A DNA stretch of 64,000 nucleotides from Acidimicrobiia bacterium (GTDB lineage Bacteria; Acidobacteriota; Terriglobia; Bryobacterales; Bryobacteraceae), in contig VFZE01000018.1 of NCBI GenBank assembly GCA_016871315.1, positions 35,699 through 99,698 on the forward strand, given 5' to 3'. The notes under the pieces are model-generated. The model had not been told where the DNA came from and did no database searches. It was given only the letters and a program-made list of their open reading frames with translations. The first letter of the stretch is position 1, and each line of letters starts with the position of its first letter. Positions 1 through 64,000 of the stretch are shown piece by piece. The translations under genes were made by a program, and so were the position numbers.

Positions 1-1
1 C

Positions 2-358
2 AACGATCCGCAGCTTAGGCTGACCTTCTTAAAACAGCAGCTGCGCATGATCTCGAACGCGATTCTCGACATCCGCCTGCACACGATGAACATGACCGAT
101 GAGCAGGCGATGGATCTGATGATCAACCAGACGTTCCAGGAAAAGGAAGAGGCGACCGGTAAACTCCGGCGGGCGAAGTTGAGTTCGACTCAGCTTTGCA
201 CCTACTTCACCGGTTGGCTGGAATGGCGCCGGCTGCGGGAATCGGTTCAGAAGACGCGCGGCGGCTCATTCAACCTGGCCGGGTTTCATCGGGAGGCGCT
301 GGAGGCGGGCGCGGTGCCGATGCCGCAGCTTCAGCGTCTGCTCAGCGCGGCGAAGTAA
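2..358 (+). CDS. DUF885 family protein, C-terminal fragment (gene begins upstream of the window)
   Basis: Frame is open from the window edge. The tail ...STQLCTYFTGWLEWRRLRE...FNLAGFHREALEAGAVPMPQLQRLL resembles the conserved DUF885 C-terminus. Confidence 0.6.
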   Translation, partial: NDPQLRLTFLKQQLRMISNAILDIRLHTMNMTDEQAMDLMINQTFQEKEEATGKLRRAKLSSTQLCTYFTGWLEWRRLRESVQKTRGGSFNLAGFHREALEAGAVPMPQLQRLLSAAK

Positions 359-1052
359 CAGCAAGCCGGGCGAGCGTCCAGAGAATCTTGAAGCCGGCGG
401 CAAGGCTGGCTTTCCAGTTTCCGCTCACCTTGTTGACCCCGGCTTTCCGAAGCCCGTAACTGACCGGGATCTCCATCACACGAAGTCCCTTCTGGAGAGC
501 CTTTACCTGCATCTCGACGGTCCAGCCGTAGTTGCGGTCCCTCATGGCGAGCCGCTTGAGGGCGTCGAGGCGGATGGCGCGGAACGGGCCGAGATCGGAG
601 TAGCGGTGCCCGTAGATCCAGCGGATTAGTGTAGTGGCGATCAGGTTTCCGAAGTGCTGGTGAGGAAGCACGGCGCCCTTTTCCGCTTCTCCCAACACGC
701 GGGAACCTAACACCATGTCGGCCCGTCCGTCTATTATGGGGGCGGCCAGCGCGGCCGCCTCCGCCGGATCTTCGCTCAGATCCGCTTGCATGAAGATCAC
801 AATATCCACACCCTCAGGCAGCGCATCGATGGCCTTGAGACAGGCGGCTCCGTACCCTTTTTCCGGCTCGCGGACGACGGTGGCGCCTGCCCTCCGGGCC
901 GTCTCCGCGGTATCGTCGGTGGAGCCGTTGTCGGCGACGATGACGGCAGCGAACAAGTGCTTGGGGACAGCGGCCAGCGTCCGCGCGATGACGGGCGCCT
1001 CATTGAGAGCGGGGATAATGAGAGCGAGGCTTGATCTAGCCTGTTTTCGCAT
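342..1052 (-). CDS. family 2 glycosyltransferase (dolichyl-phosphate sugar synthase-like)
   Basis: LALIIPALNEAPVI...VADNGSTDDT...GYGAAC...FMQADLSEDP is the GT2 DxD-type fold pattern. Start set at the internal ATG (M15, MRKQARSS) to avoid a divergent overlap with lepB. The longest ORF runs to 1094. Confidence 0.8.
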   Translation of the reverse strand: MRKQARSSLALIIPALNEAPVIARTLAAVPKHLFAAVIVADNGSTDDTAETARRAGATVVREPEKGYGAACLKAIDALPEGVDIVIFMQADLSEDPAEAAALAAPIIDGRADMVLGSRVLGEAEKGAVLPHQHFGNLIATTLIRWIYGHRYSDLGPFRAIRLDALKRLAMRDRNYGWTVEMQVKALQKGLRVMEIPVSYGLRKAGVNKVSGNWKASLAAGFKILWTLARLAVTSPR

Positions 1053-1066
1053 GCTATCTATCGGAG

Positions 1067-1627
1067 TTGACACCTGTGCCTGAAGACCGCACATCGTCCA
1101 CGAAAACTCTCCTGATCGGCACCTTGGCCTGGATGCGCGACTTGCTCCTATCGGTGGTGCTGGCGATTCTCATCATTCTGTTCATCTATCAGCCGGTGAA
1201 GGTGGAGGGCACCTCGATGATGCCCGCTCTGCAAGACCAGGAGCGCATCTTCATTAACAAGTTTATCTACCGCTTCGGGATGGGTGAGATCAACCGCGGC
1301 GACACGGTGGTCTTCTGGTATCCGGGCGATCCCAGCAAATCCTATATCAAGCGCGCCATCGGGCTGCCCGGCGACACGGTGGAGATCCTCGACGGGGGGG
1401 TGATCCTCAACGGTCATGCGTTGAAGGAGGACTACGTTGTCTCCAACTTTCGCGACGGCCAAACCAGGGAGCCCGTGACCGTGCCGCCTGATCATTTCTA
1501 CGTGCTGGGCGATCACCGCTCCAGTTCCAACGACAGCCGGTCGTGGGGCCCGGTCCACAGGCGGCACATCTATGGCAAGGCGGTGTTCGTGTACTGGCCG
1601 CCGGAGAAGATGGGGCTGCTCAGGTAG
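1067..1627 (+). CDS. lepB: signal peptidase I
   Basis: N-terminal TM helix, catalytic Ser box GTSMMPAL, GDTVVF, KRAIGLPGDTV and GDHRSSSNDSR boxes. The 1067 start is TTG. An alternative ATG lies at 1133. Confidence 0.9.
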   Translation: MTPVPEDRTSSTKTLLIGTLAWMRDLLLSVVLAILIILFIYQPVKVEGTSMMPALQDQERIFINKFIYRFGMGEINRGDTVVFWYPGDPSKSYIKRAIGLPGDTVEILDGGVILNGHALKEDYVVSNFRDGQTREPVTVPPDHFYVLGDHRSSSNDSRSWGPVHRRHIYGKAVFVYWPPEKMGLLR

Positions 1628-1636
1628 CCTGGCGCT

Positions 1637-2104
1637 ATGGACGCCGCACCTCTGCTCACTCTCCTTGCGAGAACGCTTCAAGAGCACTCGCTGGAGGCGG
1701 TTCTGATTGGCAACGCCGCGGCGGCGCTGCATGGGGCGCCGGTCACGACGGTCGATTTCGATTTCTTTTTCCGCAAGACCCCTGCGAACATCCGCAAGTT
1801 GAAATGTGTCGCCGCCAGCCTGAACGCGATGATTCTTAGGCCATACTACCCGGCATCGGACCTGTTCCGGCTTGTTCGCGATGAGGATTCTCTGCAAGTG
1901 GATTTCATGGGGACGATTCACGGCGTCAAATCGATGGCGGCTCTGCGTAGCCGGTCTATTAAAATGGAGATAGGTGGAGTTTCGCTGCAGGTTGCATCGT
2001 TGGCGGATATCATCCGAAGCAAGCGAGCCGCCAACCGGCCTCGCGATAAGGCCGTGATCGAGATTCTGGAGAAAACGGCGGATGAAAAAAAAGGCAGCGG
2101 CTAG
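1637..2104 (+). CDS. nucleotidyltransferase-fold protein (Pol-beta superfamily, toxin-like, 155 aa)
   Basis: Motif [22 protein letters not shown] matches the G[GS]xAxxxHG...T.D.D pattern. C-terminal [18 protein letters not shown]. Starts 10 nt after lepB. Confidence 0.55.
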
Positions 2105-2243
2105 GAAGAAGAAGCTCGCGGCGCTGAAGCGCGAGTCCGACCGCGCGCTGCGCGAGCAGATCCGCCGGCTGCTGGCGCTGCCGATGAATCAGCGGACGCA
2201 CTTTTTGCGGAAGAAGATCAGTTTCGCGGCTACCAGCCTTTGA
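2082..2243 (+). CDS. small basic hypothetical protein (53 aa, below the ORF-track cutoff)
   Basis: Hand translation gives [53 protein letters not shown]. Its ATG overlaps the last 23 nt of the upstream NTase-fold gene, and its stop lies 7 nt before the next ORF. Confidence 0.25.
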
Positions 2244-2249
2244 CAAGCG

Positions 2250-2528
2250 ATGCCCACACGTTACCACTGGATGGCGGACACCAGCCCGGAGGCATTTGCC
2301 AGGCTTGTGGAACTGCAACGAAACCTGACGCCGGGCGAGAAGTTAGCCATGACGCTCGAGGGGGCGGCCGCGCTTTTGCGCGCAGACCGGGACCAGGTGA
2401 GAAGGCGGTTTCCCAACGCCGATGAGCAGGAGATCTTCCTCCGTGCCGCGGCGCTTCATCTTGATCGCGAGACGATGATCAAGGCCTATGGCTGGGACCC
2501 GGAGGCGCATGACCCACGTCCCCGTTGA
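2250..2528 (+). CDS. hypothetical helical protein (92 aa), putative partner of the downstream NTase-fold gene
   Basis: ORF with ATG start that overlaps the start of the next gene, suggesting coupling. I recognise no motif. Confidence 0.45.
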   Translation: MPTRYHWMADTSPEAFARLVELQRNLTPGEKLAMTLEGAAALLRADRDQVRRRFPNADEQEIFLRAAALHLDRETMIKAYGWDPEAHDPRPR

Positions 2529-3099
2529 CGGATTCTCCCGGCTGTTGGAAGCGCTCGACAAGCTCGAGATTCCTTATGCGGTCGGCGGCTCAACAGCCAG
2601 CTCCGTGCATGGCATCGTGCGCTTCACGCGCGATGTCGATATCGTCGTCAAGATCCGCAAGCAGGATGTCGGAGACCTGGCAGGACTGCTGAGGGGCGAG
2701 TTTTATATTGACCCGATCCATGCAGGCGAGGCCATCGAACGGAACCGCTCATTCAACATCATTCACTTGGCGAGCAGCTATAAGTTTGATCTTTTTCCCC
2801 TGACAGCGGACCGGTTCGAACAGGCTCAATTTGGCAGGCGGAAACACGAAACCGTCACTATTTTCGGCGGCGAGGCCCTGGAATTCGCCGTCATCAGCGC
2901 CGAAGACGTAATCCTGAGCAAGCTGCGCTGGTATGCCATGGGTGGGCGCGTAAGCGAACAGCAGTGGAACGACGTACTTGGAGTCATCGCCTTGAACCGG
3001 ATGGAACTGGACCTTCCCTACCTGCGGCACTGGGCGCAGTACCTCGGCGTAAGCCAGGATCTGGAAACCGCTCTGGAGGAGCGGCACCAGCCGCGCTAG
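2509..3099 (+). CDS. nucleotidyltransferase-fold protein (Pol-beta superfamily, toxin-like, about 196 aa)
   Basis: Motif PYAVGGSTASSVHGIVRFTRDVDIVV, then ISAEDVILSKLRWY. Start could be ATG 2488 or ATG 2509. Confidence 0.6.
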   Translation: MTHVPVDGFSRLLEALDKLEIPYAVGGSTASSVHGIVRFTRDVDIVVKIRKQDVGDLAGLLRGEFYIDPIHAGEAIERNRSFNIIHLASSYKFDLFPLTADRFEQAQFGRRKHETVTIFGGEALEFAVISAEDVILSKLRWYAMGGRVSEQQWNDVLGVIALNRMELDLPYLRHWAQYLGVSQDLETALEERHQPR

Positions 3100-4335
3100 C
3101 TACACCGAATAAGCGCGTCCGCGGTGCTGGCCGACCAGAATCTGGAAGATGCGGTGCGAGATCAACTCGTGAAGCGTAAGTAGTTCGCGGTTCGCCTCCA
3201 CAATGCCTTCCACATCCTTCGGGTTTCCGCCGCCGCCGGCGCGCAGGGCTTCGCTGGCTTCCTTGATCACCGGATCGGCGGACACCTCGCCGGCCATCTC
3301 CCAGAGCGTGATGAAGCGATCGACGGCGGTGGGGAAGCTGACCGCGAAGACGCCGTAATTGGAAGTTGTGCGCGGCGGCTTGTAGTCGAGATTGAACGGG
3401 CCGTTGTAGTTGTGCGTGCGTAGCAGTACCAGCACGTTGAGCCAGTCGAGCGGGTTGACCAGACCGACGGCGATGTCCACGTCGTGCTTCAGGCGGTAGC
3501 CGTCGTTGATGTCGAAGTGGAAGAGCTTGCCGCAGAGCAGCGCGCGAGCCAACGCGGCGCGCACCGCGGAGCCCCACATCAGCTCATGCAGATACTCCGG
3601 ATTGAGGCCGACCATGTCGGGATGCTTCAGCAGCCCGCTGAAAATGAAGGCGAGCATGGCGTCGGAGGTGGGCAGCAGGATCTCGGCCTGCGGCTCAAAC
3701 GGCTTGGCTTCCAGGCAGTGCTTCAAGGTGGGGCGGCCGCGCTTTTTCGCTTCGGCGATGTCGGCCTCGCAAGCGGCGTTCAACCCGTCGGCGTACCAGC
3801 GGAGCGTCTCGGTCTCCTCGACGGCGCCTTGCACGAAATAGCCGAGCGAGCCAGGCCAGTAAACAGCATAAGAGGCTCCCAACTCATGGCCGATTCTGAC
3901 GGTGTTGGCGAGGCGCCATTTGGCGTACTCGCGAACCTCGGGGGCTTCGGCCGCCGGCGAACCGGCCCACACGGCGTGATGGAAGGTCTCGGTGGTGACC
4001 ATCGAGCACTGGAGACCGTTCTCCTTGAGCGCCTTGGCGATGCCGGCGACGATCTCATCCTGGCGCGCGTTTCCCAACCCATCGGTGGGAATGACGTCGG
4101 TGTCGTGCGTGGTCCAGTGGCCAATGCCGATCTTTGCGTATTCGCGGATCACCTCTTCATAGCCGACGGGGCGGCGCGTAGGCGCATGGAATAGCGCGTG
4201 ACCTTCATAAGCAGCGGCCCACTGCGGTCCGGTGAGGAAGTACTTGCGGCGCTGGGCGGGCGTGTAAGCGCCTCCACAGGCCCCCTTCAGCCTGTCCACC
4301 AACGCCGTTTGATCTTTCGCCAAGACTGGTTTCAT
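3100..4335 (-). CDS. xylose isomerase family (class I-like) sugar isomerase, TIM barrel
   Basis: Collinear with actinobacterial class I XI. THDTD matches FHDDD, LEAKPFEP matches IEPKPNEP, NPEYLHELM matches NPEVGHEQM, LFHFDIN matches LFHIDLN, KHDVDI matches KYDQDL, and NLDYKPPRT matches HFDFKPPRT. All metal ligands appear retained. Confidence 0.8.
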   Translation of the reverse strand: MKPVLAKDQTALVDRLKGACGGAYTPAQRRKYFLTGPQWAAAYEGHALFHAPTRRPVGYEEVIREYAKIGIGHWTTHDTDVIPTDGLGNARQDEIVAGIAKALKENGLQCSMVTTETFHHAVWAGSPAAEAPEVREYAKWRLANTVRIGHELGASYAVYWPGSLGYFVQGAVEETETLRWYADGLNAACEADIAEAKKRGRPTLKHCLEAKPFEPQAEILLPTSDAMLAFIFSGLLKHPDMVGLNPEYLHELMWGSAVRAALARALLCGKLFHFDINDGYRLKHDVDIAVGLVNPLDWLNVLVLLRTHNYNGPFNLDYKPPRTTSNYGVFAVSFPTAVDRFITLWEMAGEVSADPVIKEASEALRAGGGGNPKDVEGIVEANRELLTLHELISHRIFQILVGQHRGRAYSV

Positions 4336-4359
4336 AAGAAACCTATCTTAGCGCGATGC

Positions 4360-4524
4360 TCAGAAGTCGTAGCGAACTTGTACGAAGTTGTGGCACGGGG
4401 CGCCTGGAATCTTCAGATCGAAGCGAATGGTGGTGCAGGCGGGTGGAGCGGGGAAACTGCCCGGACCGCTGCCGAGGTCGAGCAGGCGGGCGCCGTCGTG
4501 GAGACCGGCGAGAATTTCATGCAT
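4360..4524 (-). pseudogene. 54-aa ORF encoding only the N-terminal motif I region of a class I SAM-dependent methyltransferase (probable gene relic)
   Basis: Hand translation gives MHEILAGLHDGARLLDLGSGPGSFPAPPACTTIRFDLKIPGAPCHNFVQVRYDF. LLDLGSGPG is SAM-binding motif I and the rest of the fold is missing. It lies 6 nt downstream of the M20 gene. Confidence 0.3.
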
Positions 4525-4529
4525 CGGGC

Positions 4530-5918
4530 TTACTGCGCGCGTGCGATGGCGGCGACGATGTCGTAGTGATAACGGACGAAGCGCTGGAACTCGGCTTCGA
4601 GGATGCGCTCTTGATCGGAATGTGCGCCGAAGCCCTTCGGCCCGTCCTCGGCGTCGGTGGCGGGACCGATGCCGTAGGACTGAATGCCCTTGGCGCGCAG
4701 ATAGGCCATGTCGGTGGCCCCAGTCTGCATCGTGGGCAGCGTGATAACGCCGTAGTGCTTGCGGACCATCTGCTCAATGGTGAGGAATGCTTCGTTCTTG
4801 ATGGCGGAAGGCGCGGCGGCCGGGCGCGTGTCGCGCTGCGTGCGTACGATTTCGACAGCGGGATCGTTGATCACCTTTTTCATCTCGGCGAGCAGCTCGT
4901 CCATGTTTTCGGTGGGGAAGGCGCGGATATCGAGGGTTGCTTCCGCTTCCGATGGAATGACGTTGACGCGGTAACCGGCGCGGATGATGTTGGGCGAGAT
5001 GGAGGTGCGGAGCATGGAATGATGCCGCGGCTCATGCTCGGCGAAGTATTCCTGAATCGCGGGCGCTTTTGCGGGATCGACAATGCTGTTGTAGCGCGCG
5101 GCATCTTCCGGAGAGCTGAGCGTGGCCAGCCGTTCAAAATAGGCGCGCGTGGTGTCGTTCAACCGCATCGGAGTCTGCCAGGCGGCAACCTTGGCGACAG
5201 CTTGGGAGAGATGCACGACGGCGTTGGTGCGCAGAGGTACGGAACCGTGTCCGGCCGGACCGCGCGCCACCAGGCGCACCGCATACGGGATCTTTTCGGT
5301 AGTGCCGACGGAGGCGTGGCTGACCTTGCCTCCTCGGCGGGTGACCCCGCCGCCTTCGGCAAGACAGTATTCGGCGTCGATCTCAGAGAAATAATTCTCG
5401 ACCATGAACTTGATCCCGACGCGCACCGTGCCCTCTTCGCCGGCTTCGGCGAGGAAGATGACATCGCGGTCGAGCGGCACGTTGAGCCGCTTCAGCAACA
5501 GCATGATCATCAGGCACGCGGTGAGATTGTCCTTGTCGTCTACGGTGCCGCGCGCATACACGTAGCCGCCGTCGCGCGTGGCGGAGAAGGGAGGGAAGCG
5601 CCACTTGGCGGGATCGACGTTGACGACGTCGGTATGGCCCATGATAAGCAGAGGCCGCTTCTTACCGGAGCCCTTGAGCCGCGCGACCAGGTTGGGGCGG
5701 TGCTTTTCGAGGGCGAAGATCTTGACGGGAATGCCTTCGCGCTCCAGCACCTGCTTGAGGTAGTCGACGGCGGGTGCCTCATTGCCCGGCGGATCGGAGG
5801 TGTCAAAGCGCAGCAGCGCCTGGAAGTGGCGCAGAGCCTCCTCTTCTACAGCGGGCCAGTCGGGCTGCTGGGCGAAGGCAAGACAGGCAAGCAGGGCAAA
5901 CAATGCGAGACGCGTCAT
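4530..5918 (-). CDS. M20/M25/M40 family metallopeptidase, secreted
   Basis: Signal peptide MTRLALFALLACLAFAQQ. Motifs LIMGHTDVV, RGTVDDKDNL and LAEAGEEG are M20 metal-binding motifs. Confidence 0.85.
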   Translation of the reverse strand: MTRLALFALLACLAFAQQPDWPAVEEEALRHFQALLRFDTSDPPGNEAPAVDYLKQVLEREGIPVKIFALEKHRPNLVARLKGSGKKRPLLIMGHTDVVNVDPAKWRFPPFSATRDGGYVYARGTVDDKDNLTACLMIMLLLKRLNVPLDRDVIFLAEAGEEGTVRVGIKFMVENYFSEIDAEYCLAEGGGVTRRGGKVSHASVGTTEKIPYAVRLVARGPAGHGSVPLRTNAVVHLSQAVAKVAAWQTPMRLNDTTRAYFERLATLSSPEDAARYNSIVDPAKAPAIQEYFAEHEPRHHSMLRTSISPNIIRAGYRVNVIPSEAEATLDIRAFPTENMDELLAEMKKVINDPAVEIVRTQRDTRPAAAPSAIKNEAFLTIEQMVRKHYGVITLPTMQTGATDMAYLRAKGIQSYGIGPATDAEDGPKGFGAHSDQERILEAEFQRFVRYHYDIVAAIARAQ

Positions 5919-5948
5919 AGGGCGTAGCGTAGCACGTGCCGGGAGAGA

Positions 5949-6755
5949 TTAGCGGGCGCGGCGGGCGAAGAGCATGCCGCTGAAGATTTCATCGATCGAG
6001 CAGATTTTGTAATCGACCAGGCCGCGCTCCATGGCGTAGGCGCGGAGGATGTTCTGGTTGAGGTCGGAGGCGACGCCCGAGGATTGCTTGGGCCAGGCGA
6101 TCCAAAGGCCGCCGCCTTCGGCCAGCGAGCGTTCGGCGGCGTGGAAGCGGGCCTCGAGGTCGCGCATGGACCTGGCAAACAGGAAGACACGGTGCGCCTT
6201 CACTTTGGGCCCATGGAGGATTTCGGCCCCGGGTGGGAGAGGGTTCAGTCTCCGCTCGAAAGTCTCAGGCGCGCCGAGCAGGACCACTTTCGATTCGGCT
6301 GCGATGCCGAGCTTCTTGATCAACGGCGTGTCTTTATAGGAGATGGTCATCTCCGGGACGACGGGAGCGGGGAGCGGGTTCTTGAGGGCCCTTTTCAGAG
6401 CCGCGCCCGCTTTCGGCCAGGTAGTGTAGACGGCGTCGGGCAGCATCTGGCGGACCTTTTCGACTTTCTCCGGGTCGCCTTCGACAAACACGATGGGGAC
6501 GTTGCGTAAGGCCTTTCTCTGGCGCATCGCGGCTCCGACAGTACGGCCGTGCGAAGGAAGACGGGTGAGATCGATGACAACGGCGTCAGGCGGATTCGCC
6601 GAGAGCGAGCGGAGGCTTTCCGGAGTTCCGCTGTCGAACAGACGCGGGGAGAAGCCTGCCTTGCGGAGGCGCTCCAGGCGCGGAGCCGCTTCCTCCTTTT
6701 TCCAATGGACAAGCAGGACGGAGGGCACCATGAAAAGTGTAGCGCAAGGTGACAT
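5949..6755 (-). CDS. receiver-like (pseudo-receiver) domain fused to a DUF3052-like domain
   Basis: The N-terminus is CheY-like (VLLVHW...AVVIDLTRLPSHG...IVFVEG) but lacks the N-terminal acidic pair. The C-terminal half (VVLLGAPE...GGLWIAWPKQSSG...) resembles DUF3052. An alternative ATG lies at 6731. Confidence 0.6.
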   Translation of the reverse strand: MSPCATLFMVPSVLLVHWKKEEAAPRLERLRKAGFSPRLFDSGTPESLRSLSANPPDAVVIDLTRLPSHGRTVGAAMRQRKALRNVPIVFVEGDPEKVEKVRQMLPDAVYTTWPKAGAALKRALKNPLPAPVVPEMTISYKDTPLIKKLGIAAESKVVLLGAPETFERRLNPLPPGAEILHGPKVKAHRVFLFARSMRDLEARFHAAERSLAEGGGLWIAWPKQSSGVASDLNQNILRAYAMERGLVDYKICSIDEIFSGMLFARRAR

Positions 6756-6764
6756 ACTCTACGC

Positions 6765-7703
6765 ATGGCGGAACTGAACCGGCGGGGATTCCTGGGGGCG
6801 TTGGCGGGAGCGGCGGGCGGAGCGCAGAGTCCGCGAGGGTTGAAGCTGTTCCTGAATTGCGACATGGACGGTTCGCCGGGCATTTTTACACGAGAGCAGG
6901 CCTGGTACTGGGAAAACGGGGCGAGGCCGGAAGTTGGCCGTGAGGCGTGCGAGTTGTTCACGGCGGATATCAACGCCGCAAGCGAAGCGGCGCTCGAGGC
7001 CGGGGCGACGGAATTGATCGTGTGCGACACGCATCACGGCGGTGGCAACTTCATTCAGGAGAAACTGCTGCGGGATCCACGGATCTCCTATTTGTACCGC
7101 AGCGTGGGCATAGAGGACGGCAAGCGGCGCTGGATGCCGGGATTGAATGAGACAATGGCGGGGCTGTTGCTGCCGGGGCATCACGCCAAGACCGGCACGC
7201 CGGGCGCTTTTCTGCCGCACACGTGGAATTTTGAGTGGCTGGACTTCACGATCAACGGGGAGAGCGTGGGCGAGATTGGAATTGAAGCATGTTTCGCGGG
7301 GCACTGGGGGATTCCGCTGATCCATGTGCAAGGGGACGAGGCAGCGTGCGCGGAGGCGCGCCGCCAGTTCCCGTGGGTGGTGGCGACGGCGGTGAAGCGC
7401 GGCACGACGGATGCATGCACCGGGCTGACGCCGGAGGCGGCCAAGCGGGAGACCGCGCAAGGGATCAAGCAGGCGATCGAGCTGCTGCGGGCAGGGAAGA
7501 TGCGGCCTTACAAACCCGCGCTGCCAATGACGGTGACGCTGCGGATGCGGACGATGGACGCGGCGGCGCGGGCGGCGCAGCGGCCGGGCGTGTTGAGGCT
7601 GGACGATCACACACTGGAGGCGCGCGTCGGGAGCCAGAGCGAAGTGGTGAAGTGGCTGCTGGGTACGGGGTTGGATATGGCGCCGGCTCCGGAGCGCAAG
7701 TAA
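6765..7703 (+). CDS. M55 family D-aminopeptidase (DppA-like) with a Tat-type signal
   Basis: Twin-arginine N-terminus NRRGFLGALAGAAGG. CDMDGSPG matches DMEGISG, and VCDTHHGGGN is present. Confidence 0.75.
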   Translation: MAELNRRGFLGALAGAAGGAQSPRGLKLFLNCDMDGSPGIFTREQAWYWENGARPEVGREACELFTADINAASEAALEAGATELIVCDTHHGGGNFIQEKLLRDPRISYLYRSVGIEDGKRRWMPGLNETMAGLLLPGHHAKTGTPGAFLPHTWNFEWLDFTINGESVGEIGIEACFAGHWGIPLIHVQGDEAACAEARRQFPWVVATAVKRGTTDACTGLTPEAAKRETAQGIKQAIELLRAGKMRPYKPALPMTVTLRMRTMDAAARAAQRPGVLRLDDHTLEARVGSQSEVVKWLLGTGLDMAPAPERK

Positions 7704-7712
7704 TCCAGAAGT

Positions 7713-10046
7713 TCAGTTCCCGCGGATCGGCGGGGCGCGGAAGGCGATTTCGCCGACCTTGACTTGGAAGATGTTCTGGCTTGGGGAGGGGCCGAGACGG
7801 ACGCGTGCTTGCCAGAGGCCGGGGAAAAGATGGTCGATCGAATCGATGGATTCCACCGAACCGCCGCCGGAGACGACGGTCACCTCGGGCATGATCTCGC
7901 GGAGGGTGACGCCGGAGGGATCGGAGATGCGGAAGCGGAAGGTGGTTGTGGCGTTGATGCCCGCGGTGGCAGATACGTTGAAGAAAGTGACGAAGCCGGG
8001 GTTGGGATTGATAATGGCGTGCCAGTAGGGGACCCGCGCGGCGGCATCGCCGAAGGTCCCTCGGATGCTGAGGATGCCCTGATAAGCGCCAGAGGGAAGA
8101 TCGCCGCCGGGCCAGCGGACCTCGATGGTCTTGCTGGAGCCTGGGGCGAGCGGGAACGAGTTTTCCTGGGGTTCTGGTGTCGGGCCGTCGCCGAAAGACT
8201 GCGGTGTGATGGTGAAGGTGTCGGCAGCGGTACCGAGGTTGGTGATGGTGAGTTGGCGGGACGGGGTGGTGGACCCAGTGGCGGCGCCGAAGCTGAGTGA
8301 GGCGGGAAACACTGCCGCGGGCAGATCGAGCGATGTGGCGAGGTTGAGGATGCCGGCGCCGGCCTGCTGCACCGGGGTCGGCCTTTCATTTTCGAGCGGA
8401 ATCGGGCGGGCGGCATTGATGAGCAGGGAGCGGTACTGACGCTGCGTGAGACCGGGCCGGGCGGCTTTCACCAGAGCCGCTCCGCCGGCGACGATGGGGG
8501 AAGCGAAGCTGGTTCCGTCGACTACGGCGTAGCCGGAGGGATCGAACACTTCGCCTTGGCGGTTGGTGTCTTGCGCTGCGGTGTAGAGCTCCTCGCCGAC
8601 GGCAAGCAGATCGGGCTGGATGGCGAGATTATCGGAAGGGCCGCGGCTGGAGAACGGGCTCACGTCGATGAAGTCGAGCGGGAATGGAGCGCCCTGAAAG
8701 CGGAGTGTGGCTCCCGGCTCGGCATTCTCGGCGAGGAAGGCCTTCACGCGGACGCCGTCGGGATTGGAGATCATCATCGCCGGCAGAAGAGCTTCGCCAA
8801 CGCTCATGATAGATGGCGGCCGGTCATCGGTGTAGACAATCGCTCCAAGGGCTCCTGCGCGGTTGGCGTTATTCAGCTTCTCCTCAAACGTGCAGGTTCC
8901 CCGAAGAATGAGCGCGACCTTGCCGGCCAGGCTGGAAGCGGGAAATGGCAGGCATGCCTGCCCATCCCTGTCGAGAGAGGCGACGTCGGCCAGTGGCGCG
9001 GTGAGAGGTTCCACGGGAAGGGGAGCAGCCGCGGGAATGGCGGCGATGGGAGCAAGATCGGCTACGGTGAAGGTGGAAATGAGAAGCCGGTCATTGATGT
9101 GCGAGCCGACGGAAATGATGGAGGGAGCTCCACTAGGAGAGCTGGTGGTGTTGGGGTTGGGCCCGCTGTTCCCGGCCGATTTGACGACTATCACGCCGGC
9201 CTGGGCTGCGCGCTCCACCGCCCGTACCGTGGCATCTTCTTCCGGACGCGGGGCGGGCAGTATGCCGAGGCTGATATTGATGACATCCATGCCATCGGAG
9301 ACGGCGTCGTCGATAGCGCGGATCACGACGTCCGAGCGCGTCGAGCCTCCGCTGGCGCCGGCGAAAACCTTGTAGTTTCCGAGAAACGCCTTCGGAGCGA
9401 CGCCGGAGATTTCACCGAACGGCGCCTTGTGCAGGATACCGGCGGCGGCCATGGCCACACCTGTGCCGTGGCCGATCTGGTCCCTTGGGTTAGGTTCAGA
9501 CAGGCCGTCGAGCAGGTTTTCGTAGCTGCGGGCGACGATCACCTTGGAACTGGTGGCGCCGAGGTCGGATTCCCGGTTGCCCTTAGGGAAGCCCTGAGGA
9601 ACGGAGAGCGAATCGTCATGGAAGCCGGGATGGTCGGGATTGATGCCGGTATCGATGATGCCGATCTTGATGCCGGCGCCGGCCCGTTCGTGGCCGCCGA
9701 TGCGTGTCCAGGCGTCGCGCCCGCCGGCCAGCCGGACGGCGCTATCGAGTTCGAGCTTCATCTCGTACACGCGGTAGACCCTGGAGACGCCGGGCAGCGT
9801 CGCGAGCGCGGCCATATCGTCATGGGGCATGCGGACGACAACGGCGTTCATGACATTGTCGATCGAATGGATGACCTCACCGCGGGCTTGCTCAATGGCC
9901 AGCCGGAGGGTCTGCGAGAATGCCTGCCGCGTGGCCGCGCGCGCCGGCTCATCCATCTCCAGGATGAACATGCCCGGGATTTCCTGGGCGCCCAGGGGCA
10001 ACAACAGAACGGACAGAAGAAATAGAAAAACCCGTGGCAAGGACAT
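7713..10046 (-). CDS. S8 family (subtilisin-like) serine peptidase with I9 propeptide and PA-domain insert
   Basis: Signal peptide. Catalytic triad boxes IIDTGINPDHPGF (Asp), GHGTGVAMAAAG (His) and DGTSFASPIVAGGAAL (Ser). A PA-like insert lies between His and Ser. Confidence 0.9.
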   Translation of the reverse strand: MSLPRVFLFLLSVLLLPLGAQEIPGMFILEMDEPARAATRQAFSQTLRLAIEQARGEVIHSIDNVMNAVVVRMPHDDMAALATLPGVSRVYRVYEMKLELDSAVRLAGGRDAWTRIGGHERAGAGIKIGIIDTGINPDHPGFHDDSLSVPQGFPKGNRESDLGATSSKVIVARSYENLLDGLSEPNPRDQIGHGTGVAMAAAGILHKAPFGEISGVAPKAFLGNYKVFAGASGGSTRSDVVIRAIDDAVSDGMDVINISLGILPAPRPEEDATVRAVERAAQAGVIVVKSAGNSGPNPNTTSSPSGAPSIISVGSHINDRLLISTFTVADLAPIAAIPAAAPLPVEPLTAPLADVASLDRDGQACLPFPASSLAGKVALILRGTCTFEEKLNNANRAGALGAIVYTDDRPPSIMSVGEALLPAMMISNPDGVRVKAFLAENAEPGATLRFQGAPFPLDFIDVSPFSSRGPSDNLAIQPDLLAVGEELYTAAQDTNRQGEVFDPSGYAVVDGTSFASPIVAGGAALVKAARPGLTQRQYRSLLINAARPIPLENERPTPVQQAGAGILNLATSLDLPAAVFPASLSFGAATGSTTPSRQLTITNLGTAADTFTITPQSFGDGPTPEPQENSFPLAPGSSKTIEVRWPGGDLPSGAYQGILSIRGTFGDAAARVPYWHAIINPNPGFVTFFNVSATAGINATTTFRFRISDPSGVTLREIMPEVTVVSGGGSVESIDSIDHLFPGLWQARVRLGPSPSQNIFQVKVGEIAFRAPPIRGN

Positions 10047-10054
10047 CGGATCAA

Positions 10055-13000
10055 TTACTCAATCGGCAGTGTAGCGACTTTCGATGAGACTCCGTTGACG
10101 GTTACCACAACCGGCTGGAAACCGGATGGGGCGTCGGCGGGCACCCGAACGTTGATTTGATACAGACCAACGAAGAACGGTGCTAGGCCGCTGAAAATCA
10201 CCTCTGCCGGGCGTCCTCCGATGGTCACTTCCGCTAAAACCCGGTTGCGGGCCAAAGGTTCCGCCGGGGAGGGCTCACCCGTGAGCGGTGCGTTGTCCAC
10301 TGGACCTAACCCGTTTGCAAACAATTGGATGAACTGGCCGCGGCGGGCCTGGTTGGAGGGAGTGACAAGCCGGAACTGCTGGTCCTGCGCGGCCCCCAAA
10401 AGCCGGCCGGAACCCGAGTCGGTGTATTCAAACAACCCCGGAGAGAAATCGTTGAGCGGGAGCGTATAGACGGCGCTGGAAACATCGCCGATGCTCACCT
10501 TTAGAAGAGCCGAATTTAACCCTTGTAACTGCCAGGGGACCTGGACGTTGATTTGCGATTCGCTGACGAAGTGGATGCGGCCCGGCAGGCTGAGGCGGCG
10601 CTCGGGGACGTCGAAGCTGACGCTGACGTTGGCGAGGGACAGCGGCAGCGAAGAGGTTATGGCCGTGCGCAGGGATTCCGAGAGATTCCGGCCGAAGATC
10701 GAGACGTAACTGCCCGGTGCGACGCCGCGGCCGACCACTCCGCTGGCGGCGTTGACAACGCCGTCGGTGCGGATGATGGGCACCAGGCGGGAGCGGCCAA
10801 AGAAACTGAGCGTCAGGCCGGCGGCCTCGGCGCTGAACTCCTGCTCGCCGAGGGCGGGGCCGAGGAAGGCGAGCGCATCGGCGATGCCGAGCGAATCGGT
10901 GCGGTCCAGTCCGGTGTCGATGAACCCGCCGCCCCGCACGGCACGAAAGCGGACCGGCACGTTGGCGACGGGCGCGCCGAAGCGGTCGGTGAGTTTAAAG
11001 GCGAGACGGAGACTGGCCTCCACAGGGCGGACAAAATCAAAACCGCGCAGAGGAAGCGCGTTGTCAGAGGTATTCTCCGGAACGATGAAAAGGTAAGGGA
11101 CCCGGAGTTCAACCGGGCCTCCGGTGACGACGACGCGGCCCGAATAGAGACCCGGCTGCGGGCGCGAGCCGTCGATACGCGCGGTGATCTGGCGCGCGGT
11201 CTGCGCCGCAAGGTTGAAGTTCGACTCGGTAAGCACGACACGCGCGGCCGCGGAGGTGGTGACGGCCTGCACTTCCAGGCGCAGAGCGAGTGCGGTGGTT
11301 CCGTGGTTGTTAAGGCGGAAGTTGAGCGCCGGCAGAGCGGCGGTGGTGAGCAGGCCGAAGGAGAGGGTCGAGGGCTCGGCGGTGACGGTGGTGCGCGCCG
11401 GGCCTGAGGCGTCCAGTTTTCCTGCTCCGGCGGCCAGCACGCTGGCGGGCACAACACGGTCGTTCTGATCGATATCGGACAGGCGCGTGGAGGCGGTGTT
11501 CACGACCGCCGATTTCACCTGTTCAGGCACTGCATTGCGGAAGCGCTGCTTGAACAGCGCAGCTGCTCCGGCCGCCATAGGGGCGGAGAAACTGGTCCCT
11601 TGCGTGGCAATGTAGCCGTCGGCGCTGTACATGTCGCCATTCGGATCAAAGCGCTGCGTTGCCGTGTAGATTTCCTGGCCGACTGCGACCACTTCCGGTT
11701 TAATAGCGCCGCCGCCGATGGAGGGGCCATATGAGGAGAAAAAGGCGACGAAGTCCGCATCCTGTGCCAGGGGGCGGAGAGCGGGGTCGATGGTGGCTTG
11801 GGCAGAGGCGTTGGAGGCGATGAACTGCTGGAGGGCTTTTCCGGCAGTGGAGCCGATCATAAGGGTGGGGATGGCGGTTTCGAAGAGGCCGGTGGGGGGG
11901 AAGAGGAAATCGGCGCCGTCGCGTTGCTGGATCATGACCGCGGCGGCTCCGGCGCGCTGGGCGTTCTGGACCTTCGTGACAAAGGTGCAGTCGCCGCGCT
12001 GGATCAGAGCGATGGCGCCGCTGAGCGAGTTATTGGCCAACGGAGAGCAGGCGCGCCCCTCGTCCTGCATGGCGGCGACGTCACGAATGGGGGCGGTGAG
12101 AGGGGTGGCCGGGCGTGGACCGTTACCGAACAAAGCGGAGATCTGCGAAATCGCCGCGCCGCCACCGGGAACGCGCACGGAGAAGACGTAACGTTGGGAG
12201 TTTGTGGAGGCTCCGACTGTCAGAGCGGAGGGGGCGGTGCCGGGAGTGTGTATGGAATTGAACGTGGGGGCAAAGAGGCCGATGTCGCCGTCGTTGCCCG
12301 CCGAGATGACGACCGTAGCGCCGCGCCGGACGGCGTTTTCCACCGCGTCGGCGCGCGGGTCGCAGGCGCGCCCGGAAGGCAAGTTGCAGGCGGCGCCTCG
12401 GTCCGCGGGGCTCCAGATGGCGGGGCTGCCGAGCGACATGACGATGATGTCCATGTTGTCGTTGACGGCGTCGTCCAGCGCGGCGATGATCGCGTCGTCG
12501 AAGGTGACGTCATTCACGCCGGGCGAGCCGAAAATCTTGTAGTTGCCCAGGTAAGCCTTGGGCGCAATGCCGGAAAGCGCGCCGAGCGGCGACGTGTGGC
12601 GGACGCCGGCGGCGACCATGGCGGTGGCGGTCCCGTGGCCGACGCGGTCGCGCGGGGAGAGATCGTCGGGGCGCGAGAAGCGCGGCTCATCAGGCAAAAC
12701 GAGAATTTCGACATAGCTGCGCGCGGCGATGACTTTCGAATTGGTGAACTGGCAATCTTCACCGCGGCAGCGGGGAAAGCCGGCGGGTATGGAAAGGGAG
12801 GGGTCGCGGAATGCGGCATGCTCGTGATCGATGCCTGTGTCAAGGACCGCGATGCGGACCCCGGCTCCGGCATTGGCCTCCCCACCGACAGCTTGCCAGG
12901 CCTGGGCGGTGTTAACGAGCTCCGTGGCGCGAACCATGTGGCGCTTGACGGGCTCCATCGGGACCACGCGCGCCACCCCGGGAAGCGTAGCCAGCCATAC

Positions 13001-13297
13001 CGCATCGTCAGCAGTGGATGCGGCAACGAAGACGGCGTTCAGGACCGTCTGGACGGAGCCTGTGACCGTCAACTTGCGCTGTCCAATGGCCTCGATCAGC
13101 CTCGATTGGGCGGCCTTGAGACGCGCCAAATGGTCGGCCTGAGCGGCGGCTGCGGAGGGCTTGGAGGAGCCTAAGTCCAAGGCAGCCAGTGGCCGATCTT
13201 CGAGAATGAGGGTGAACCTGGCGCCGCGGTCCTGGGCGGACACAAGGGCCGGAACTAGTGCGAACAAGGCGAAGAATCGAAGGAGCATAGGCATCAC
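10055..13297 (-). CDS. S8 family serine peptidase with I9 propeptide, PA insert and Solibacter-type C-terminal domain (TIGR03437-like)
   Basis: Catalytic boxes VLDTGIDHEHAAF, GHGTATAMVAAG and QGTSFSAPMAAGAAAL. The C-terminus ...GLYQINVRVPADAPSG...VTVNGVSSKVATLPIE is the recurring acidobacterial C-terminal module. Start is GTG 13297 or ATG 13294. Confidence 0.9.
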   Translation of the reverse strand: MMPMLLRFFALFALVPALVSAQDRGARFTLILEDRPLAALDLGSSKPSAAAAQADHLARLKAAQSRLIEAIGQRKLTVTGSVQTVLNAVFVAASTADDAVWLATLPGVARVVPMEPVKRHMVRATELVNTAQAWQAVGGEANAGAGVRIAVLDTGIDHEHAAFRDPSLSIPAGFPRCRGEDCQFTNSKVIAARSYVEILVLPDEPRFSRPDDLSPRDRVGHGTATAMVAAGVRHTSPLGALSGIAPKAYLGNYKIFGSPGVNDVTFDDAIIAALDDAVNDNMDIIVMSLGSPAIWSPADRGAACNLPSGRACDPRADAVENAVRRGATVVISAGNDGDIGLFAPTFNSIHTPGTAPSALTVGASTNSQRYVFSVRVPGGGAAISQISALFGNGPRPATPLTAPIRDVAAMQDEGRACSPLANNSLSGAIALIQRGDCTFVTKVQNAQRAGAAAVMIQQRDGADFLFPPTGLFETAIPTLMIGSTAGKALQQFIASNASAQATIDPALRPLAQDADFVAFFSSYGPSIGGGAIKPEVVAVGQEIYTATQRFDPNGDMYSADGYIATQGTSFSAPMAAGAAALFKQRFRNAVPEQVKSAVVNTASTRLSDIDQNDRVVPASVLAAGAGKLDASGPARTTVTAEPSTLSFGLLTTAALPALNFRLNNHGTTALALRLEVQAVTTSAAARVVLTESNFNLAAQTARQITARIDGSRPQPGLYSGRVVVTGGPVELRVPYLFIVPENTSDNALPLRGFDFVRPVEASLRLAFKLTDRFGAPVANVPVRFRAVRGGGFIDTGLDRTDSLGIADALAFLGPALGEQEFSAEAAGLTLSFFGRSRLVPIIRTDGVVNAASGVVGRGVAPGSYVSIFGRNLSESLRTAITSSLPLSLANVSVSFDVPERRLSLPGRIHFVSESQINVQVPWQLQGLNSALLKVSIGDVSSAVYTLPLNDFSPGLFEYTDSGSGRLLGAAQDQQFRLVTPSNQARRGQFIQLFANGLGPVDNAPLTGEPSPAEPLARNRVLAEVTIGGRPAEVIFSGLAPFFVGLYQINVRVPADAPSGFQPVVVTVNGVSSKVATLPIE

Positions 13298-13417
13298 GAT
13301 GAAAAGGACGCGGGCCGGAAGAGGTCAGTTTCGAGGGTGACTAAGGGGTTCGACGCGGTCACGAAGATCGAAAATTAACAAATCTATTCGATGCTATCAC
13401 TTTCCGATCTTTTTCGT

Positions 13418-13446
13418 TTGCCGCAAACCGCCTTCTATGGTAATAT
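13418..13446 (+). promoter_or_regulatory. candidate sigma70-type promoter for the RRM protein gene
   Basis: TTGCCG-17 nt-TAATAT in the AT-rich divergent intergenic region, about 105 nt upstream of the ATG. Confidence 0.35.
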
Positions 13447-13552
13447 AGGAACGCTTTCGATGGACCGCATTCCCACGCGTTCCAAACACTACCCCAGGTC
13501 AAACGGCCCGAGGAGTGTCACAACCAGGCATGGAGAGTAGAACAGACCACGA

Positions 13553-13963
13553 ATGAGTTTCACTGTCTTTCTCGGAAATCTACCGGTCTGGGTGACTTCG
13601 GACGACATCAAGAGTTGGCTGACCGCCGAGAATCTTGTTGCCGACAACATTAAAGTCATCCGGAACCCGGAAACGCAGGAGTCCAAAGGCTTCGCTTTTA
13701 TCGAAGCCCCCAACCAGGATGAGATGGATTCCATCATCCGCCGATTTGACCGTGCACCGCTGGAGGACCGCCTGCTGCGGGCCAATCCGGCGCAGCCCCC
13801 CAAGGGTAAGCGCGGACCGGGTCAGGCCTCGGCGCCGGCGGAAAGGCCGCAGCGGCGCCGGCGGCCGGGCGGCGATGGCCCAGCGCGTCCCCAGCGTGAA
13901 CGCAACACCGGCGGCGGCGGTCCGCAAAGTGCATTCGCAGAAGAACTGGCCAAAGCACTCTAA
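13553..13963 (+). CDS. RRM-type RNA-binding protein with Arg/Gly/Pro-rich tail
   Basis: RNP-2-like VFLGNL and RNP-1 KGFAFIEA. The C-terminal tail is low-complexity and rich in R, G and P. Confidence 0.8.
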   Translation: MSFTVFLGNLPVWVTSDDIKSWLTAENLVADNIKVIRNPETQESKGFAFIEAPNQDEMDSIIRRFDRAPLEDRLLRANPAQPPKGKRGPGQASAPAERPQRRRRPGGDGPARPQRERNTGGGGPQSAFAEELAKAL

Positions 13964-14120
13964 TCCCCTCCCCATGCCCTAACGGGCGGCTCTTTCCGGC
14001 GAAGGCACAGGAGTGACCCGCCCAATAAATCTTTTCCCAACAGAGGAATCCGGTGATATACTCGTTGCCGGGACTAATTATTTTCTGTACTTGCGTCTGC
14101 GCGCTTGAGTCCCGGGGAGA

Positions 14121-15209
14121 ATGTCAGCAATGGCCGACCTCGTCCTAATCCGGGCATTGTTCATTGTGCTGCTGGCGTGTGCCGCCTATTTTCTACGGCC
14201 TTTTCAATTAGATGAACAAGTGTCCGCGGCCGCGGGCGGCGCCAGCGGGCTGCTCATCGTCCTGTTTGAGATGCGCCTGAAACAGGTGAGCCTGAAGCGC
14301 CTGATCGGGGCGGCGTTTGGGTCCGTACTGGGGATTCTGGGCGCGTTTCTGATTTCCCTCGTGCTGGTGCAGGCGCTGGGCAAGGAATCGACAACCATCT
14401 CCTTCCTGCAAATCCTGCTGCTCATGCTGATGACCTACGTTGGGCTGATCGTCGGCGCCAATAAGGGTGACATGCTGAACCTGGCGGCGCTGGGAGGCCT
14501 GTTCGGCGGGGAGAAGTCCGGCAAGCAGCCGTTCAAGATTCTTGACACAAGCGTCATTATTGATGGCCGCATTGCCGACATCGCGGAAACGGGCTTCCTG
14601 GACGGCGTGCTGGTGATTCCGCAGTTCGTGCTACGTGAGCTGCAGCTGGTGGCCGATTCGGCCGATTCCGCCAAGCGCAACCGCGGCCGGCGGGGCCTGG
14701 ACATTCTACAGCGCATCCAGAAGATGCCGGACCTGAACGTGCAAATCCTCGAGGATGATTTCCCGCACGTGCGCGAAGTGGACATGAAACTGATCGAGCT
14801 CGCAAAGCTGTACGACTGCAAGATCGTGACCAACGACTTCAACCTGAACAAGGTGGCGCAGTTGCACGGCGTGGATGTGCTGAATATTAATGAGCTGGCC
14901 AACGCGCTGAAGCCGATTGTTCTGCCGGGCGAGACCATGCGCGTGTTCATCTTGAAAGAGGGGAAGGAATACAACCAGGGCGTGGCGTACCTGGACGACG
15001 GGACCATGGTGGTGGTCGACAACGCCAAACGCCTGATCTCGAAAACGATCGATATTACGGTAACCAGCGTGCTTCAGACGACGGCGGGCAAGATGATCTT
15101 CGGCAAGTACGATGAGAGATCGCAAGGCCAGCATGAGCGGCATTCCCAGCCGGAGCGGGGCGAGAAGGCCAGGGAGCAGGCCGCGGCCGCCACACCACCG
15201 TCGACATAA
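14121..15209 (+). CDS. PIN/TRAM domain protein (YacL-like) with N-terminal membrane helices
   Basis: Three or four N-terminal hydrophobic helices. PIN signature [12 protein letters not shown]...[11 protein letters not shown]...[14 protein letters not shown]-like C-terminus. The classical position upstream of ispD-ispF. Confidence 0.8.
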
Positions 15210-15238
15210 AGGATGCCTGCTACACAATCCAGACAGCT

Positions 15239-15970
15239 ATGAAAGTTTCCGTCATTATTCCCGCCGCCGGGCTGGGAACGCGGATGAACCGCCGCGGCTC
15301 GGCGCAGACCTCCGGCACCAGCCGGAAGCAGTTCATGCAGCTGGACAAGTCGCCGATCCTCCTGCACACAATCCGGAAGTTTGTTTCCAGCCGCTCCGTG
15401 ACCGAGATCGTGGTGGCCACGCGGCAGGAAGACATCGGCTGGGTCCAGGAGCTGATGGCGAAGGAGAAGCCTGGCAAGCCTGTGCGTGTGGTGGAGGGCG
15501 GCGGCAGCCGGCAGCAGTCCGTCGAAAACGCGCTGGCGGCCGTGGCCCCGGACGTGGATCTGGTGGCGGTGCACGACGCTGTGCGGCCGTTCATCGACGA
15601 GGCAACAATCGAGAAGGTGATCGCGGAGGCGGCTGAAGGCGGCGCGGCAATCGTGGGGATCGTGCCGGTGGACACCGTGAAACAGGTGCAGCGGAACCGC
15701 ATCCGGACCACCATTCCGCGGGAGCGGTTGGTGCTGGCGCAGACGCCCCAGGTCTTCCGCCACTCCCTGCTTCGCGAGGCCTTCCAGCGGGCGCGCGAGG
15801 ATCATTTTGTGGGAACCGACGAAGCAAGCCTGGTGGAGCGGCTGGACCGCGTGGAGGTGAAGGTTGTTGTCGGCAGCGACCGCAATATCAAGATCACCAA
15901 ACCGAGCGATATGGAGCTGGCAAGGCTATACCAGGCGCAAGAAGCGATGTCGAGAAAGGCGAGCTCATGA
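15239..15970 (+). CDS. ispD: 2-C-methyl-D-erythritol 4-phosphate cytidylyltransferase
   Basis: VIIPAAGLGTRM P-loop-like motif, GGSRQQSV and AVHDAVRPF. Overlaps ispF by ATGA. Confidence 0.9.
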   Translation: MKVSVIIPAAGLGTRMNRRGSAQTSGTSRKQFMQLDKSPILLHTIRKFVSSRSVTEIVVATRQEDIGWVQELMAKEKPGKPVRVVEGGGSRQQSVENALAAVAPDVDLVAVHDAVRPFIDEATIEKVIAEAAEGGAAIVGIVPVDTVKQVQRNRIRTTIPRERLVLAQTPQVFRHSLLREAFQRAREDHFVGTDEASLVERLDRVEVKVVVGSDRNIKITKPSDMELARLYQAQEAMSRKASS

Positions 15971-16464
15971 GCGAATACAGAAGCGGCACTGGCTGGGATA
16001 CGCACCGCACGGCGAAGGGACGGCCACTGATCATCGGCGGTGTCCGCATCGAGAGCGACTTCGGCCTGGAGGGCCATTCCGACGCCGATGTCCTGTCTCA
16101 CGCGATCACTGACGCCTTGCTCGGCGCAGCGGCCCAGGGCGATATCGGCATGCACTTCCCTGACACCGATCCGAAATGGAAGAACGCCGACAGCCTGCAG
16201 ATGCTGCATCATGCCGTCCAAGTGGTGCATCTGGCCGGCTATCAGCTGGCCAGCGTGGATGCCACGGTGATTCTGGAGCGCCCGAAACTGGCCGCCTACC
16301 GCGCGCCGATCCGCGAGAAGCTCTCCGAAACGCTCGGCATCCCGAAGGAGCTTGTCTCGGTGAAGTTCAAGACGGCGGAAGGCCTGGGCCCGGTGGGGGA
16401 AGGCAAATCGGCCGAAGCCCAAGCGGTGGCGACGATCCAGCGCAGGCCGGGATACAATCGGTAG
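15967..16464 (+). CDS. ispF: 2-C-methyl-D-erythritol 2,4-cyclodiphosphate synthase
   Basis: GWDTHR...GHSDADVLSHAITDALLGAAAQGDIGMHFPDTDPKWKNADS is near-canonical for IspF. Confidence 0.95.
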   Translation: MSEYRSGTGWDTHRTAKGRPLIIGGVRIESDFGLEGHSDADVLSHAITDALLGAAAQGDIGMHFPDTDPKWKNADSLQMLHHAVQVVHLAGYQLASVDATVILERPKLAAYRAPIREKLSETLGIPKELVSVKFKTAEGLGPVGEGKSAEAQAVATIQRRPGYNR

Positions 16465-16483
16465 GCAAGAGGGGTTTCAACGA

Positions 16484-17776
16484 ATGACCAACCGCCTGTG
16501 GATTCTCCTGATCTGTGTTTTGACGGCTGGCTCGGCCAAAGCGGAAGTGACTTTTGCGCGCGAAGTGTCGCGTATCCTGCAGGCCAAATGCGCGCAGTGC
16601 CACCGTCCGAACGACATTGCGCCCTTCGCTCTGAATGCCTTTGAAGCGGTGCTCGACTGGAAGGATGACATCCGGCGTGTGGTGAGCGAGCGCACGATGC
16701 CGCCCTGGAAGCCCGTGGATGGCCACGGGGAATTCCGCGGCAATTTCGGACTTACCGAACAAGAGCGGAATCAGATTATCGAGTGGATCGACGCCGGTGC
16801 GCCGTTTGGCGATGAGGCGGACCTGCCGGAGCCCTTGCCGGACACCGGTGAATGGGTTTTAGGCGAACCGGACTTGGTGCTGGAAATGCCGGAAGCCTAC
16901 ACGCCGCCGCGCGGCCAGGACATGTACCGCTGCTTCGTTCTGCCGACCGATTCCGACTTGAACCGGTTCGTGAGTGCGGTGGACATACTGCCCGGCAACC
17001 GGCGCTACGTACACCACGTGATCCTGTATCTGGACTCCAGCGGAGTGGCGGAAAAACTCGACGCCGATGAAGAGGGGCCTGGCTATACCTGCTTCGGCGG
17101 ACCACGGACGCCGGTGGCTGCCGATGCTTCGCTCAGCGCCCTGCTGGGCAACGGGATTGGCCTGGGAGGATGGGCGCCCGGTACGCGCCCCACTCCGCTA
17201 CCGGACGGCGTGGGCATGCACCTGCCTCCGAAGGCGCGCATTGTGATGCAGGTTCACTATTACGCGCGCGGCGGGACGGGTCCGGATCAGACAAAAGTGG
17301 GATTGTACTTCTCCAAGGGGAAAGTGGAGAAGCGGCTGATGTTCATTCCAATCGTCCCGCTCGACAGCCTGGGACGCGTGAGCATGCGCATTCCCGCCGG
17401 AGCCGATAATCACGAGATCAAGGCGGAATTCCTCGTACCGCCATTATTGGATGCGCACCTGGTAAATATCTTTCCGCACATGCATCTGCTCGGCAAAGAG
17501 ATCAAGTCCGAAGTGGTGCGTTTGAACGGGCGCGTCACGCCGCTGGTCTACATTGACAAGTGGGACTTCAACTGGCAAGGCGCCTACAGCTACAAGGAAC
17601 AGATTCCGCTGCCGGCATTCTCGCGCATCCGGCTGAGTTGCACCTACGATAATTCGGAAAACAATCCGCGCAACCCGAGCAATCCGTTGAAGACCGTCAC
17701 TTGGGGCGAAGGGACCGAGGACGAGATGTGCCTTGTCTTCCTTGGTCTCACTTTCGACCGCGAGCGGTTGCAGTAA
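16484..17776 (+). CDS. secreted haem-c (CXXCH) domain fused to a PHM/DBH-like type II copper monooxygenase domain
   Basis: Signal peptide and CAQCH at aa 36-40. Candidate CuH ligands HHVILY plus VHYY. Candidate CuM ligands HMHLLG plus EMCLVF. Order and spacing match peptidylglycine/dopamine-beta monooxygenase folds. Confidence 0.7.
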   Translation: MTNRLWILLICVLTAGSAKAEVTFAREVSRILQAKCAQCHRPNDIAPFALNAFEAVLDWKDDIRRVVSERTMPPWKPVDGHGEFRGNFGLTEQERNQIIEWIDAGAPFGDEADLPEPLPDTGEWVLGEPDLVLEMPEAYTPPRGQDMYRCFVLPTDSDLNRFVSAVDILPGNRRYVHHVILYLDSSGVAEKLDADEEGPGYTCFGGPRTPVAADASLSALLGNGIGLGGWAPGTRPTPLPDGVGMHLPPKARIVMQVHYYARGGTGPDQTKVGLYFSKGKVEKRLMFIPIVPLDSLGRVSMRIPAGADNHEIKAEFLVPPLLDAHLVNIFPHMHLLGKEIKSEVVRLNGRVTPLVYIDKWDFNWQGAYSYKEQIPLPAFSRIRLSCTYDNSENNPRNPSNPLKTVTWGEGTEDEMCLVFLGLTFDRERLQ

Positions 17777-19307
17777 CCCACTCCGCTTTCTTCGGCCCGC
17801 TGGCGGCGGCTTGGCCGAGCGCCATGCCGAAGCGCGCCATCTCCTCCATTCCCGAAAAATCCCAATCGGCACGGTATTCATCGCTCGGTCGGTGATAGTG
17901 CCAGGCGGAGTACTCACGTTGACGCTCACGCTTTGCGTCTCGGTCCGTCAGGTACGTGTTGCCCTGCGAGACACTGAAGGCAGCGACGCCGGCTTTGGCG
18001 AAAGGGAAATGATCAGAGCGGAAAAAGCTGCCTTGTTCGGGGCGCGGGTCAGGAGAAATGGTGAGACGGAAGCGTTGCGCGATGGATTGAACTTGCGGCC
18101 AGAATGTGATGCGCTCGGCGCCGTTCACGACGACGTCGGAGGCCCGGCCGAAAGGGTAGAAGGAATCGAAGTTGAGCACGAGGGCGGTTTTCGCCAAGGG
18201 CACAATCGGGTTGGCGGCGTAGTATTCGGCCCCGAGCAGCCCGGCCTCCTCGGCGGCCGTGAAAAGAAAGAGCGCGGTGCGGCGGGGCTTGGGTTCAAGC
18301 GCAGCCCAGGCCTGGGCGATTTCCAGTAGCATCGCACAGCCCGTGGCGTTATCCACGGCGCCGTTGTAGATGCCGTCCCCGTTGGCGGCGCGGTCGATGC
18401 CGAGGTGGTCCCAATGTGCCGCGAACACAATTGCCTCCGAGGCCAGAACGGGATCGGAACCCGGAATGCGTCCGGCGACGTTGCGGACAGGGATCTGCCG
18501 GAAGTTGGATTGGATGGCGGCTTCCAGAGTCTGCTTCAAGGGAATGGCGCGAAAGCCGCGCGCCCCGGCGCGCTTCAGCAGATCATCGAGTTTGTGGCCC
18601 GCCTGAGCCAGCAGCCGCGCCCCGGCCTCCTGATGCAGCCATCCGGCGAAGACCAGGCCCGATTCCGATGCTTGCGCCTCTTCCCTGCCCCAGCTGTTCC
18701 GCACCACATCCCAGCCGTAACCGGCGGTCGAGTTCGTGTGGATGATGAGCGCGGCGGCGGCTCCGCGTCGTGCCGCTTCTTCGAATTTGTAGCTCCAGCG
18801 CCCATAGTAGGTGAGAGCGGGGCCGCCAAAGAGAGCCGGGTCCTTCGATTGCGGCTCATTGGTGAACAGGACTACGGTTTTGCCCTTCACTTCGGCCCCG
18901 CGGTAGTCGTCCCATTGAAACTCCGGCGCGGAGATGCCATGGCCCACGAAGATCATTTCCGCGTTGAGCGAGACCTCCGGCTTGCGTGCACGGGTCTGGC
19001 CAACAAAGTCCTGAGGGAACTGAAACGTGAGGCTGCCGGCGGCGAGCTTGGAGCCGGGCTGCGTCGCGACGCCGGTCAGAGTGACCGGCTGGAACCAGCC
19101 GTCGCCGGATCCCGGTTTGGCGCCGGCGATGGCGAGTTGCGAAGCCAGATACGCAGTTGCAAGTTCGCCGCCCCGTTCCCCTGTGCCGCGCCCCTCCAGC
19201 AGATCGGAGGAGAGGAACTCCACGTGAGCGCGGATGCGGTTGGACGAGATCTCCTGCGCCGGGGCGGAGCCGAGAAGGAGTAAGGTCAGTAGCGTTGTTT
19301 TAGCCAT
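17748..19307 (-). CDS. M28 family metallopeptidase with PA domain, secreted
   Basis: Signal peptide MAKTTLLTLLLLGSAPAQE. Motifs HWDHLG, NGAVDNATG, FTAAEEAGLLG and SDHFPF. Confidence 0.85.
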   Translation of the reverse strand: MAKTTLLTLLLLGSAPAQEISSNRIRAHVEFLSSDLLEGRGTGERGGELATAYLASQLAIAGAKPGSGDGWFQPVTLTGVATQPGSKLAAGSLTFQFPQDFVGQTRARKPEVSLNAEMIFVGHGISAPEFQWDDYRGAEVKGKTVVLFTNEPQSKDPALFGGPALTYYGRWSYKFEEAARRGAAAALIIHTNSTAGYGWDVVRNSWGREEAQASESGLVFAGWLHQEAGARLLAQAGHKLDDLLKRAGARGFRAIPLKQTLEAAIQSNFRQIPVRNVAGRIPGSDPVLASEAIVFAAHWDHLGIDRAANGDGIYNGAVDNATGCAMLLEIAQAWAALEPKPRRTALFLFTAAEEAGLLGAEYYAANPIVPLAKTALVLNFDSFYPFGRASDVVVNGAERITFWPQVQSIAQRFRLTISPDPRPEQGSFFRSDHFPFAKAGVAAFSVSQGNTYLTDRDAKRERQREYSAWHYHRPSDEYRADWDFSGMEEMARFGMALGQAAASGPKKAEWVTATARGRK

Positions 19308-20479
19308 CGTTCAAAGAATTGTTGCCAGGCGGCGTCGATCTTCGGGCCGTTGGCTTTGTGGCCGTCGGCGGTCGAGGCGAACTGGATACGCCCCTCTACG
19401 CCCAGCAGCCGGTAGACTTCCCGGGCGCGGTTGAAATAGCCCCAGCTTTGCAGGTCATCGGAGTCGCCACCGCGGTCCTCGCTATGGCTGCCGCCGATGA
19501 GCAAGAAGGGGCGCGGCGCGCTCAGCGCCATCAGCTCGTGGTGATCGTGTTCAAAGCCGGGGCGCCTTGGATCCGTGTTGAGCATGCTGAGGACGGTGTG
19601 CTCAGCCGTCGGAATCTCCGGCCACTCGCGCGTCCAGTCCAGATACCACGGCGCATACCAGTTCGTGCCGCCGTTGACCGCGATGTGCGGATCCAGCGCG
19701 ACCGTGGCTGTGATCTCGGGAGCGAAGGCCGCGACATACACTGCAGCCTTGGCGCCCAGCGAAAAGCCGATGAAGCCGATACGGCGGCCGTCGACTTGTT
19801 TCAGCGACCGCAAATACTCCGCCTGCCGTTTGGCGTCGTGCACCATCTTCCCCATCGGCAGCCAGCGCCCGAAGCGCGAATAGAGCTTCTCGGCGGCTCC
19901 GGTGCGGAACGTCGTCCCGTCACGGTAATTGCGGATGAAGGACCAGCCGGTGAGCACGACATAGCCGCGCTCGGCGAGCCAGGCGCCCCACCATTGCTCC
20001 GGCGCCGTGTAGTCGGGCGTGGAGGAGGTCCAGGCGATCACGGCAGGGAAGGGCCCGCTGCCTTGCCCTTTGGGAAGCAGCAGCAGGTGTGGCTGGTAGA
20101 AGTCCTTCTCGATGGGAAGTTCCAGGTGCATCCTGGTGTAGGAAGGTTTCTCGAGAGTGTCGAGAATTCGTGGTTTGCGGATATCTCCAAACCACTGCTT
20201 GTCCTGTTTGGCCGGCTCGACCTTGCCAAGGATTTTCATCCAATGCGCAAGGATCTCCGGCCGCCGCTTCCGGGTCCAGTCCTGCGGGGATTTGAGGTCT
20301 TCGACGAGGGAAGGGATGGGCAGGCTATCGGCGCCCGGTTCGGGAGCGGGGGAGCGCGGGTTGGATACCCGGTGCTGGTTGAGGCGGGACGTGTTGGGAA
20401 TCTGGGCCGTCAAGAGAGCCGGCAGCAAAGCCAGCATCCAGCCGGTCCTATAGGCCCGCGACTCTGGCAATCGCATCAA
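19286..20479 (-). CDS. secreted alpha/beta hydrolase (dienelactone hydrolase / acetylxylan esterase-like)
   Basis: Signal peptide and nucleophile elbow GFIGFSLGAK. The long start at 20479 gives a proper positively charged n-region but overlaps the upstream ATPase gene by 32 nt. An alternative ATG lies at 20437. Confidence 0.65.
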   Translation of the reverse strand: MMRLPESRAYRTGWMLALLPALLTAQIPNTSRLNQHRVSNPRSPAPEPGADSLPIPSLVEDLKSPQDWTRKRRPEILAHWMKILGKVEPAKQDKQWFGDIRKPRILDTLEKPSYTRMHLELPIEKDFYQPHLLLLPKGQGSGPFPAVIAWTSSTPDYTAPEQWWGAWLAERGYVVLTGWSFIRNYRDGTTFRTGAAEKLYSRFGRWLPMGKMVHDAKRQAEYLRSLKQVDGRRIGFIGFSLGAKAAVYVAAFAPEITATVALDPHIAVNGGTNWYAPWYLDWTREWPEIPTAEHTVLSMLNTDPRRPGFEHDHHELMALSAPRPFLLIGGSHSEDRGGDSDDLQSWGYFNRAREVYRLLGVEGRIQFASTADGHKANGPKIDAAWQQFFERWLKQRY

Positions 20480-22148
20480 GCTTCTCCATCACTTCCGGAT
20501 CAATATCCTTTGGTGCAACGAAACGGGCTAGCTCATGGGAATTCTTCTTTGCCATGAGATTCGGAAGGCTGAGTTTTTTGAAGAAGGTTCGGAACAGGGG
20601 AGCCAGGAATTGATCACTTACTTTTGTTCCAGGATCCCAAGGTGAGGCATCCGATATCGCTTGGCTGGCGCTCGCAATTTCTTGAATCGCCTCTTCCATC
20701 GCTATACCGGCGTCATGAGCCAGGAGTGGTGCATCCTCGGTGACCCAGGAAGCGTAGGCTTTCAAGGTCTCCGGCTGGCAGATGTAGTTCTCGATTTCGC
20801 GCCGGTTCCAGGAGATTGCTATTTCGCGCAGCTCTGCGGGAAGGCCCTGATCAAGACGATCGAAAATTGCGATCGCCCGCAGTCCAGGGACGGCTTCCCG
20901 GAGGCCATAGTAATGGCGGCGGACCTCATTGGGTTGATTGCCGGTGTAGACAACAAACGGTTTCTCCAGGACCCTCTGGCCCAGGTGGTGACCTGCTCGA
21001 CCAGCCAGCGCGCGAAGCATTGCCAGGTCGGTGGAGCCCTCCAGGTACAACACCCATCCCGTCTGCTCCGCCAAATAATAATCTTGCCAGCCGATCTCTT
21101 TGAGCGCCTTTGCAACCTGGCTGCAGGCGTCGTTAATTCTGTGCGGCCGGCCCACGAAGGCAACCACAACATCACGGCCCGCCGCCTCATTGAGCAAGAC
21201 TTCCGAATGGCTGGCTGCAATGATCTGGTTCTTGTTCTCGGTAGCTACTTCAGTCAGCAACTGGTAGATCTCGCGCTGACGCAGGATCTCCAAGTGGGCA
21301 TCCGGTTCCTCCAGAAGAAGTACCGCGCCTGGATTCGCGTACATATAGGCGAGGAGCAGTAGGGTTTGTTGAAGCCCTCGGCCGGAGGACGACAGGTCGA
21401 GTGGACCTATCGCTGCTTCGCGATACTTCATCACGATTTCGCCTCGTTCTCCGATGTACACAGGAGGGAGAATCGTCACCCCGAACAACCGCTCAATTGT
21501 CTCCGTGAGTTTGTCCCAATGCAGCGAAGAGCCAGAGTGGATGTGGTAGCAGAGATTGCGCAGAACTTCCGCGGTTCTCCCTTCTCCCACCCGCACGTTA
21601 ATGGCCCCAAAATCCAGCCTTGTTTCCGTTGCCGCCAGTCCTGACATCGGAGGAAGGAATGCAACACGGACGCCTGCCGCCGCTGGCGGAATGACCATTC
21701 GCTCCGGCTTTCTCGATTCGTCCATGCGGAGCGGGCGGCAATAAAAAGACTCTTCATTGGCGTAATCAAACTCCAGTCCGCAAGTCCACGGGTGGGAACC
21801 GGTGACCCCCTCGACAACGATGTCGATGCGGACGTTCTTTGTGTCCGGCTTGCCGTTCTCGCGCCGGACGTCTCTTACGTGGAGTTCTCTCCAAAGAAGA
21901 TTAGAGTCCGGAACGGGAAGGGAAATCAGGTCCTTGCGGTTAATGGTGACCCCAGGTCGTTTCTCGGGAGTCTCTTTTCCCTTGCGCTTTTCATTCCAGC
22001 GCCGCAGCCCAATCTCCCAAAGCGCCAGCGCCTGCAGAGCCGAAGTCTTTCCCGAGTTGTTGGGTCCGATGAGAAGAACCGGGCTGCCGAGTTCGATTTC
22101 CAAGTCGTCGAAGCGTTTGAAGTTACGAACTCGGAGTTTGGTCAGCAC
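20448..22148 (-). CDS. ABC-type (AAA_15/AAA_21-like) ATPase with C-terminal Toprim/DUF4435-like region; OLD/PARIS-like defence candidate
   Basis: Walker A GPNNSGKTS, signature-like LSSSGRGLQQ, Walker B VLLLEEPDAHL and H-loop ASHSE. The C-terminal 200 aa carries LYLEGSTD, IFDRLD and WNRREIENY. GTG start is preceded by AGGAGGAG. The gene is visibly less GC-rich than its flanks. Confidence 0.8.
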   Translation of the reverse strand: MLTKLRVRNFKRFDDLEIELGSPVLLIGPNNSGKTSALQALALWEIGLRRWNEKRKGKETPEKRPGVTINRKDLISLPVPDSNLLWRELHVRDVRRENGKPDTKNVRIDIVVEGVTGSHPWTCGLEFDYANEESFYCRPLRMDESRKPERMVIPPAAAGVRVAFLPPMSGLAATETRLDFGAINVRVGEGRTAEVLRNLCYHIHSGSSLHWDKLTETIERLFGVTILPPVYIGERGEIVMKYREAAIGPLDLSSSGRGLQQTLLLLAYMYANPGAVLLLEEPDAHLEILRQREIYQLLTEVATENKNQIIAASHSEVLLNEAAGRDVVVAFVGRPHRINDACSQVAKALKEIGWQDYYLAEQTGWVLYLEGSTDLAMLRALAGRAGHHLGQRVLEKPFVVYTGNQPNEVRRHYYGLREAVPGLRAIAIFDRLDQGLPAELREIAISWNRREIENYICQPETLKAYASWVTEDAPLLAHDAGIAMEEAIQEIASASQAISDASPWDPGTKVSDQFLAPLFRTFFKKLSLPNLMAKKNSHELARFVAPKDIDPEVMEKLDAIARVAGL

Positions 22149-22244
22149 GGTTGACTCCTCCTAGTCTAGGGAATCGGTGGAGAAGGGCAATCATACTAAT
22201 CTTGATAGACATTGAGATGATTCCCTGCTATCCTGTCCTCTAGA

Positions 22245-23150
22245 GTGTCGTCCTTCTCTCTTTCCCATCTTCGCGCTTTGGAGGCCGAGAGTATCCAGAT
22301 TATACGCGAAGTCGCCGCCGAGTTCGCCAAGCCCGTCATGCTCTACTCCATCGGCAAGGACTCCTCCGTCATGGTCCGGCTCGCGCAAAAGGCCTTTCAT
22401 CCGGGCAAAATCCCCTTTCCCTTTCTGCACGTCGACACCACTTACAAGTTCGGCGAGATGATCGAATTCCGCGACCGGTTCATGGCCGGCATCGGCGGGG
22501 AACTGATCGTCAGCACCAACCGCAAGGCGATTGCAGAGGGCGCCAATCCGTTCAAGCTGGGCACCAGCAAGTGTTGCGCTCTGTTGAAGACGCGGGCGCT
22601 ACTGGACGGCCTGGAGGAGGGCGCCTTTGACGCCGCCTTCGGCGGAGCGCGGCGCGACGAAGAGAAGTCGCGCGCCAAGGAGCGGATCTTCAGTTTCCGC
22701 GACAAGTTCGGCCAATGGGATCCGAAAAACCAGCGCCCCGAGCTGTGGAATCTCTACAACGGGCGCGTGGACAAAGGCGAAAGCATCCGCGTCTTCCCGC
22801 TGTCGAACTGGACCGAGCTCGACGTCTGGCACTACATTTACCTGGAGGAGATTCCGGTAGTGCCGCTCTACTTTGCCAAGGAGCGTGAGATGGTGGTGCG
22901 CGGCGGCCAGCTGATCCCGCTCGAGCACAACATGCCGCTGCTGCCCGGCGAGAAGCCGCAAAAAGTCCTGTGCCGGATGAGGTCGCTGGGCTGCACATAC
23001 TGCACCGGCGCCATCCGTTCCGAGGCGGACACACTGCCGAAGATCATCGCCGAGCTGATCGGGTTCCGTCGAAGCGAGCGTGAGAACCGCGTGATCGATC
23101 ACGACCAGGAAGGATCGATGGAGATCAAAAAGCGGGAGGGCTACTTCTAA
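22245..23150 (+). CDS. cysD: sulfate adenylyltransferase subunit 2
   Basis: [22 protein letters not shown]...SIGKDSSVM...HVDTTYKF is nearly collinear with E. coli CysD. GTG start. Confidence 0.95.
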
Positions 23151-23152
23151 CC

Positions 23153-24907
23153 GTGCCGGAAACAACGGTTGCCGCGGTGGAGCGGCCGGAGACCATCGAT
23201 GAGTTTTTGAAGCGCCACGAGCAAAGCGAGCTGCTACGCTTCACGACAGCCGGCAGCGTCGATGACGGCAAGTCGACCCTGATCGGGCGGCTCCTGTACG
23301 ACACAAAGGGGGTGTACGAAGACCAGCTGGCGTCGGTGAAGAACTCGCGCGTAAACCGCTCGACCGGGGCTATCGATTTTTCGCTGCTGACCGACGGCCT
23401 GCGCGCCGAACGCGAGCAGGGCATCACCATCGACGTGGCCTACCGTTATTTCGCCACGCCGAAGAGGAAGTTCATCATCGCCGACACACCCGGCCATGAG
23501 CAGTACACACGCAACATGGCTACCGGGGCATCGACGGCGTCGCTGGCCATTATTCTCATCGATGCGCGTAAAGGCGTCCTGCCGCAATCACGCCGTCACA
23601 CCTACATCAGCTGGCTGCTCGGAATTCCGCATCTTGTGGTGGCAGTCAACAAAATGGACCTGGTGGATTTCAGCGAAGCGGTATTTGAGGAGATCCGCCG
23701 GGACTTCTCCAGCTTCGGGGAGAAGCTAGGCCTGCTGGCGCCGCCGCACTACATCCCAATCAGCGCGCTGGACGGCGACAACGTGGTGGACAAGAGCGCA
23801 CGCACGCCTTGGTATGACGGCCCGAGCCTGCTCGAACATCTGGAAACCGCGCCGATCACCACCGGGTTCAACTTCGGGGAGTTTCGCATGCCGGTACAGT
23901 ACGTGATCCGCCCGAACCTGGACTTCCGCGGCTATGCCGGCCAGATCGCCGCCGGCACCATACGGCCCGGCGACAAAGTGATGTCGTTGCCGTCGGGCCG
24001 GACTTCGAAGGTGCAGACCATCGGCACCTGGGACGGCGACCTCGATGTCGCGTTCCCGCCTCAATCAGTAACCCTGACGCTCGAAGATGAGCTCGATGTC
24101 AGCCGCGGAGACATGCTGGTGAATCCCGGCCGGATGCCCCATGTATCGCGGCGGCTGGAGGCTTACCTGGTGTGGATGAATGCCGAGCCGCTCGTGCGGG
24201 ATCATTCCTACCTGTTGAAGCACACGACGCAGCAGGTGGGCGTGACGGTGACCTCCATCGAAGGGCGCGTCGACGTCAACACGCTCAAGGAGGACAAGCC
24301 GGAGAGTCTCGCCCTCAATGAAATCGGGCGCGTGCGGCTGGAGACAACCAAACCGCTCTACTATGACGCCTACCGTAAGATCCGGTGGACGGGCAGCTTT
24401 GTTTTGATCGATCCGATCACGAATGCGACCCTGGCGGCGGGGATGTTGCAGGAGCGCGAGGCTTCCGGAGTGGGACCATCGGCGGGCCCGATGCTGAATC
24501 TGGGCGCCGGGCGGCTGACGCCAGCCGAGCGCTATGCGCGCGCCGGCCATCAGCCGGCGACGATCTGGCTGACGGCGCGCACGGAGCTTCTATGGCTGCT
24601 GGAGCGGAGGCTTTTTGAGCGCGGCTGCCTGGTGCAAGCGCTGTCGGATGAGGAAGAGACGCATCGTCTGCCGGAGGCGGCGCGGATTTTGAACGGTGGC
24701 GGGCTGATCGCGATCTGCTCCACCGGCTCCGATGACGCCGACGATCTGGCGAGAGTGGAACGGCTGATAGGGAGCGAGAGGCTGTTCGCCTATCACCCGG
24801 ATGAGTTGTCGCCCAAGGATGAGGCTGCTTGCGAACGGATTATCGGCGACTTGGAGGCGCGCGGAATTCTCACTCCGGCCGACTTCAGTTCCGGCGAAGG
24901 GATTTAG
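23153..24907 (+). CDS. cysN: sulfate adenylyltransferase subunit 1 (GTPase) with C-terminal P-loop-less APS-kinase-like extension
   Basis: G-domain motifs [17 protein letters not shown] and NKMD, followed by EF-Tu-like domains II and III. An extra 134 aa aligns to the CysC N-terminal region but lacks the GxxGxGKS loop. Confidence 0.9.
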
Positions 24908-27900
24908 TCGCGGAGGCTGGGCTCGGTGCGCCCTTGTAAAGGAGGCCGCGTAGCGCCTTGCGCGGTGATCCAATACTTCAGCATCTTCTGGAGCAATTCA
25001 AGTGAGACGGGCTTCGCCAGAAAATCGTCCATGCCCGCGTCGAGGCATTTTTCCGGATCGCCATGCATGGCGTTGGCGGTCATGGCGATGATGGGAACAC
25101 GGCGGGCCGGATCCTGCGCCCGGCGGATGCGAAAGGTCGCTTCATACCCGTCCATTTCCGGCATGCGGCAATCCATGAGGATGGCCGCGTATTGCTTCAG
25201 CGCGGCCATACGCACGGCTTCCGCTCCGTTGACAGCAATTTCCGGCGTGTAACCAAGTTTCTCCAGCAGACGGACGGCGACTTTCCGGTTGACCGCGTTA
25301 TCCTCGACGACGAGAATCACCGGCCGGCTGGCCAACGGCGGCGGAGTTTCGCCGAACTGTCCGTTCACGGCGGCGACCAGATCGGCGGGCGCGGGCCGCG
25401 CCTCGGAGGCAAGCGGCAGGCTTAAGTGAACCGAAAAGGTGGAGCCGACACCGAGCTGGCTGGAAACGGAAATGGAGCCGCCCATCAACTCGGCGAGCGA
25501 CTTGGAAATCGCCAAGCCGAGCCCCGTGCCTTCATAGCGGCGGGAGGGGGACGAGTCCACCTGGGAGAATTTCTTGAACAGCACGCCGATCTTCTCGGCG
25601 GGGATGCCGATGCCGGTGTCCTCCACCGAGATGCGCAAGGCACGCGGCTCGCCGGCAGAACCCTGCCCGGCTTCCACACGGAGAACGACCTTGCCCGCGG
25701 AGGTGAATTTTACCGCGTTCGCCGCGAGATTGAGAATGATCTGGCGGATACGGCCGGAATCCCCGAGGAAGCGGCGGGGAACTCCAGTCGAGTAAATCAG
25801 GGAGACTTGCAACTCGCGGCCCCGGGCCGCCGGGGCGAGAATCTCCAGCACCTCGGCAAGGGTCTGCTTGAGATCGAATGGATTGATCTCCAGCACCAAC
25901 CTGCCGGCTTCAATACGGGACAAGTCAAGGATGTCATTGATGATTACCAGCAGCGCATCGGCCGAGGTTCGAATCGTGTCGTTGCATTCGGCCTGTTCCG
26001 GCGAGAGGGGAGTCGCTCCCATGAGATTGGCCATCCCGACGATGCCGTTGAGTGGCGTGCGTATCTCATGGCTCATGGTGGCGAGGAACTCGCTCTTGGC
26101 AAGCGAAGCCTGTTCGGCGCGGCGGCGCGCCTCCGCAAGCGCTTCGTCGCTGCGCTTGCGGTCCGTGATGTCGCGGCCGACGCATTGATATTCGCTGATC
26201 CGTCCGCTGGAATTGAAGATTGCGCGCACGATCCAGCGCTGCCACACCGTCAGTCCGTTGAGGGTAATGGAGCGTTCTGTCTCCCAGGTGGGAGACTCCG
26301 GCGTCAATCCGCCGAGGGCCTTCTGCAGAGTTTCCGGCTCCTCCCGGCGCAGCATGTGATAAAGATCCCGTCCCAGCAGATCCGCACGGTCTTTAGAGAA
26401 ATAGCGGCAGTAGGCGTCATTGACGAAGGTGATTGCTCCGCCTGGCTCCAATCGGCAAATCAGTTCCGTTTGGTCTTCCACGATGCCGCGGTAGCGCGCC
26501 TCGCTTTGTTCCAGCTGGCGAAGATGACGCCGTCTCCTGAGGATGCGGTCGATCAGAAGCGCCAGGATAATCAGCAGCGCTCCGGAAGCGCCTAAAAAAA
26601 AGGCCGGACGTTTGTAGAAGACCGGGATGACGCGGAATTGCAGGCGAACGGGATCGCCAGGCACGCCAAGCAGGCCCCTTGCTTGAACATCGATCGAGCG
26701 CTCGCCGAGTTGCAAATCGTGCAGGCGGACCTCGCGGGTGAGATTCCATCCCGACCAAGGACCGGCATCGATGCGATGGCGTGTTTCAATATTCTCCACT
26801 GGCGGATCACCCCAATAGCTGTTAGCCTTCCAGCGAAGCAGGATTTCATTTTCCTGCCGCATCGGTTTGTCGATCTCGATTCTCGGCGCGGGCCACTGCG
26901 TTGCCTTCAGGTCCAGACAATATGTTCCGCTCCCGATGGTGCCGGCGCAAACCTCCGAAGCGGAAACAAGGATCGGCCAGACCGGCCGCAAGTTCAGTGG
27001 AGCAATCTTGGGACCGAAGCGTGACAATTCGCCGTGGCGAAGCACACTGAGTCCGGCACTGGTGGCCACCCACAGAGTCCCATGGATGTCCTCCTGCACA
27101 TCCCAGACCTGGTTGCTGGCTAGGCCGTCACTTGTCGTGTAGTTTCTAACGGAGCCATCAGGAAGTATCGAGCTGAGCCCGTTGGCCCGGTTGCCGAGCC
27201 AGACCAGGCTATTGCGGTCGACAAGGATACAGAAGGCGTGGGTGGGGTCGCCCGGCTTGCCCTCCGGCCCGTATCGCTCCCAGTGGCGCCAGCTTCCGTT
27301 ATGCCAACGGCTGACTCCAAACCGGGTAGCGAACCAAAAAGCTCCGTCCGGACCCTCGGCGATGGCGTATGCTCCCTTGTCGCCCTGGCCTTGTTCGCGC
27401 CCCCAGTTTTCGAACTGGCCCCTATGCCGAGTGAAAATGCGCGACTCCCGCTTGATCCCGTCGGCGGAGAAGCCGGTGTTCAGAAACCAGAGCCGGCCTG
27501 TGCTGTCTTTCTGGATCCGATGAAAGGCTAGATCCGCAAGGCCCTGCGCCGCGCCGAAATGGTCCCACCGCGATCCATTCCAGCGCCAGGCTCCGGCGAA
27601 GGATGAGCCGCTGGAAATCCAGATATTGCCTGCCTCATCGCTGGCGACTCCTGTGATGGCGTCCTGGGAAGGGCCGCCCGGCCTGTCAAAGCTGGAGACC
27701 GAGCCATCGGCCTTGCGAACTACCAGCCCGCCTGCGGTAGCCGCCAGCACCGTCCCGTCTTTACCGGCCACCAGGGCGTTGACGCTGTTCCTGTTGTCCG
27801 GAAAAGGAAAGACCGAGTTGGTCCAGCGCTGCGAAGTGGAGCGGTGGAGAAACAGTCCGCCGGTAGTGCCGACCCACAAGTCGCCATTGTCGCGATAGCG

Positions 27901-28788
27901 GGCCGTGGTGGCGTCCCAGATCGGCGGAGGAAGGCGGGAGCCGTGGCGCCAGACACCTTGGGAACGCATCATGACGTGACCGGAGCGATAGATCATCAGG
28001 ATTTCGCCGGTTGGGGAGATGTCCGCGGTCTGCAAGGAGTCGGCAGGCAATTGCTCGACGCGTCTTGGGGGACGAGAGGCCGTCCAAGACCAGATGCCCA
28101 CCTTATCTTGCGGGGTGCCTATCGAGGCAATTCCTTCCCCCCTGGCGTTCTCGGCGATGGTGCCGAAGCTGAACCCGGCCTTTGTAGGGCTGGAGATGAG
28201 AGTTTCCGGATTCTCAACTCCCCGCAACCGATAGAGGCCCTGCCGGTCCAAAAGCAGGACGGAGTAACGGCCGCGAAATAGACCCTGGACCCTCCACGTC
28301 TGATCATCAGGAAGCGGGAACGGCCGAGTGGTCCCATCCTTTGTCCGAATCGAAAGATGACCGACGCCACGGTGCATGATCACCGTCTCCGGGTCCAACA
28401 CCCCCATGCAGCCGACGCTGGTTGGCAGCTCGATGTGGCGGAACCCGGCCTTGCCTCCTTCGTACAGCTTGCCGACTAGGGTGAACAAGAGCCGCCCATC
28501 CGGCAGTGGACATAGACATTGCGCGGCAACCGGCGGCAGCGCGTCATTCGCCCGCGCGGGATTCCAGCGATAGCCGTCAAACCAGGCCACGCCTTTGGCG
28601 GTGTTCACCCAGGCGGTCCCATCGGTGGTTTCCTCTACCTGCAGGATTTGGTCCGAGGGAAGGCCGGACTCTTCGCCGAAGCGTACCCACCTCCAAGGCT
28701 CCTCAAACAAGTCGGCCGCGGCCAGAGGATAAGCCAGAAGCAAAGAGGCTACGATGGCTGCCGCGTGGACGCGTTTCCGGCTCTTCAC
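24904..28788 (-). CDS. hybrid sensor histidine kinase with periplasmic beta-propeller (Reg_prop/Y_Y_Y-like) sensor, PAS, HisKA, HATPase and receiver
   Basis: Signal peptide and repeated propeller-like segments (G.LWVGT type). TM helix [21 protein letters not shown]-box [14 protein letters not shown] boxes, and C-terminal REC (ILVVEDN...[12 protein letters not shown]...AMTA...K). GTG start with AAGGAG. Confidence 0.9.
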
Positions 28789-28931
28789 TCTGACTCCTTT
28801 TCGACTTATCGGCGAAACGGCTCCACGACGGGGCTTTACTTTCTGACCGCTGACCCGCAGCTCGAATACCCCCGATTATACACTCAAATAGCGCCGACTT
28901 CTCCGACGATGTTCGTGTATGATCCAGGTAT

Positions 28932-29963
28932 ATGCCGGTTCGTCTTAAGGACATAGCGGAAGACTTGGGCGTTTCCGTCGTCACTGTATCGAAAGTGTTG
29001 CGCGATCACAGGGACATCAGCCAGGCAACAAAGGAGCGTGTCTGGAAGCGGATGAAGGAGCTAAACTACCGCCCGAACCTCGCCGCCCGCGCTCTGGTGA
29101 CCGGACGCACCTTCGCCATCGGGCTGGTGGTGCCCGACTTGACGCACGCCTTCTTTGCGGAAGTGGCCAAGGGTATCACGCGAACGATCCGCGAGCAGGG
29201 CTACAGCCTCATCATCGCCAGCTCCGAGGAAGACGCCGCGCTGGAGGAGCAGGAAGTGGAGCAATTGCTCGCCCGGCAGGTGGATGCTCTCATCCTGGCC
29301 TCTACACGAACGACGGGCAAGCCGCTTGAGGATATCGAAATGCGCCGCGTGCCGTATGTCCTCATCGACCGCAGCTTCCCCGACTGGAAGGCGAATTTTG
29401 TCGGTATGGATGATGTCGAGATCGGGCGCATCGCGACGCGCCACCTGTTGGAATGCGGGTACCGCCGCATCGCGCATGTGGCAGGCCCCAACCGGTCCAC
29501 CGCCGAAGGAAGGCGGAAAGGCTACTTGTCGGCATTGGCCGAGCAAGGCATAGAGGCCCCGGATGGATACATCGCCTTCGGGCGCACCGGGGACGATGCC
29601 GGAGACGAAAGCGGTTACGCGGCGATGCGAAACCTGCTGCAACTCGATCCGCGCCCCGATGCGGTCTTCTGCTTCAACGATCCCATCTGCATGGGCGCCC
29701 TGCAGGCGATCCTGGAGGCGGGTCTGGAAATCCCGCGCGACGTGGCGCTCATCGGCTGCGGCAATGTACGGCACACCGAGCTTCTCCGCGTGCCCCTATC
29801 CACCGTCGACCAGGACGCCGATACGCTCGGTCAGCGCGCGGCCGAACTTGCCCTGGCGTTGATCGAAAGCAAGGCAAACGAAGAACCGGCTCCGGAACCG
29901 CGCCGCTTGCTGGTGGAGCCGCGGCTGGTGGCGCGGCAATCTACGCTGGGGCCTCGGGAATAG
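28932..29963 (+). CDS. LacI family transcriptional regulator
   Basis: N-terminal HTH RLKDIAEDLGVSVVTVSKVLRD...YRPNLAARAL followed by a periplasmic-binding-protein-like core. Confidence 0.9.
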   Translation: MPVRLKDIAEDLGVSVVTVSKVLRDHRDISQATKERVWKRMKELNYRPNLAARALVTGRTFAIGLVVPDLTHAFFAEVAKGITRTIREQGYSLIIASSEEDAALEEQEVEQLLARQVDALILASTRTTGKPLEDIEMRRVPYVLIDRSFPDWKANFVGMDDVEIGRIATRHLLECGYRRIAHVAGPNRSTAEGRRKGYLSALAEQGIEAPDGYIAFGRTGDDAGDESGYAAMRNLLQLDPRPDAVFCFNDPICMGALQAILEAGLEIPRDVALIGCGNVRHTELLRVPLSTVDQDADTLGQRAAELALALIESKANEEPAPEPRRLLVEPRLVARQSTLGPRE

Positions 29964-31437
29964 CCCCCGCCGGCTGAGACTCGGCAGTGGCCGCTGGTTC
30001 CGGCTGCGCAAGGAACGGCACTCGCACCGCTTCATCCAGGGCGCGCAGCCCGCGCGGAACCGAATCCACGGGCTCCGGCGAAAAGATCGTGTCGCCGGAG
30101 GCCGCGCCCAGCCGCTGGAAGCGGCGCGCGGCAGGAAGCACGCTGGTCTCAAGCGATGCGGCTGTTTTGTTGTAGCAATCCACCGTTCTCTGCAGTCCGC
30201 GGCGCACATCGTCCAGCTGGCCGGTGAAGGCGAGCAGACGGTCATAGAGAATGTGGCCCAGTCCGCTGATCTCGCGCGCGTTTCCGGCAAGGACGTTCTG
30301 CTGCCAGCCGAAGCACACGGACTTCAGCAGCGCGATCAGCGTAGCCGGGGTCGCCAGTAGCACGCCGCGCACCGCTCCCCATTCCATCAGTTCCGGGTCC
30401 TGCTCCAGCGCCGCGGCGAAAAACGGCTCCGATGGCAGAAACGCGATGATGAACTCCGGCTCCGCCGAGAACTGCGCGCGGTAGGGACGGCTGGCAAGGT
30501 AGCCAACGTGGACGCGAAGCTGCGCGGCATGGTCGCTCAGCTTTTCCCGGCGCGCCTCCCCGTCCAGCTCCAGCGCTTCCAGGAACTGCTGCTGAGGAAC
30601 CTTGGCCTCGACAGCCACCAGGCGGCGGTTGGGAAGATGAACCACGAGGTCGGGACGCTGGATTCCGTCGGCGGTTTCATGGACAGGCAGGTTTTCAAAA
30701 TCGCAGTGTTCCACCATGCCGGCCAGTTCCACCACCCGCCTTAGCTGCACCTCGCCCCAGTTTCCCCGCACCGGCGCGCGCAGCGCATGGAACATGCCCG
30801 CCGTCTTCCGCCGCAATTCGCTCTGTCCGGCGGCCAGCTCATGGATCTGTTCGAGCAGCGTCGAGTAAGCGGCGCCGCGGCTCGACTCCAGTTCGGCGAC
30901 GCTGGCGCCCACCTTTTCGAGCGCCGTCAGTATCGGTTGAGTCAACGCATCCATCGTGGAGGCTGGCGCTTCTGCGGCGTTGCCTTGAGCCGCCTTCAGC
31001 GCCATGTTTTCCAGACGGATAGATTCCCCCTCGCTCAGTTGCCCCTCCAGCGCCTGAATGCGCTCGCCCATACCGGAGCGCACGTTTTCCAGCAGGTTGA
31101 CTTGAGCCTCCTGAATCAGCGCGATCTTCTCCTCCGACTGTTTCCTCAATGTCTCCAACCTGGCATCGGCATCGGCCTGCGCGGCTTTCAGCAACGCGTT
31201 CTCCTCGCGCAACTTGTTGGCCGCCTCGGTGTGCTGGCCTTTTTCCTCCAGTACCTCGTTGATGCGGGTCTGGATGCTGTTCAACCTTTCCTCCAGCTGC
31301 GCGCGTTCCTTTTCCCCCTCCGACTTTCCTCGGGCATAAATGTTGGAGCGTTCCCCTCGGAAAAACATGGTGGAGACCATGAACCCGAAGACGACTCCGG
31401 CAATGGTGCTCACAAGGAGCAGAACTAGACTATCCAA
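29941..31437 (-). CDS. rmuC: DNA recombination protein RmuC
   Basis: N-terminal TM helix, a long coiled coil, then RGNWGEVQLRRVVELAGM...PDLVVHLPNRRLVAVEAKVP (nuclease-like core). TTG start is preceded by GGAGGTGA. Confidence 0.85.
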   Translation of the reverse strand: MDSLVLLLVSTIAGVVFGFMVSTMFFRGERSNIYARGKSEGEKERAQLEERLNSIQTRINEVLEEKGQHTEAANKLREENALLKAAQADADARLETLRKQSEEKIALIQEAQVNLLENVRSGMGERIQALEGQLSEGESIRLENMALKAAQGNAAEAPASTMDALTQPILTALEKVGASVAELESSRGAAYSTLLEQIHELAAGQSELRRKTAGMFHALRAPVRGNWGEVQLRRVVELAGMVEHCDFENLPVHETADGIQRPDLVVHLPNRRLVAVEAKVPQQQFLEALELDGEARREKLSDHAAQLRVHVGYLASRPYRAQFSAEPEFIIAFLPSEPFFAAALEQDPELMEWGAVRGVLLATPATLIALLKSVCFGWQQNVLAGNAREISGLGHILYDRLLAFTGQLDDVRRGLQRTVDCYNKTAASLETSVLPAARRFQRLGAASGDTIFSPEPVDSVPRGLRALDEAVRVPFLAQPEPAATAESQPAGAIPEAPA

Positions 31438-31519
31438 GGATCACCTCCCAAACTACTCCGTGGTAGTACTATCGGCCGCGGCCCGGGAAAAGATTACGGC
31501 GCTGTATATAATTCAAGCT

Positions 31520-32764
31520 ATGAATACACAGAGTTTGACGCGGCGCCAGTTTCTCGGGACGGCGGCTGGGGCCTCCTTCCTTTCCGGTTACCACCGCCTG
31601 GCCGCTGCCGGGAAAGGCCGGGCCAAAATCACGGATCTTCAGGTCATGGTTCTTCAGGGCCCGGACCGCAACTACACGCTGGTCAAGGTGCTAAGCGACT
31701 CGGGCCACTTCGGGATCGGCGAAGCCTACGGCAGTCCCGGAGCGGGCGTTAAACAGCAGGTGTTGGCGCTGAAACCATTGCTGGTGGGCAAGGATCCGCT
31801 GGAGATCGATACCATCTACGTTGGCTTCGGGCGCCACGCGGATGGCTCGGCCCACATGTTCATGCGGGCAGTGAGCGGGATTGAGATGGCGCTGTGGGAC
31901 TTGGCGGGCAAGATCCTGGGCGTGCCGTCGACAACTCTGCTGGGCGGCGCCTTCCGCAAGAAGGTGCGTGTGTATGATCACGCCGCGCCGCGTAACATGC
32001 TGGACAAGTCGAGCTGCAAGGAGTGGGCCGATCGGGTGCGGGCCTCCAAGAGCGGCTTTACCTGTCACAAGTTCGGCTTCCCTCACACCACGCAAGCCAA
32101 CGATCCGGCGCGGGACCTGGCCAACCGCGTGCTCACCACCAAGGAGCTGATGCAGGTCCGGCAAGGATTTGAAAATTGCCGCGAGGCGATCGGCTGGGAT
32201 CACGACATCATGGTGCACTGCCACTGGGAGTACGATCAGCGAACCGCGATGCAGATTGCCGAAGCTGTCGCGCCGATCAAGCCGGTCTGGCTGGAAGATC
32301 CGCTCCAGGTGGAATATACCGAGGGCTGGAAGCGGCTGTGCTCATCGACAAGCGTGCCCATCTGCACCGGGGAAAACCTGTTCCGCCGCCACGGCTTCAA
32401 GGACTTCATCGTCAACCAGGGATGCGACATCCTGCACCCGGACCTTCGCAACTCCGGCGGATTCCTGGAAACCAAGCGGATTGCCGACATGGCGGAGGTG
32501 TTCGGCCTTCCCATGGCGACCCATAACACCGGATCGCAGGTCTGCACTTGGTCGACCATTCAATGGGGCGCATCGATCCGCGATTTTCTGGCCTGCGAGA
32601 CGGTCACCGGAAATGGCGGCTGGATGGATCAGGTGCTGCTCCTCGATGGACCCTATATCAAGGACGGCTACATCGAGCTGCCCAACAAACCGGGGCTCGG
32701 CATCAGTCTGAATCCGGACGTGGTGAAGGCGCACCTGGCCACTGGTGAGCCGTGGTGGGGATGA
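31520..32764 (+). CDS. enolase superfamily (mandelate racemase/muconate lactonizing; galactonate/mannonate dehydratase-like) enzyme with Tat-type signal
   Basis: Twin-arginine N-terminus LTRRQFLGTAAGASFL. GIGEAYG, IMVHCHWEY (metal ligand region), VWLEDP, and C-terminal DGYIELPNKPGLGISLN. Start set at the internal ATG (M61 of the ORF). Confidence 0.85.
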   Translation: MNTQSLTRRQFLGTAAGASFLSGYHRLAAAGKGRAKITDLQVMVLQGPDRNYTLVKVLSDSGHFGIGEAYGSPGAGVKQQVLALKPLLVGKDPLEIDTIYVGFGRHADGSAHMFMRAVSGIEMALWDLAGKILGVPSTTLLGGAFRKKVRVYDHAAPRNMLDKSSCKEWADRVRASKSGFTCHKFGFPHTTQANDPARDLANRVLTTKELMQVRQGFENCREAIGWDHDIMVHCHWEYDQRTAMQIAEAVAPIKPVWLEDPLQVEYTEGWKRLCSSTSVPICTGENLFRRHGFKDFIVNQGCDILHPDLRNSGGFLETKRIADMAEVFGLPMATHNTGSQVCTWSTIQWGASIRDFLACETVTGNGGWMDQVLLLDGPYIKDGYIELPNKPGLGISLNPDVVKAHLATGEPWWG

Positions 32765-32813
32765 ACTTGAACATTTCTTGCCAAAGAGGTTGACCGGAAA
32801 AGGGAAGTCTCTT

Positions 32814-33242
32814 ATGATGACAGTGCCCGGACTGGAAGGGCTTGAGCGAGCCCCCCGCCCGGCGGACCCTGTTATGGATCTCCGAACCGCACACTCCCCC
32901 GGCGGCGGCTCCCACCAAGCCGGCCAACTCAATCTGGAGGCCCGCCGCACCGGCGCAGGACTCACGCTGGAAGAGATTGCAGAGCGCACAAAAATCAGCA
33001 TGCGCCATTTGCGGGCGATCGAAAGCGAACATTTCCACTTGCTGCCAGGCGGCATCTTCCAGATCAGTTACTTGAAGCAGTATGCCGAGGCGATCGGCTG
33101 CGGCGCTGAAGAGCTGCTGGAGGCGGCCGGTTGTGTCAGGAGGGGACCTGGCGGGGAGGCGGAACTGGCCGAAAAGCGGCTCAGCCAGCGCAGCGCTTGG
33201 CGGAGGCCGTTTTTGCTGGGCGTGGGGCGCATACAACGGTAA
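32814..33242 (+). CDS. helix-turn-helix (HTH_25 / RodZ N-terminal-like) protein
   Basis: GLTLEEIAERTKISMRHLRAIESEHFHLLPGGIFQISYLKQYAEAIG. Start is uncertain (ORF opens at 32745, ATG ATG at 32814). Confidence 0.5.
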   Translation: MMTVPGLEGLERAPRPADPVMDLRTAHSPGGGSHQAGQLNLEARRTGAGLTLEEIAERTKISMRHLRAIESEHFHLLPGGIFQISYLKQYAEAIGCGAEELLEAAGCVRRGPGGEAELAEKRLSQRSAWRRPFLLGVGRIQR

Positions 33243-33281
33243 ACGGTTGAAGAAAAAGGGGTAGAGCGGGGGAGATTTATC

Positions 33282-33309
33282 TAAACTACACGAGTGTCCG
33301 CGTCGATAA
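33282..33309 (+). promoter_or_regulatory. candidate sigma28 (FliA)-type promoter upstream of flgM
   Basis: TAAA-16 nt-GTCGATAA, compared with the consensus TAAA-N15-GCCGATAA, lying 37 nt upstream of the flgM ATG. Confidence 0.35.
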
Positions 33310-33345
33310 GGAGGTTGTGAGGGACCGGAGAAAAGGCAGGAAACC

Positions 33346-33645
33346 ATGAAAATCGACCACACAAATGTAGGGGGCGCCGGGGCCAGCGCAAGTGATTCAG
33401 CGGCGCTGCACCGCATCCAACAGGCGGGTCAGGCGGGTTCCGGCCCGGAGAAAACGCAGGCCGGAGGCGCCGGCGACAAGATCGAAATCTCGGAGCTCGG
33501 TCAGCGGCTGCGGATGCTCGCCGTGGAATCGCCGGAACGCGCAGCGCGGCTGGAGCAGCTCTCCAAACTTGTGGAAAGCGGCCGATACGAGGCCGACAGC
33601 GAGGGATTGAGCCAGCGCCTGATCGAGGACGCACTAGGCGGTTGA
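33346..33645 (+). CDS. flgM: anti-sigma-28 factor FlgM
   Basis: 99 aa with a Gly/Ala/Ser-rich disordered N-terminus. C-terminal RAARLEQLSKLVESGRYEADSEGLSQRLIEDAL matches the FlgM sigma-binding helices. Sits upstream of flgK and flgL. Confidence 0.7.
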   Translation: MKIDHTNVGGAGASASDSAALHRIQQAGQAGSGPEKTQAGGAGDKIEISELGQRLRMLAVESPERAARLEQLSKLVESGRYEADSEGLSQRLIEDALGG

Positions 33646-33657
33646 AGGAGTGCGGAA

Positions 33658-34032
33658 ATGCAGTGGCCTGGCGCAGAGCGGTTTTGTGGCCACCTGGAAC
33701 AGGTGCGCGACAATTTGCTGAAGCCAACTACGGAGAGCCTGGAGGCCAGTCTGCCCTTGTTGCAGGAAGTAGTCGGCCAACTGCAGCTGTTGCGCGCCAG
33801 TCTCGGTCAGGGGGTAGCAAAGCCGGCCGGCGGCGAGGCGCCCAGGGCCGAGTTGAGAAAGGGGCTGGAAGCTGCGCGGGATCTCTCCGGCCAGATCAGC
33901 CGGTTGCTCCACCAGGCGGGAAAATCGGAACTGGAATGGGGGCGCATGCTGCTGGCCTCGCACGGGGGCTATAAGCAGGACGGTGCGGAAACGGAGCTGA
34001 GGGTGCCGCCGACAATGAGGGCGGAAGGGTAA
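33658..34032 (+). CDS. hypothetical helical protein in the FlgN (FlgK/FlgL chaperone) position
   Basis: Assignment rests on position between flgM and flgK, size (124 aa) and leucine-rich helical composition. No diagnostic motif. Confidence 0.35.
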   Translation: MQWPGAERFCGHLEQVRDNLLKPTTESLEASLPLLQEVVGQLQLLRASLGQGVAKPAGGEAPRAELRKGLEAARDLSGQISRLLHQAGKSELEWGRMLLASHGGYKQDGAETELRVPPTMRAEG

Positions 34033-34052
34033 GCGCTAAGGCGGACAAACGA

Positions 34053-35414
34053 ATGGGCAGCATATTCAGTTCGCTCGTCACGGTTGCCAACTCGCTGACC
34101 ACGATGGAGAAGGCGCTCAACGTTGTTTCCAACAACGTCACCAACGCCAAGACGCCGGGCTTTGCGCGTCAGAACATGAACTTCATCGCCATGCGGTTCG
34201 ACCCTGCCGGCGGGTTGACCGGCGGCGTCGATGCGGGCCAGCTGATCTCCAGCCGCCGCGCCCATCTCGAACAAGGCGTTTATGCGCAGTCTCAGCGCTT
34301 CGGGCGCTTTTCGCAAACCTCGCAAAGTCTTTCGCGGGTTGAGCCCATCTTTGACATTTCGCAGCAGTCTGGCCTGGCCGCATCCATTGACCGGCTGTTT
34401 CACAGCTTTTCTCAATTGTCGGTGACGCCAAACGATGCATTGGCGCGGCAGGGGGTGATCCGCAGCGCGCAGGGTGTGGCCTTCGCGTTTAACCAGACGA
34501 CCGCGGCGCTCGGCGATGCCGCCGCGCAGGCCGATGGGGAGTTGCGCGGGAGCATTGACGCCATCAATCGCGTGGGGCAGGCAATTCGGAATCTCAACGT
34601 GGAGCTGCGGGAAGACTCACGGCGGCTGCAGGATCCGGGGCTGGACGCGCAGATCCACGCCGCGTTGGAGCAGCTGTCGGAATTCACCGACTTCACCATC
34701 CTACGGGGTGAGGATGGCTCCTTCGGGGTCTACCTGGGAGGGCAGACGCCGCTGGTGATCGGCGACAAGTTCTTCCCGGTGTCGGGCGATTTTTCCGGCG
34801 ACACGCCGATCCTGCGCGACTTGATGGGTAACGACATCAGCGGGCAGATCCGCCAGGGGCGTGTGCGCGCTTTCATCGACTTGCGCGCCGGCTTCCTGCC
34901 CCAGCTGCAAACCGATCTCGACTTTCTGGCCCAAAGCCTGGCGGACCGCATCAATCAAACTTTGCTGAACGGCGTGGACCAGAACGGACAGACGCCGGCG
35001 CTCGATCTGTTCACTTATGACTCCTCGATCGGCGCGGCGGCAACGCTGGCGGTCAACTCGATCGAGCCGCACGAGCTGGCGGCTGCCACCGTCGAGGCGC
35101 CCGGAGGCAACGGAAACGCGCTGAATCTGGCCGCCCTTTCCACGGGCCGCCTGGTGAATGACTTCACCTTTTCGCAATACTACGGCCGCATCGCCGGCCA
35201 TGTCGGCCGGTCGCTGTCCAACGCTCGCGACGATGAGCGGGCGCATGCGCTGCTGCTCAGCCAGGCGCGGACCCTGCGGGCGGAGACATCCGAGGTGTCC
35301 CTGGATGAGGAGGCCGCCAAGCTGATTGCCTTTCAGCGCGCCTACCAAGCCTCGGCAGAGCTGGTGAGAGTGTTGAATTCGCTGACGGAAGTCATGCTGG
35401 GATTGATCCGGTAG
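34053..35414 (+). CDS. flgK: flagellar hook-associated protein 1
   Basis: N-terminus L..ALNVVSNNVTNAKTPGFARQ and C-terminus VSLDEEAAKLIAFQRAYQASAELVRV are the conserved flagellar rod/hook terminal helices of FlgK. Confidence 0.9.
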   Translation: MGSIFSSLVTVANSLTTMEKALNVVSNNVTNAKTPGFARQNMNFIAMRFDPAGGLTGGVDAGQLISSRRAHLEQGVYAQSQRFGRFSQTSQSLSRVEPIFDISQQSGLAASIDRLFHSFSQLSVTPNDALARQGVIRSAQGVAFAFNQTTAALGDAAAQADGELRGSIDAINRVGQAIRNLNVELREDSRRLQDPGLDAQIHAALEQLSEFTDFTILRGEDGSFGVYLGGQTPLVIGDKFFPVSGDFSGDTPILRDLMGNDISGQIRQGRVRAFIDLRAGFLPQLQTDLDFLAQSLADRINQTLLNGVDQNGQTPALDLFTYDSSIGAAATLAVNSIEPHELAAATVEAPGGNGNALNLAALSTGRLVNDFTFSQYYGRIAGHVGRSLSNARDDERAHALLLSQARTLRAETSEVSLDEEAAKLIAFQRAYQASAELVRVLNSLTEVMLGLIR

Positions 35415-35427
35415 AGGAGACAAGAAC

Positions 35428-36333
35428 ATGATTCGAGGACCTGACGCGCGCAGTGACAAATTTCTGACCGATCTGGCCAACATCACGCGCCGTTTGGAGC
35501 GGGCGCAGAATCAGATCACTTCCGGACGGCGCATCAACCGTGTTTCCGATTCTCCCGATGAGGTTTCGCGGCTGCTCCAGATCCGCACCGAGCTGGCCTC
35601 CACCGTCCAGATCCGGTTCAACCTGGGGCGCGTGCAGGCGGAGGTGGACGCGGCCGAACAGGCGCTGAATCACTCGGTGGGATTGCTCGACCGTGTCGTG
35701 ACCCTGGGCACGCAGGGCGGAACCGATCTGGTGAGCGCCACCGAACGTCAGGCCTTGAGCTTTGAGGTGGGAACGATCCTGGAACAGCTGGTGACCGCGG
35801 CGGCAACAGTGGTGGAGGGCCGCTACATTTTCTCCGGCGACAACGACCTCACGGCGCCCTATGCCCTGGACCTGGACTTGTTTGACCCGTTCAGCGCTTA
35901 CCAGGGCTCTGCCTCTACGCGGCAGTCGCAGCATCCCAGCGGCTGGCGGTTCTCTCTGGCGGCGACTGCCGAAGACATCTTTGACAACGCCGGGCCCGGA
36001 GCCAGCGTCTTCCGCTCGGTCAACAACCTCCGCCATGCGCTGGCGGCCAACGATACGCAGGCGACGCTGGAGGCGCTCGCGGAAGTGCGCGGCGCCATGG
36101 TGCACCTCAACAACAAACATGCCTTCTACGGCACCGTGCAGAACCAGGTGCGGGAGGCGGTGAATTACTCCCACCAACAGGAGTTGCGCCTGAATGAGCA
36201 GCTCAGCCAGTTGCAGGACGCTGATCTGACGGCGGCAATCCTCGAGCTGAACCAGGCGCAGTTCAATCAGAATGCGGCGCTCCGGGCCGAGGGCTTACGG
36301 GCGAATCTGAGCCTGTTTGACTACCTGCGCTGA
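35428..36333 (+). CDS. flgL: flagellar hook-associated protein 3 (flagellin-fold)
   Basis: N-terminus RLERAQNQITSGRRINRVSDSP and C-terminus DADLTAAILELNQAQFNQNAALRA. Follows flgK. Confidence 0.85.
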   Translation: MIRGPDARSDKFLTDLANITRRLERAQNQITSGRRINRVSDSPDEVSRLLQIRTELASTVQIRFNLGRVQAEVDAAEQALNHSVGLLDRVVTLGTQGGTDLVSATERQALSFEVGTILEQLVTAAATVVEGRYIFSGDNDLTAPYALDLDLFDPFSAYQGSASTRQSQHPSGWRFSLAATAEDIFDNAGPGASVFRSVNNLRHALAANDTQATLEALAEVRGAMVHLNNKHAFYGTVQNQVREAVNYSHQQELRLNEQLSQLQDADLTAAILELNQAQFNQNAALRAEGLRANLSLFDYLR

Positions 36334-36338
36334 GGCGG

Positions 36339-37661
36339 ATGGGTCCGGCAAAGGGTTCCGGCGCGGCAATGATGGTCCGCGGGCCACGCGGCGTGGCGGC
36401 CGCGCTGGGTCTCATCGCGATGGTTGCCGTGTTGGCCTCCGCGCATGGCTGGCCAATGAAGGCGATGCTTGCCGCCGGCTGCGTGTTCGCCGTCTGGCTG
36501 TTATGGCTCAGCCTGCCTGGGCAGGCGGAGGCGCGCGCGGCGCCGGACGGCGGGGAGGAGTTTGGCGCCCTGTTTGAGTCGGCCCCGGCGGCGATGGTGA
36601 TGCTGGAGCCGAACGGGATGATGCAGCGCGCCAACCAGGCCTTCTCCAAGTGGCTCGGTTATAACGGCCGGGAACTGCTGCGGCGCAACTGGTGGAATCT
36701 GCTCGATTCCGAAGATCTGCGCGAGAGCATGGCCGCAACCGGGCGGTTGCTGGACGGTAAGGAGGATCTGGTGCAGTGGGACGCGCGCTTCCGCTCGCGC
36801 ACCGGAGCGCTTGTGTGGGCGCATGTACGGCTGGCGCGCTTCGGGGATCTCGTGTTGGCGCAGATCGTGGACACCAGCCGTCGCATGGAGAGCGAACAGA
36901 ACGTGCGGCGTCTGAACCGGGAGCTTGAGCAACGGGTGAATGAACTGACGGCTCTGCACCAGGAGGTGGCTTCCTTCACCAATTCCATCACCCATGATCT
37001 TCGGGCTCCGCTTCGCCAAGTACAGGCCTTTTCCAGGATCCTGATGGAGGAGCATGCCGCTGGTATGGGAGGTCCCGGCTGGCAGGCCCTGGAGCGGGTT
37101 TCTCAAGCCGCCCGTCAGATGAACCGCATGCTGGATGACTTGGCCGAGTTCGCCCGGCTGGGCCGTCACCCGATGACAACGGTGGCCTGTGATCTGGCGG
37201 CGCTGGCGCGGCAGGTGATCGGCGGATTGGAATCCGATTGCGCCGGCAGAACGGTGGAGTGGCGCGTGGGAGCCTTGCCGTTTGCGGACTGTGATCCCGT
37301 CATGGCCCACCAGCTCCTGGAGAACTTGCTGGCCAACGCGGTGAAATTCACGCGGCGGCAGGAGACTGCCGTGATCGAAGTGGGGAGCGAGGAGCGCACG
37401 GAGGGAACAGTATTCCACGTGCGGGACAACGGGGTAGGATTTCCCGCCAGGGCCTCGGACCGTCTTTTTGGCCTATTCCAGCGGCTGCACCGGCAGGAGG
37501 ATTTCGAGGGTACCGGGGTAGGACTGGCCAGCGTGAGGCGCATTGTGGAACGCCACGGGGGAAGAATTTGGGCCGAATCGGAGCTGGGATGCGGAGCGGC
37601 GTTTTACTTTACGCTTTCCGGGCCGATGAGAAAGGAGAACCTAGACGAAGCAGCACAGTGA
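36339..37661 (+). CDS. membrane sensor histidine kinase (2 TM, PAS, HisKA, HATPase)
   Basis: Two N-terminal TM helices, a PAS region, H-box ITHDLRAPLRQV, N box LLANAVKFT and G boxes DNGVGF / GTGVGLA. Confidence 0.9.
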   Translation: MGPAKGSGAAMMVRGPRGVAAALGLIAMVAVLASAHGWPMKAMLAAGCVFAVWLLWLSLPGQAEARAAPDGGEEFGALFESAPAAMVMLEPNGMMQRANQAFSKWLGYNGRELLRRNWWNLLDSEDLRESMAATGRLLDGKEDLVQWDARFRSRTGALVWAHVRLARFGDLVLAQIVDTSRRMESEQNVRRLNRELEQRVNELTALHQEVASFTNSITHDLRAPLRQVQAFSRILMEEHAAGMGGPGWQALERVSQAARQMNRMLDDLAEFARLGRHPMTTVACDLAALARQVIGGLESDCAGRTVEWRVGALPFADCDPVMAHQLLENLLANAVKFTRRQETAVIEVGSEERTEGTVFHVRDNGVGFPARASDRLFGLFQRLHRQEDFEGTGVGLASVRRIVERHGGRIWAESELGCGAAFYFTLSGPMRKENLDEAAQ

Positions 37662-39169
37662 GGGATGAGTTTTTGCGGTTACTTTTTGTCGAGGACGATG
37701 CGGCCGATATGGAGCTGGCCCTGCATCATCTGCGCAGGGCCGGCATCGAGGCCAGCGGGGAGCGGGTGCAAACCCCCGGAGAGTTAGAGGAGTGCCTTGG
37801 CAGCCAGTGCTATGACGTAGTGCTGTGCGATTACCATTTACCGGGCTGGACTGGCCTGGATGCTCTCGAAGAGGTTCGGCGGAGGGCCCCGTCGACACCC
37901 GTGCTGCTGCTGACGGGCGAGACGGGCGAGGAGCGGGTCCTCCTCAGCAGGAGGTTGGGCGCCTCCGAGTTGATTTACAAGGACAGGCTGGCGCTGCTTC
38001 CGGCTGCGGTGGAGGGAGCGGTCCGCTCCACGCGCACCCTGGAGGATTCCCGCCAGGAGTTGGAGGCAAGCCGAGAACGTTTTCGAAGCATCTTTGAGCA
38101 GGCCCCGTCGGGCATCGCGGTGGGATCGCCCGAGGGACGGTTCCTGGAGGTGAATCCGGCATTCTGCCGTATCACCGGCTACGGCGTCGAGCAACTGCTG
38201 GGAATGGGATGGGAGAACTTGGTGGCCGATGAAAGCGGGCTCGGAAATCTGTTCCGGGCACTGGCGGCGATGACCGGACCGGCCCCGGCGCTCCAGGCCG
38301 ACACCCAATTCCGGCACAAAGACGGCCACCTCGTGGACGTGCAATGGAGCTTGTCGCCGCTGCCTTGCGCCGCAGGAAAACCTGCCGCGCACATCGGACA
38401 GATCGCCGACATTACCCGGCGCAAACAAACCGAGCTCAAGCTGAGAGAGTACGCCATGGTGCTCGATCAGAGCAATCAGGATCTGCAGCACTTCGCCTAC
38501 GTCGCCTCGCACGATTTGCAGGAGCCGCTGCGGATGGTGAAAAGCTACATGGAACTGCTATCGCGGCGCTACTGCGGCAAATTGGATGCCGAGGCTGATG
38601 AATTCATCGGCTTCGCTATCGACGGCGCCACGCGCATGCAGAACCTGATCCAAGGTCTGCTAGCCTATTCCCGCATCGGCACCCAGGGCAAGCCGATGGA
38701 GCCGCTGGAACTGGACCACGTGCTCGAATCGGCGCTCGCCAATCTCGCGATCGCCGTTGCCGAGTGCGGCGCCGAGATCGGCGCCGGGCCGCTGCCGCGC
38801 GTGTGCGCCGACGCGGGCCAGTTGGTCCAGCTATTGCAGAACCTGATCGCGAATGCGCTGAAGTTCCGCGGTAGCGAGAGCCCGCGGATCCGCGTGGAAG
38901 CGTCAAGGGAAAACGGCGGCTGGAAAATCTCCGTCGCCGACAACGGCATCGGGCTGGACCCGAAGTTCCAGGACCGGATCTTCCAGATGTTCCAGCGCCT
39001 GCATGGCCCGGCCAAGTATCCAGGCTCCGGCATCGGACTGGCCCTGTGCAAGCGGATCGTGGAGCGGCACGGAGGGCGCATCTGGGTGGAATCGGAGCCT
39101 GGCGCGGGCGCCACCTTCCATTTCACGATTCCGGACCCGGCCGAGGAAAAAGGGGGCGCCGGTGACTGA
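37658..39169 (+). CDS. receiver-PAS-histidine kinase (N-terminal REC hybrid kinase)
   Basis: REC (LLFVEDD...[10 protein letters not shown]...LLLTG...K), PAS, H-box [12 protein letters not shown] and the HATPase boxes. GTG start overlaps the previous stop (GTGA). The longest ORF opens at 37568. Confidence 0.85.
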
Positions 39170-39185
39170 ACGGAGAACACGGCCC

Positions 39186-39611
39186 ATGCAGATCCTGGTG
39201 GTGGAGGACAACCCGGCCGATGTGCGGCTGATCAAGGAAGCTTTCCGGGAAGGCGGCCCGGCGAAAATGCTGCATGTGGTGGAGGACGGCGTGGAAGCGA
39301 TGGAATTCCTGCGCGGCGAAGGCAGCCATCAAGGAGCCCCCAAGCCGGACCTTGTGCTGCTGGATCTGAACCTGCCCCGCAAGAACGGATGCGAGTTGCT
39401 CCGCGAGATGCGCCACGATGAGCTGCTTTGCATGATCCCGACCGTCATGTTCTCCAGTTCCAGCGCCCAAGACGACATTCAGCGCGCCTACCGCGCGCAT
39501 GTCAATTGTTTCGTGACCAAGCCCGACAACCTGGACGAGTTTCTGGAAACCATCGGGCGCATCGAGGAGTTCTGGTTGGAGACGGTTCGCCTTCCGGAAT
39601 CAGAGGGATAG
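39186..39611 (+). CDS. single-domain response regulator (Rcp1/CheY-like)
   Basis: [16 protein letters not shown]...[13 protein letters not shown]...VMFSSS...FVTKP. No output domain. Confidence 0.85.
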
Positions 39612-39710
39612 ACGTGCGCGCCAAGACGGGGAAGGAGAAGAGGACTAAGACTCATGGCTTTCAAGCCGATAATGCGAATGAGGATGACCGCCGGCGGGAG
39701 CCGAGGAAAA

Positions 39711-40940
39711 ATGAGCGATCGATTTGAAGTCAATGAAATGAAGATCCTGTTAGTGGAGGATAACCCGGGCGACGCCCGGCTGTTGCAGGAGGAGCTCAAG
39801 GGCGGCATCGAAGGGCAATTCGAGCTGACCTGGGTGGAGGATTTGAAGGCTGCCTTGAAGCTGCTGGCCGAGCGGCAAGAGAAGCCGGCCGAGAGCGGCA
39901 ACGGCGCCTTTGACGCGGTCCTGCTGGATCTGAATCTGCCCGACAGCCACGGACTGGAGACATTTCATTCGCTGCATGGGCAAGTGCCGGGACTCCCTGT
40001 GGTGCTGCTGACCGGACTCGAGGATGAAAAGACCGGTCTGCGCGCGGTGCAGGAAGGGGCGCAGGATTATCTGGTGAAGGGGCAGACCAGCGGTCCTGTC
40101 GTTGCCCGGTCGCTGCGCTATGCCATCGAGCGGAACCGCAACTTGCAATGGCACCGGACCAAGTCGCGGCACGCCTCCGGGGGGCGGATACTGACTGTGA
40201 TGGGAGTGAAGGGCGGAGTGGGCGCGACGACGGTGGCGCTGAACACCGCCGCGGTGTTGTCTCAGGACAAACTGGTGATCGCCGCCGAGCTGCGGCCCGA
40301 TTTCGGGAGCTTCTCCACTCATTTCCGCAAATTGGCGGGCCCGAACCTGGCCGAGCTGTATCGCATGAAGGCCGACGAAATCGGCGAATCGCATCTGGAA
40401 CAGCGGCTCATCAACTCCCAACTTGGTTTTTACCTTCTCCTGGGCCCACAGAACATCAGCGAGTTCGGCGACATCAGCAGCCATCATGCGGAAAAAGTGG
40501 CCGAGGTGCTTTCCGGCATGGGAGATTTCGTGATCGTCGATCTGCCCGCCGCACCGAGCGCCGCGCAGGAGGCGCTCCTCAAGAGGTCCAACGCCATCGT
40601 GCTGGTGAGTGAGCGCGACGACTCCTCGCTCATGTCGGCTCAAGTGACCATTGCCCGGCTGAACAAGTGGGGGATCAGCAGCGACGCGATGAGCCTCGTG
40701 CTGGTATCGAAGTTCCCGCACAGCGACGGGATGCCGGTGGAGGCGATTGAGAATAACCTCGGGGTTCGCGTATTGGGCATCGTTCCTCCAGCGCCCGATA
40801 TTTGCGCGGCCGCGCAAAAGGCCAGCGCTCCGCTGGTGCTCTACCGGCCACGCAGCGCCCCGGCCAGCATCCTCACCAGCGTTGCGCAACGCGCCGCGGC
40901 CATCGCCGTCGGTACGCCCGCGGCCGCTTCGCGCATCTGA
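39711..40940 (+). CDS. response-regulator receiver fused to a ParA/MinD-type (TadZ/CpaE-like) ATPase domain
   Basis: REC carries all consensus residues (VEDN, LLDLNLPD, LLTG, VKG). Deviant Walker A reads GVKGGVGATT, with Ala where the GK[ST] lysine is expected, followed by a DLP Walker B-like motif. Start could be ATG 39711 or 39738. Confidence 0.75.
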   Translation: MSDRFEVNEMKILLVEDNPGDARLLQEELKGGIEGQFELTWVEDLKAALKLLAERQEKPAESGNGAFDAVLLDLNLPDSHGLETFHSLHGQVPGLPVVLLTGLEDEKTGLRAVQEGAQDYLVKGQTSGPVVARSLRYAIERNRNLQWHRTKSRHASGGRILTVMGVKGGVGATTVALNTAAVLSQDKLVIAAELRPDFGSFSTHFRKLAGPNLAELYRMKADEIGESHLEQRLINSQLGFYLLLGPQNISEFGDISSHHAEKVAEVLSGMGDFVIVDLPAAPSAAQEALLKRSNAIVLVSERDDSSLMSAQVTIARLNKWGISSDAMSLVLVSKFPHSDGMPVEAIENNLGVRVLGIVPPAPDICAAAQKASAPLVLYRPRSAPASILTSVAQRAAAIAVGTPAAASRI

Positions 40941-40974
40941 AACCAGCCACGCCTTCAGCGGCGATAATGGTTCG

Positions 40975-42147
40975 GTGTCTACGCCATCCTCGCCCCCGCT
41001 CGGCGGGCTGTTGATCCTCGATCTCACGCGCGCCGTGGCCGGCCCTTTCGCCACCATGCTCCTCGGTGATCTTGGCGCGCGCGTCATCAAAGTGGAGGAA
41101 GAAGGCCACGGTGATGAGACGCGGGGCTGGGGTCCGCCCTTTCTCGACGGCATCTCCTCCTACTTCCTTACCATGAACCGCAACAAGGAAAGCGTCGGTG
41201 TGAACCTGAAACAGGATCAGGGCCGCGCGCTCCTGAAGGCGATGGCCGCCAAGGCTGACGTTCTCATCGAAAACTTCCGCCCCGGCGTGATGGACCGGCT
41301 GGGATTCTCCTACCAGCAACTCTCCGCCCTGAACCCGAGGCTGGTCTACGCCTCCATTTCCGGCTTCGGCTTCAGCGGCCCGCTCGAAAACAAGCCGGGC
41401 TACGATCTGATCGTTCAGGCGATGAGCGGCTTGATGCATGCCAGCGCCGCCGAGGGCTCGCCGCCCGTCAAAGTGGCCCCGCCCATCTCTGACATTCTCA
41501 CCGCGCTGTTCACCGGGCAAGCGATTCTGGCGGCGCTCTATGGCAGAGAAAAAACGGGCTGTGGGCGCAGGATCCAGGTCAGCCTGCTTGAAGGCATGCT
41601 GTGCGCGATGAGCAACCTGGCCGGAGAATACCTGATGACGGGGACGCCACCGAGGCGCGTCGGAACGGCGCAGGCAAACATCGTGCCCTACCAGATGTTC
41701 CGCTGCCAGGATGCATCCATCGTCGCCGGCGCCCCTAACGAGCGGCTCTGGGCGCGCTTCTGCCAGGCGCTCGGCCAGCCGCAATGGCTCGAGCAGGAGA
41801 AATACCGCGGCAACGCGGCCCGCAACCAGCACCGCGACGAGCTGGTGCAAGAGATCGAGCAGGTGCTGGCGCGCGCCAAGGCCGCCGACTGGATCGCCAA
41901 GCTCGAGGAACACGAAATCCCGTGCGGCCCCGTGTTGTCGATTGCCCAGGCTCTCGCTCAACCACAGGTGGCCTCGCAAGCCGGCGTTGTCGAGCTTCAG
42001 CACCCGAAGCTGGGTCCCCTGCGTATGGTCGGCAACCCGATGCGCATGGACGGCTTCCAACCCGAACATGCGCCGCCGCCGGAGTTGAACGAGCATGGCG
42101 GCCGGATCATCGAGGAGTTCCTTGGCGGGCCGCTAGATCGCCTCTAA
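40975..42147 (+). CDS. family III CoA-transferase (CaiB/BaiF-like)
   Basis: PLGGLLILDLTRAVAGPFATMLLGDLGARVIKVEE and an internal GYD motif. GTG start chosen because no ATG lies between the ORF opening (40747, inside the upstream gene) and the conserved N-terminus. Confidence 0.85.
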   Translation: MSTPSSPPLGGLLILDLTRAVAGPFATMLLGDLGARVIKVEEEGHGDETRGWGPPFLDGISSYFLTMNRNKESVGVNLKQDQGRALLKAMAAKADVLIENFRPGVMDRLGFSYQQLSALNPRLVYASISGFGFSGPLENKPGYDLIVQAMSGLMHASAAEGSPPVKVAPPISDILTALFTGQAILAALYGREKTGCGRRIQVSLLEGMLCAMSNLAGEYLMTGTPPRRVGTAQANIVPYQMFRCQDASIVAGAPNERLWARFCQALGQPQWLEQEKYRGNAARNQHRDELVQEIEQVLARAKAADWIAKLEEHEIPCGPVLSIAQALAQPQVASQAGVVELQHPKLGPLRMVGNPMRMDGFQPEHAPPPELNEHGGRIIEEFLGGPLDRL

Positions 42148-42149
42148 CG

Positions 42150-42305
42150 CTGCAATTACAGAACTACCGCGCCAAGCATCTCAATACGGGCCGCGAACTT
42201 CTTGTCCACACCCTGTCTCCGGGCAAACATATCATCACGCTCAGTGTTGCCGACGGAATTGGTGGCGTAACGCGTGCGACACGAACGATCAGCGTGCGGG
42301 AGTAA
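42150..42305 (+). pseudogene. start-less relic encoding an Ig/PKD-like C-terminal beta-domain
   Basis: The open frame after the CoA-transferase stop reads ...LNTGRELLVHTLSPGKHIITLSVADGIGGVTRATRTISVRE*. This fits the pattern G.H.ITL.V.D..G....I.V, typical of the last strands of PKD/Big-type domains. There is no start codon and no N-terminal part. Confidence 0.25.
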
Positions 42306-42310
42306 TTCGA

Positions 42311-42634
42311 TCAACGCTCTTCTCCCGGACAGTCGCTCCTGCGAAAACGGTCCGCCAGCGCCGTCCTGATCTGAGAATGACGGAGCAGGAAGGATCGTTC
42401 ATTCAGGCGCTTTCGCCGTAGCCAGCGAGTGACTTCGGCATTGCATTTGCTGGTATTGCACGATCCGCATGCCGGCACGATATTGTCCAGCGTGTAGCGT
42501 CCCCCGCGGGACAGCGCAAGCACGCAGTCGCGCTGCAACTGCTTGCCGGTCTCTCCGCAGTAGGCGCAGCCGCCCCACGCCTCCTGGAGAGCGGTCCACT
42601 GCTCTTCGCTGAGGTCGTGCTCGACCCGATCCAT
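42311..42634 (-). CDS. small HNH-like zinc-finger nuclease-fold protein
   Basis: CAYCG...DCVLALSRGG....NIVPACGSCNTSK shows two CxxC pairs with HNH-family spacing. The usual first His is Cys. The longest ORF (TTG start) extends to 42838 through an Arg-rich region. Confidence 0.6.
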   Translation of the reverse strand: MDRVEHDLSEEQWTALQEAWGGCAYCGETGKQLQRDCVLALSRGGRYTLDNIVPACGSCNTSKCNAEVTRWLRRKRLNERSFLLRHSQIRTALADRFRRSDCPGEER

Positions 42635-43036
42635 TCGGCGCTTGCGCCGTCTGGCTGCCCGGGCTCTGCGGCTTCGGCTGGTTTTCACTCCTCCCAGGGT
42701 ACTCCGCCGAAGACAATGGCATGCGGTCCCATGCCGTCTCCACTTATCTTCCCTTTGAAATGTTGCCTTTAGCCGGACCTTCCTTTCACTCTCCGTACCG
42801 TTCGGCGGAAACTGCTGTTGGAGGTTGCCTGCATCCAATCCGAGGCGGGCAGCAGCTTTAGGCTTTCTCTGCAGAACGAACCCTCACGGCGAGCAAGTCT
42901 ATCTCTATCAACGAAATACGCAGATCCACGCGAATGCATTCGACACAATTCGACACTTTTTCGACAGTTTCTTGCGCCGTACAAAATTGCGGAACGAACT
43001 CACCCACCCGTCCTGATGCCGCGCCATAATATACCC

Positions 43037-46168
<3,132 letters not shown>

Positions 46169-46218
46169 CCGGATCAGGCATGATGGAGCAAGTGGATGAT
46201 GGCTCAGGAGGCTATTTT

Positions 46219-46788
46219 ATGTATTTGCGTTTGATTCTCAGCACCGTTGCGGCTGCGGCGGCGTGGGGGGCCGATATTGGCCGCTTCGACTACAGGGTCT
46301 TGGCTGCCAACAAGACATCCACGATGGAAAAAGAGATTAACGAGGCAGCCGACGCTGGCTATTCCTTCCGCGGGGTGATGGGCGGCGAGACTGGGTTCGG
46401 CGGGAAGGAGGTTGTGGTGATCATGGGCAAGGATCCGAGTTCGACGGCCCGCAGCCCAATGCGCTACAAGCTTCTGGCGACCTCAAGGACAGGAACTCTC
46501 CAAAGAGAAATTCAGCAGGCCGGCGACGAAGGGTTCGAGTACCTTGGCCAAACCGTGTTCGAGTCAACATTCGGGGGCAGGGAAGTAAGCGTCATTCTGC
46601 AACGCAATCCGGAGAAGGCTGCGAGGCGGTTTCAATACAAGCTGCTGGCCACCTCGAAGACGTCGACCATGCAAAAGGAGCTTAAGCAGGCCGGAGAAGA
46701 AGGGTTTGAATTCCTGGGCATGACAGTTGGCAAGACGGCCATCGGCGGCAGTGAAGTGGTCTGCTTTCTTCGCAAGGTACTGGAGTAG
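46219..46788 (+). CDS. secreted protein made of three tandem DUF4177-like repeats
   Basis: AGGAGG lies 7 nt before ATG 46219, followed by a signal peptide. Three units of about 57 aa follow the pattern Y[RK]xLA..KTSTM[EQ]KE[IL]..AG.EGFE[YF]LG....T..GG.EV. Confidence 0.6.
   Translation: MYLRLILSTVAAAAAWGADIGRFDYRVLAANKTSTMEKEINEAADAGYSFRGVMGGETGFGGKEVVVIMGKDPSSTARSPMRYKLLATSRTGTLQREIQQAGDEGFEYLGQTVFESTFGGREVSVILQRNPEKAARRFQYKLLATSKTSTMQKELKQAGEEGFEFLGMTVGKTAIGGSEVVCFLRKVLE
46291..46779 (+). repeat. three tandem in-frame coding repeats (period about 171-174 nt)
   Basis: Repeat units start at about 46291, 46465 and 46636. Units 2 and 3 are also similar at the DNA level (tacaagctNctggcNacctcNaag...). 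Confidence 0.6.
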
Positions 46789-46799
46789 CAGACGGTAGC

Positions 46800-48647
46800 T
46801 CACTGGCGCGTGAGAACTCTTAGGTAGGACGGCTGCGACTGCGAACGGTAGACGCGGTGCGTCGCTTTCTGGAAGTCGCTTTCCCTCGCGTTGTAGATGT
46901 CGACAAACTTCTGCGGGTTGCGGTCCACCAGCGGAAACCAGGAGCTTTGCACCTGCACCATGATGCGGTGATCGCGCCGGAAGGTGTGGTAGATGTCCGG
47001 TAGCTCGAATTCCACCTTCGTTGCCTTGCCGGGTTCGAACGCCTGCGGCTTGTCGAAGCCGTTGCGGAACCGGCCGCGGAACGGTTCCCCGCGCAGCAGC
47101 TGCTGGTAGCCGCCCATGCGGATGGCTTTCGGATTGGGGTCAGGGTCGGGGAAGTTGTCCGGATAAACGTCGATCAACTTGACGACGAAGTCGGCGTCGG
47201 TTCCGGTGATCGAGACGTTGAGGCTGGCGGTGAACGGGCCGGCAATGACAATGTCTTCGGTGAGCGGATCGCTTTGGTAGACCAGCACATCGGGCCGTGT
47301 GGAGGCGAAACGCTGATCGTCGGTCATGTATTCGCGCGTCATGCCGATGGCCACGTAGTCGATGAACGGTACCGGCTTCATCGGGTCGCTGGGATATTCG
47401 TCGAAGGCGTTCGCATCGGTGGGTGGATCCCAGCTCAGCTTGCCGCCGGGATGGTAGTAGAGCCGCCGCTCACGGGTCGGCTTGGGAGGCCAGGCGTCGT
47501 GACGGCGCCATTCGTTGACGCCCGTCTCAAACATATAGGCCTCGGGCAGTTTCATCTCGCCCTTGCCCTTGAGATGGTATTCAAAGAAGGGCAGCTCGAT
47601 CTGTTCGCGGTAGAACTGCGCCGTCTTGGAGTGAAACATGGCGTTACCGAGCCGGTCTCCGTCGCCGCGCGACCAGCCACCGTGATCCCACGGACCCATG
47701 ACGATCATGTTCTGGCCGCGCGGGTTGTTCTTTTCGATGAACTCGTACATCCGCAGGGGGCCGTAAATGTCCTCGGCGTCAAACCATCCGCCGACGGTCA
47801 TGATGGCCGGCTTGATCGACTTCAGGTGCTGGATGACGTTGCGGGCCTTCCAATATTCGTCGTAGTTGGGATGCTGCATCATCTCTTTCCAGAAGGCTGA
47901 CTTGCCCTTGAAGAACTTCTCGTCGGCATTGGAGAGAACGCCCATGCGGAGGAAGAATTCGTAACCATTCGGCGTGTCGTGATCAAAGTTCGGAACCCCC
48001 TTCTTGGTGGGTTCCGGGTGTGGCATATCGACGTTGATGAGGAAGTTGAAAGCGTGGGCGAGGAAGAGCGCGCCGTTGTGATGAAAGTCGTCGCCGATGA
48101 ACCACTCGGCAACCGGGGCTTGCGGGGAAGAAGCGGCCAGCGCCGGATGAGCGTCGATCGCTCCCATCGCGGCGTAGAAGCCGGGATAGGAGATGCCCCA
48201 CATGCCGACGCGGCCGTTGTGGCCGGGGATGTTCTTCACGAGCCAGTCGATGGTGTCGAAGGTATCGGTGGATTCGTCGATATCCTTGGGGCCGGATTTC
48301 GCCGGCTTGTGCGGACGCACGTGCAGGAACTCGCCTTGCGACGCCCAGCGGCCGCGCACATCCTGGTAGACGATGATGTAACCCTCCCGCGCGAACTGAG
48401 CCCACGGGCCGATGTTTTCGCGGTACTGATCGACGCCGTATGGCCGCAGACTGTACGGAGTCCGGTTGAGCAGGATGGGGTAGCGCTGTGAGGTGTCCTT
48501 CGGCGTGTAGACGGCGGTGTATAGTTTCACGCCGTCGCGCATCGGGACTTCGAATTCGTGCTTGGTGTAGTGGGCTTTCACGTAATCGACGCCTTGTGGG
48601 TACAGAACACACGCGGTCAACAGAAACAGGACAACTCGGTTGCGCAT
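46800..48647 (-). CDS. S15 family CocE/NonD hydrolase (Xaa-Pro dipeptidyl-peptidase-like), secreted
   Basis: Signal peptide MRNRVVLFLLTACVLYPQ. MRDGVKLYTAVYTP, LNRTPY, and nucleophile region MWGISYPGFYA. Start set at internal M129 of the ORF. Confidence 0.85.
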   Translation of the reverse strand: MRNRVVLFLLTACVLYPQGVDYVKAHYTKHEFEVPMRDGVKLYTAVYTPKDTSQRYPILLNRTPYSLRPYGVDQYRENIGPWAQFAREGYIIVYQDVRGRWASQGEFLHVRPHKPAKSGPKDIDESTDTFDTIDWLVKNIPGHNGRVGMWGISYPGFYAAMGAIDAHPALAASSPQAPVAEWFIGDDFHHNGALFLAHAFNFLINVDMPHPEPTKKGVPNFDHDTPNGYEFFLRMGVLSNADEKFFKGKSAFWKEMMQHPNYDEYWKARNVIQHLKSIKPAIMTVGGWFDAEDIYGPLRMYEFIEKNNPRGQNMIVMGPWDHGGWSRGDGDRLGNAMFHSKTAQFYREQIELPFFEYHLKGKGEMKLPEAYMFETGVNEWRRHDAWPPKPTRERRLYYHPGGKLSWDPPTDANAFDEYPSDPMKPVPFIDYVAIGMTREYMTDDQRFASTRPDVLVYQSDPLTEDIVIAGPFTASLNVSITGTDADFVVKLIDVYPDNFPDPDPNPKAIRMGGYQQLLRGEPFRGRFRNGFDKPQAFEPGKATKVEFELPDIYHTFRRDHRIMVQVQSSWFPLVDRNPQKFVDIYNARESDFQKATHRVYRSQSQPSYLRVLTRQ

Positions 48648-48657
48648 GACAGCGATC

Positions 48658-48991
48658 TTATCGTGAAAATGGGAGAGCGGCGAGGTCGAGATCGGCGCCG
48701 AGGCCAGAGGCTTCCGGCAATAGATAGTTTGCCCCGTCCATGCGGATCGGTTCGTGCAGGAAGCGATTGGCGACCTCGAGCACCTTAGCCGTGAAGCCTT
48801 GATCGCGGAACCGCGCCCCATATGCCACGCGCTCGGCAATCGAACCTCCGGCGACGCCGCTGAGATAGGAGGGAATGCTGGTGCGGTGCGTCCCGGAAAG
48901 CAGCGCCGCAACAGGCTTGTTTTGAGCCGGTGGACGCGGCGAGATCGCGCGGGATGCTTATAGGGATCGCGATGATGTTGGCGATGCGCAT
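48658..48991 (-). pseudogene. collapsed relic of an enolase-superfamily (MR/MLE) gene: frameshifted N-terminus joined to the C-terminus, barrel deleted
   Basis: Frame A reads MRIANIIAIPISIPRDL. Frame B reads KPVAALLSGTHRTSIPSYLSGVAGGSIAERVAYGARFRDQGFTAKVLEV, joined directly to ANRFLHEPIRMDGANYLLPEASGLGADLDLAAL*. These match the capping-domain and C-terminal motifs of MR/MLE enzymes. About 230 aa of barrel are missing and frame B has no start codon. Confidence 0.5.
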
Positions 48992-49037
48992 CGGAGGTTC
49001 CATGGTAGTACGGCAGTGAGGATACAATCACAGAATC

Positions 49038-49490
49038 ATGACTGGGCCTTTGCTGGTGACGCTACTGCTTGGATTGCTGCTCGGCTGCGGAGGCGGAAAC
49101 GCGGCTACCGAGCAGGCGCGCAAGGAGAAGGAGTTCGAACAGATGCTGACCGGCGCCACTTTGGTTGGCAAGTTCACCTCCAAGGGAAGCGACAAACTGC
49201 ATGAGGACAAGTACACAATCTCGAAGGTCACGAAGATGCCGGCCGGCATCTGGCTGATCCACACGCGGGTGCAGTACGGCGAGCGCGACGTGACGGCCCC
49301 GGTTCCGGTGAAAGTGGTCTGGGCCGGCGATACGCCGATGATCACGCTGACCGATGCCGGGATTCCAGGCTTGGGTACCTTCACCGCGCGAGTGTTGTTC
49401 TACCGCAATGAGTATGCCGGGACGTGGAGCAGTTCCAAGGGCCACGGCGGACAAATGTTCGGAGTAATTGAACGGGGCAAGACTCAGTGA
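49038..49490 (+). CDS. hypothetical lipoprotein
   Basis: Lipobox LLLGC after a hydrophobic signal peptide. The body is rich in beta-strand-like sequence. No motif recognised. Confidence 0.6.
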   Translation: MTGPLLVTLLLGLLLGCGGGNAATEQARKEKEFEQMLTGATLVGKFTSKGSDKLHEDKYTISKVTKMPAGIWLIHTRVQYGERDVTAPVPVKVVWAGDTPMITLTDAGIPGLGTFTARVLFYRNEYAGTWSSSKGHGGQMFGVIERGKTQ

Positions 49491-51400
49491 GGGGAGAAGA
49501 TCTCCGGGTTTGATGGAAGAGCTTCGATTGGCTCGAGGACCGCTTCCTGCTGGAAGCAGTCGCTCAAGTCGGAGGCGGTGGCGTCGGCAAGCGCCATCGG
49601 GGGGATGCCGAGCAGGCGGAAGATAGTCTTCATGAGTGACGGCAGGGCAGTGTTCGCGCGGCAGACGTAGTTGGGTTTGGCGTGAGGGCTGGCGATCAGC
49701 AGCGGGGCGCGGTGGGAATCAATGTGATCGAGGCCGCCGGCGGTGTCTTCCTGCGTGATGAAGACGGCCATCTTCGGCCACGCAGGTGAGTGAGTCAGGA
49801 ATTCCAGCACGCGGCCGAGGGCGAGGTCGTTATCGGCAACGTAGCTGGCAGGGAAGGGGTAACCGTCGCCGGGACTGGGCCGTGTGGTGCTGTCGTTCGG
49901 TAGATGTAGGAGGGTGAAGCGGGGAAGTGTCGCCAACTGCTTCAGCTCCGTGATGAAGCGGGAGGCGCGGGCTTGGTCCGAAGCCGTTTCCTCGATTCGA
50001 AAGGAATAGATGGACAGATGGCGGCGGAGATGTTCGAGATAGGGTGGGAGCGAAACGTCAGGGGTGGTGTAGTAGTTGTCGGAGAAGGCCCACCGTTGGG
50101 TGATGGCGTGATGGTTGGGCGTGACGTCGATGTCGCGCAGAGCGAGGCGGGTTTGGAGCTGATCGCGAGCCGGCCGCACGATGCCGCGCGTGCCGTAGCG
50201 TGCCAGCAGAGGCAGCCCGGCCACCTTGCCGTTCTCCGCGAATTGAATATCGCCGAGAATGTCGTCGAAGCTCCGGCTACCCTTCATGATCAGGACAACG
50301 TGCTCGATAGCGGCGGGCAGCGCTGGTGGAAGCTGGGGACGCGGGAAGAATCCGTTGTTGGCGTAAACGCGTTTGGTGAGCTCCGCCAGCTCGGAGACGT
50401 CGGGGAGCGCGAACCGTGAAATGAGACTGCGTGGGTTGTTCAACTCCGGCCCGCGGCGCGAGGCGTTGGGTCCGGCGCCCTGGCCGAGTTTGGAGATGAG
50501 GAAGATCTCGTCCGTGGTGGCGGTGAGGCTTGTGGGAAACCAGGCGGTGGGAATATGTCCGAGGATCTGGTTGGTGGCGGTGTCGATCACGGCCAGGGCG
50601 TTGATGCCGCTTTCGGCCACCAGCAGCCAGCCGGAATCGGCGTGATACAGCAGGCCCTCGGGAAGAATGCCTCTGAAATGTTCGAGGGTTGGAATGCGGA
50701 GGGGGATCTCCGTGATCGGCTCCAGAGTCGCGGAGCCTAGAACGTGGATGGAGTCACGCTGATGGTCACTGAGATAGATGCGATCGTTGGCCGCGGTGAT
50801 GGCGGACAGGGATTCTCCGATGGAAATGGTCCGCTGGATCTTCCGGTCCGCGACATAAGCGACTCGGTTCTCCCCGGCAACGTAGGCGCCCTCCGCCGTT
50901 ACCGCGAGATGCAGCGGCTTGAAAGGCAAGGGGACGCTGAAGGTCTGCCGGCGGCTGTCGAAGAAGGCGAGTACTGGAGGTTCCTCCGGCAAGAGCTTCG
51001 CGCTGCGGCTGCCGATGTGCAAGAGAATGCTGCCCGAGATTGCCAGAACCGGGCCGTCTTGAAAAATCATCCTGGCATTCGGGCTGTAGATGCCTTGTTT
51101 CAAGGCCTGCGTTTTGGCTGCCCAGCCTCGCCGGCCCTGCGAGAGATGGGTCAGGGTAAGCGCGCCTTGGTCGATGGAGGCGGCCACAACCGCGTTCTTT
51201 TTCGGCGTGACGGCAATGGCGAAGGCTCCCGGACCGGCAGGGTGATGAAGGCCGAAAGGCGCGATGAGGCGGCCGCCGGGCAGAACGCTTTCCGCGCCGG
51301 GCCGGCGGAGAGCGGCGCGCTCGCCCGCGGGGGCTCGGTAATCGGCCGCAAGGCAGAGGCAACCCAATATCACGGCGGAGGATGCGATAGAATCACGCAC
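49484..51400 (-). CDS. beta-propeller (YncE-like) plus phosphoesterase/alkaline-phosphatase-superfamily protein
   Basis: The C-terminal half has HVVLIMKGSRSFDDILG (matching HVVVLMQENRSFDHYFG of the phosphoesterase family) and LLHLPNDST. Start set at GTG 51400 because the longest ORF (TTG 51469) would overlap the divergent ThuA-like gene. Confidence 0.65.
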   Translation of the reverse strand: MRDSIASSAVILGCLCLAADYRAPAGERAALRRPGAESVLPGGRLIAPFGLHHPAGPGAFAIAVTPKKNAVVAASIDQGALTLTHLSQGRRGWAAKTQALKQGIYSPNARMIFQDGPVLAISGSILLHIGSRSAKLLPEEPPVLAFFDSRRQTFSVPLPFKPLHLAVTAEGAYVAGENRVAYVADRKIQRTISIGESLSAITAANDRIYLSDHQRDSIHVLGSATLEPITEIPLRIPTLEHFRGILPEGLLYHADSGWLLVAESGINALAVIDTATNQILGHIPTAWFPTSLTATTDEIFLISKLGQGAGPNASRRGPELNNPRSLISRFALPDVSELAELTKRVYANNGFFPRPQLPPALPAAIEHVVLIMKGSRSFDDILGDIQFAENGKVAGLPLLARYGTRGIVRPARDQLQTRLALRDIDVTPNHHAITQRWAFSDNYYTTPDVSLPPYLEHLRRHLSIYSFRIEETASDQARASRFITELKQLATLPRFTLLHLPNDSTTRPSPGDGYPFPASYVADNDLALGRVLEFLTHSPAWPKMAVFITQEDTAGGLDHIDSHRAPLLIASPHAKPNYVCRANTALPSLMKTIFRLLGIPPMALADATASDLSDCFQQEAVLEPIEALPSNPEIFSPH

Positions 51401-51401
51401 G

Positions 51402-52229
51402 ATGAAAACCACACGCAGAACGCTATTGCAGAGTTTCGCCTTCGCGGCGGCGGGACGCGGGGCAACCAAGGCGACGGCCTTCGGGCTAATTGGCGACCGC
51501 TACCACAACTCGGATTATATAAGGACGGCGCTAAACCGCACGATCGTGAAAGAAGCCGGCGTTCCCATCGATTTCTGCGATGAGACCCGGATGCTGACCG
51601 ACGAGACGCTCGATGGCTACAAGATGCTGATCGTCCTCAGGGACGGCATGATCTGGCCGGACGGCTATCCGGATGAGAACACCAATGCGGCCTGGGTCGC
51701 GACAGGCAAGCCGAAGATGGTCTCCGAGCCGCCAGTGCCGGCTACCGCGGCTAAACCGCAGAACTGGATCAAGCCGGAGCAGGGCAAGGCGGTGCGGCGT
51801 TTTGTGGAGAATGGCGGCGCGGCGCTGTTCCTGCATAACGTGACTCACGTGGGGTTGACGGATCCCGACTTTCGGCATGTGCTGGGTGCGGCCTATACGG
51901 GCCATCCGCCGATACGGACGTTCAAGGTGAAGGTGACCAATCCGGACCATCCCATAACGCGCGGTGTGCGCGACTTCATCGTCACCGATGAACAGCACTA
52001 CATGGATTACGATAAGGATCCGAAGCATGTTTTTCTGGAGACCGTGAACGAGGAAGGGCTGACCTACCGCAACTACGGCGCGACGGCTCCGGGCGGATGG
52101 GCCTACGACTACGGCAAGGGGCGTGTTTGTTACATGTCGCCGGGACACTTGCTGACGGTGCACTGGAATCCGGAATACGTCAAACTGCAAAAAAACGCGG
52201 TGCGGTGGCTGCTGCGGCAGGGAGGTTGA
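51402..52229 (+). CDS. ThuA-like domain protein with Tat-type signal
   Basis: Twin-arginine N-terminus TRRTLLQSFAFAAAG. Overall similarity to ThuA / class I amidotransferase-like fold proteins (GDRYHN..., LFLHN). Confidence 0.65.
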   Translation: MKTTRRTLLQSFAFAAAGRGATKATAFGLIGDRYHNSDYIRTALNRTIVKEAGVPIDFCDETRMLTDETLDGYKMLIVLRDGMIWPDGYPDENTNAAWVATGKPKMVSEPPVPATAAKPQNWIKPEQGKAVRRFVENGGAALFLHNVTHVGLTDPDFRHVLGAAYTGHPPIRTFKVKVTNPDHPITRGVRDFIVTDEQHYMDYDKDPKHVFLETVNEEGLTYRNYGATAPGGWAYDYGKGRVCYMSPGHLLTVHWNPEYVKLQKNAVRWLLRQGG

Positions 52230-52230
52230 G

Positions 52231-53271
52231 ATGCAACGAAGAGGATTTCTGGCGACGCCGCTGGCGGCGTTCGCGCAAGGCGGCAGAAGGATCGAAGAGG
52301 ACGATCCGGGCAACATCAAGATCGCGCATATCCTGAACTGGAATGTGAGCGACGATTTCCTGCTGTTCTGCAAGCAGATCGGGCTGAAGTGGGCGCGGCT
52401 GATGTATCACGAAGACCCGCACGTGGACAAGGTTCGCGCGGTGCAGAAGCGGTTTGAGAGTTTCGGGATCCGGATCTACAGCGGCTGTCATTATGCCTAC
52501 CGGTCGTTGGACGTGCAACTTGGTCTGCCAGGGCGGGACAAGCAGATTGAGATTTACCAGACCTTCCTGCGGACGCTGGGCAAACTGGGCATTCATGGAG
52601 CGAACTACGATTTCCATCCGGCCAACACGTACACGACGAACTACATCATGCGGCGCGGCTACCGTACGCGCGAGTTCAGTGTGAAGGATTTCCGGGAGAA
52701 GGTGGAGAAGCAGCGGTTCGATCGCGAGTATTCCGCCGAGGATATCTGGGCGACCTACACCTACTTCATGAAGGCGGTGCTACCGGTGGCCAAGGAAGCG
52801 GGCGTCTACATGGCGCTGCATCCGGACGATCCGCCGCTGGCCAAGATGAACGGCGTGGCGAAGCTGTTCGTTCACTACGACGGCTATAAGCGGGCCGAGC
52901 AGATCGCCGGGGAGAACAAGTACTGGGGCCTGCGGCTGTGCGTGGGCACGTGGATGGAAGGCGGAGACAAGATGGGCAAGGACAGCTTTGAGATGATCCG
53001 CGACTTCGGCCCGCGCGGCAGGCTGTGGGATATTGATTTCCGCAACGTGAGTTCGCCATTGCCGGTGTTTCATGAGACGTTCCCGGATGAGGGCTATACC
53101 GACATGCACAAGATCATGCGTACGCTGCGCGAGGTGAAGTATTCGAGCGGCATGGTGCCGGATCATATTCCGGAGCTGGCTGGTGATGGTCCGGAGAAGC
53201 GGGCAGGACTTGCCTACTGCATCGCCTGCATGAAGCAGTGGCTGCGGCGCGCCAATGATGAAGTGGGCTAG
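52231..53271 (+). CDS. mannonate dehydratase (UxuA) family protein, short form, with Tat-like N-terminus
   Basis: [24 protein letters not shown] matches [45 protein letters not shown] and MVPDH are also present. GGAGG lies 5 nt before the ATG, and the start comes 2 nt after the ThuA-like stop. Confidence 0.8.
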   Translation: [346 protein letters not shown]

Positions 53272-53317
53272 CGGCGGGTGTAGAATCATCATGGTGCTTT
53301 GAAGGGAGGCCCGTTTC

Positions 53318-53677
53318 ATGAAGAAACTGCTCGTTCGAGCGTTGTGCATTCTGGCCGTCATTGCCGTTGGCGCGATGGCCGCCGATATCAGCGGGAAGTG
53401 GGAGGCGCAGGTGCCGGGACGCGGCGGTGAACCCCGCGCGACCACCTTCACGTTCAAAGTGGAGGGCGATAAACTCACCGGAACCATGTCGGATGGCCGT
53501 GGCGAGGCCGTGGCGATCGAAAATGGCAAAGTCAGCGGCGACACGATTTCATTCAGCGTGACGACGCAGCGCGGGAAGCGCGGCTACACGGGCACGGTCT
53601 CCGGCTCGGAGATCAAGTTCAAGCGCGAAGGCGGGCAGAACGCACAGGAGTTCACGGCGAAGCGCGCCGCCAGCTAG
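53318..53677 (+). CDS. small secreted hypothetical protein
   Basis: GGGAGG RBS and a signal peptide. Internal half-repeats (FKVEGDKLTGTM / YTGTVSGSEIKF). Confidence 0.6.
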   Translation: MKKLLVRALCILAVIAVGAMAADISGKWEAQVPGRGGEPRATTFTFKVEGDKLTGTMSDGRGEAVAIENGKVSGDTISFSVTTQRGKRGYTGTVSGSEIKFKREGGQNAQEFTAKRAAS

Positions 53678-53707
53678 TTTTTTCGCTCAGAAGCCTATAC
53701 TGGGGTC

Positions 53708-54712
53708 ATGAGGCCGGCCGCGGATTTCCGGATCGCGAGCGGCGTGCATCAGCCTGCCTATTTGCAATTGGCGCGCAGAGGGGAACTGAAGCGCAGGGCA
53801 CGGGAAGCGCTGGAAGGTCTGCGGCAGTGTCTGGTGTGCCCGCGCGATTGCGGCGTGGACCGGCTGGCGGACAAGACGACCGCTTGCCACACCGGACGGC
53901 ATGCGCAGGTGAGCAGTTACTTCCCTCACTTCGGCGAGGAGGATTGTCTGCGTGGGTGGCGCGGCAGCGGGACGATCTTCTTTTCGATGTGCAATCTGCG
54001 CTGCGTTTTCTGCCAGAACTACGATATTTCGCAGGCCGAGCGCGGGCCGGAGGTGCGGCCGGAGAGGCTGGCGGCCATGATGCTGGAGTTGCAGGACCGG
54101 GGCTGCCACAACATCAACTTTGTGACGCCGGAGCACGTCGTGCCACAGATCCTGGAGGCGCTGGCGATCGCGGCGGAGCAAGGACTGCGGCTGCCGCTGG
54201 TTTACAACACGTCGGCCTACGATTCGATGGAAAGCCTGCGGCTGATGGACGGCGTGGTGGATATCTACATGCCGGATTTCAAGTTCTGGGACGCGGCGAT
54301 GTCGCTACGGTACGTGAAGGCCAAGGATTACCCGGAGGCTGCTCGAAGGGCGATCCGGGAGATGCACCGGCAGGTTGGCGAGTTGTGCGTGGACGAGAAC
54401 GGTTTGGCGAGGCGTGGCTTGTTGTTGCGGCACTTGCTGATGCCTGGGGAGATTGCGGATACGGAGAAGATTCTTGCGTTCGTGGCGGAAGAGATATCGC
54501 GCGACACCTACGTGAACCTGATGGATCAGTACCGGCCGGCGGGGCGTGTCCAGGGCAATGAGTTTGTCGAGATCCAACGAGGAATCACCGGAGGCGAGTA
54601 TGAGCAGGCGCTGGAGGCGGCAGGAGGGGTTGGGCTGTGGCGCATCGACGGCAGAAGCAGGTCAGGCTTGAAGGACCAGGCATTTCAGATAATGCGTTTC
54701 TGGGACGGTTAG
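53708..54712 (+). CDS. radical SAM protein (PflX/COG1313-like)
   Basis: CNLRCVFCQNYDIS is a CX3CX2C cluster motif. The family-typical N-terminal Cys cluster CLVCPRDCGVDR...ACHTG is also present. Confidence 0.85.
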   Translation: MRPAADFRIASGVHQPAYLQLARRGELKRRAREALEGLRQCLVCPRDCGVDRLADKTTACHTGRHAQVSSYFPHFGEEDCLRGWRGSGTIFFSMCNLRCVFCQNYDISQAERGPEVRPERLAAMMLELQDRGCHNINFVTPEHVVPQILEALAIAAEQGLRLPLVYNTSAYDSMESLRLMDGVVDIYMPDFKFWDAAMSLRYVKAKDYPEAARRAIREMHRQVGELCVDENGLARRGLLLRHLLMPGEIADTEKILAFVAEEISRDTYVNLMDQYRPAGRVQGNEFVEIQRGITGGEYEQALEAAGGVGLWRIDGRSRSGLKDQAFQIMRFWDG

Positions 54713-55819
54713 CAGAATGGGGTGATCCTGGGCTTGCGTCCTCCGTTCGAGGATGCGCATGCTGCGGCCGGCATCGAGTGCAGCCCGTGCGATCACTTCG
54801 AGCAGCGCGGATTCGGCCATGTGGTGCGAGCAGGAGCAGGAGACCAGGATTCCGCGGGGAGAGAGAAGCTTTAAGGCGCGAGTGTTGATGTCGCGGTATC
54901 CGCGCAGGGCGCCTGCAACGGCGGAGCGGGATTTGGCGAATGCGGGTGGGTCAAGGATCACCGTGTCAAAGCGCCGGCCGGCGGCCGCATAGCCTGCCAG
55001 GAGGTCAAACACATCGGCTTCCTTGAACGCGACGTTCCCGATGTTGTTCGCCTCGGCGTTGCCGCGTGCGACAGCGAGCGATGAGGATGAGGAGTCAACC
55101 GCCTCGACGGTTTCGCATCGCCCGGCCAGGTGAAGCGCAAAGCCGCCGGTGGAGGTGAAGCAGTCAAGCGCCTTGCCGTGGCCATAGCGGGCGGCGGCAA
55201 CGTAGTTTTCGCGCTGGTCCAGGTAGAGGCCTGTTTTCTGACCCTCAAGCGGCTCCACCTTCCAGCGAAGTCCGTTCATGGTGATCCACTGCTCGTCAGA
55301 CAGGGAACCGTGGAGCAGTTTCTTTTCAAGCGGGAGGTCTTCTTTCTTACGGGTCGGGGAATCGTTACGGGCGACGATGGCTTGTGGAGAGAAGAGTTCC
55401 ACCAGGCAGGAGACAATCAGATCCGTGGCGCGATCCATTCCTTGAGAAAGGGCTTGGATGACGTAGCAATCTCCGTATCGGTCAACGATCAGGCCGGGAA
55501 GCAGGTCTGCTTCTGAATAGACGAGGCGGTAGGCGCCTGAGGAGATTCCGAGGAACTCGCGATGGCGCGCCGCGGCCTGGATCCGGTCGAAGTAAAACTG
55601 GCGGTTGACGGGAATCGCTTGGCGATCGAGGATGCGGAGCCGGATCTGCGAGGTGGAGGAGTAATGGGCCGTGCCGAGCGGCCGGCCCTTGTGGTCGAGG
55701 ACGGAGACGGTGGCGCCCGGAGAAGCATCGCCCGAGACATCGGAGGCGAACACCCAGGGATGACCAGAAAGGATGCGCTCAGCACCCTTGCGGGTCAGCC
55801 GCAGCTCAGACGATGGCAC
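54662..55819 (-). CDS. PUA-domain class I SAM-dependent rRNA methyltransferase (RlmI-like)
   Basis: N-terminus RILSGHPWVFASDV (PUA). The methyltransferase core has ALDCFTSTGGFALHLA and DTVILDPPAFA. Confidence 0.85.
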   Translation of the reverse strand: MPSSELRLTRKGAERILSGHPWVFASDVSGDASPGATVSVLDHKGRPLGTAHYSSTSQIRLRILDRQAIPVNRQFYFDRIQAAARHREFLGISSGAYRLVYSEADLLPGLIVDRYGDCYVIQALSQGMDRATDLIVSCLVELFSPQAIVARNDSPTRKKEDLPLEKKLLHGSLSDEQWITMNGLRWKVEPLEGQKTGLYLDQRENYVAAARYGHGKALDCFTSTGGFALHLAGRCETVEAVDSSSSSLAVARGNAEANNIGNVAFKEADVFDLLAGYAAAGRRFDTVILDPPAFAKSRSAVAGALRGYRDINTRALKLLSPRGILVSCSCSHHMAESALLEVIARAALDAGRSMRILERRTQAQDHPILLTVPETHYLKCLVLQA

Positions 55820-56645
55820 GGAGGCGGGCGATGCGCTGTTCGGTGGCCGGGTGCGTCGAGAAGAGCCGGGCCAGCGCCTGACCGCTGAACGGCTTGATGA
55901 TGAACATGTGGGCGGTGGCGGGCGAGGCTTCCAGCGGAATCCGCTTGGAGTAGTTTTCCAGTTTCTGCAAAGCGGAAACGAGACCGTGCGGGGTCCCAGT
56001 GTACTTGGCTGCGGTGGCGTCGGCGGAAAATTCGCGTGTGCGCGAGATGGCCATTTGGATCAGCATGGCGGCGATGGGGCCGAGAATCAGCATGAAGATG
56101 GCGCCTAAGGGGCTACCGCCTTCGTCATCATCGCGGCGGCCACCGAGGAAGAATGCCATGTGGGAAAGGTAAGTGATGGCGGCGCCGAGCGTGGCGGCGA
56201 TGGAGCTGATGAGAATATCGCGATTCTTGATGTGGGCCAGCTCATGCGCGATCACGCCTTCCAGCTCACGCGCGTCCATCACTTGCAGAAGGCCGTGAGT
56301 GACGGCGACGGAGGCATGCTTGGGGTTGCGGCCGGTAGCGAAGGCGTTGGGGGAATGTTCGGGAATGATCCAGAGCTTCGGCACGGGGATGCCCATGCGC
56401 GAGCAGAGATGTTCGGTCATGGGGCCGATGCGCGCGTAAACCTGGTGATTCTCGGTGGGCGAAACGGGCTGAGCGCGGTACATCGACAAGGCGATCTTGT
56501 CGGAAAAGAAATAGGACGCAAAGTTCATGACGACGGCCATGATGAGGCCCAGGAAAAGGCCTTGCCGGCCTCCGAGAGCCTGACCGCCGACGAGAAGAAC
56601 ACTGCTCAACAGACCCAGCAGGAGGGCAGTTTTGATTCCGTTCAT
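55806..56645 (-). CDS. htpX: M48 family membrane protease HtpX
   Basis: Four TM segments and HELAHIKNRD, the HExxH zinc site. Confidence 0.9.
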   Translation of the reverse strand: MNGIKTALLLGLLSSVLLVGGQALGGRQGLFLGLIMAVVMNFASYFFSDKIALSMYRAQPVSPTENHQVYARIGPMTEHLCSRMGIPVPKLWIIPEHSPNAFATGRNPKHASVAVTHGLLQVMDARELEGVIAHELAHIKNRDILISSIAATLGAAITYLSHMAFFLGGRRDDDEGGSPLGAIFMLILGPIAAMLIQMAISRTREFSADATAAKYTGTPHGLVSALQKLENYSKRIPLEASPATAHMFIIKPFSGQALARLFSTHPATEQRIARLRAIV

Positions 56646-56673
56646 AAAGTTGATCTGCTCCTATTTTCGCACG

Positions 56674-56709
56674 AAGGGGCGCCTGCGGCTAGCATACGCG
56701 GCGCCCCTT
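56674..56709 (-). terminator. GC-rich stem-loop between hsp20 and htpX (possible terminator or attenuator)
   Basis: AAGGGGCGCC-16 nt-GGCGCCCCTT, a perfect 10-bp stem 15 nt after the hsp20 stop. No clear U-tract follows on the transcribed strand. Confidence 0.3.
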
Positions 56710-56723
56710 TCGACCTTATCGGC

Positions 56724-57164
56724 TCAATTCGCGCTGACGTTGACTTTCACCGTCCGGGGCTTGGCCACTTCCTTCTTGGCGACGGCGACCTTCAGCACGC
56801 CGTTCTTGTAGTCGGCGGTGATCTTTTCCGGGTCAACCGTTTCCGGCAGCGAGAAGGCCCGCATGAAGGAGCCATAGTGGCGCTCAATGCGGTGGTAGCC
56901 CTTTTCGGAGTCCTTCTTTTCGAATTCCCGTTTGCCCTTGAGAGTCAAGGTGCCGTTTTCCATGCGCACCTCGATATCTTCGAGCTTGACGTCTGGCAGG
57001 TCAGCTTTGAGAACGAGCTCGTTCTCGGTTTCGAGGATATCGACCGCGGGCGCCCAAGGACGAGAAGACTGCTCGTCGGAGAGCATGCGGTTAAAGGTAT
57101 CGAACATGGAAAGGCCTTTGGAGAAGTCGTCGAGATCGGCGAAAGGATTGTATTTGATAAGCAT
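56724..57164 (-). CDS. Hsp20/alpha-crystallin family small heat shock protein
   Basis: Alpha-crystallin domain PAVDILETENELVLKADLPDVKLEDIEV...GVLKVAVAKK. Start set at ATG 57164, preceded by GAAGGAGG. The longest ORF runs to 57212. Confidence 0.9.
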   Translation of the reverse strand: MLIKYNPFADLDDFSKGLSMFDTFNRMLSDEQSSRPWAPAVDILETENELVLKADLPDVKLEDIEVRMENGTLTLKGKREFEKKDSEKGYHRIERHYGSFMRAFSLPETVDPEKITADYKNGVLKVAVAKKEVAKPRTVKVNVSAN

Positions 57165-57200
57165 GTTGTGTAAACCTCCTTCAGTCATATGCACATCTAC

Positions 57201-57229
57201 ATCATAAAACATGAGTGCTGTCTTGTAAA
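57201..57229 (-). promoter_or_regulatory. candidate sigma70-type promoter for hsp20(-htpX)
   Basis: On the minus strand, TTTACA-17 nt-TATGAT in an AT-rich spacer, about 35 nt upstream of the hsp20 ATG. Confidence 0.35.
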
Positions 57230-57280
57230 GTTATTTTATTCAAAGCTGTCTCATGTGTCCGTAAATCGATGAATATAAAG

Positions 57281-57310
57281 CAAAAATGGCCCAGGATCTA
57301 CCCTGGGCCA
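57281..57310 (-). terminator. rho-independent terminator of the ribosomal alpha operon (after rplQ)
   Basis: On the minus strand, TGGCCCAGG-GTAGAT-CCTGGGCCA followed by TTTTTG, about 30 nt after the rplQ stop. Confidence 0.6.
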
Positions 57311-57339
57311 TTCGGTTGTTTCCGCGCTGCGGCGCCGGC

Positions 57340-57804
57340 TTATCCCTTTTCCGAGCTCTCCTCGGTCTCTTCCTCTTCGCGGCCTTCGCGCATCGCCTTC
57401 AGCTTCTCTTCCTTGCGGCGGGCACGTTCGGCGGCGCGTTTGACCAGCGTGGAGCCGACCAGCTCAAGCAGGCACTGTTCGGCGCCATCGCCCTTGCGGG
57501 GCCCAAGCCGGACGATGCGGGTATAGCCGCCGTTGCGCTGGGCGAAACGGGGGCTGAGCTTGTCAAACAGCTTCTTCACGGAAGCGGGCGTTTCCAGGAA
57601 CGCGGCCGCCTGGCGGCGGGCGTGGAGAGAGTCGCGCTTGCCGAGGGTGATCATCTTGTCGACCAGCGGCTTGACGGCTTTGGCCTTGGGCACGGTGGTG
57701 ATGACGCGCTCATGTTCGATGACGCTGGTGACCAGCGCGCGCAGCAGAGCCTTGCGGGCGCCGCTGTCCCGCTTGAGTTTGAATCCACCTCTACGATGTC
57801 TCAT
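57340..57804 (-). CDS. rplQ: 50S ribosomal protein L17 (with charged C-terminal extension)
   Basis: MRHRRGGFKLKRDSGARKALLRALVTSVIEHERVITTVPKAKAVKP is canonical L17. It carries an additional Lys/Glu-rich tail of about 30 aa. Confidence 0.95.
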   Translation of the reverse strand: MRHRRGGFKLKRDSGARKALLRALVTSVIEHERVITTVPKAKAVKPLVDKMITLGKRDSLHARRQAAAFLETPASVKKLFDKLSPRFAQRNGGYTRIVRLGPRKGDGAEQCLLELVGSTLVKRAAERARRKEEKLKAMREGREEEETEESSEKG

Positions 57805-57839
57805 GATGCTGTTTCCTTAACTCTGCCGGCCGAGTGGGC

Positions 57840-58919
57840 TCACTCGGCGAATTCGGCTTCCTCTTCCTGGCCCTCGGTCATGCCCTCGAGATCTTCATCT
57901 CCTTCCATGCCCTCTTCAGCCTCGAACGCGACGGGGGCTCCGGAGGGGGAGATGAGGCGGCCCTGCGCGTCAAAGCGCATGCCGAAGCTGAGGTTGAGGT
58001 TGCCGAGGATTTCCTTGATCTCGTTGAGCGACTTGCGGCCGAAGTTCTTGGTGCGCAGCATTTCGGCTTCGGTCTTCTGCACCAGGTCGCCGATCGTTTG
58101 AATGTTGGCGTTCTTGAGGCAGTTGTAGGAGCGGACGCTCAGCTCCATCTCCTCGACCGAGCGGTTGAGCACCTCGTTCATCTGGTTGATGGCGCGGTCT
58201 GCCGGCTCTTCGACCATTTCCGCCACTTCTTCAAAGTTGATGAAGATGGTCATGTGATCCTTGAGAAGCTTGGCGGCCTGGCCGATGGCATCCTGCGGGC
58301 TGATGGCGCCGTTGGTCCACACCTCGATGGTGAGCTTGTCGAAGTCGGTCATCTGGCCCAGGCGCGCGGCTTCGACGGCAAAGTTGACCTTGCGCACGGG
58401 GGAGTGAACCGAATCGATGGCGATGTAGCCGGTGGGCAGGTCTTCATCGAAGTTGCGGTCCTGGCTGACATAGCCGCGGCCCTGTTTGAGGCGCATTTCG
58501 ATGCTGAGCTTACCGCCTTCGCCGATGGTGGCGATGTGCATGTGGCGGTCGAGTACTTCCACGTCGTGGCCGCACTCGATCTGGCCGCTGAGCACCTCGC
58601 CGGTGGAGTCTGCAACCAGGCGCACGGTGTGCTCACCCTCTCCACTCATCTTGAAGGGCACCTGCTTGAGGTTGAGGATGATGTCGGTGGCATCCTCGAC
58701 GACGCCCGGGATGGGGCTGAACTCGTGCGAGACGCCCTCGATGCGGACGGCCGTGATCGCGGCGCCCTCGATGGAGCTGAGCAGGACACGGCGGAGGCCG
58801 TTGCCGATGGTGGTGCCGAAGCCGCGCTCAAACGGCTGGGCCCAGAACATGCCGTAGCGTTCGGTGAGCGATTCGGTATTGGCAACCAGACGTTTGGGTC
58901 GTTGAAAACCTTTAAACAT
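57840..58919 (-). CDS. rpoA: DNA-directed RNA polymerase subunit alpha (with acidic C-terminal tail)
   Basis: Canonical alpha NTD ([17 protein letters not shown]) and alpha CTD ([23 protein letters not shown]), plus an acidic extension of about 25 aa. Confidence 0.95.
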
Positions 58920-58974
58920 AGAAAATCGTGACTCCTCTCTAGGCCGCGCAACTCAGGCCGCGGCCGAAAAACGC

Positions 58975-59607
58975 CTACTTGGAATAAAGTTCCACAATCA
59001 TCTGCTCGTTGATCTGGATTTGCACCAGCTCTTCGCGCTTGGGCATGCCGATGACGCGGCCCTTGAGATTCTCGCGGTCCACCTCAAGCCAGTTCGGGAC
59101 GGGCTGATGCGCGGTGGCGTCGCGCGAGGAGAGAATGGCCGTGTTGTTGCGGCTCTTCTCACGAACCTCGACGGTGTCGCCCTGCTTGACGGTGAACGAG
59201 GGGATGTTGACCTTGCGGCCGTTGACTTGAATATGGCCGTGGCGGACGATCTGACGGCTCTGGGCGCGCGAGGTGCCGAAGCCCATGCGGTAGACGACGT
59301 TATCGAGGCGGCGTTCGAGCAGACCCATCATGTGGTCGCCGGTGACGCCTTTCATGCGCGCGGCCTTTTCAAAGAGGTTGCGGAACTGGCCTTCCAGCAT
59401 GCCGTAGATGCGGCGAACCTTCTGCTTTTCCCGCAGCTGCAGGCCGTAGCCTTGAATCTTCGGCTTGCGCGCCTTGCCGTGCTGTCCGGGCGGGAAGTTG
59501 CGCTTTTCAATGGCGCACTTTTCGCTATGGCAGCGCTCCCCTTTCAGAAACAGCTTCATCGCTTCCCGGCGGCAGAGCCGGCAAACGGCATCTTTATATC
59601 GAGCCAC
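58975..59607 (-). CDS. rpsD: 30S ribosomal protein S4
   Basis: [26 protein letters not shown]... is the canonical zinc-ribbon type S4. Confidence 0.95.
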
Positions 59608-59719
59608 AGTGTTTCAGTCTCCTTACCTGTACTTCCACTTCTTCCTGTGCAGGTGCAGTTTACAAGCCCTTATGCGCGATGGCGGCTCTTCTTCCTGCTT
59701 CCATCCAATGCAGCGCTTC

Positions 59720-60133
59720 TTAGACGCGCCGTTTCTTGGGTGGCCGGCACCCGTTGTGCGGGATCGGTGTGGCGTCCTTGATATGACGGACGTCGATCCC
59801 GGCGGTAGCCAGCGCGCGGACGGCCGATTCACGGCCGGAGCCCGGGCCACTGACAAAAACATCCACGTTGCGAACTCCCGATTCCTTGGCCTTGTTGGCG
59901 GCGGTCAAGGCCGCCTGCTGCGCGGCGAAGGGCGTTCCTTTGCGCGAGCCTCGGAAGCCAAGCGAACCCGAGCTGGACCAGGCCAGCACATTGCCGGAGC
60001 GGTCCGTAAAAGTGACGATCGTGTTGTTGAACGAAGCCTGGACATACACGATGCCGGAAGGAATATTCTTTTTTTCCTTCTTTTTGAAGCTCTTCTTTTT
60101 TCCGGCCTTGCCTGCTGCTTTCGCTTTCGCCAT
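59720..60133 (-). CDS. rpsK: 30S ribosomal protein S11
   Basis: [18 protein letters not shown]...[14 protein letters not shown]...[20 protein letters not shown]. Confidence 0.95.
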
Positions 60134-60153
60134 GAGTTTCCTTCCGCCTTACC

Positions 60154-60537
60154 TTATGCCTTGCCGACCTTCTTCTTGTTGGCCACGGTGCCGCGGCGCG
60201 GGCCCTTGCGGGTGCGCGCGTTGGTGTGGGTGCGCTGACCGCGAACCGGCAGGCCGCGGCGGTGGCGCAGGCCGCGGTAGGAGCCCATTTCGATCAGGCG
60301 CTTCACGTTCAGCGAGAACTCCTTGCGGAGGTCGCCTTCCACGGCGCCTTCATCTTCGATGATCTGACGGAGTTTACTGACCTGATCCTCGGTAAGGTCG
60401 GCGACCTTGGTGCTGAAATCGATGTTGGCGCGGAACAGGATCGACCGCGACCTGGTCCTTCCGATGCCGTAAATATAGGTGAGGCCGACTTCGGCTCTCT
60501 TCTTCGGCGGTAAATCCACACCAGCGATGCGCGCCAT
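60154..60537 (-). CDS. rpsM: 30S ribosomal protein S13
   Basis: [26 protein letters not shown]...[26 protein letters not shown]. Confidence 0.95.
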
Positions 60538-60546
60538 AATTCTCTC

Positions 60547-60660
60547 CTAGCCCTGCCTCTGCTTATGCTTGGGGTTGACGCAAATGACCCGCACCACGCC
60601 GTGGCGCTGGATCAATTTGCACTTTTCACAGATTCGCTTCACGCTTGCTCGAACCTTCAT
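60547..60660 (-). CDS. rpmJ: 50S ribosomal protein L36 (37 aa, below the ORF-track cutoff)
   Basis: Hand translation gives [37 protein letters not shown]. The ATG overlaps the infA stop (ATGA). Confidence 0.9.
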
Positions 60661-60875
60661 AATTCTCTTTCCTCACACTGTCTTCCCGGGGCTGTTCTCA
60701 GCACCCTGCCGCGCGACGAATCACGCGGCGATAAAGCCACCTCGACACGATCTCCCGGCCGCAGGCGAACAAAGTTCACCTGGCTGGCGGCAGCCGCATG
60801 CGCCAGCACGCGCCGGCAATCGGGCAGCTCGACGCGAACCTTGCCGCTTTCCAGCAGCTCAACGACGGTGCCCAT
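60657..60875 (-). CDS. infA: translation initiation factor IF-1 (divergent S1-fold, 72 aa)
   Basis: Sits in the conserved slot between map and rpm[26 protein letters not shown]......[24 protein letters not shown] follows the IF-1 OB-fold pattern. Start set at M17 of the ORF, overlapping the map stop by 1 nt. Confidence 0.7.
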
Positions 60876-61663
60876 CACGGTCTGGTCAGCACCCATGGCC
60901 CATCGGCTGTGATCGCCACGCAATGCTCAAAATGCGCCGACCAGGATCCATCCTTACTGCAAGCGGTCCACCGGTCGGCCTTGTTATGGCTTTCCGGCGA
61001 GCCGGCATTCACCATCGGCTCAAGCGCCAGGACCATGCCTTCCTTGAGCCGCGGATTCTCGTTCTTGCGGTCCACGTAGTTGGGCACCTGCGGCTCCTCA
61101 TGGAGCTGAGAGCCGATGCCGTGGCCGACAAACTCACGCACAATGCCGAAACCGTTGGCGGTGACGTGGCGCTCGACGGCGCCGCAGATATCGAACAACC
61201 GGTTGCCGGCGCGGGTCTGATCAATAGCCAGTTCCAGCGCCTCCTTGGTGACGTCGAGCAGGCGCCGGATCTGGGGGGCCACTTCACCCACCGGGATGGT
61301 AATGGCCGAGTCGCCGTACCAGCCGTTCAGCTCGACGCCGGTGTCAACCGAAACAATGTCGCCGGTCTTTAAAACTCTCTTTGCCGAAGGCGGCCCGTGC
61401 ACGATCTCGTCATTCACCGAGGTGCACAGCACGTATTTGTATCGCTGGCCCACCGCCGGCACGTAATAATTCTTGAAGGCCGGCCGGGCACCCGCGTCGC
61501 GCATCATGCGCTCGGCTTCCACTTCCAGATCCATGGTGGTGACGCCGTCGGCGACCATGGACTCCACGCGCTTGAGAATGCTGTAGACAAGCATGCCCGC
61601 CGCGCGCATTTTTTCCAGCTCGGCAGGTGTCTTGCGGATGATTCTTCGCGTATGCTCTAGCAA
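60875..61663 (-). CDS. map: type I methionine aminopeptidase
   Basis: KTPAELEKMRAAG..., metal-ligand motifs VSVDTG, FVGHGIG, LEPM and EH. Confidence 0.95.
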   Translation of the reverse strand: MLEHTRRIIRKTPAELEKMRAAGMLVYSILKRVESMVADGVTTMDLEVEAERMMRDAGARPAFKNYYVPAVGQRYKYVLCTSVNDEIVHGPPSAKRVLKTGDIVSVDTGVELNGWYGDSAITIPVGEVAPQIRRLLDVTKEALELAIDQTRAGNRLFDICGAVERHVTANGFGIVREFVGHGIGSQLHEEPQVPNYVDRKNENPRLKEGMVLALEPMVNAGSPESHNKADRWTACSKDGSWSAHFEHCVAITADGPWVLTRP

Positions 61664-61726
61664 AGTAGAAGTCGCTTCAGCGGGCGGAGTCGGTTAACTT
61701 ATTATATCTCAACCGGCTGCCCTGTT

Positions 61727-63127
61727 CTAAAAGACCGCCCGGCGGCCACGGATGCGGCCCGAACGCGGCGTAAACCCTTCGTAGTGGCGCATAATCAGCT
61801 GCGCCTCCACCTGATTGACGGTGTCCATTGCCACACCCACGACGATGAGCAACGAAGTTCCGCCGAAATAGAAACTCACGCCGAGGCCGTCGAGCAGCCA
61901 GCGTGGAAAATTGGAATCGATCCAGTTGCCCATCAGCGGCAATCGCTGGAGCTTGATGCCTGAGATCATCACTTCGGGGATGATGCTGAGCAGGGCAAGG
62001 TAGAGCCCGCCGACCATGGTGATGCGCGTGAGGATCTTGTTCATGTAGTCGGCGGTATTGCGGCCCGGGCGGATGCCAGGGATGAAGCCGCCGTACTTGC
62101 GCATATTGTCCGCCGCTTCATTCGGATTGAAGATGATCGAGACGTAGAAGAAACAGAAGAAGATGATGCCGACGGTATAGATAAGAAAGTAGAGCGGCAT
62201 GGAGTGCGAGATGGACTCGAGCATGGGCCTGAGCCAGGAGCTGTTGCGGATACCCTCAAACTGCATGAAGCTCTGCGGGATGGCGAGCAGCGAGGAGGCG
62301 AAGATCACCGGGATGACGCCGCCGGCATTGACCTTCAGTGGCAGGTGAGTGGACTGGCCACCCATCATCTTCCGGCCGACGACACGCTTGGCGTACTGAA
62401 CGGGGATGCGCCGCTCGCCGCGTTCCACCAGCACAATGAAACCGACCACGGCGATCATGACCGAGAGGATGATGATCATCTGGAAGGGATCCCATTGCCG
62501 GGTGACCATGACGTTGGTGTAGATTTCCACCATCGCCTCGGGCAAGCCGATGACGATACCGGCGAAGATGATCAGCGACATGCCGTTGCCGATGCCGCGT
62601 TCCGAGATCTGCTCGCCGAGCCACATGATGAAGGCCGTTCCGGTGGTGAGCGAGATGATGGTCATCAAGATAAAGCCGATGCCGGGGTTGAGCACAAAGC
62701 CGCTGTCGGCGGTTTGGAGCGCCGTGGCGATACCGAACGACTGGACTATGGCTAGGATGACGGTTAGGTAGCGCGTCCACTGGGTGATCTTGCGGCGGCC
62801 GAGCTCGCCTTCTTTCTGGAGCTTTTCCAGTGCGGGCACGACGACGGTCATCAACTGCAAGATGATCGATGCCGTGATGTAAGGCATGATGCCGAGGGCA
62901 AAGACCGTGAGCCGGCTCAGCATGCCGCCGCTGAACAGATCGATGAAGCCGAAGAAGGTGTTCTGGTTCTCCTGGAAGAAGGCCTGGAGACGGGCGGCGT
63001 TGACGCCCGGCGTGGGGATCTGTGCCCCGAGGCGGTAGACCGCCAGCAAACCTAGGGTGAACAGAACCCGCTTGCGCAGGTCGGGAATCTTGAAGATATT
63101 GACGAAGGCTTCCAGGAACTTATTCAT
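61727..63127 (-). CDS. secY: preprotein translocase subunit SecY
   Basis: Ten TM segments. LGIMPYITASIILQL and GGVIPVIFASSLL are canonical SecY motifs. Confidence 0.95.
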   Translation of the reverse strand: MNKFLEAFVNIFKIPDLRKRVLFTLGLLAVYRLGAQIPTPGVNAARLQAFFQENQNTFFGFIDLFSGGMLSRLTVFALGIMPYITASIILQLMTVVVPALEKLQKEGELGRRKITQWTRYLTVILAIVQSFGIATALQTADSGFVLNPGIGFILMTIISLTTGTAFIMWLGEQISERGIGNGMSLIIFAGIVIGLPEAMVEIYTNVMVTRQWDPFQMIIILSVMIAVVGFIVLVERGERRIPVQYAKRVVGRKMMGGQSTHLPLKVNAGGVIPVIFASSLLAIPQSFMQFEGIRNSSWLRPMLESISHSMPLYFLIYTVGIIFFCFFYVSIIFNPNEAADNMRKYGGFIPGIRPGRNTADYMNKILTRITMVGGLYLALLSIIPEVMISGIKLQRLPLMGNWIDSNFPRWLLDGLGVSFYFGGTSLLIVVGVAMDTVNQVEAQLIMRHYEGFTPRSGRIRGRRAVF

Positions 63128-63145
63128 CGGCTTACAACTCCGTCA

Positions 63146-63604
63146 TTACTTGGAAGGAGCGACCTTTTCGATCTTCTCCACCTTGCCGCCCGCGGCGGCG
63201 ATTTTCTTTTCCGCTTCGGGCGAGAAAAAGTGCGCCTTGACGGTGATCTTGCGCTTCAGCTCTCCGCCGGCGAGAATTTTCAGGCCGTCGTGGAGCTTCT
63301 TGAGCACTCCGGACTCGACCAGCGATTCCGGCGAGAAGCTGTTGCCTTCGAGCTTCTCCAGCCGGCCGACGTTCAAAATCGCGTAGCGCTTCTTGAAAAT
63401 GTTGGTGAATCCGCGTTTGGGCAGACGGCGGTGGAGCGGCATCTGGCCGCCTTCAAAGCCGCGCATCTTGCTGTAACCGGAAATGGAGCGTGCGCCCTTG
63501 TGACCACGGCCGCTGGTCTTGCCGCGGCCGGAGCCCATACCGCGGCCGATGCGGCGTTTGTTCTTCTGCTGCCCGGCGGGCGGTTTCAGGTTACTGAGGT
63601 TCAT
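63146..63604 (-). CDS. rplO: 50S ribosomal protein L15
   Basis: LKPPAGQQKNKRRIGRGMGSGRGKTSGRGHKG... Confidence 0.95.
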   Translation of the reverse strand: MNLSNLKPPAGQQKNKRRIGRGMGSGRGKTSGRGHKGARSISGYSKMRGFEGGQMPLHRRLPKRGFTNIFKKRYAILNVGRLEKLEGNSFSPESLVESGVLKKLHDGLKILAGGELKRKITVKAHFFSPEAEKKIAAAGGKVEKIEKVAPSK

Positions 63605-63633
63605 TGGCTAGATCCTTTCCTTGCCGTTGGGCA

Positions 63634-63828
63634 TTAGTCGACGATGGCCAGCAGGTGGGGCACTTTGGCGACCATGCCGCGGAATCCCGGCGTATCGGGC
63701 CGCTCTACCACCTGGTTCATCTTCTTCAGCCCGAGCGAACGGACGATTTTCTTCTGCTTTTCCTGGCGGCCGATGGGGCTGCCAACCAGTTTGATTTTGA
63801 TCATTGCTGCCTGAGCCATAATGGGCAA
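63634..63828 (-). CDS. rpmD: 50S ribosomal protein L30
   Basis: IKIKLVGSPIGRQEKQKKIVRSLGLKKMNQVVERPDTPGFRGMVAKV. The start may be one of the internal Met codons (63819 or 63804). Confidence 0.9.
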   Translation of the reverse strand: MPIMAQAAMIKIKLVGSPIGRQEKQKKIVRSLGLKKMNQVVERPDTPGFRGMVAKVPHLLAIVD

Positions 63829-63836
63829 ACTCCGTC

Positions 63837-64000
63837 CTAGCCGCGCAGCTTCTCCACGGGAACCCCGCGAAGCTCGCTGACTTCATTGCGGTCGCGCAAC
63901 TGTTCCAGCGCGTCGATGGTGGCGCGGATCACGTTGTGGGGATTGTGCGAACCGATGGATTTGGTCAAAACGTTGGGAACGCCCGCGGCCTGCATGACGG
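63837..64000 (-). CDS. rpsE: 30S ribosomal protein S5, C-terminal fragment (continues beyond the window)
   Basis: Hand translation gives ...[52 protein letters not shown]. Confidence 0.85.

Follow-up and report, generated by a model that had tools for sequence, protein, structure and literature searches.

The gene and its surroundings

The locus lies on the minus strand of the window (the whole stretch of DNA that was analysed, 64,000 nucleotides long), where one gene is flanked by a dienelactone hydrolase gene, called a secreted hydrolase in the original prediction, and by cysDN.

20448..22148, minus strand: the gene, a complete ORF of 566 aa with a GTG start and a TAG stop, encoding an ABC ATPase and a putative Toprim-like nuclease in one polypeptide
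22155..22162, minus strand: Shine-Dalgarno sequence AGGAGGAG, 6 nt before the GTG, read directly

The 566-aa reading frame, the GTG start and the strong Shine-Dalgarno sequence that had been predicted are all present and the ORF is intact; the motifs quoted with them can all be read in the translation and are conserved in the family. The GTG start is confirmed, since family homologues match the N-terminus residue for residue (MLTKL...), and an identical protein is carried by three independent assemblies. No Rfam match was found at positions 19000-23500 of the window.

Composition and insertion site

The gene had been judged by eye to be less GC-rich than its flanks, and the computed values bear this out: GC is 0.563 and GC3 0.631 (z = -3.4 and -5.1, respectively) compared to 0.625 ± 0.018 and 0.781 ± 0.029 in the 34 other genes of the window, and the codon-usage log-likelihood is the second lowest among the 35 window genes (z = -2.5), so that the gene departs significantly from its neighbours in GC as well as in codon usage. 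In two relatives (L088 and L090), blastn searches and alignments showed that the hydrolase gene directly adjoins cysD and the 1.7-kb gene is absent. The deviant composition and these empty sites together uphold the original view of the gene as a horizontally acquired insertion, and a comparison of synteny, which had been proposed as a check, agrees with it: none of 85 homologous loci shares the neighbours of the window copy. Alignment with the empty sites delimits the junctions as follows.

20457..22165, minus strand: approximate extent of the inserted DNA, made up of the ORF and a leader of ~17 nt, with no 3' flank (from blastn and from alignment with L088 and L090, where the site is empty)
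22163..22244, no strand assigned: ancestral spacer between cysD and the hydrolase gene, which now lies upstream of the inserted gene; it aligns with the entire L088/L090 spacer up to ~10 nt before the hydrolase ATG
20435..20437, minus strand: likely true start codon of the dienelactone hydrolase, 10 nt past the TAG; it aligns with the orthologue ATG in L088 and L090

The ancestral spacer probably supplies the promoter of the gene. The same alignments cast doubt on an overlap that had been described between the 3' end of the gene and the signal-peptide region of the hydrolase: the overlap of 29 nt arises when the hydrolase start is placed by gene callers at the ATG at 20476, whereas the orthologous junctions of the two relatives place it at the ATG at 20437, which leaves zero overlap. 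The overlap is therefore probably an artefact of the choice of start codon.

The ATPase region

The N-terminal part of the protein contains the following features.

21144..22148, minus strand: ABC-type ATPase region, aa 1-~335, interrupted at aa ~45-250 by a beta-rich and helical insertion (Pfam AAA_15, AAA_21 and SMC_N, PDB profile search, Foldseek and predicted secondary structure)
22041..22067, minus strand: Walker A GPNNSGKTS, aa 28-36; G28, G33 and K34 do not vary among 56 diverse family members
21366..21395, minus strand: ABC signature-like LSSSGRGLQQ, aa 252-261; G258 and Q261 are invariant and G256 is at least 90% conserved
21291..21323, minus strand: Walker B and D-loop VLLLEEPDAHL, aa 276-286, from the family alignment
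21201..21215, minus strand: H-loop ASHSE, aa 312-316; H314 and S315 are invariant

The claim of a complete ATPase of the AAA_15/AAA_21 type is confirmed by Pfam matches at about 1e-19 (AAA_21, 2.6e-19; AAA_15, 4.6e-19) and by motifs that are invariant in the family. The protein thus has the ABC-type ATPase that is expected at the N-terminus of an OLD-family member, complete with Walker A, Walker B and H-loop. At position 280 the window copy carries E, where at least 90% of the family carries D. The best PDB match is the Class 1 OLD protein 6p74, both with the single sequence (3.4e-9) and with the family profile (4.8e-16), and a Foldseek search with the full-length model retrieved PtuA, OLD 6p74 and GajA at 1e-10 to 1e-8.

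The Toprim-like tail

Beyond the ATPase the features are more divergent and were recognised mainly through structure prediction and the family alignment.

20781..21059, minus strand: Toprim-like core, aa ~364-456, with the order strand-helix-helix-strand-helix-strand-strand (AF2 model and Foldseek)
21027..21050, minus strand: first Toprim motif LYLEGSTD (E370, D374), aa 367-374; E370 is at least 90% conserved and D374 invariant
20850..20864, minus strand: second Toprim motif FDRLD (D430), aa 429-433; D430 is at least 90% conserved and the motif lies inside the stretch that matches the PADLOC AriAB model
20784..20810, minus strand: WNRREIENY (W447, E451, E453, N454, Y455), aa 447-455, candidate metal-B ligands; all five residues are at least 90% conserved
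20451..20780, minus strand: predicted C-terminal all-helical domain, aa ~457-566, with the conserved K534 (alignment and AF2 model)

The AlphaFold (AF2) model of aa 340-566 has a pLDDT of 96.3 and a pTM of 0.91, and its seven best PDB neighbours in Foldseek are exclusively C-terminal Toprim regions of the OLD family: XccOLD (6njx, 6njw and 6njv), BpOLD 6nk8 (probability 0.98), AriB (8ux9_A and 8v46_D) and GajA 8j4t. These matches are weak, with E-values of 0.03-0.4, TM scores of 0.3-0.48 and probabilities of up to 0.98. An hhalign comparison with P2 Old pairs VLYLEGSTD with LLVEGKTE, in an alignment that starts at the signature motif and extends as far as EGxT[DE]. E370, D374, D430, E451 and E453 are conserved in at least 90% of members down to 36% identity and have an AriB/OLD-like spacing. 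This conservation, together with that of W447, N454, Y455 and K534, is hard to explain unless the tail contains a catalytic or ligand-binding site. Of the canonical DxD only the first Asp remains, position 432 (L432 here) being non-acidic in the family; the absent ligand could come from E451-x-E453. At its C-terminal end the window copy is ~8-12 residues shorter than its relatives, in a part that is not conserved.

The tail had been described as Toprim/DUF4435-like. The Toprim part of that description is supported as a distant likeness, seen in structure and in the alignment with P2 Old, but the DUF4435 part found no Pfam match: PF14491 matched neither the whole protein (E<=1) nor the window tail (E<=10), and it was absent from all 56 relatives (E<=0.01) and from all 38 tails (E<=1), so that 'DUF4435-like' can only denote a remote resemblance. 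The window tail likewise gave no significant match to the Pfam Toprim models, OLD-like_TOPRIM being matched by 1 of 56 members (at 6e-4), and the tail sequence profile had no match in the PDB at E<=10. When tails alone were compared with the PADLOC models, only AriAB matched consistently (13 of 38 family members, best 3.5e-4; 0.05-0.06 for the window tail), the other hits being AriB in 2 members and single hits to GajA and RT-Toprim.

Distribution and conservation of the family

When 185,579 species genomes were searched by pattern, at least 427 loci were confirmed among the first 600 matches listed, and they are spread over more than 15 phyla. Members of the same phylum are 62.8% identical and members of different phyla 61.3% (minimum 51%), and length is near-constant. 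Cross-phylum identity of ~61% combined with near-constant length is atypical of arms-race defence genes. The gene belongs to an uncharacterised and unusually conserved subfamily that spans many phyla, and its phylogeny is not congruent with taxonomy. The family is under purifying selection, with dN/dS of 0.10-0.14 in five close pairs. Gene GC is lower than that of the flanks at 63 of 64 loci and tracks host GC (r = 0.87), which suggests a long residence. No family copy was found among 72,556 plasmid and 50,697 phage records.

A partner gene, already reported as missing from the window, is not conserved at the 72 homologous loci either, where the commonest neighbour family occurs at only 6 loci and in varying positions. 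Flanking genes are mostly metabolic and their Pfam families heterogeneous, and the gene is syntenic inside some lineages (Poribacteria, Acidimicrobiales). Defence genes adjoin it occasionally: a Type I R-M system at L002, MazE/PIN at L005, and Type III R-M, Schlafen-like and MNT/HEPN genes at L098, with ResIII, methylase or SNF2 neighbours at a few loci.

Relation to known OLD-family systems

By definition, Class 1 OLD proteins are encoded by single genes, which usually stand apart from other defence genes (PMC10568477), and one of them is reported to defend Vibrio cholerae (PMC12392090). With this class (P2 Old, Thermus scotoductus OLD 6p74, Vibrio cholerae OLD and E. coli YbjD) the window protein shares a single chain of ~530-590 aa in which an N-terminal ATPase with an inserted domain is followed by a Toprim or Toprim-like tail, as well as a single-gene arrangement without helicase, RT or other partner at the 72 loci. 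6p74 is the best PDB sequence match and the first Toprim motif aligns with that of P2 Old. In addition, the E-x3-D of the first motif has the spacing of E377/D381 of TsOLD, and E451-x-E453 resembles S478-x-E480 of TsOLD and T506-x-E508 of BpOLD (PMC7049728). On the other hand, the Toprim of the window protein is unmatched by Pfam OLD-like_TOPRIM or Toprim and has one Asp in place of DxD, and significant alignment at the sequence level is confined to the ATPase. The window protein also departs from Class 1 in two features described for TsOLD and its homologues, since the model places a helical domain of ~105 aa after the Toprim, which TsOLD lacks, and the signature SGRGLQQ is kept, whereas it is reported to be degenerate in all Class 1 homologues (PMC7049728).

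In the fused AriA-AriB of PARIS (Class 4 OLD), too, a single chain carries an AAA_15/AAA_21-type ABC ATPase and a Toprim whose C-terminal part is helical, and such fusions in single proteins have been reported (PMC11464382). The PADLOC AriAB model matches the whole protein at 1.5e-16, a value taken without PADLOC's calling thresholds, with a best stretch at aa 272-464 that covers the ATPase-Toprim junction and the catalytic core, but the 58 bits on a model of 694 positions make the protein at best a distant relative. The E-x3-D spacing is that of AriB E26/D30, and the acidic residues E370/D374...D430 are separated by 4 and 60 residues, compared to 4 and 62 for E26/D30...D88 (PMC11464382). Unlike AriB with its D88-x-E90 pair, the window protein lacks the acid two positions after D430 (L432); E451/E453 follow D430 by 21-23 residues, in contrast to 34 in AriB (E122), and the tail falls ~60 residues short of the AriB portion in the PADLOC model. 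Moreover, a Pfam DUF4435 match is missing and the window gene is found outside any P4-satellite or prophage context.

Class 2 OLD and GajA (BpOLD 6nk8, XccOLD 6njv-x, GajA 8sm3/8j4t) provide the best structural matches of the tail, with a Toprim and a helical domain that may contribute a catalytic Lys, and GajA aligns over the full length in Foldseek; however, the window protein is shorter and the PADLOC GajA hits are driven by the ATPase. Gabija (Class 2 GajA with GajB) was rejected, as a GajB/UvrD-like helicase is absent from the window flanks and none is conserved at the 72 loci. Septu PtuA and the retron-associated PtuA/OLD proteins (Class 3) are the top Foldseek matches of the ATPase part, and PtuA is also matched at the Walker A region by PADLOC, NCBIfam and PDB sequences. 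These systems were rejected too, since neither a PtuB HNH partner nor a reverse transcriptase or ncRNA lies nearby, and PtuA differs further in having no Toprim.

Proposed function and alternative explanations

Bacteria use ATP-driven nucleases of the OLD/PARIS kind against phages, and the gene is probably best explained as a horizontally acquired, stand-alone OLD-family nuclease with a presumed role in defence. It is most likely Class 1 by context, with a tail whose sequence is nearest to fused PARIS. The original prediction of a fused PARIS/OLD-type defence candidate is thus sustained in its OLD kinship, and all three checks that could have overturned it went in its favour, while the data do not discriminate between fused PARIS and Class 1 OLD. 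The protein is predicted to consist of an ABC ATPase (Walker A K34, signature SGRGLQQ, Walker B and catalytic E281, H314), a divergent, metal-dependent Toprim nuclease (E370, D374, D430, E451/E453) and a helical domain. The gene would have arrived by horizontal transfer of a fragment barely exceeding the ORF, which would have entered the short cysD-hydrolase spacer ~10 nt upstream of the hydrolase start codon; the former hydrolase promoter may now drive it, and transcription may continue through it into the hydrolase and M28 peptidase genes. By analogy with OLD, Gabija and PARIS, we infer that the ATPase domains dimerise or oligomerise and keep the nuclease inactive until an infection-associated cue alters how ATP is bound or hydrolysed and frees the Toprim site to act. 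That site would then cut nucleic acid, either by nicking or degrading DNA or by cleaving tRNA, and cleavage would block phage or mobile-element replication, possibly at a cost to the cell. Nuclease activity, substrate, trigger and the role in defence are all presumed.

A more specific, and tentative, proposal is that the family forms a distinct and so far unclassified OLD-type class, in which a single chain combines a canonical ABC signature with a Toprim of one Asp and a helical cap. Such a class would travel as bare DNA of ORF size, without mobile-element machinery, among more than 15 bacterial phyla and possibly into archaea, and it might be ~60% identical everywhere because what it monitors or cuts is a cellular molecule that is universally conserved (e.g., tRNA or the replication/recombination apparatus) and not a fast-evolving phage protein. 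That the gene is a strict fused PARIS, in which the ATPase senses a phage anti-restriction protein or similar trigger and a DUF4435-type Toprim cleaves host tRNA to stop translation, appears unlikely. The AriAB matches to the whole protein and to the tails, the two AriB structures within the top six structural neighbours, the AriB-like acidic spacing and the precedent of natural fusions speak for it, but DUF4435 is matched by none of the 56 members or 38 tails, the Class 2 OLD regions rank above AriB structurally, AriB's D88-x-E90 pair is represented by its first acid alone, the tail profile finds nothing in the PDB, and neither AriA nor AriB is among the 60 best full-length PDB profile matches listed, which 6p74 leads. 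The PADLOC 'AriA' matches are non-specific, because their lengths and coordinates equal those of the generic AAA_15/AAA_21 matches.

Somewhat less probable again is a non-defence role, as an accessory genome-maintenance or chromatin/cell-cycle ATPase-nickase kept by purifying selection, comparable to the RecF/Rad50-type ABC ATPases or to Cran1, an archaeal OLD-family class of non-defence protein (PMC12796447). The high cross-phylum identity at constant length, the dN/dS of ~0.1, the correlation of gene and host GC, the synteny within Poribacteria and Acidimicrobiales and the chiefly housekeeping or metabolic neighbours would all suit such a role; against this stand the patchy spread over at least 427 loci in so large a collection, the close relatives lacking the gene at the same site, its different location among all genomes examined, a GC systematically below that of the host, the incongruent phylogeny and its occasional position inside R-M/TA/HEPN islands. 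The presumed nuclease might also be degenerate, with the ATPase acting by itself as sensor, scaffold or ATP-depleting toxin as for E. coli YbjD, whose Toprim is reported to be dispensable and whose ATPase essential (PMC13261556). Cran1 function, too, rests on the ATPase and not on the nuclease (PMC12796447), and both the reduction of DxD to a single Asp and the failure of Toprim models to recognise the window tail fit a degenerate site, but it is improbable in view of the five conserved acidic positions, the conserved W447, N454, Y455 and K534 and the possible replacement ligand in E451-x-E453. It is most improbable that only the window copy is an inactive remnant, clipped at its C-terminus and altered in Walker B (D280E): the protein is the shortest in the family, lacking several residues near aa 470-480 as well as its C-terminal end, and the Asp replaced by Glu is otherwise highly conserved. 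Nevertheless, the 566-codon ORF is intact behind its strong Shine-Dalgarno sequence, all invariant catalytic residues are kept, the missing C-terminal residues are not conserved ones, the same protein recurs unchanged in the three assemblies, and TsOLD, an active enzyme, has a natural Glu in place of the Walker B Asp (PMC7049728).

ORF, start signals and ATPase half

The gene and its translation signal occupy the following positions in the window:

20448..22148, minus strand, ATPase-Toprim gene, ORF of 566 codons with a GTG start
22155-22162, Shine-Dalgarno AGGAGGAG, with a 6-nt spacer to the GTG of this gene

The GTG start is confirmed by homology, since relatives open with the same N-terminus (MLTKL...) as the window protein. 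Each motif named in the original prediction was found at its quoted residue numbers, and nearly all the key motif residues are invariant or at least 90% conserved in the family of full-length homologues. The gene had also been predicted to be less GC-rich than its flanks, and it is significantly AT-richer than its surroundings (GC 0.563 vs 0.625 ± 0.018 in the 34 other window genes, z = -3.4; GC3 0.631 vs 0.781 ± 0.029 in the same genes, z = -5.1), with a codon-usage likelihood that is the second lowest among the 35 window genes. This deviation is typical of the family, since gene GC is lower than flank GC in 63 of 64 loci (mean -0.054); gene GC nonetheless tracks host GC across the family loci (r = 0.87).

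The N-terminal half is recognized by the Pfam models AAA_21 (2.6e-19) and AAA_15 (4.6e-19), and also by SMC_N and AAA_23. The nearest solved protein by sequence is 6p74, a Class 1 OLD nuclease of Thermus scotoductus (3.4e-9 from the single sequence and 4.8e-16 from the family profile), in an alignment that covers Walker A and the signature-to-H-loop block. With Foldseek, the full-length AlphaFold model (pLDDT 75) retrieved Septu PtuA, OLD 6p74, GajA and retron PtuA at 1e-10 to 1e-8; because this search was dominated by the ATPase and was uninformative for the C-terminal tail (aa ~340-566), the tail was modelled separately. PADLOC matches to AriA were rejected as specific evidence, their model lengths and coordinates duplicating the generic Pfam AAA_15/AAA_21 matches. 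Residues 166-193 (window 21570-21653; PPMSGL...GEGRTAEVLRNLC, full stretch PPMSGLAATETRLDFGAINVRVGEGRTA) rank with the best-conserved regions of the family but are modelled with pLDDT<50. This stretch may be an interface or substrate loop that is ordered solely in a complex, and it could be regarded, speculatively, as a candidate interaction or nucleic-acid-binding loop.

A probable divergent OLD-type Toprim tail

By sequence, the tail is almost an orphan. Pfam gave no match on the isolated window tail at E<=10, and its Toprim models gave no signal either there or among the relatives (38 tails and 56 full-length proteins). DUF4435 was absent from all 56 diverse full-length relatives and, at E<=1, from all 38 isolated tails, so that strict DUF4435 membership was rejected. 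Likewise, a PHROGs search with the tail returned nothing, a tail HMM profile had zero matches among PDB sequences at E<=10, and the tail model found nothing below E = 1 in the viral BFVD by Foldseek. On the other hand, hhalign aligned the family full-length profile with P2 Old (E = 1.9e-4, probability 47%) in a stretch that starts at the ABC signature, passes Walker B and the H-loop and reaches the first Toprim motif (VLYLEGSTD against LLVEGKTE); this motif is reached with the full-length profile only, the tail alone giving a non-significant probability of 0.6%. Among 5,027 PADLOC models, the fused-PARIS model AriAB was the sole recurrent match to isolated tails (13 of 38, best 3.5e-4), the others being AriB (two tails), GajA (one) and RT-Toprim (one). 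In the window protein, AriAB matched at 1.5e-16 over aa 272-464, that is, from Walker B through the catalytic core.

The tail model, built from a 38-sequence alignment, is confident (pLDDT 96.3, pTM 0.91) and shows a strand-helix-helix-strand-helix-strand-strand fold followed by five helices. When it was compared by Foldseek with 350,542 PDB chains, the seven best were all OLD-family Toprim C-terminal regions (XccOLD 6njx, 6njw and 6njv; BpOLD 6nk8_A; AriB 8ux9_A and 8v46_D; GajA 8j4t_A), with a probability of 0.98 and TM of 0.44/0.48 for BpOLD. The relationship to OLD Toprim regions is remote, since the seven E-values are no better than 0.03-0.4, but the ranking obtained with the model appears too specific to be chance. 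The conserved acids of the tail (E370, D374, which is invariant, D430, E451 and E453) match in order and spacing the known catalytic sets of AriB (E26/D30/D88/E90/E122; PMC11464382) and TsOLD (E377/D381/D431/D433/S478/E480; PMC7049728), except that the DxD/DxE pair lacks its second acid, the consensus being FDR with a non-acidic position 432. The five acids would converge in space. Four independent lines (the confident fold, Foldseek, hhalign to P2 Old and PADLOC AriAB) point to the tail as a divergent OLD-type Toprim. Of the Toprim/DUF4435-like tail originally proposed, the Toprim part is supported by fold, Foldseek ranking, P2 Old motif and AriAB matches, and DUF4435 in the strict sense is dropped for want of any Pfam match.

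Family and distribution

A word-indexed search returned at least 8,000 clusters, the best 120 of which were all full-length (572-601 aa), 65-72% identical, and named 'AAA family ATPase', 'ATP-dependent endonuclease' or, by mis-annotation, ABC transporter subunits. An exhaustive tail-only HMMER search gave 701 clusters (50% identity level). The tail of every full-length match lies at ~320-570 of a ~550-615-aa protein and is therefore always fused to this ATPase. At genome level (one genome per species, 185,579 species), the first 600 pattern matches contained 427 confirmed loci, so that the family has at least this many. The best 80 of these come exclusively from MAGs, with no cultured isolate, and span more than 15 phyla, including Acidobacteriota, Chloroflexota, Planctomycetota, Pseudomonadota, Thermodesulfobacteriota, Latescibacterota, Verrucomicrobiota, Nitrospirota, Gemmatimonadota, Actinomycetota, Poribacteria and Binatota. 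One of these 80, a full-length copy with 61% identity (L058, 8001-9710), lies in a MAG labelled Candidatus Bathyarchaeota, on a contig of 1.0 Mb; it would reflect transfer between domains or else a mistake in binning or labelling.

Among 66 proteins (64 genome loci, the homologous loci L001 and L005, and the window protein), mean pairwise identity was 62.8% within phyla vs 61.3% between them, the lowest value being 50.6%. For 34 of the 66 proteins the nearest neighbour belonged to the same phylum, vs 8.6 expected by chance, and the closest to the window protein were from Thermodesulfobacteriota, Verrucomicrobiota and KSB1, not from Acidobacteriota. dN/dS was 0.10-0.14 in five close pairs. This pattern looks like that of a gene which has spread widely by horizontal transfer, is inherited vertically on a local scale and is kept by strong purifying selection.

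Neighbourhoods and relation to known systems

Clustering of the four genes on either side at 72 loci revealed no conserved neighbour, the largest family occurring at 6 loci in varying positions, which upholds the partner-less character originally claimed for the gene. The immediate neighbours represent 143 Pfam families, each in at most 4 of 130 proteins, and the majority are metabolic. A minority of loci are clear defence islands:

L002/L003 (homologous loci), type I R-M directly upstream
L005, MazE/PIN downstream
L098 (divergent member), type III methylase, Schlafen-like ATPase, MNT/HEPN and ResIII enzyme downstream
A few other loci, ResIII, methylase, SNF2 or DrmD-like neighbours

Regarding mobile elements, tblastn against 72,556 plasmids and 50,697 phage records found no close homologue; distant ATPase-only matches occurred on 8 plasmids and on zero phages, and no vehicle of transfer emerged from these records. 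In L094, a DUF3780 protein (563-1156) is encoded on the same strand 21 nt upstream of a divergent member (P0266, 34% tail identity); it was not seen beside three other divergent members examined. Additionally, in the KSB1 locus L001 (9800-12103) a PA/M28 peptidase gene directly follows the homologue, and its product is 31% identical to the window M28 peptidase, encoded two genes downstream of the ATPase-Toprim gene. This recurrence is probably a coincidence, because it concerns only 2 of ~73 loci.

As a single gene without a partner, the window gene is Class 1 OLD by genomic definition. It differs from this class in that its family retains a recognizable ABC signature motif and, unlike TsOLD (Class 1), has a helical domain after the Toprim. 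The nearest relatives are fused PARIS (Class 4) by tail sequence, whereas by tail structure they are Class 2 OLD C-terminal regions, which have a helical domain after the Toprim. Strict PARIS includes DUF4435, which had no match in the window protein or its 56 relatives; Gabija, Septu, retron and two-gene PARIS were rejected, no conserved partner gene having been found at the 72 loci. Because traits of Classes 1, 2 and 4 are mixed and strict membership of PARIS, Gabija, Septu and retron fails, the protein was filed, on context, tail sequence and tail model, as a variant within the OLD family and outside the named classes.

Insertion between the hydrolase and cysD genes

Orthologues of the downstream dienelactone-hydrolase gene (77-80% identity) provided the comparison for the insertion claimed originally, and gene-free hydrolase-cysD junctions were found in two relatives, L088 and L090, where the hydrolase lies divergently beside cysD-cysN, with 48 and 76 nt between the called genes. 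In a nucleotide comparison, L088 4476-6918 corresponds to window 24743-22279, and L088 7112-8181 to window 20380-19299, both at ~75% identity; the window therefore has a surplus of ~1.7 kb, as long as the ORF itself. The filled arrangement is present in three independent assemblies. According to the junction alignment, the ancestral spacer with its conserved TCTATCnAGATTnGTATGATTG motif, as far as ~10 nt short of the hydrolase ATG, is now found entirely upstream of the inserted gene. The ATG itself (20437) stands 10 nt past the TAG of this gene. The window protein is missing the last 8-12 non-conserved residues of its relatives, which would fit a break shortly before the 3' end of the incoming ORF, with the junction providing the stop codon. 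CTA-rich words occur at both junctions (window 20446-20457 and 22161-22171; CCTAGACTAGG upstream, GCCTATAGG downstream) and are similar to GCTAGGCTATCC, the ancestral word that immediately precedes the hydrolase ATG. They may represent a degenerate 8-9-nt target-site duplication or microhomology, but are too short and too degenerate for a claim. No pair of direct or inverted repeats convincingly flanks the gene, no tRNA genes are present in the window, and no non-coding flanks are conserved between loci, closely related genomes excepted.

A terminator/promoter scan found no intrinsic terminator between the inserted gene and the hydrolase, and Rfam detected no RNA family around the gene. No terminator-like site separates the inserted gene from the hydrolase and M28 peptidase on the same strand; all three are probably co-transcribed from the old hydrolase promoter.

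Proposed function and significance

The best-supported reading is that the protein would be a stand-alone OLD-family ATPase-nuclease, making up a one-gene module for defence or abortive infection. On the model of TsOLD/P2 Old, GajA and PARIS (PMC7049728, PMC10568477, PMC11464382), the Toprim nuclease would be gated by dimers or oligomers of the ABC ATPase, an infection-linked perturbation would release or activate it, and it would then cut DNA or tRNA, nothing distinguishing the two targets. The main rival is a non-defence cellular role such as that of archaeal Cran1 (PMC12796447), which is favoured by the extreme conservation of the family but sits poorly with its patchy distribution, its insertion polymorphism and its occasional presence in defence islands. 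The original prediction of an acquired, partner-less ATPase-Toprim protein and reasonable defence candidate was essentially right.

The architecture and likely mechanism were already known; what is new is a very large, highly conserved and uncharacterised subfamily, with a tail beyond the Pfam Toprim/DUF4435 models, and a clean insertion of ORF size whose empty sites can be identified. To our knowledge, no branch of this very widespread defence family is less well understood than the stand-alone (Class 1) OLD nucleases, only a few of which have a demonstrated phenotype. The present subfamily, abundant in uncultivated soil, sediment and freshwater phyla, shares its single-gene state with Class 1, its helical cap with Class 2 and its AriAB-like core with Class 4. 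Being extremely conserved, it is a tractable target, for which one characterised member probably stands for thousands of genomes and the conserved residues offer ready-made mutants, and the filled and empty sites form a clean natural before/after pair for the capture of a single candidate defence ORF into a host promoter.

Other features of the locus

A ~22-nt motif, TCTATCAAGATTAGTATGATTG (window 22188-22209), is kept in L088 (~6996-7019) and L090 (~1054-1075), whose coding DNA is just ~75% identical to the window. It may be a promoter or regulator site of cysDN or of the hydrolase, and has no Rfam match. The hydrolase (window 19286-20476) has a 100%-identical protein labelled 'Acidimicrobiia bacterium' at NCBI; among the matches listed, all homologues with a source name are from Bryobacteraceae, Bryobacterales, Acidobacteriia or Acidobacteriota, and the source MAG seems to carry a wrong taxonomic label. 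Further downstream, the 3' ends of two convergent genes, as called, share 29 nt (window 17748-17776):

16484-17776, plus strand, Cu2_monooxygen-like protein
17748-19307, minus strand, M28 peptidase
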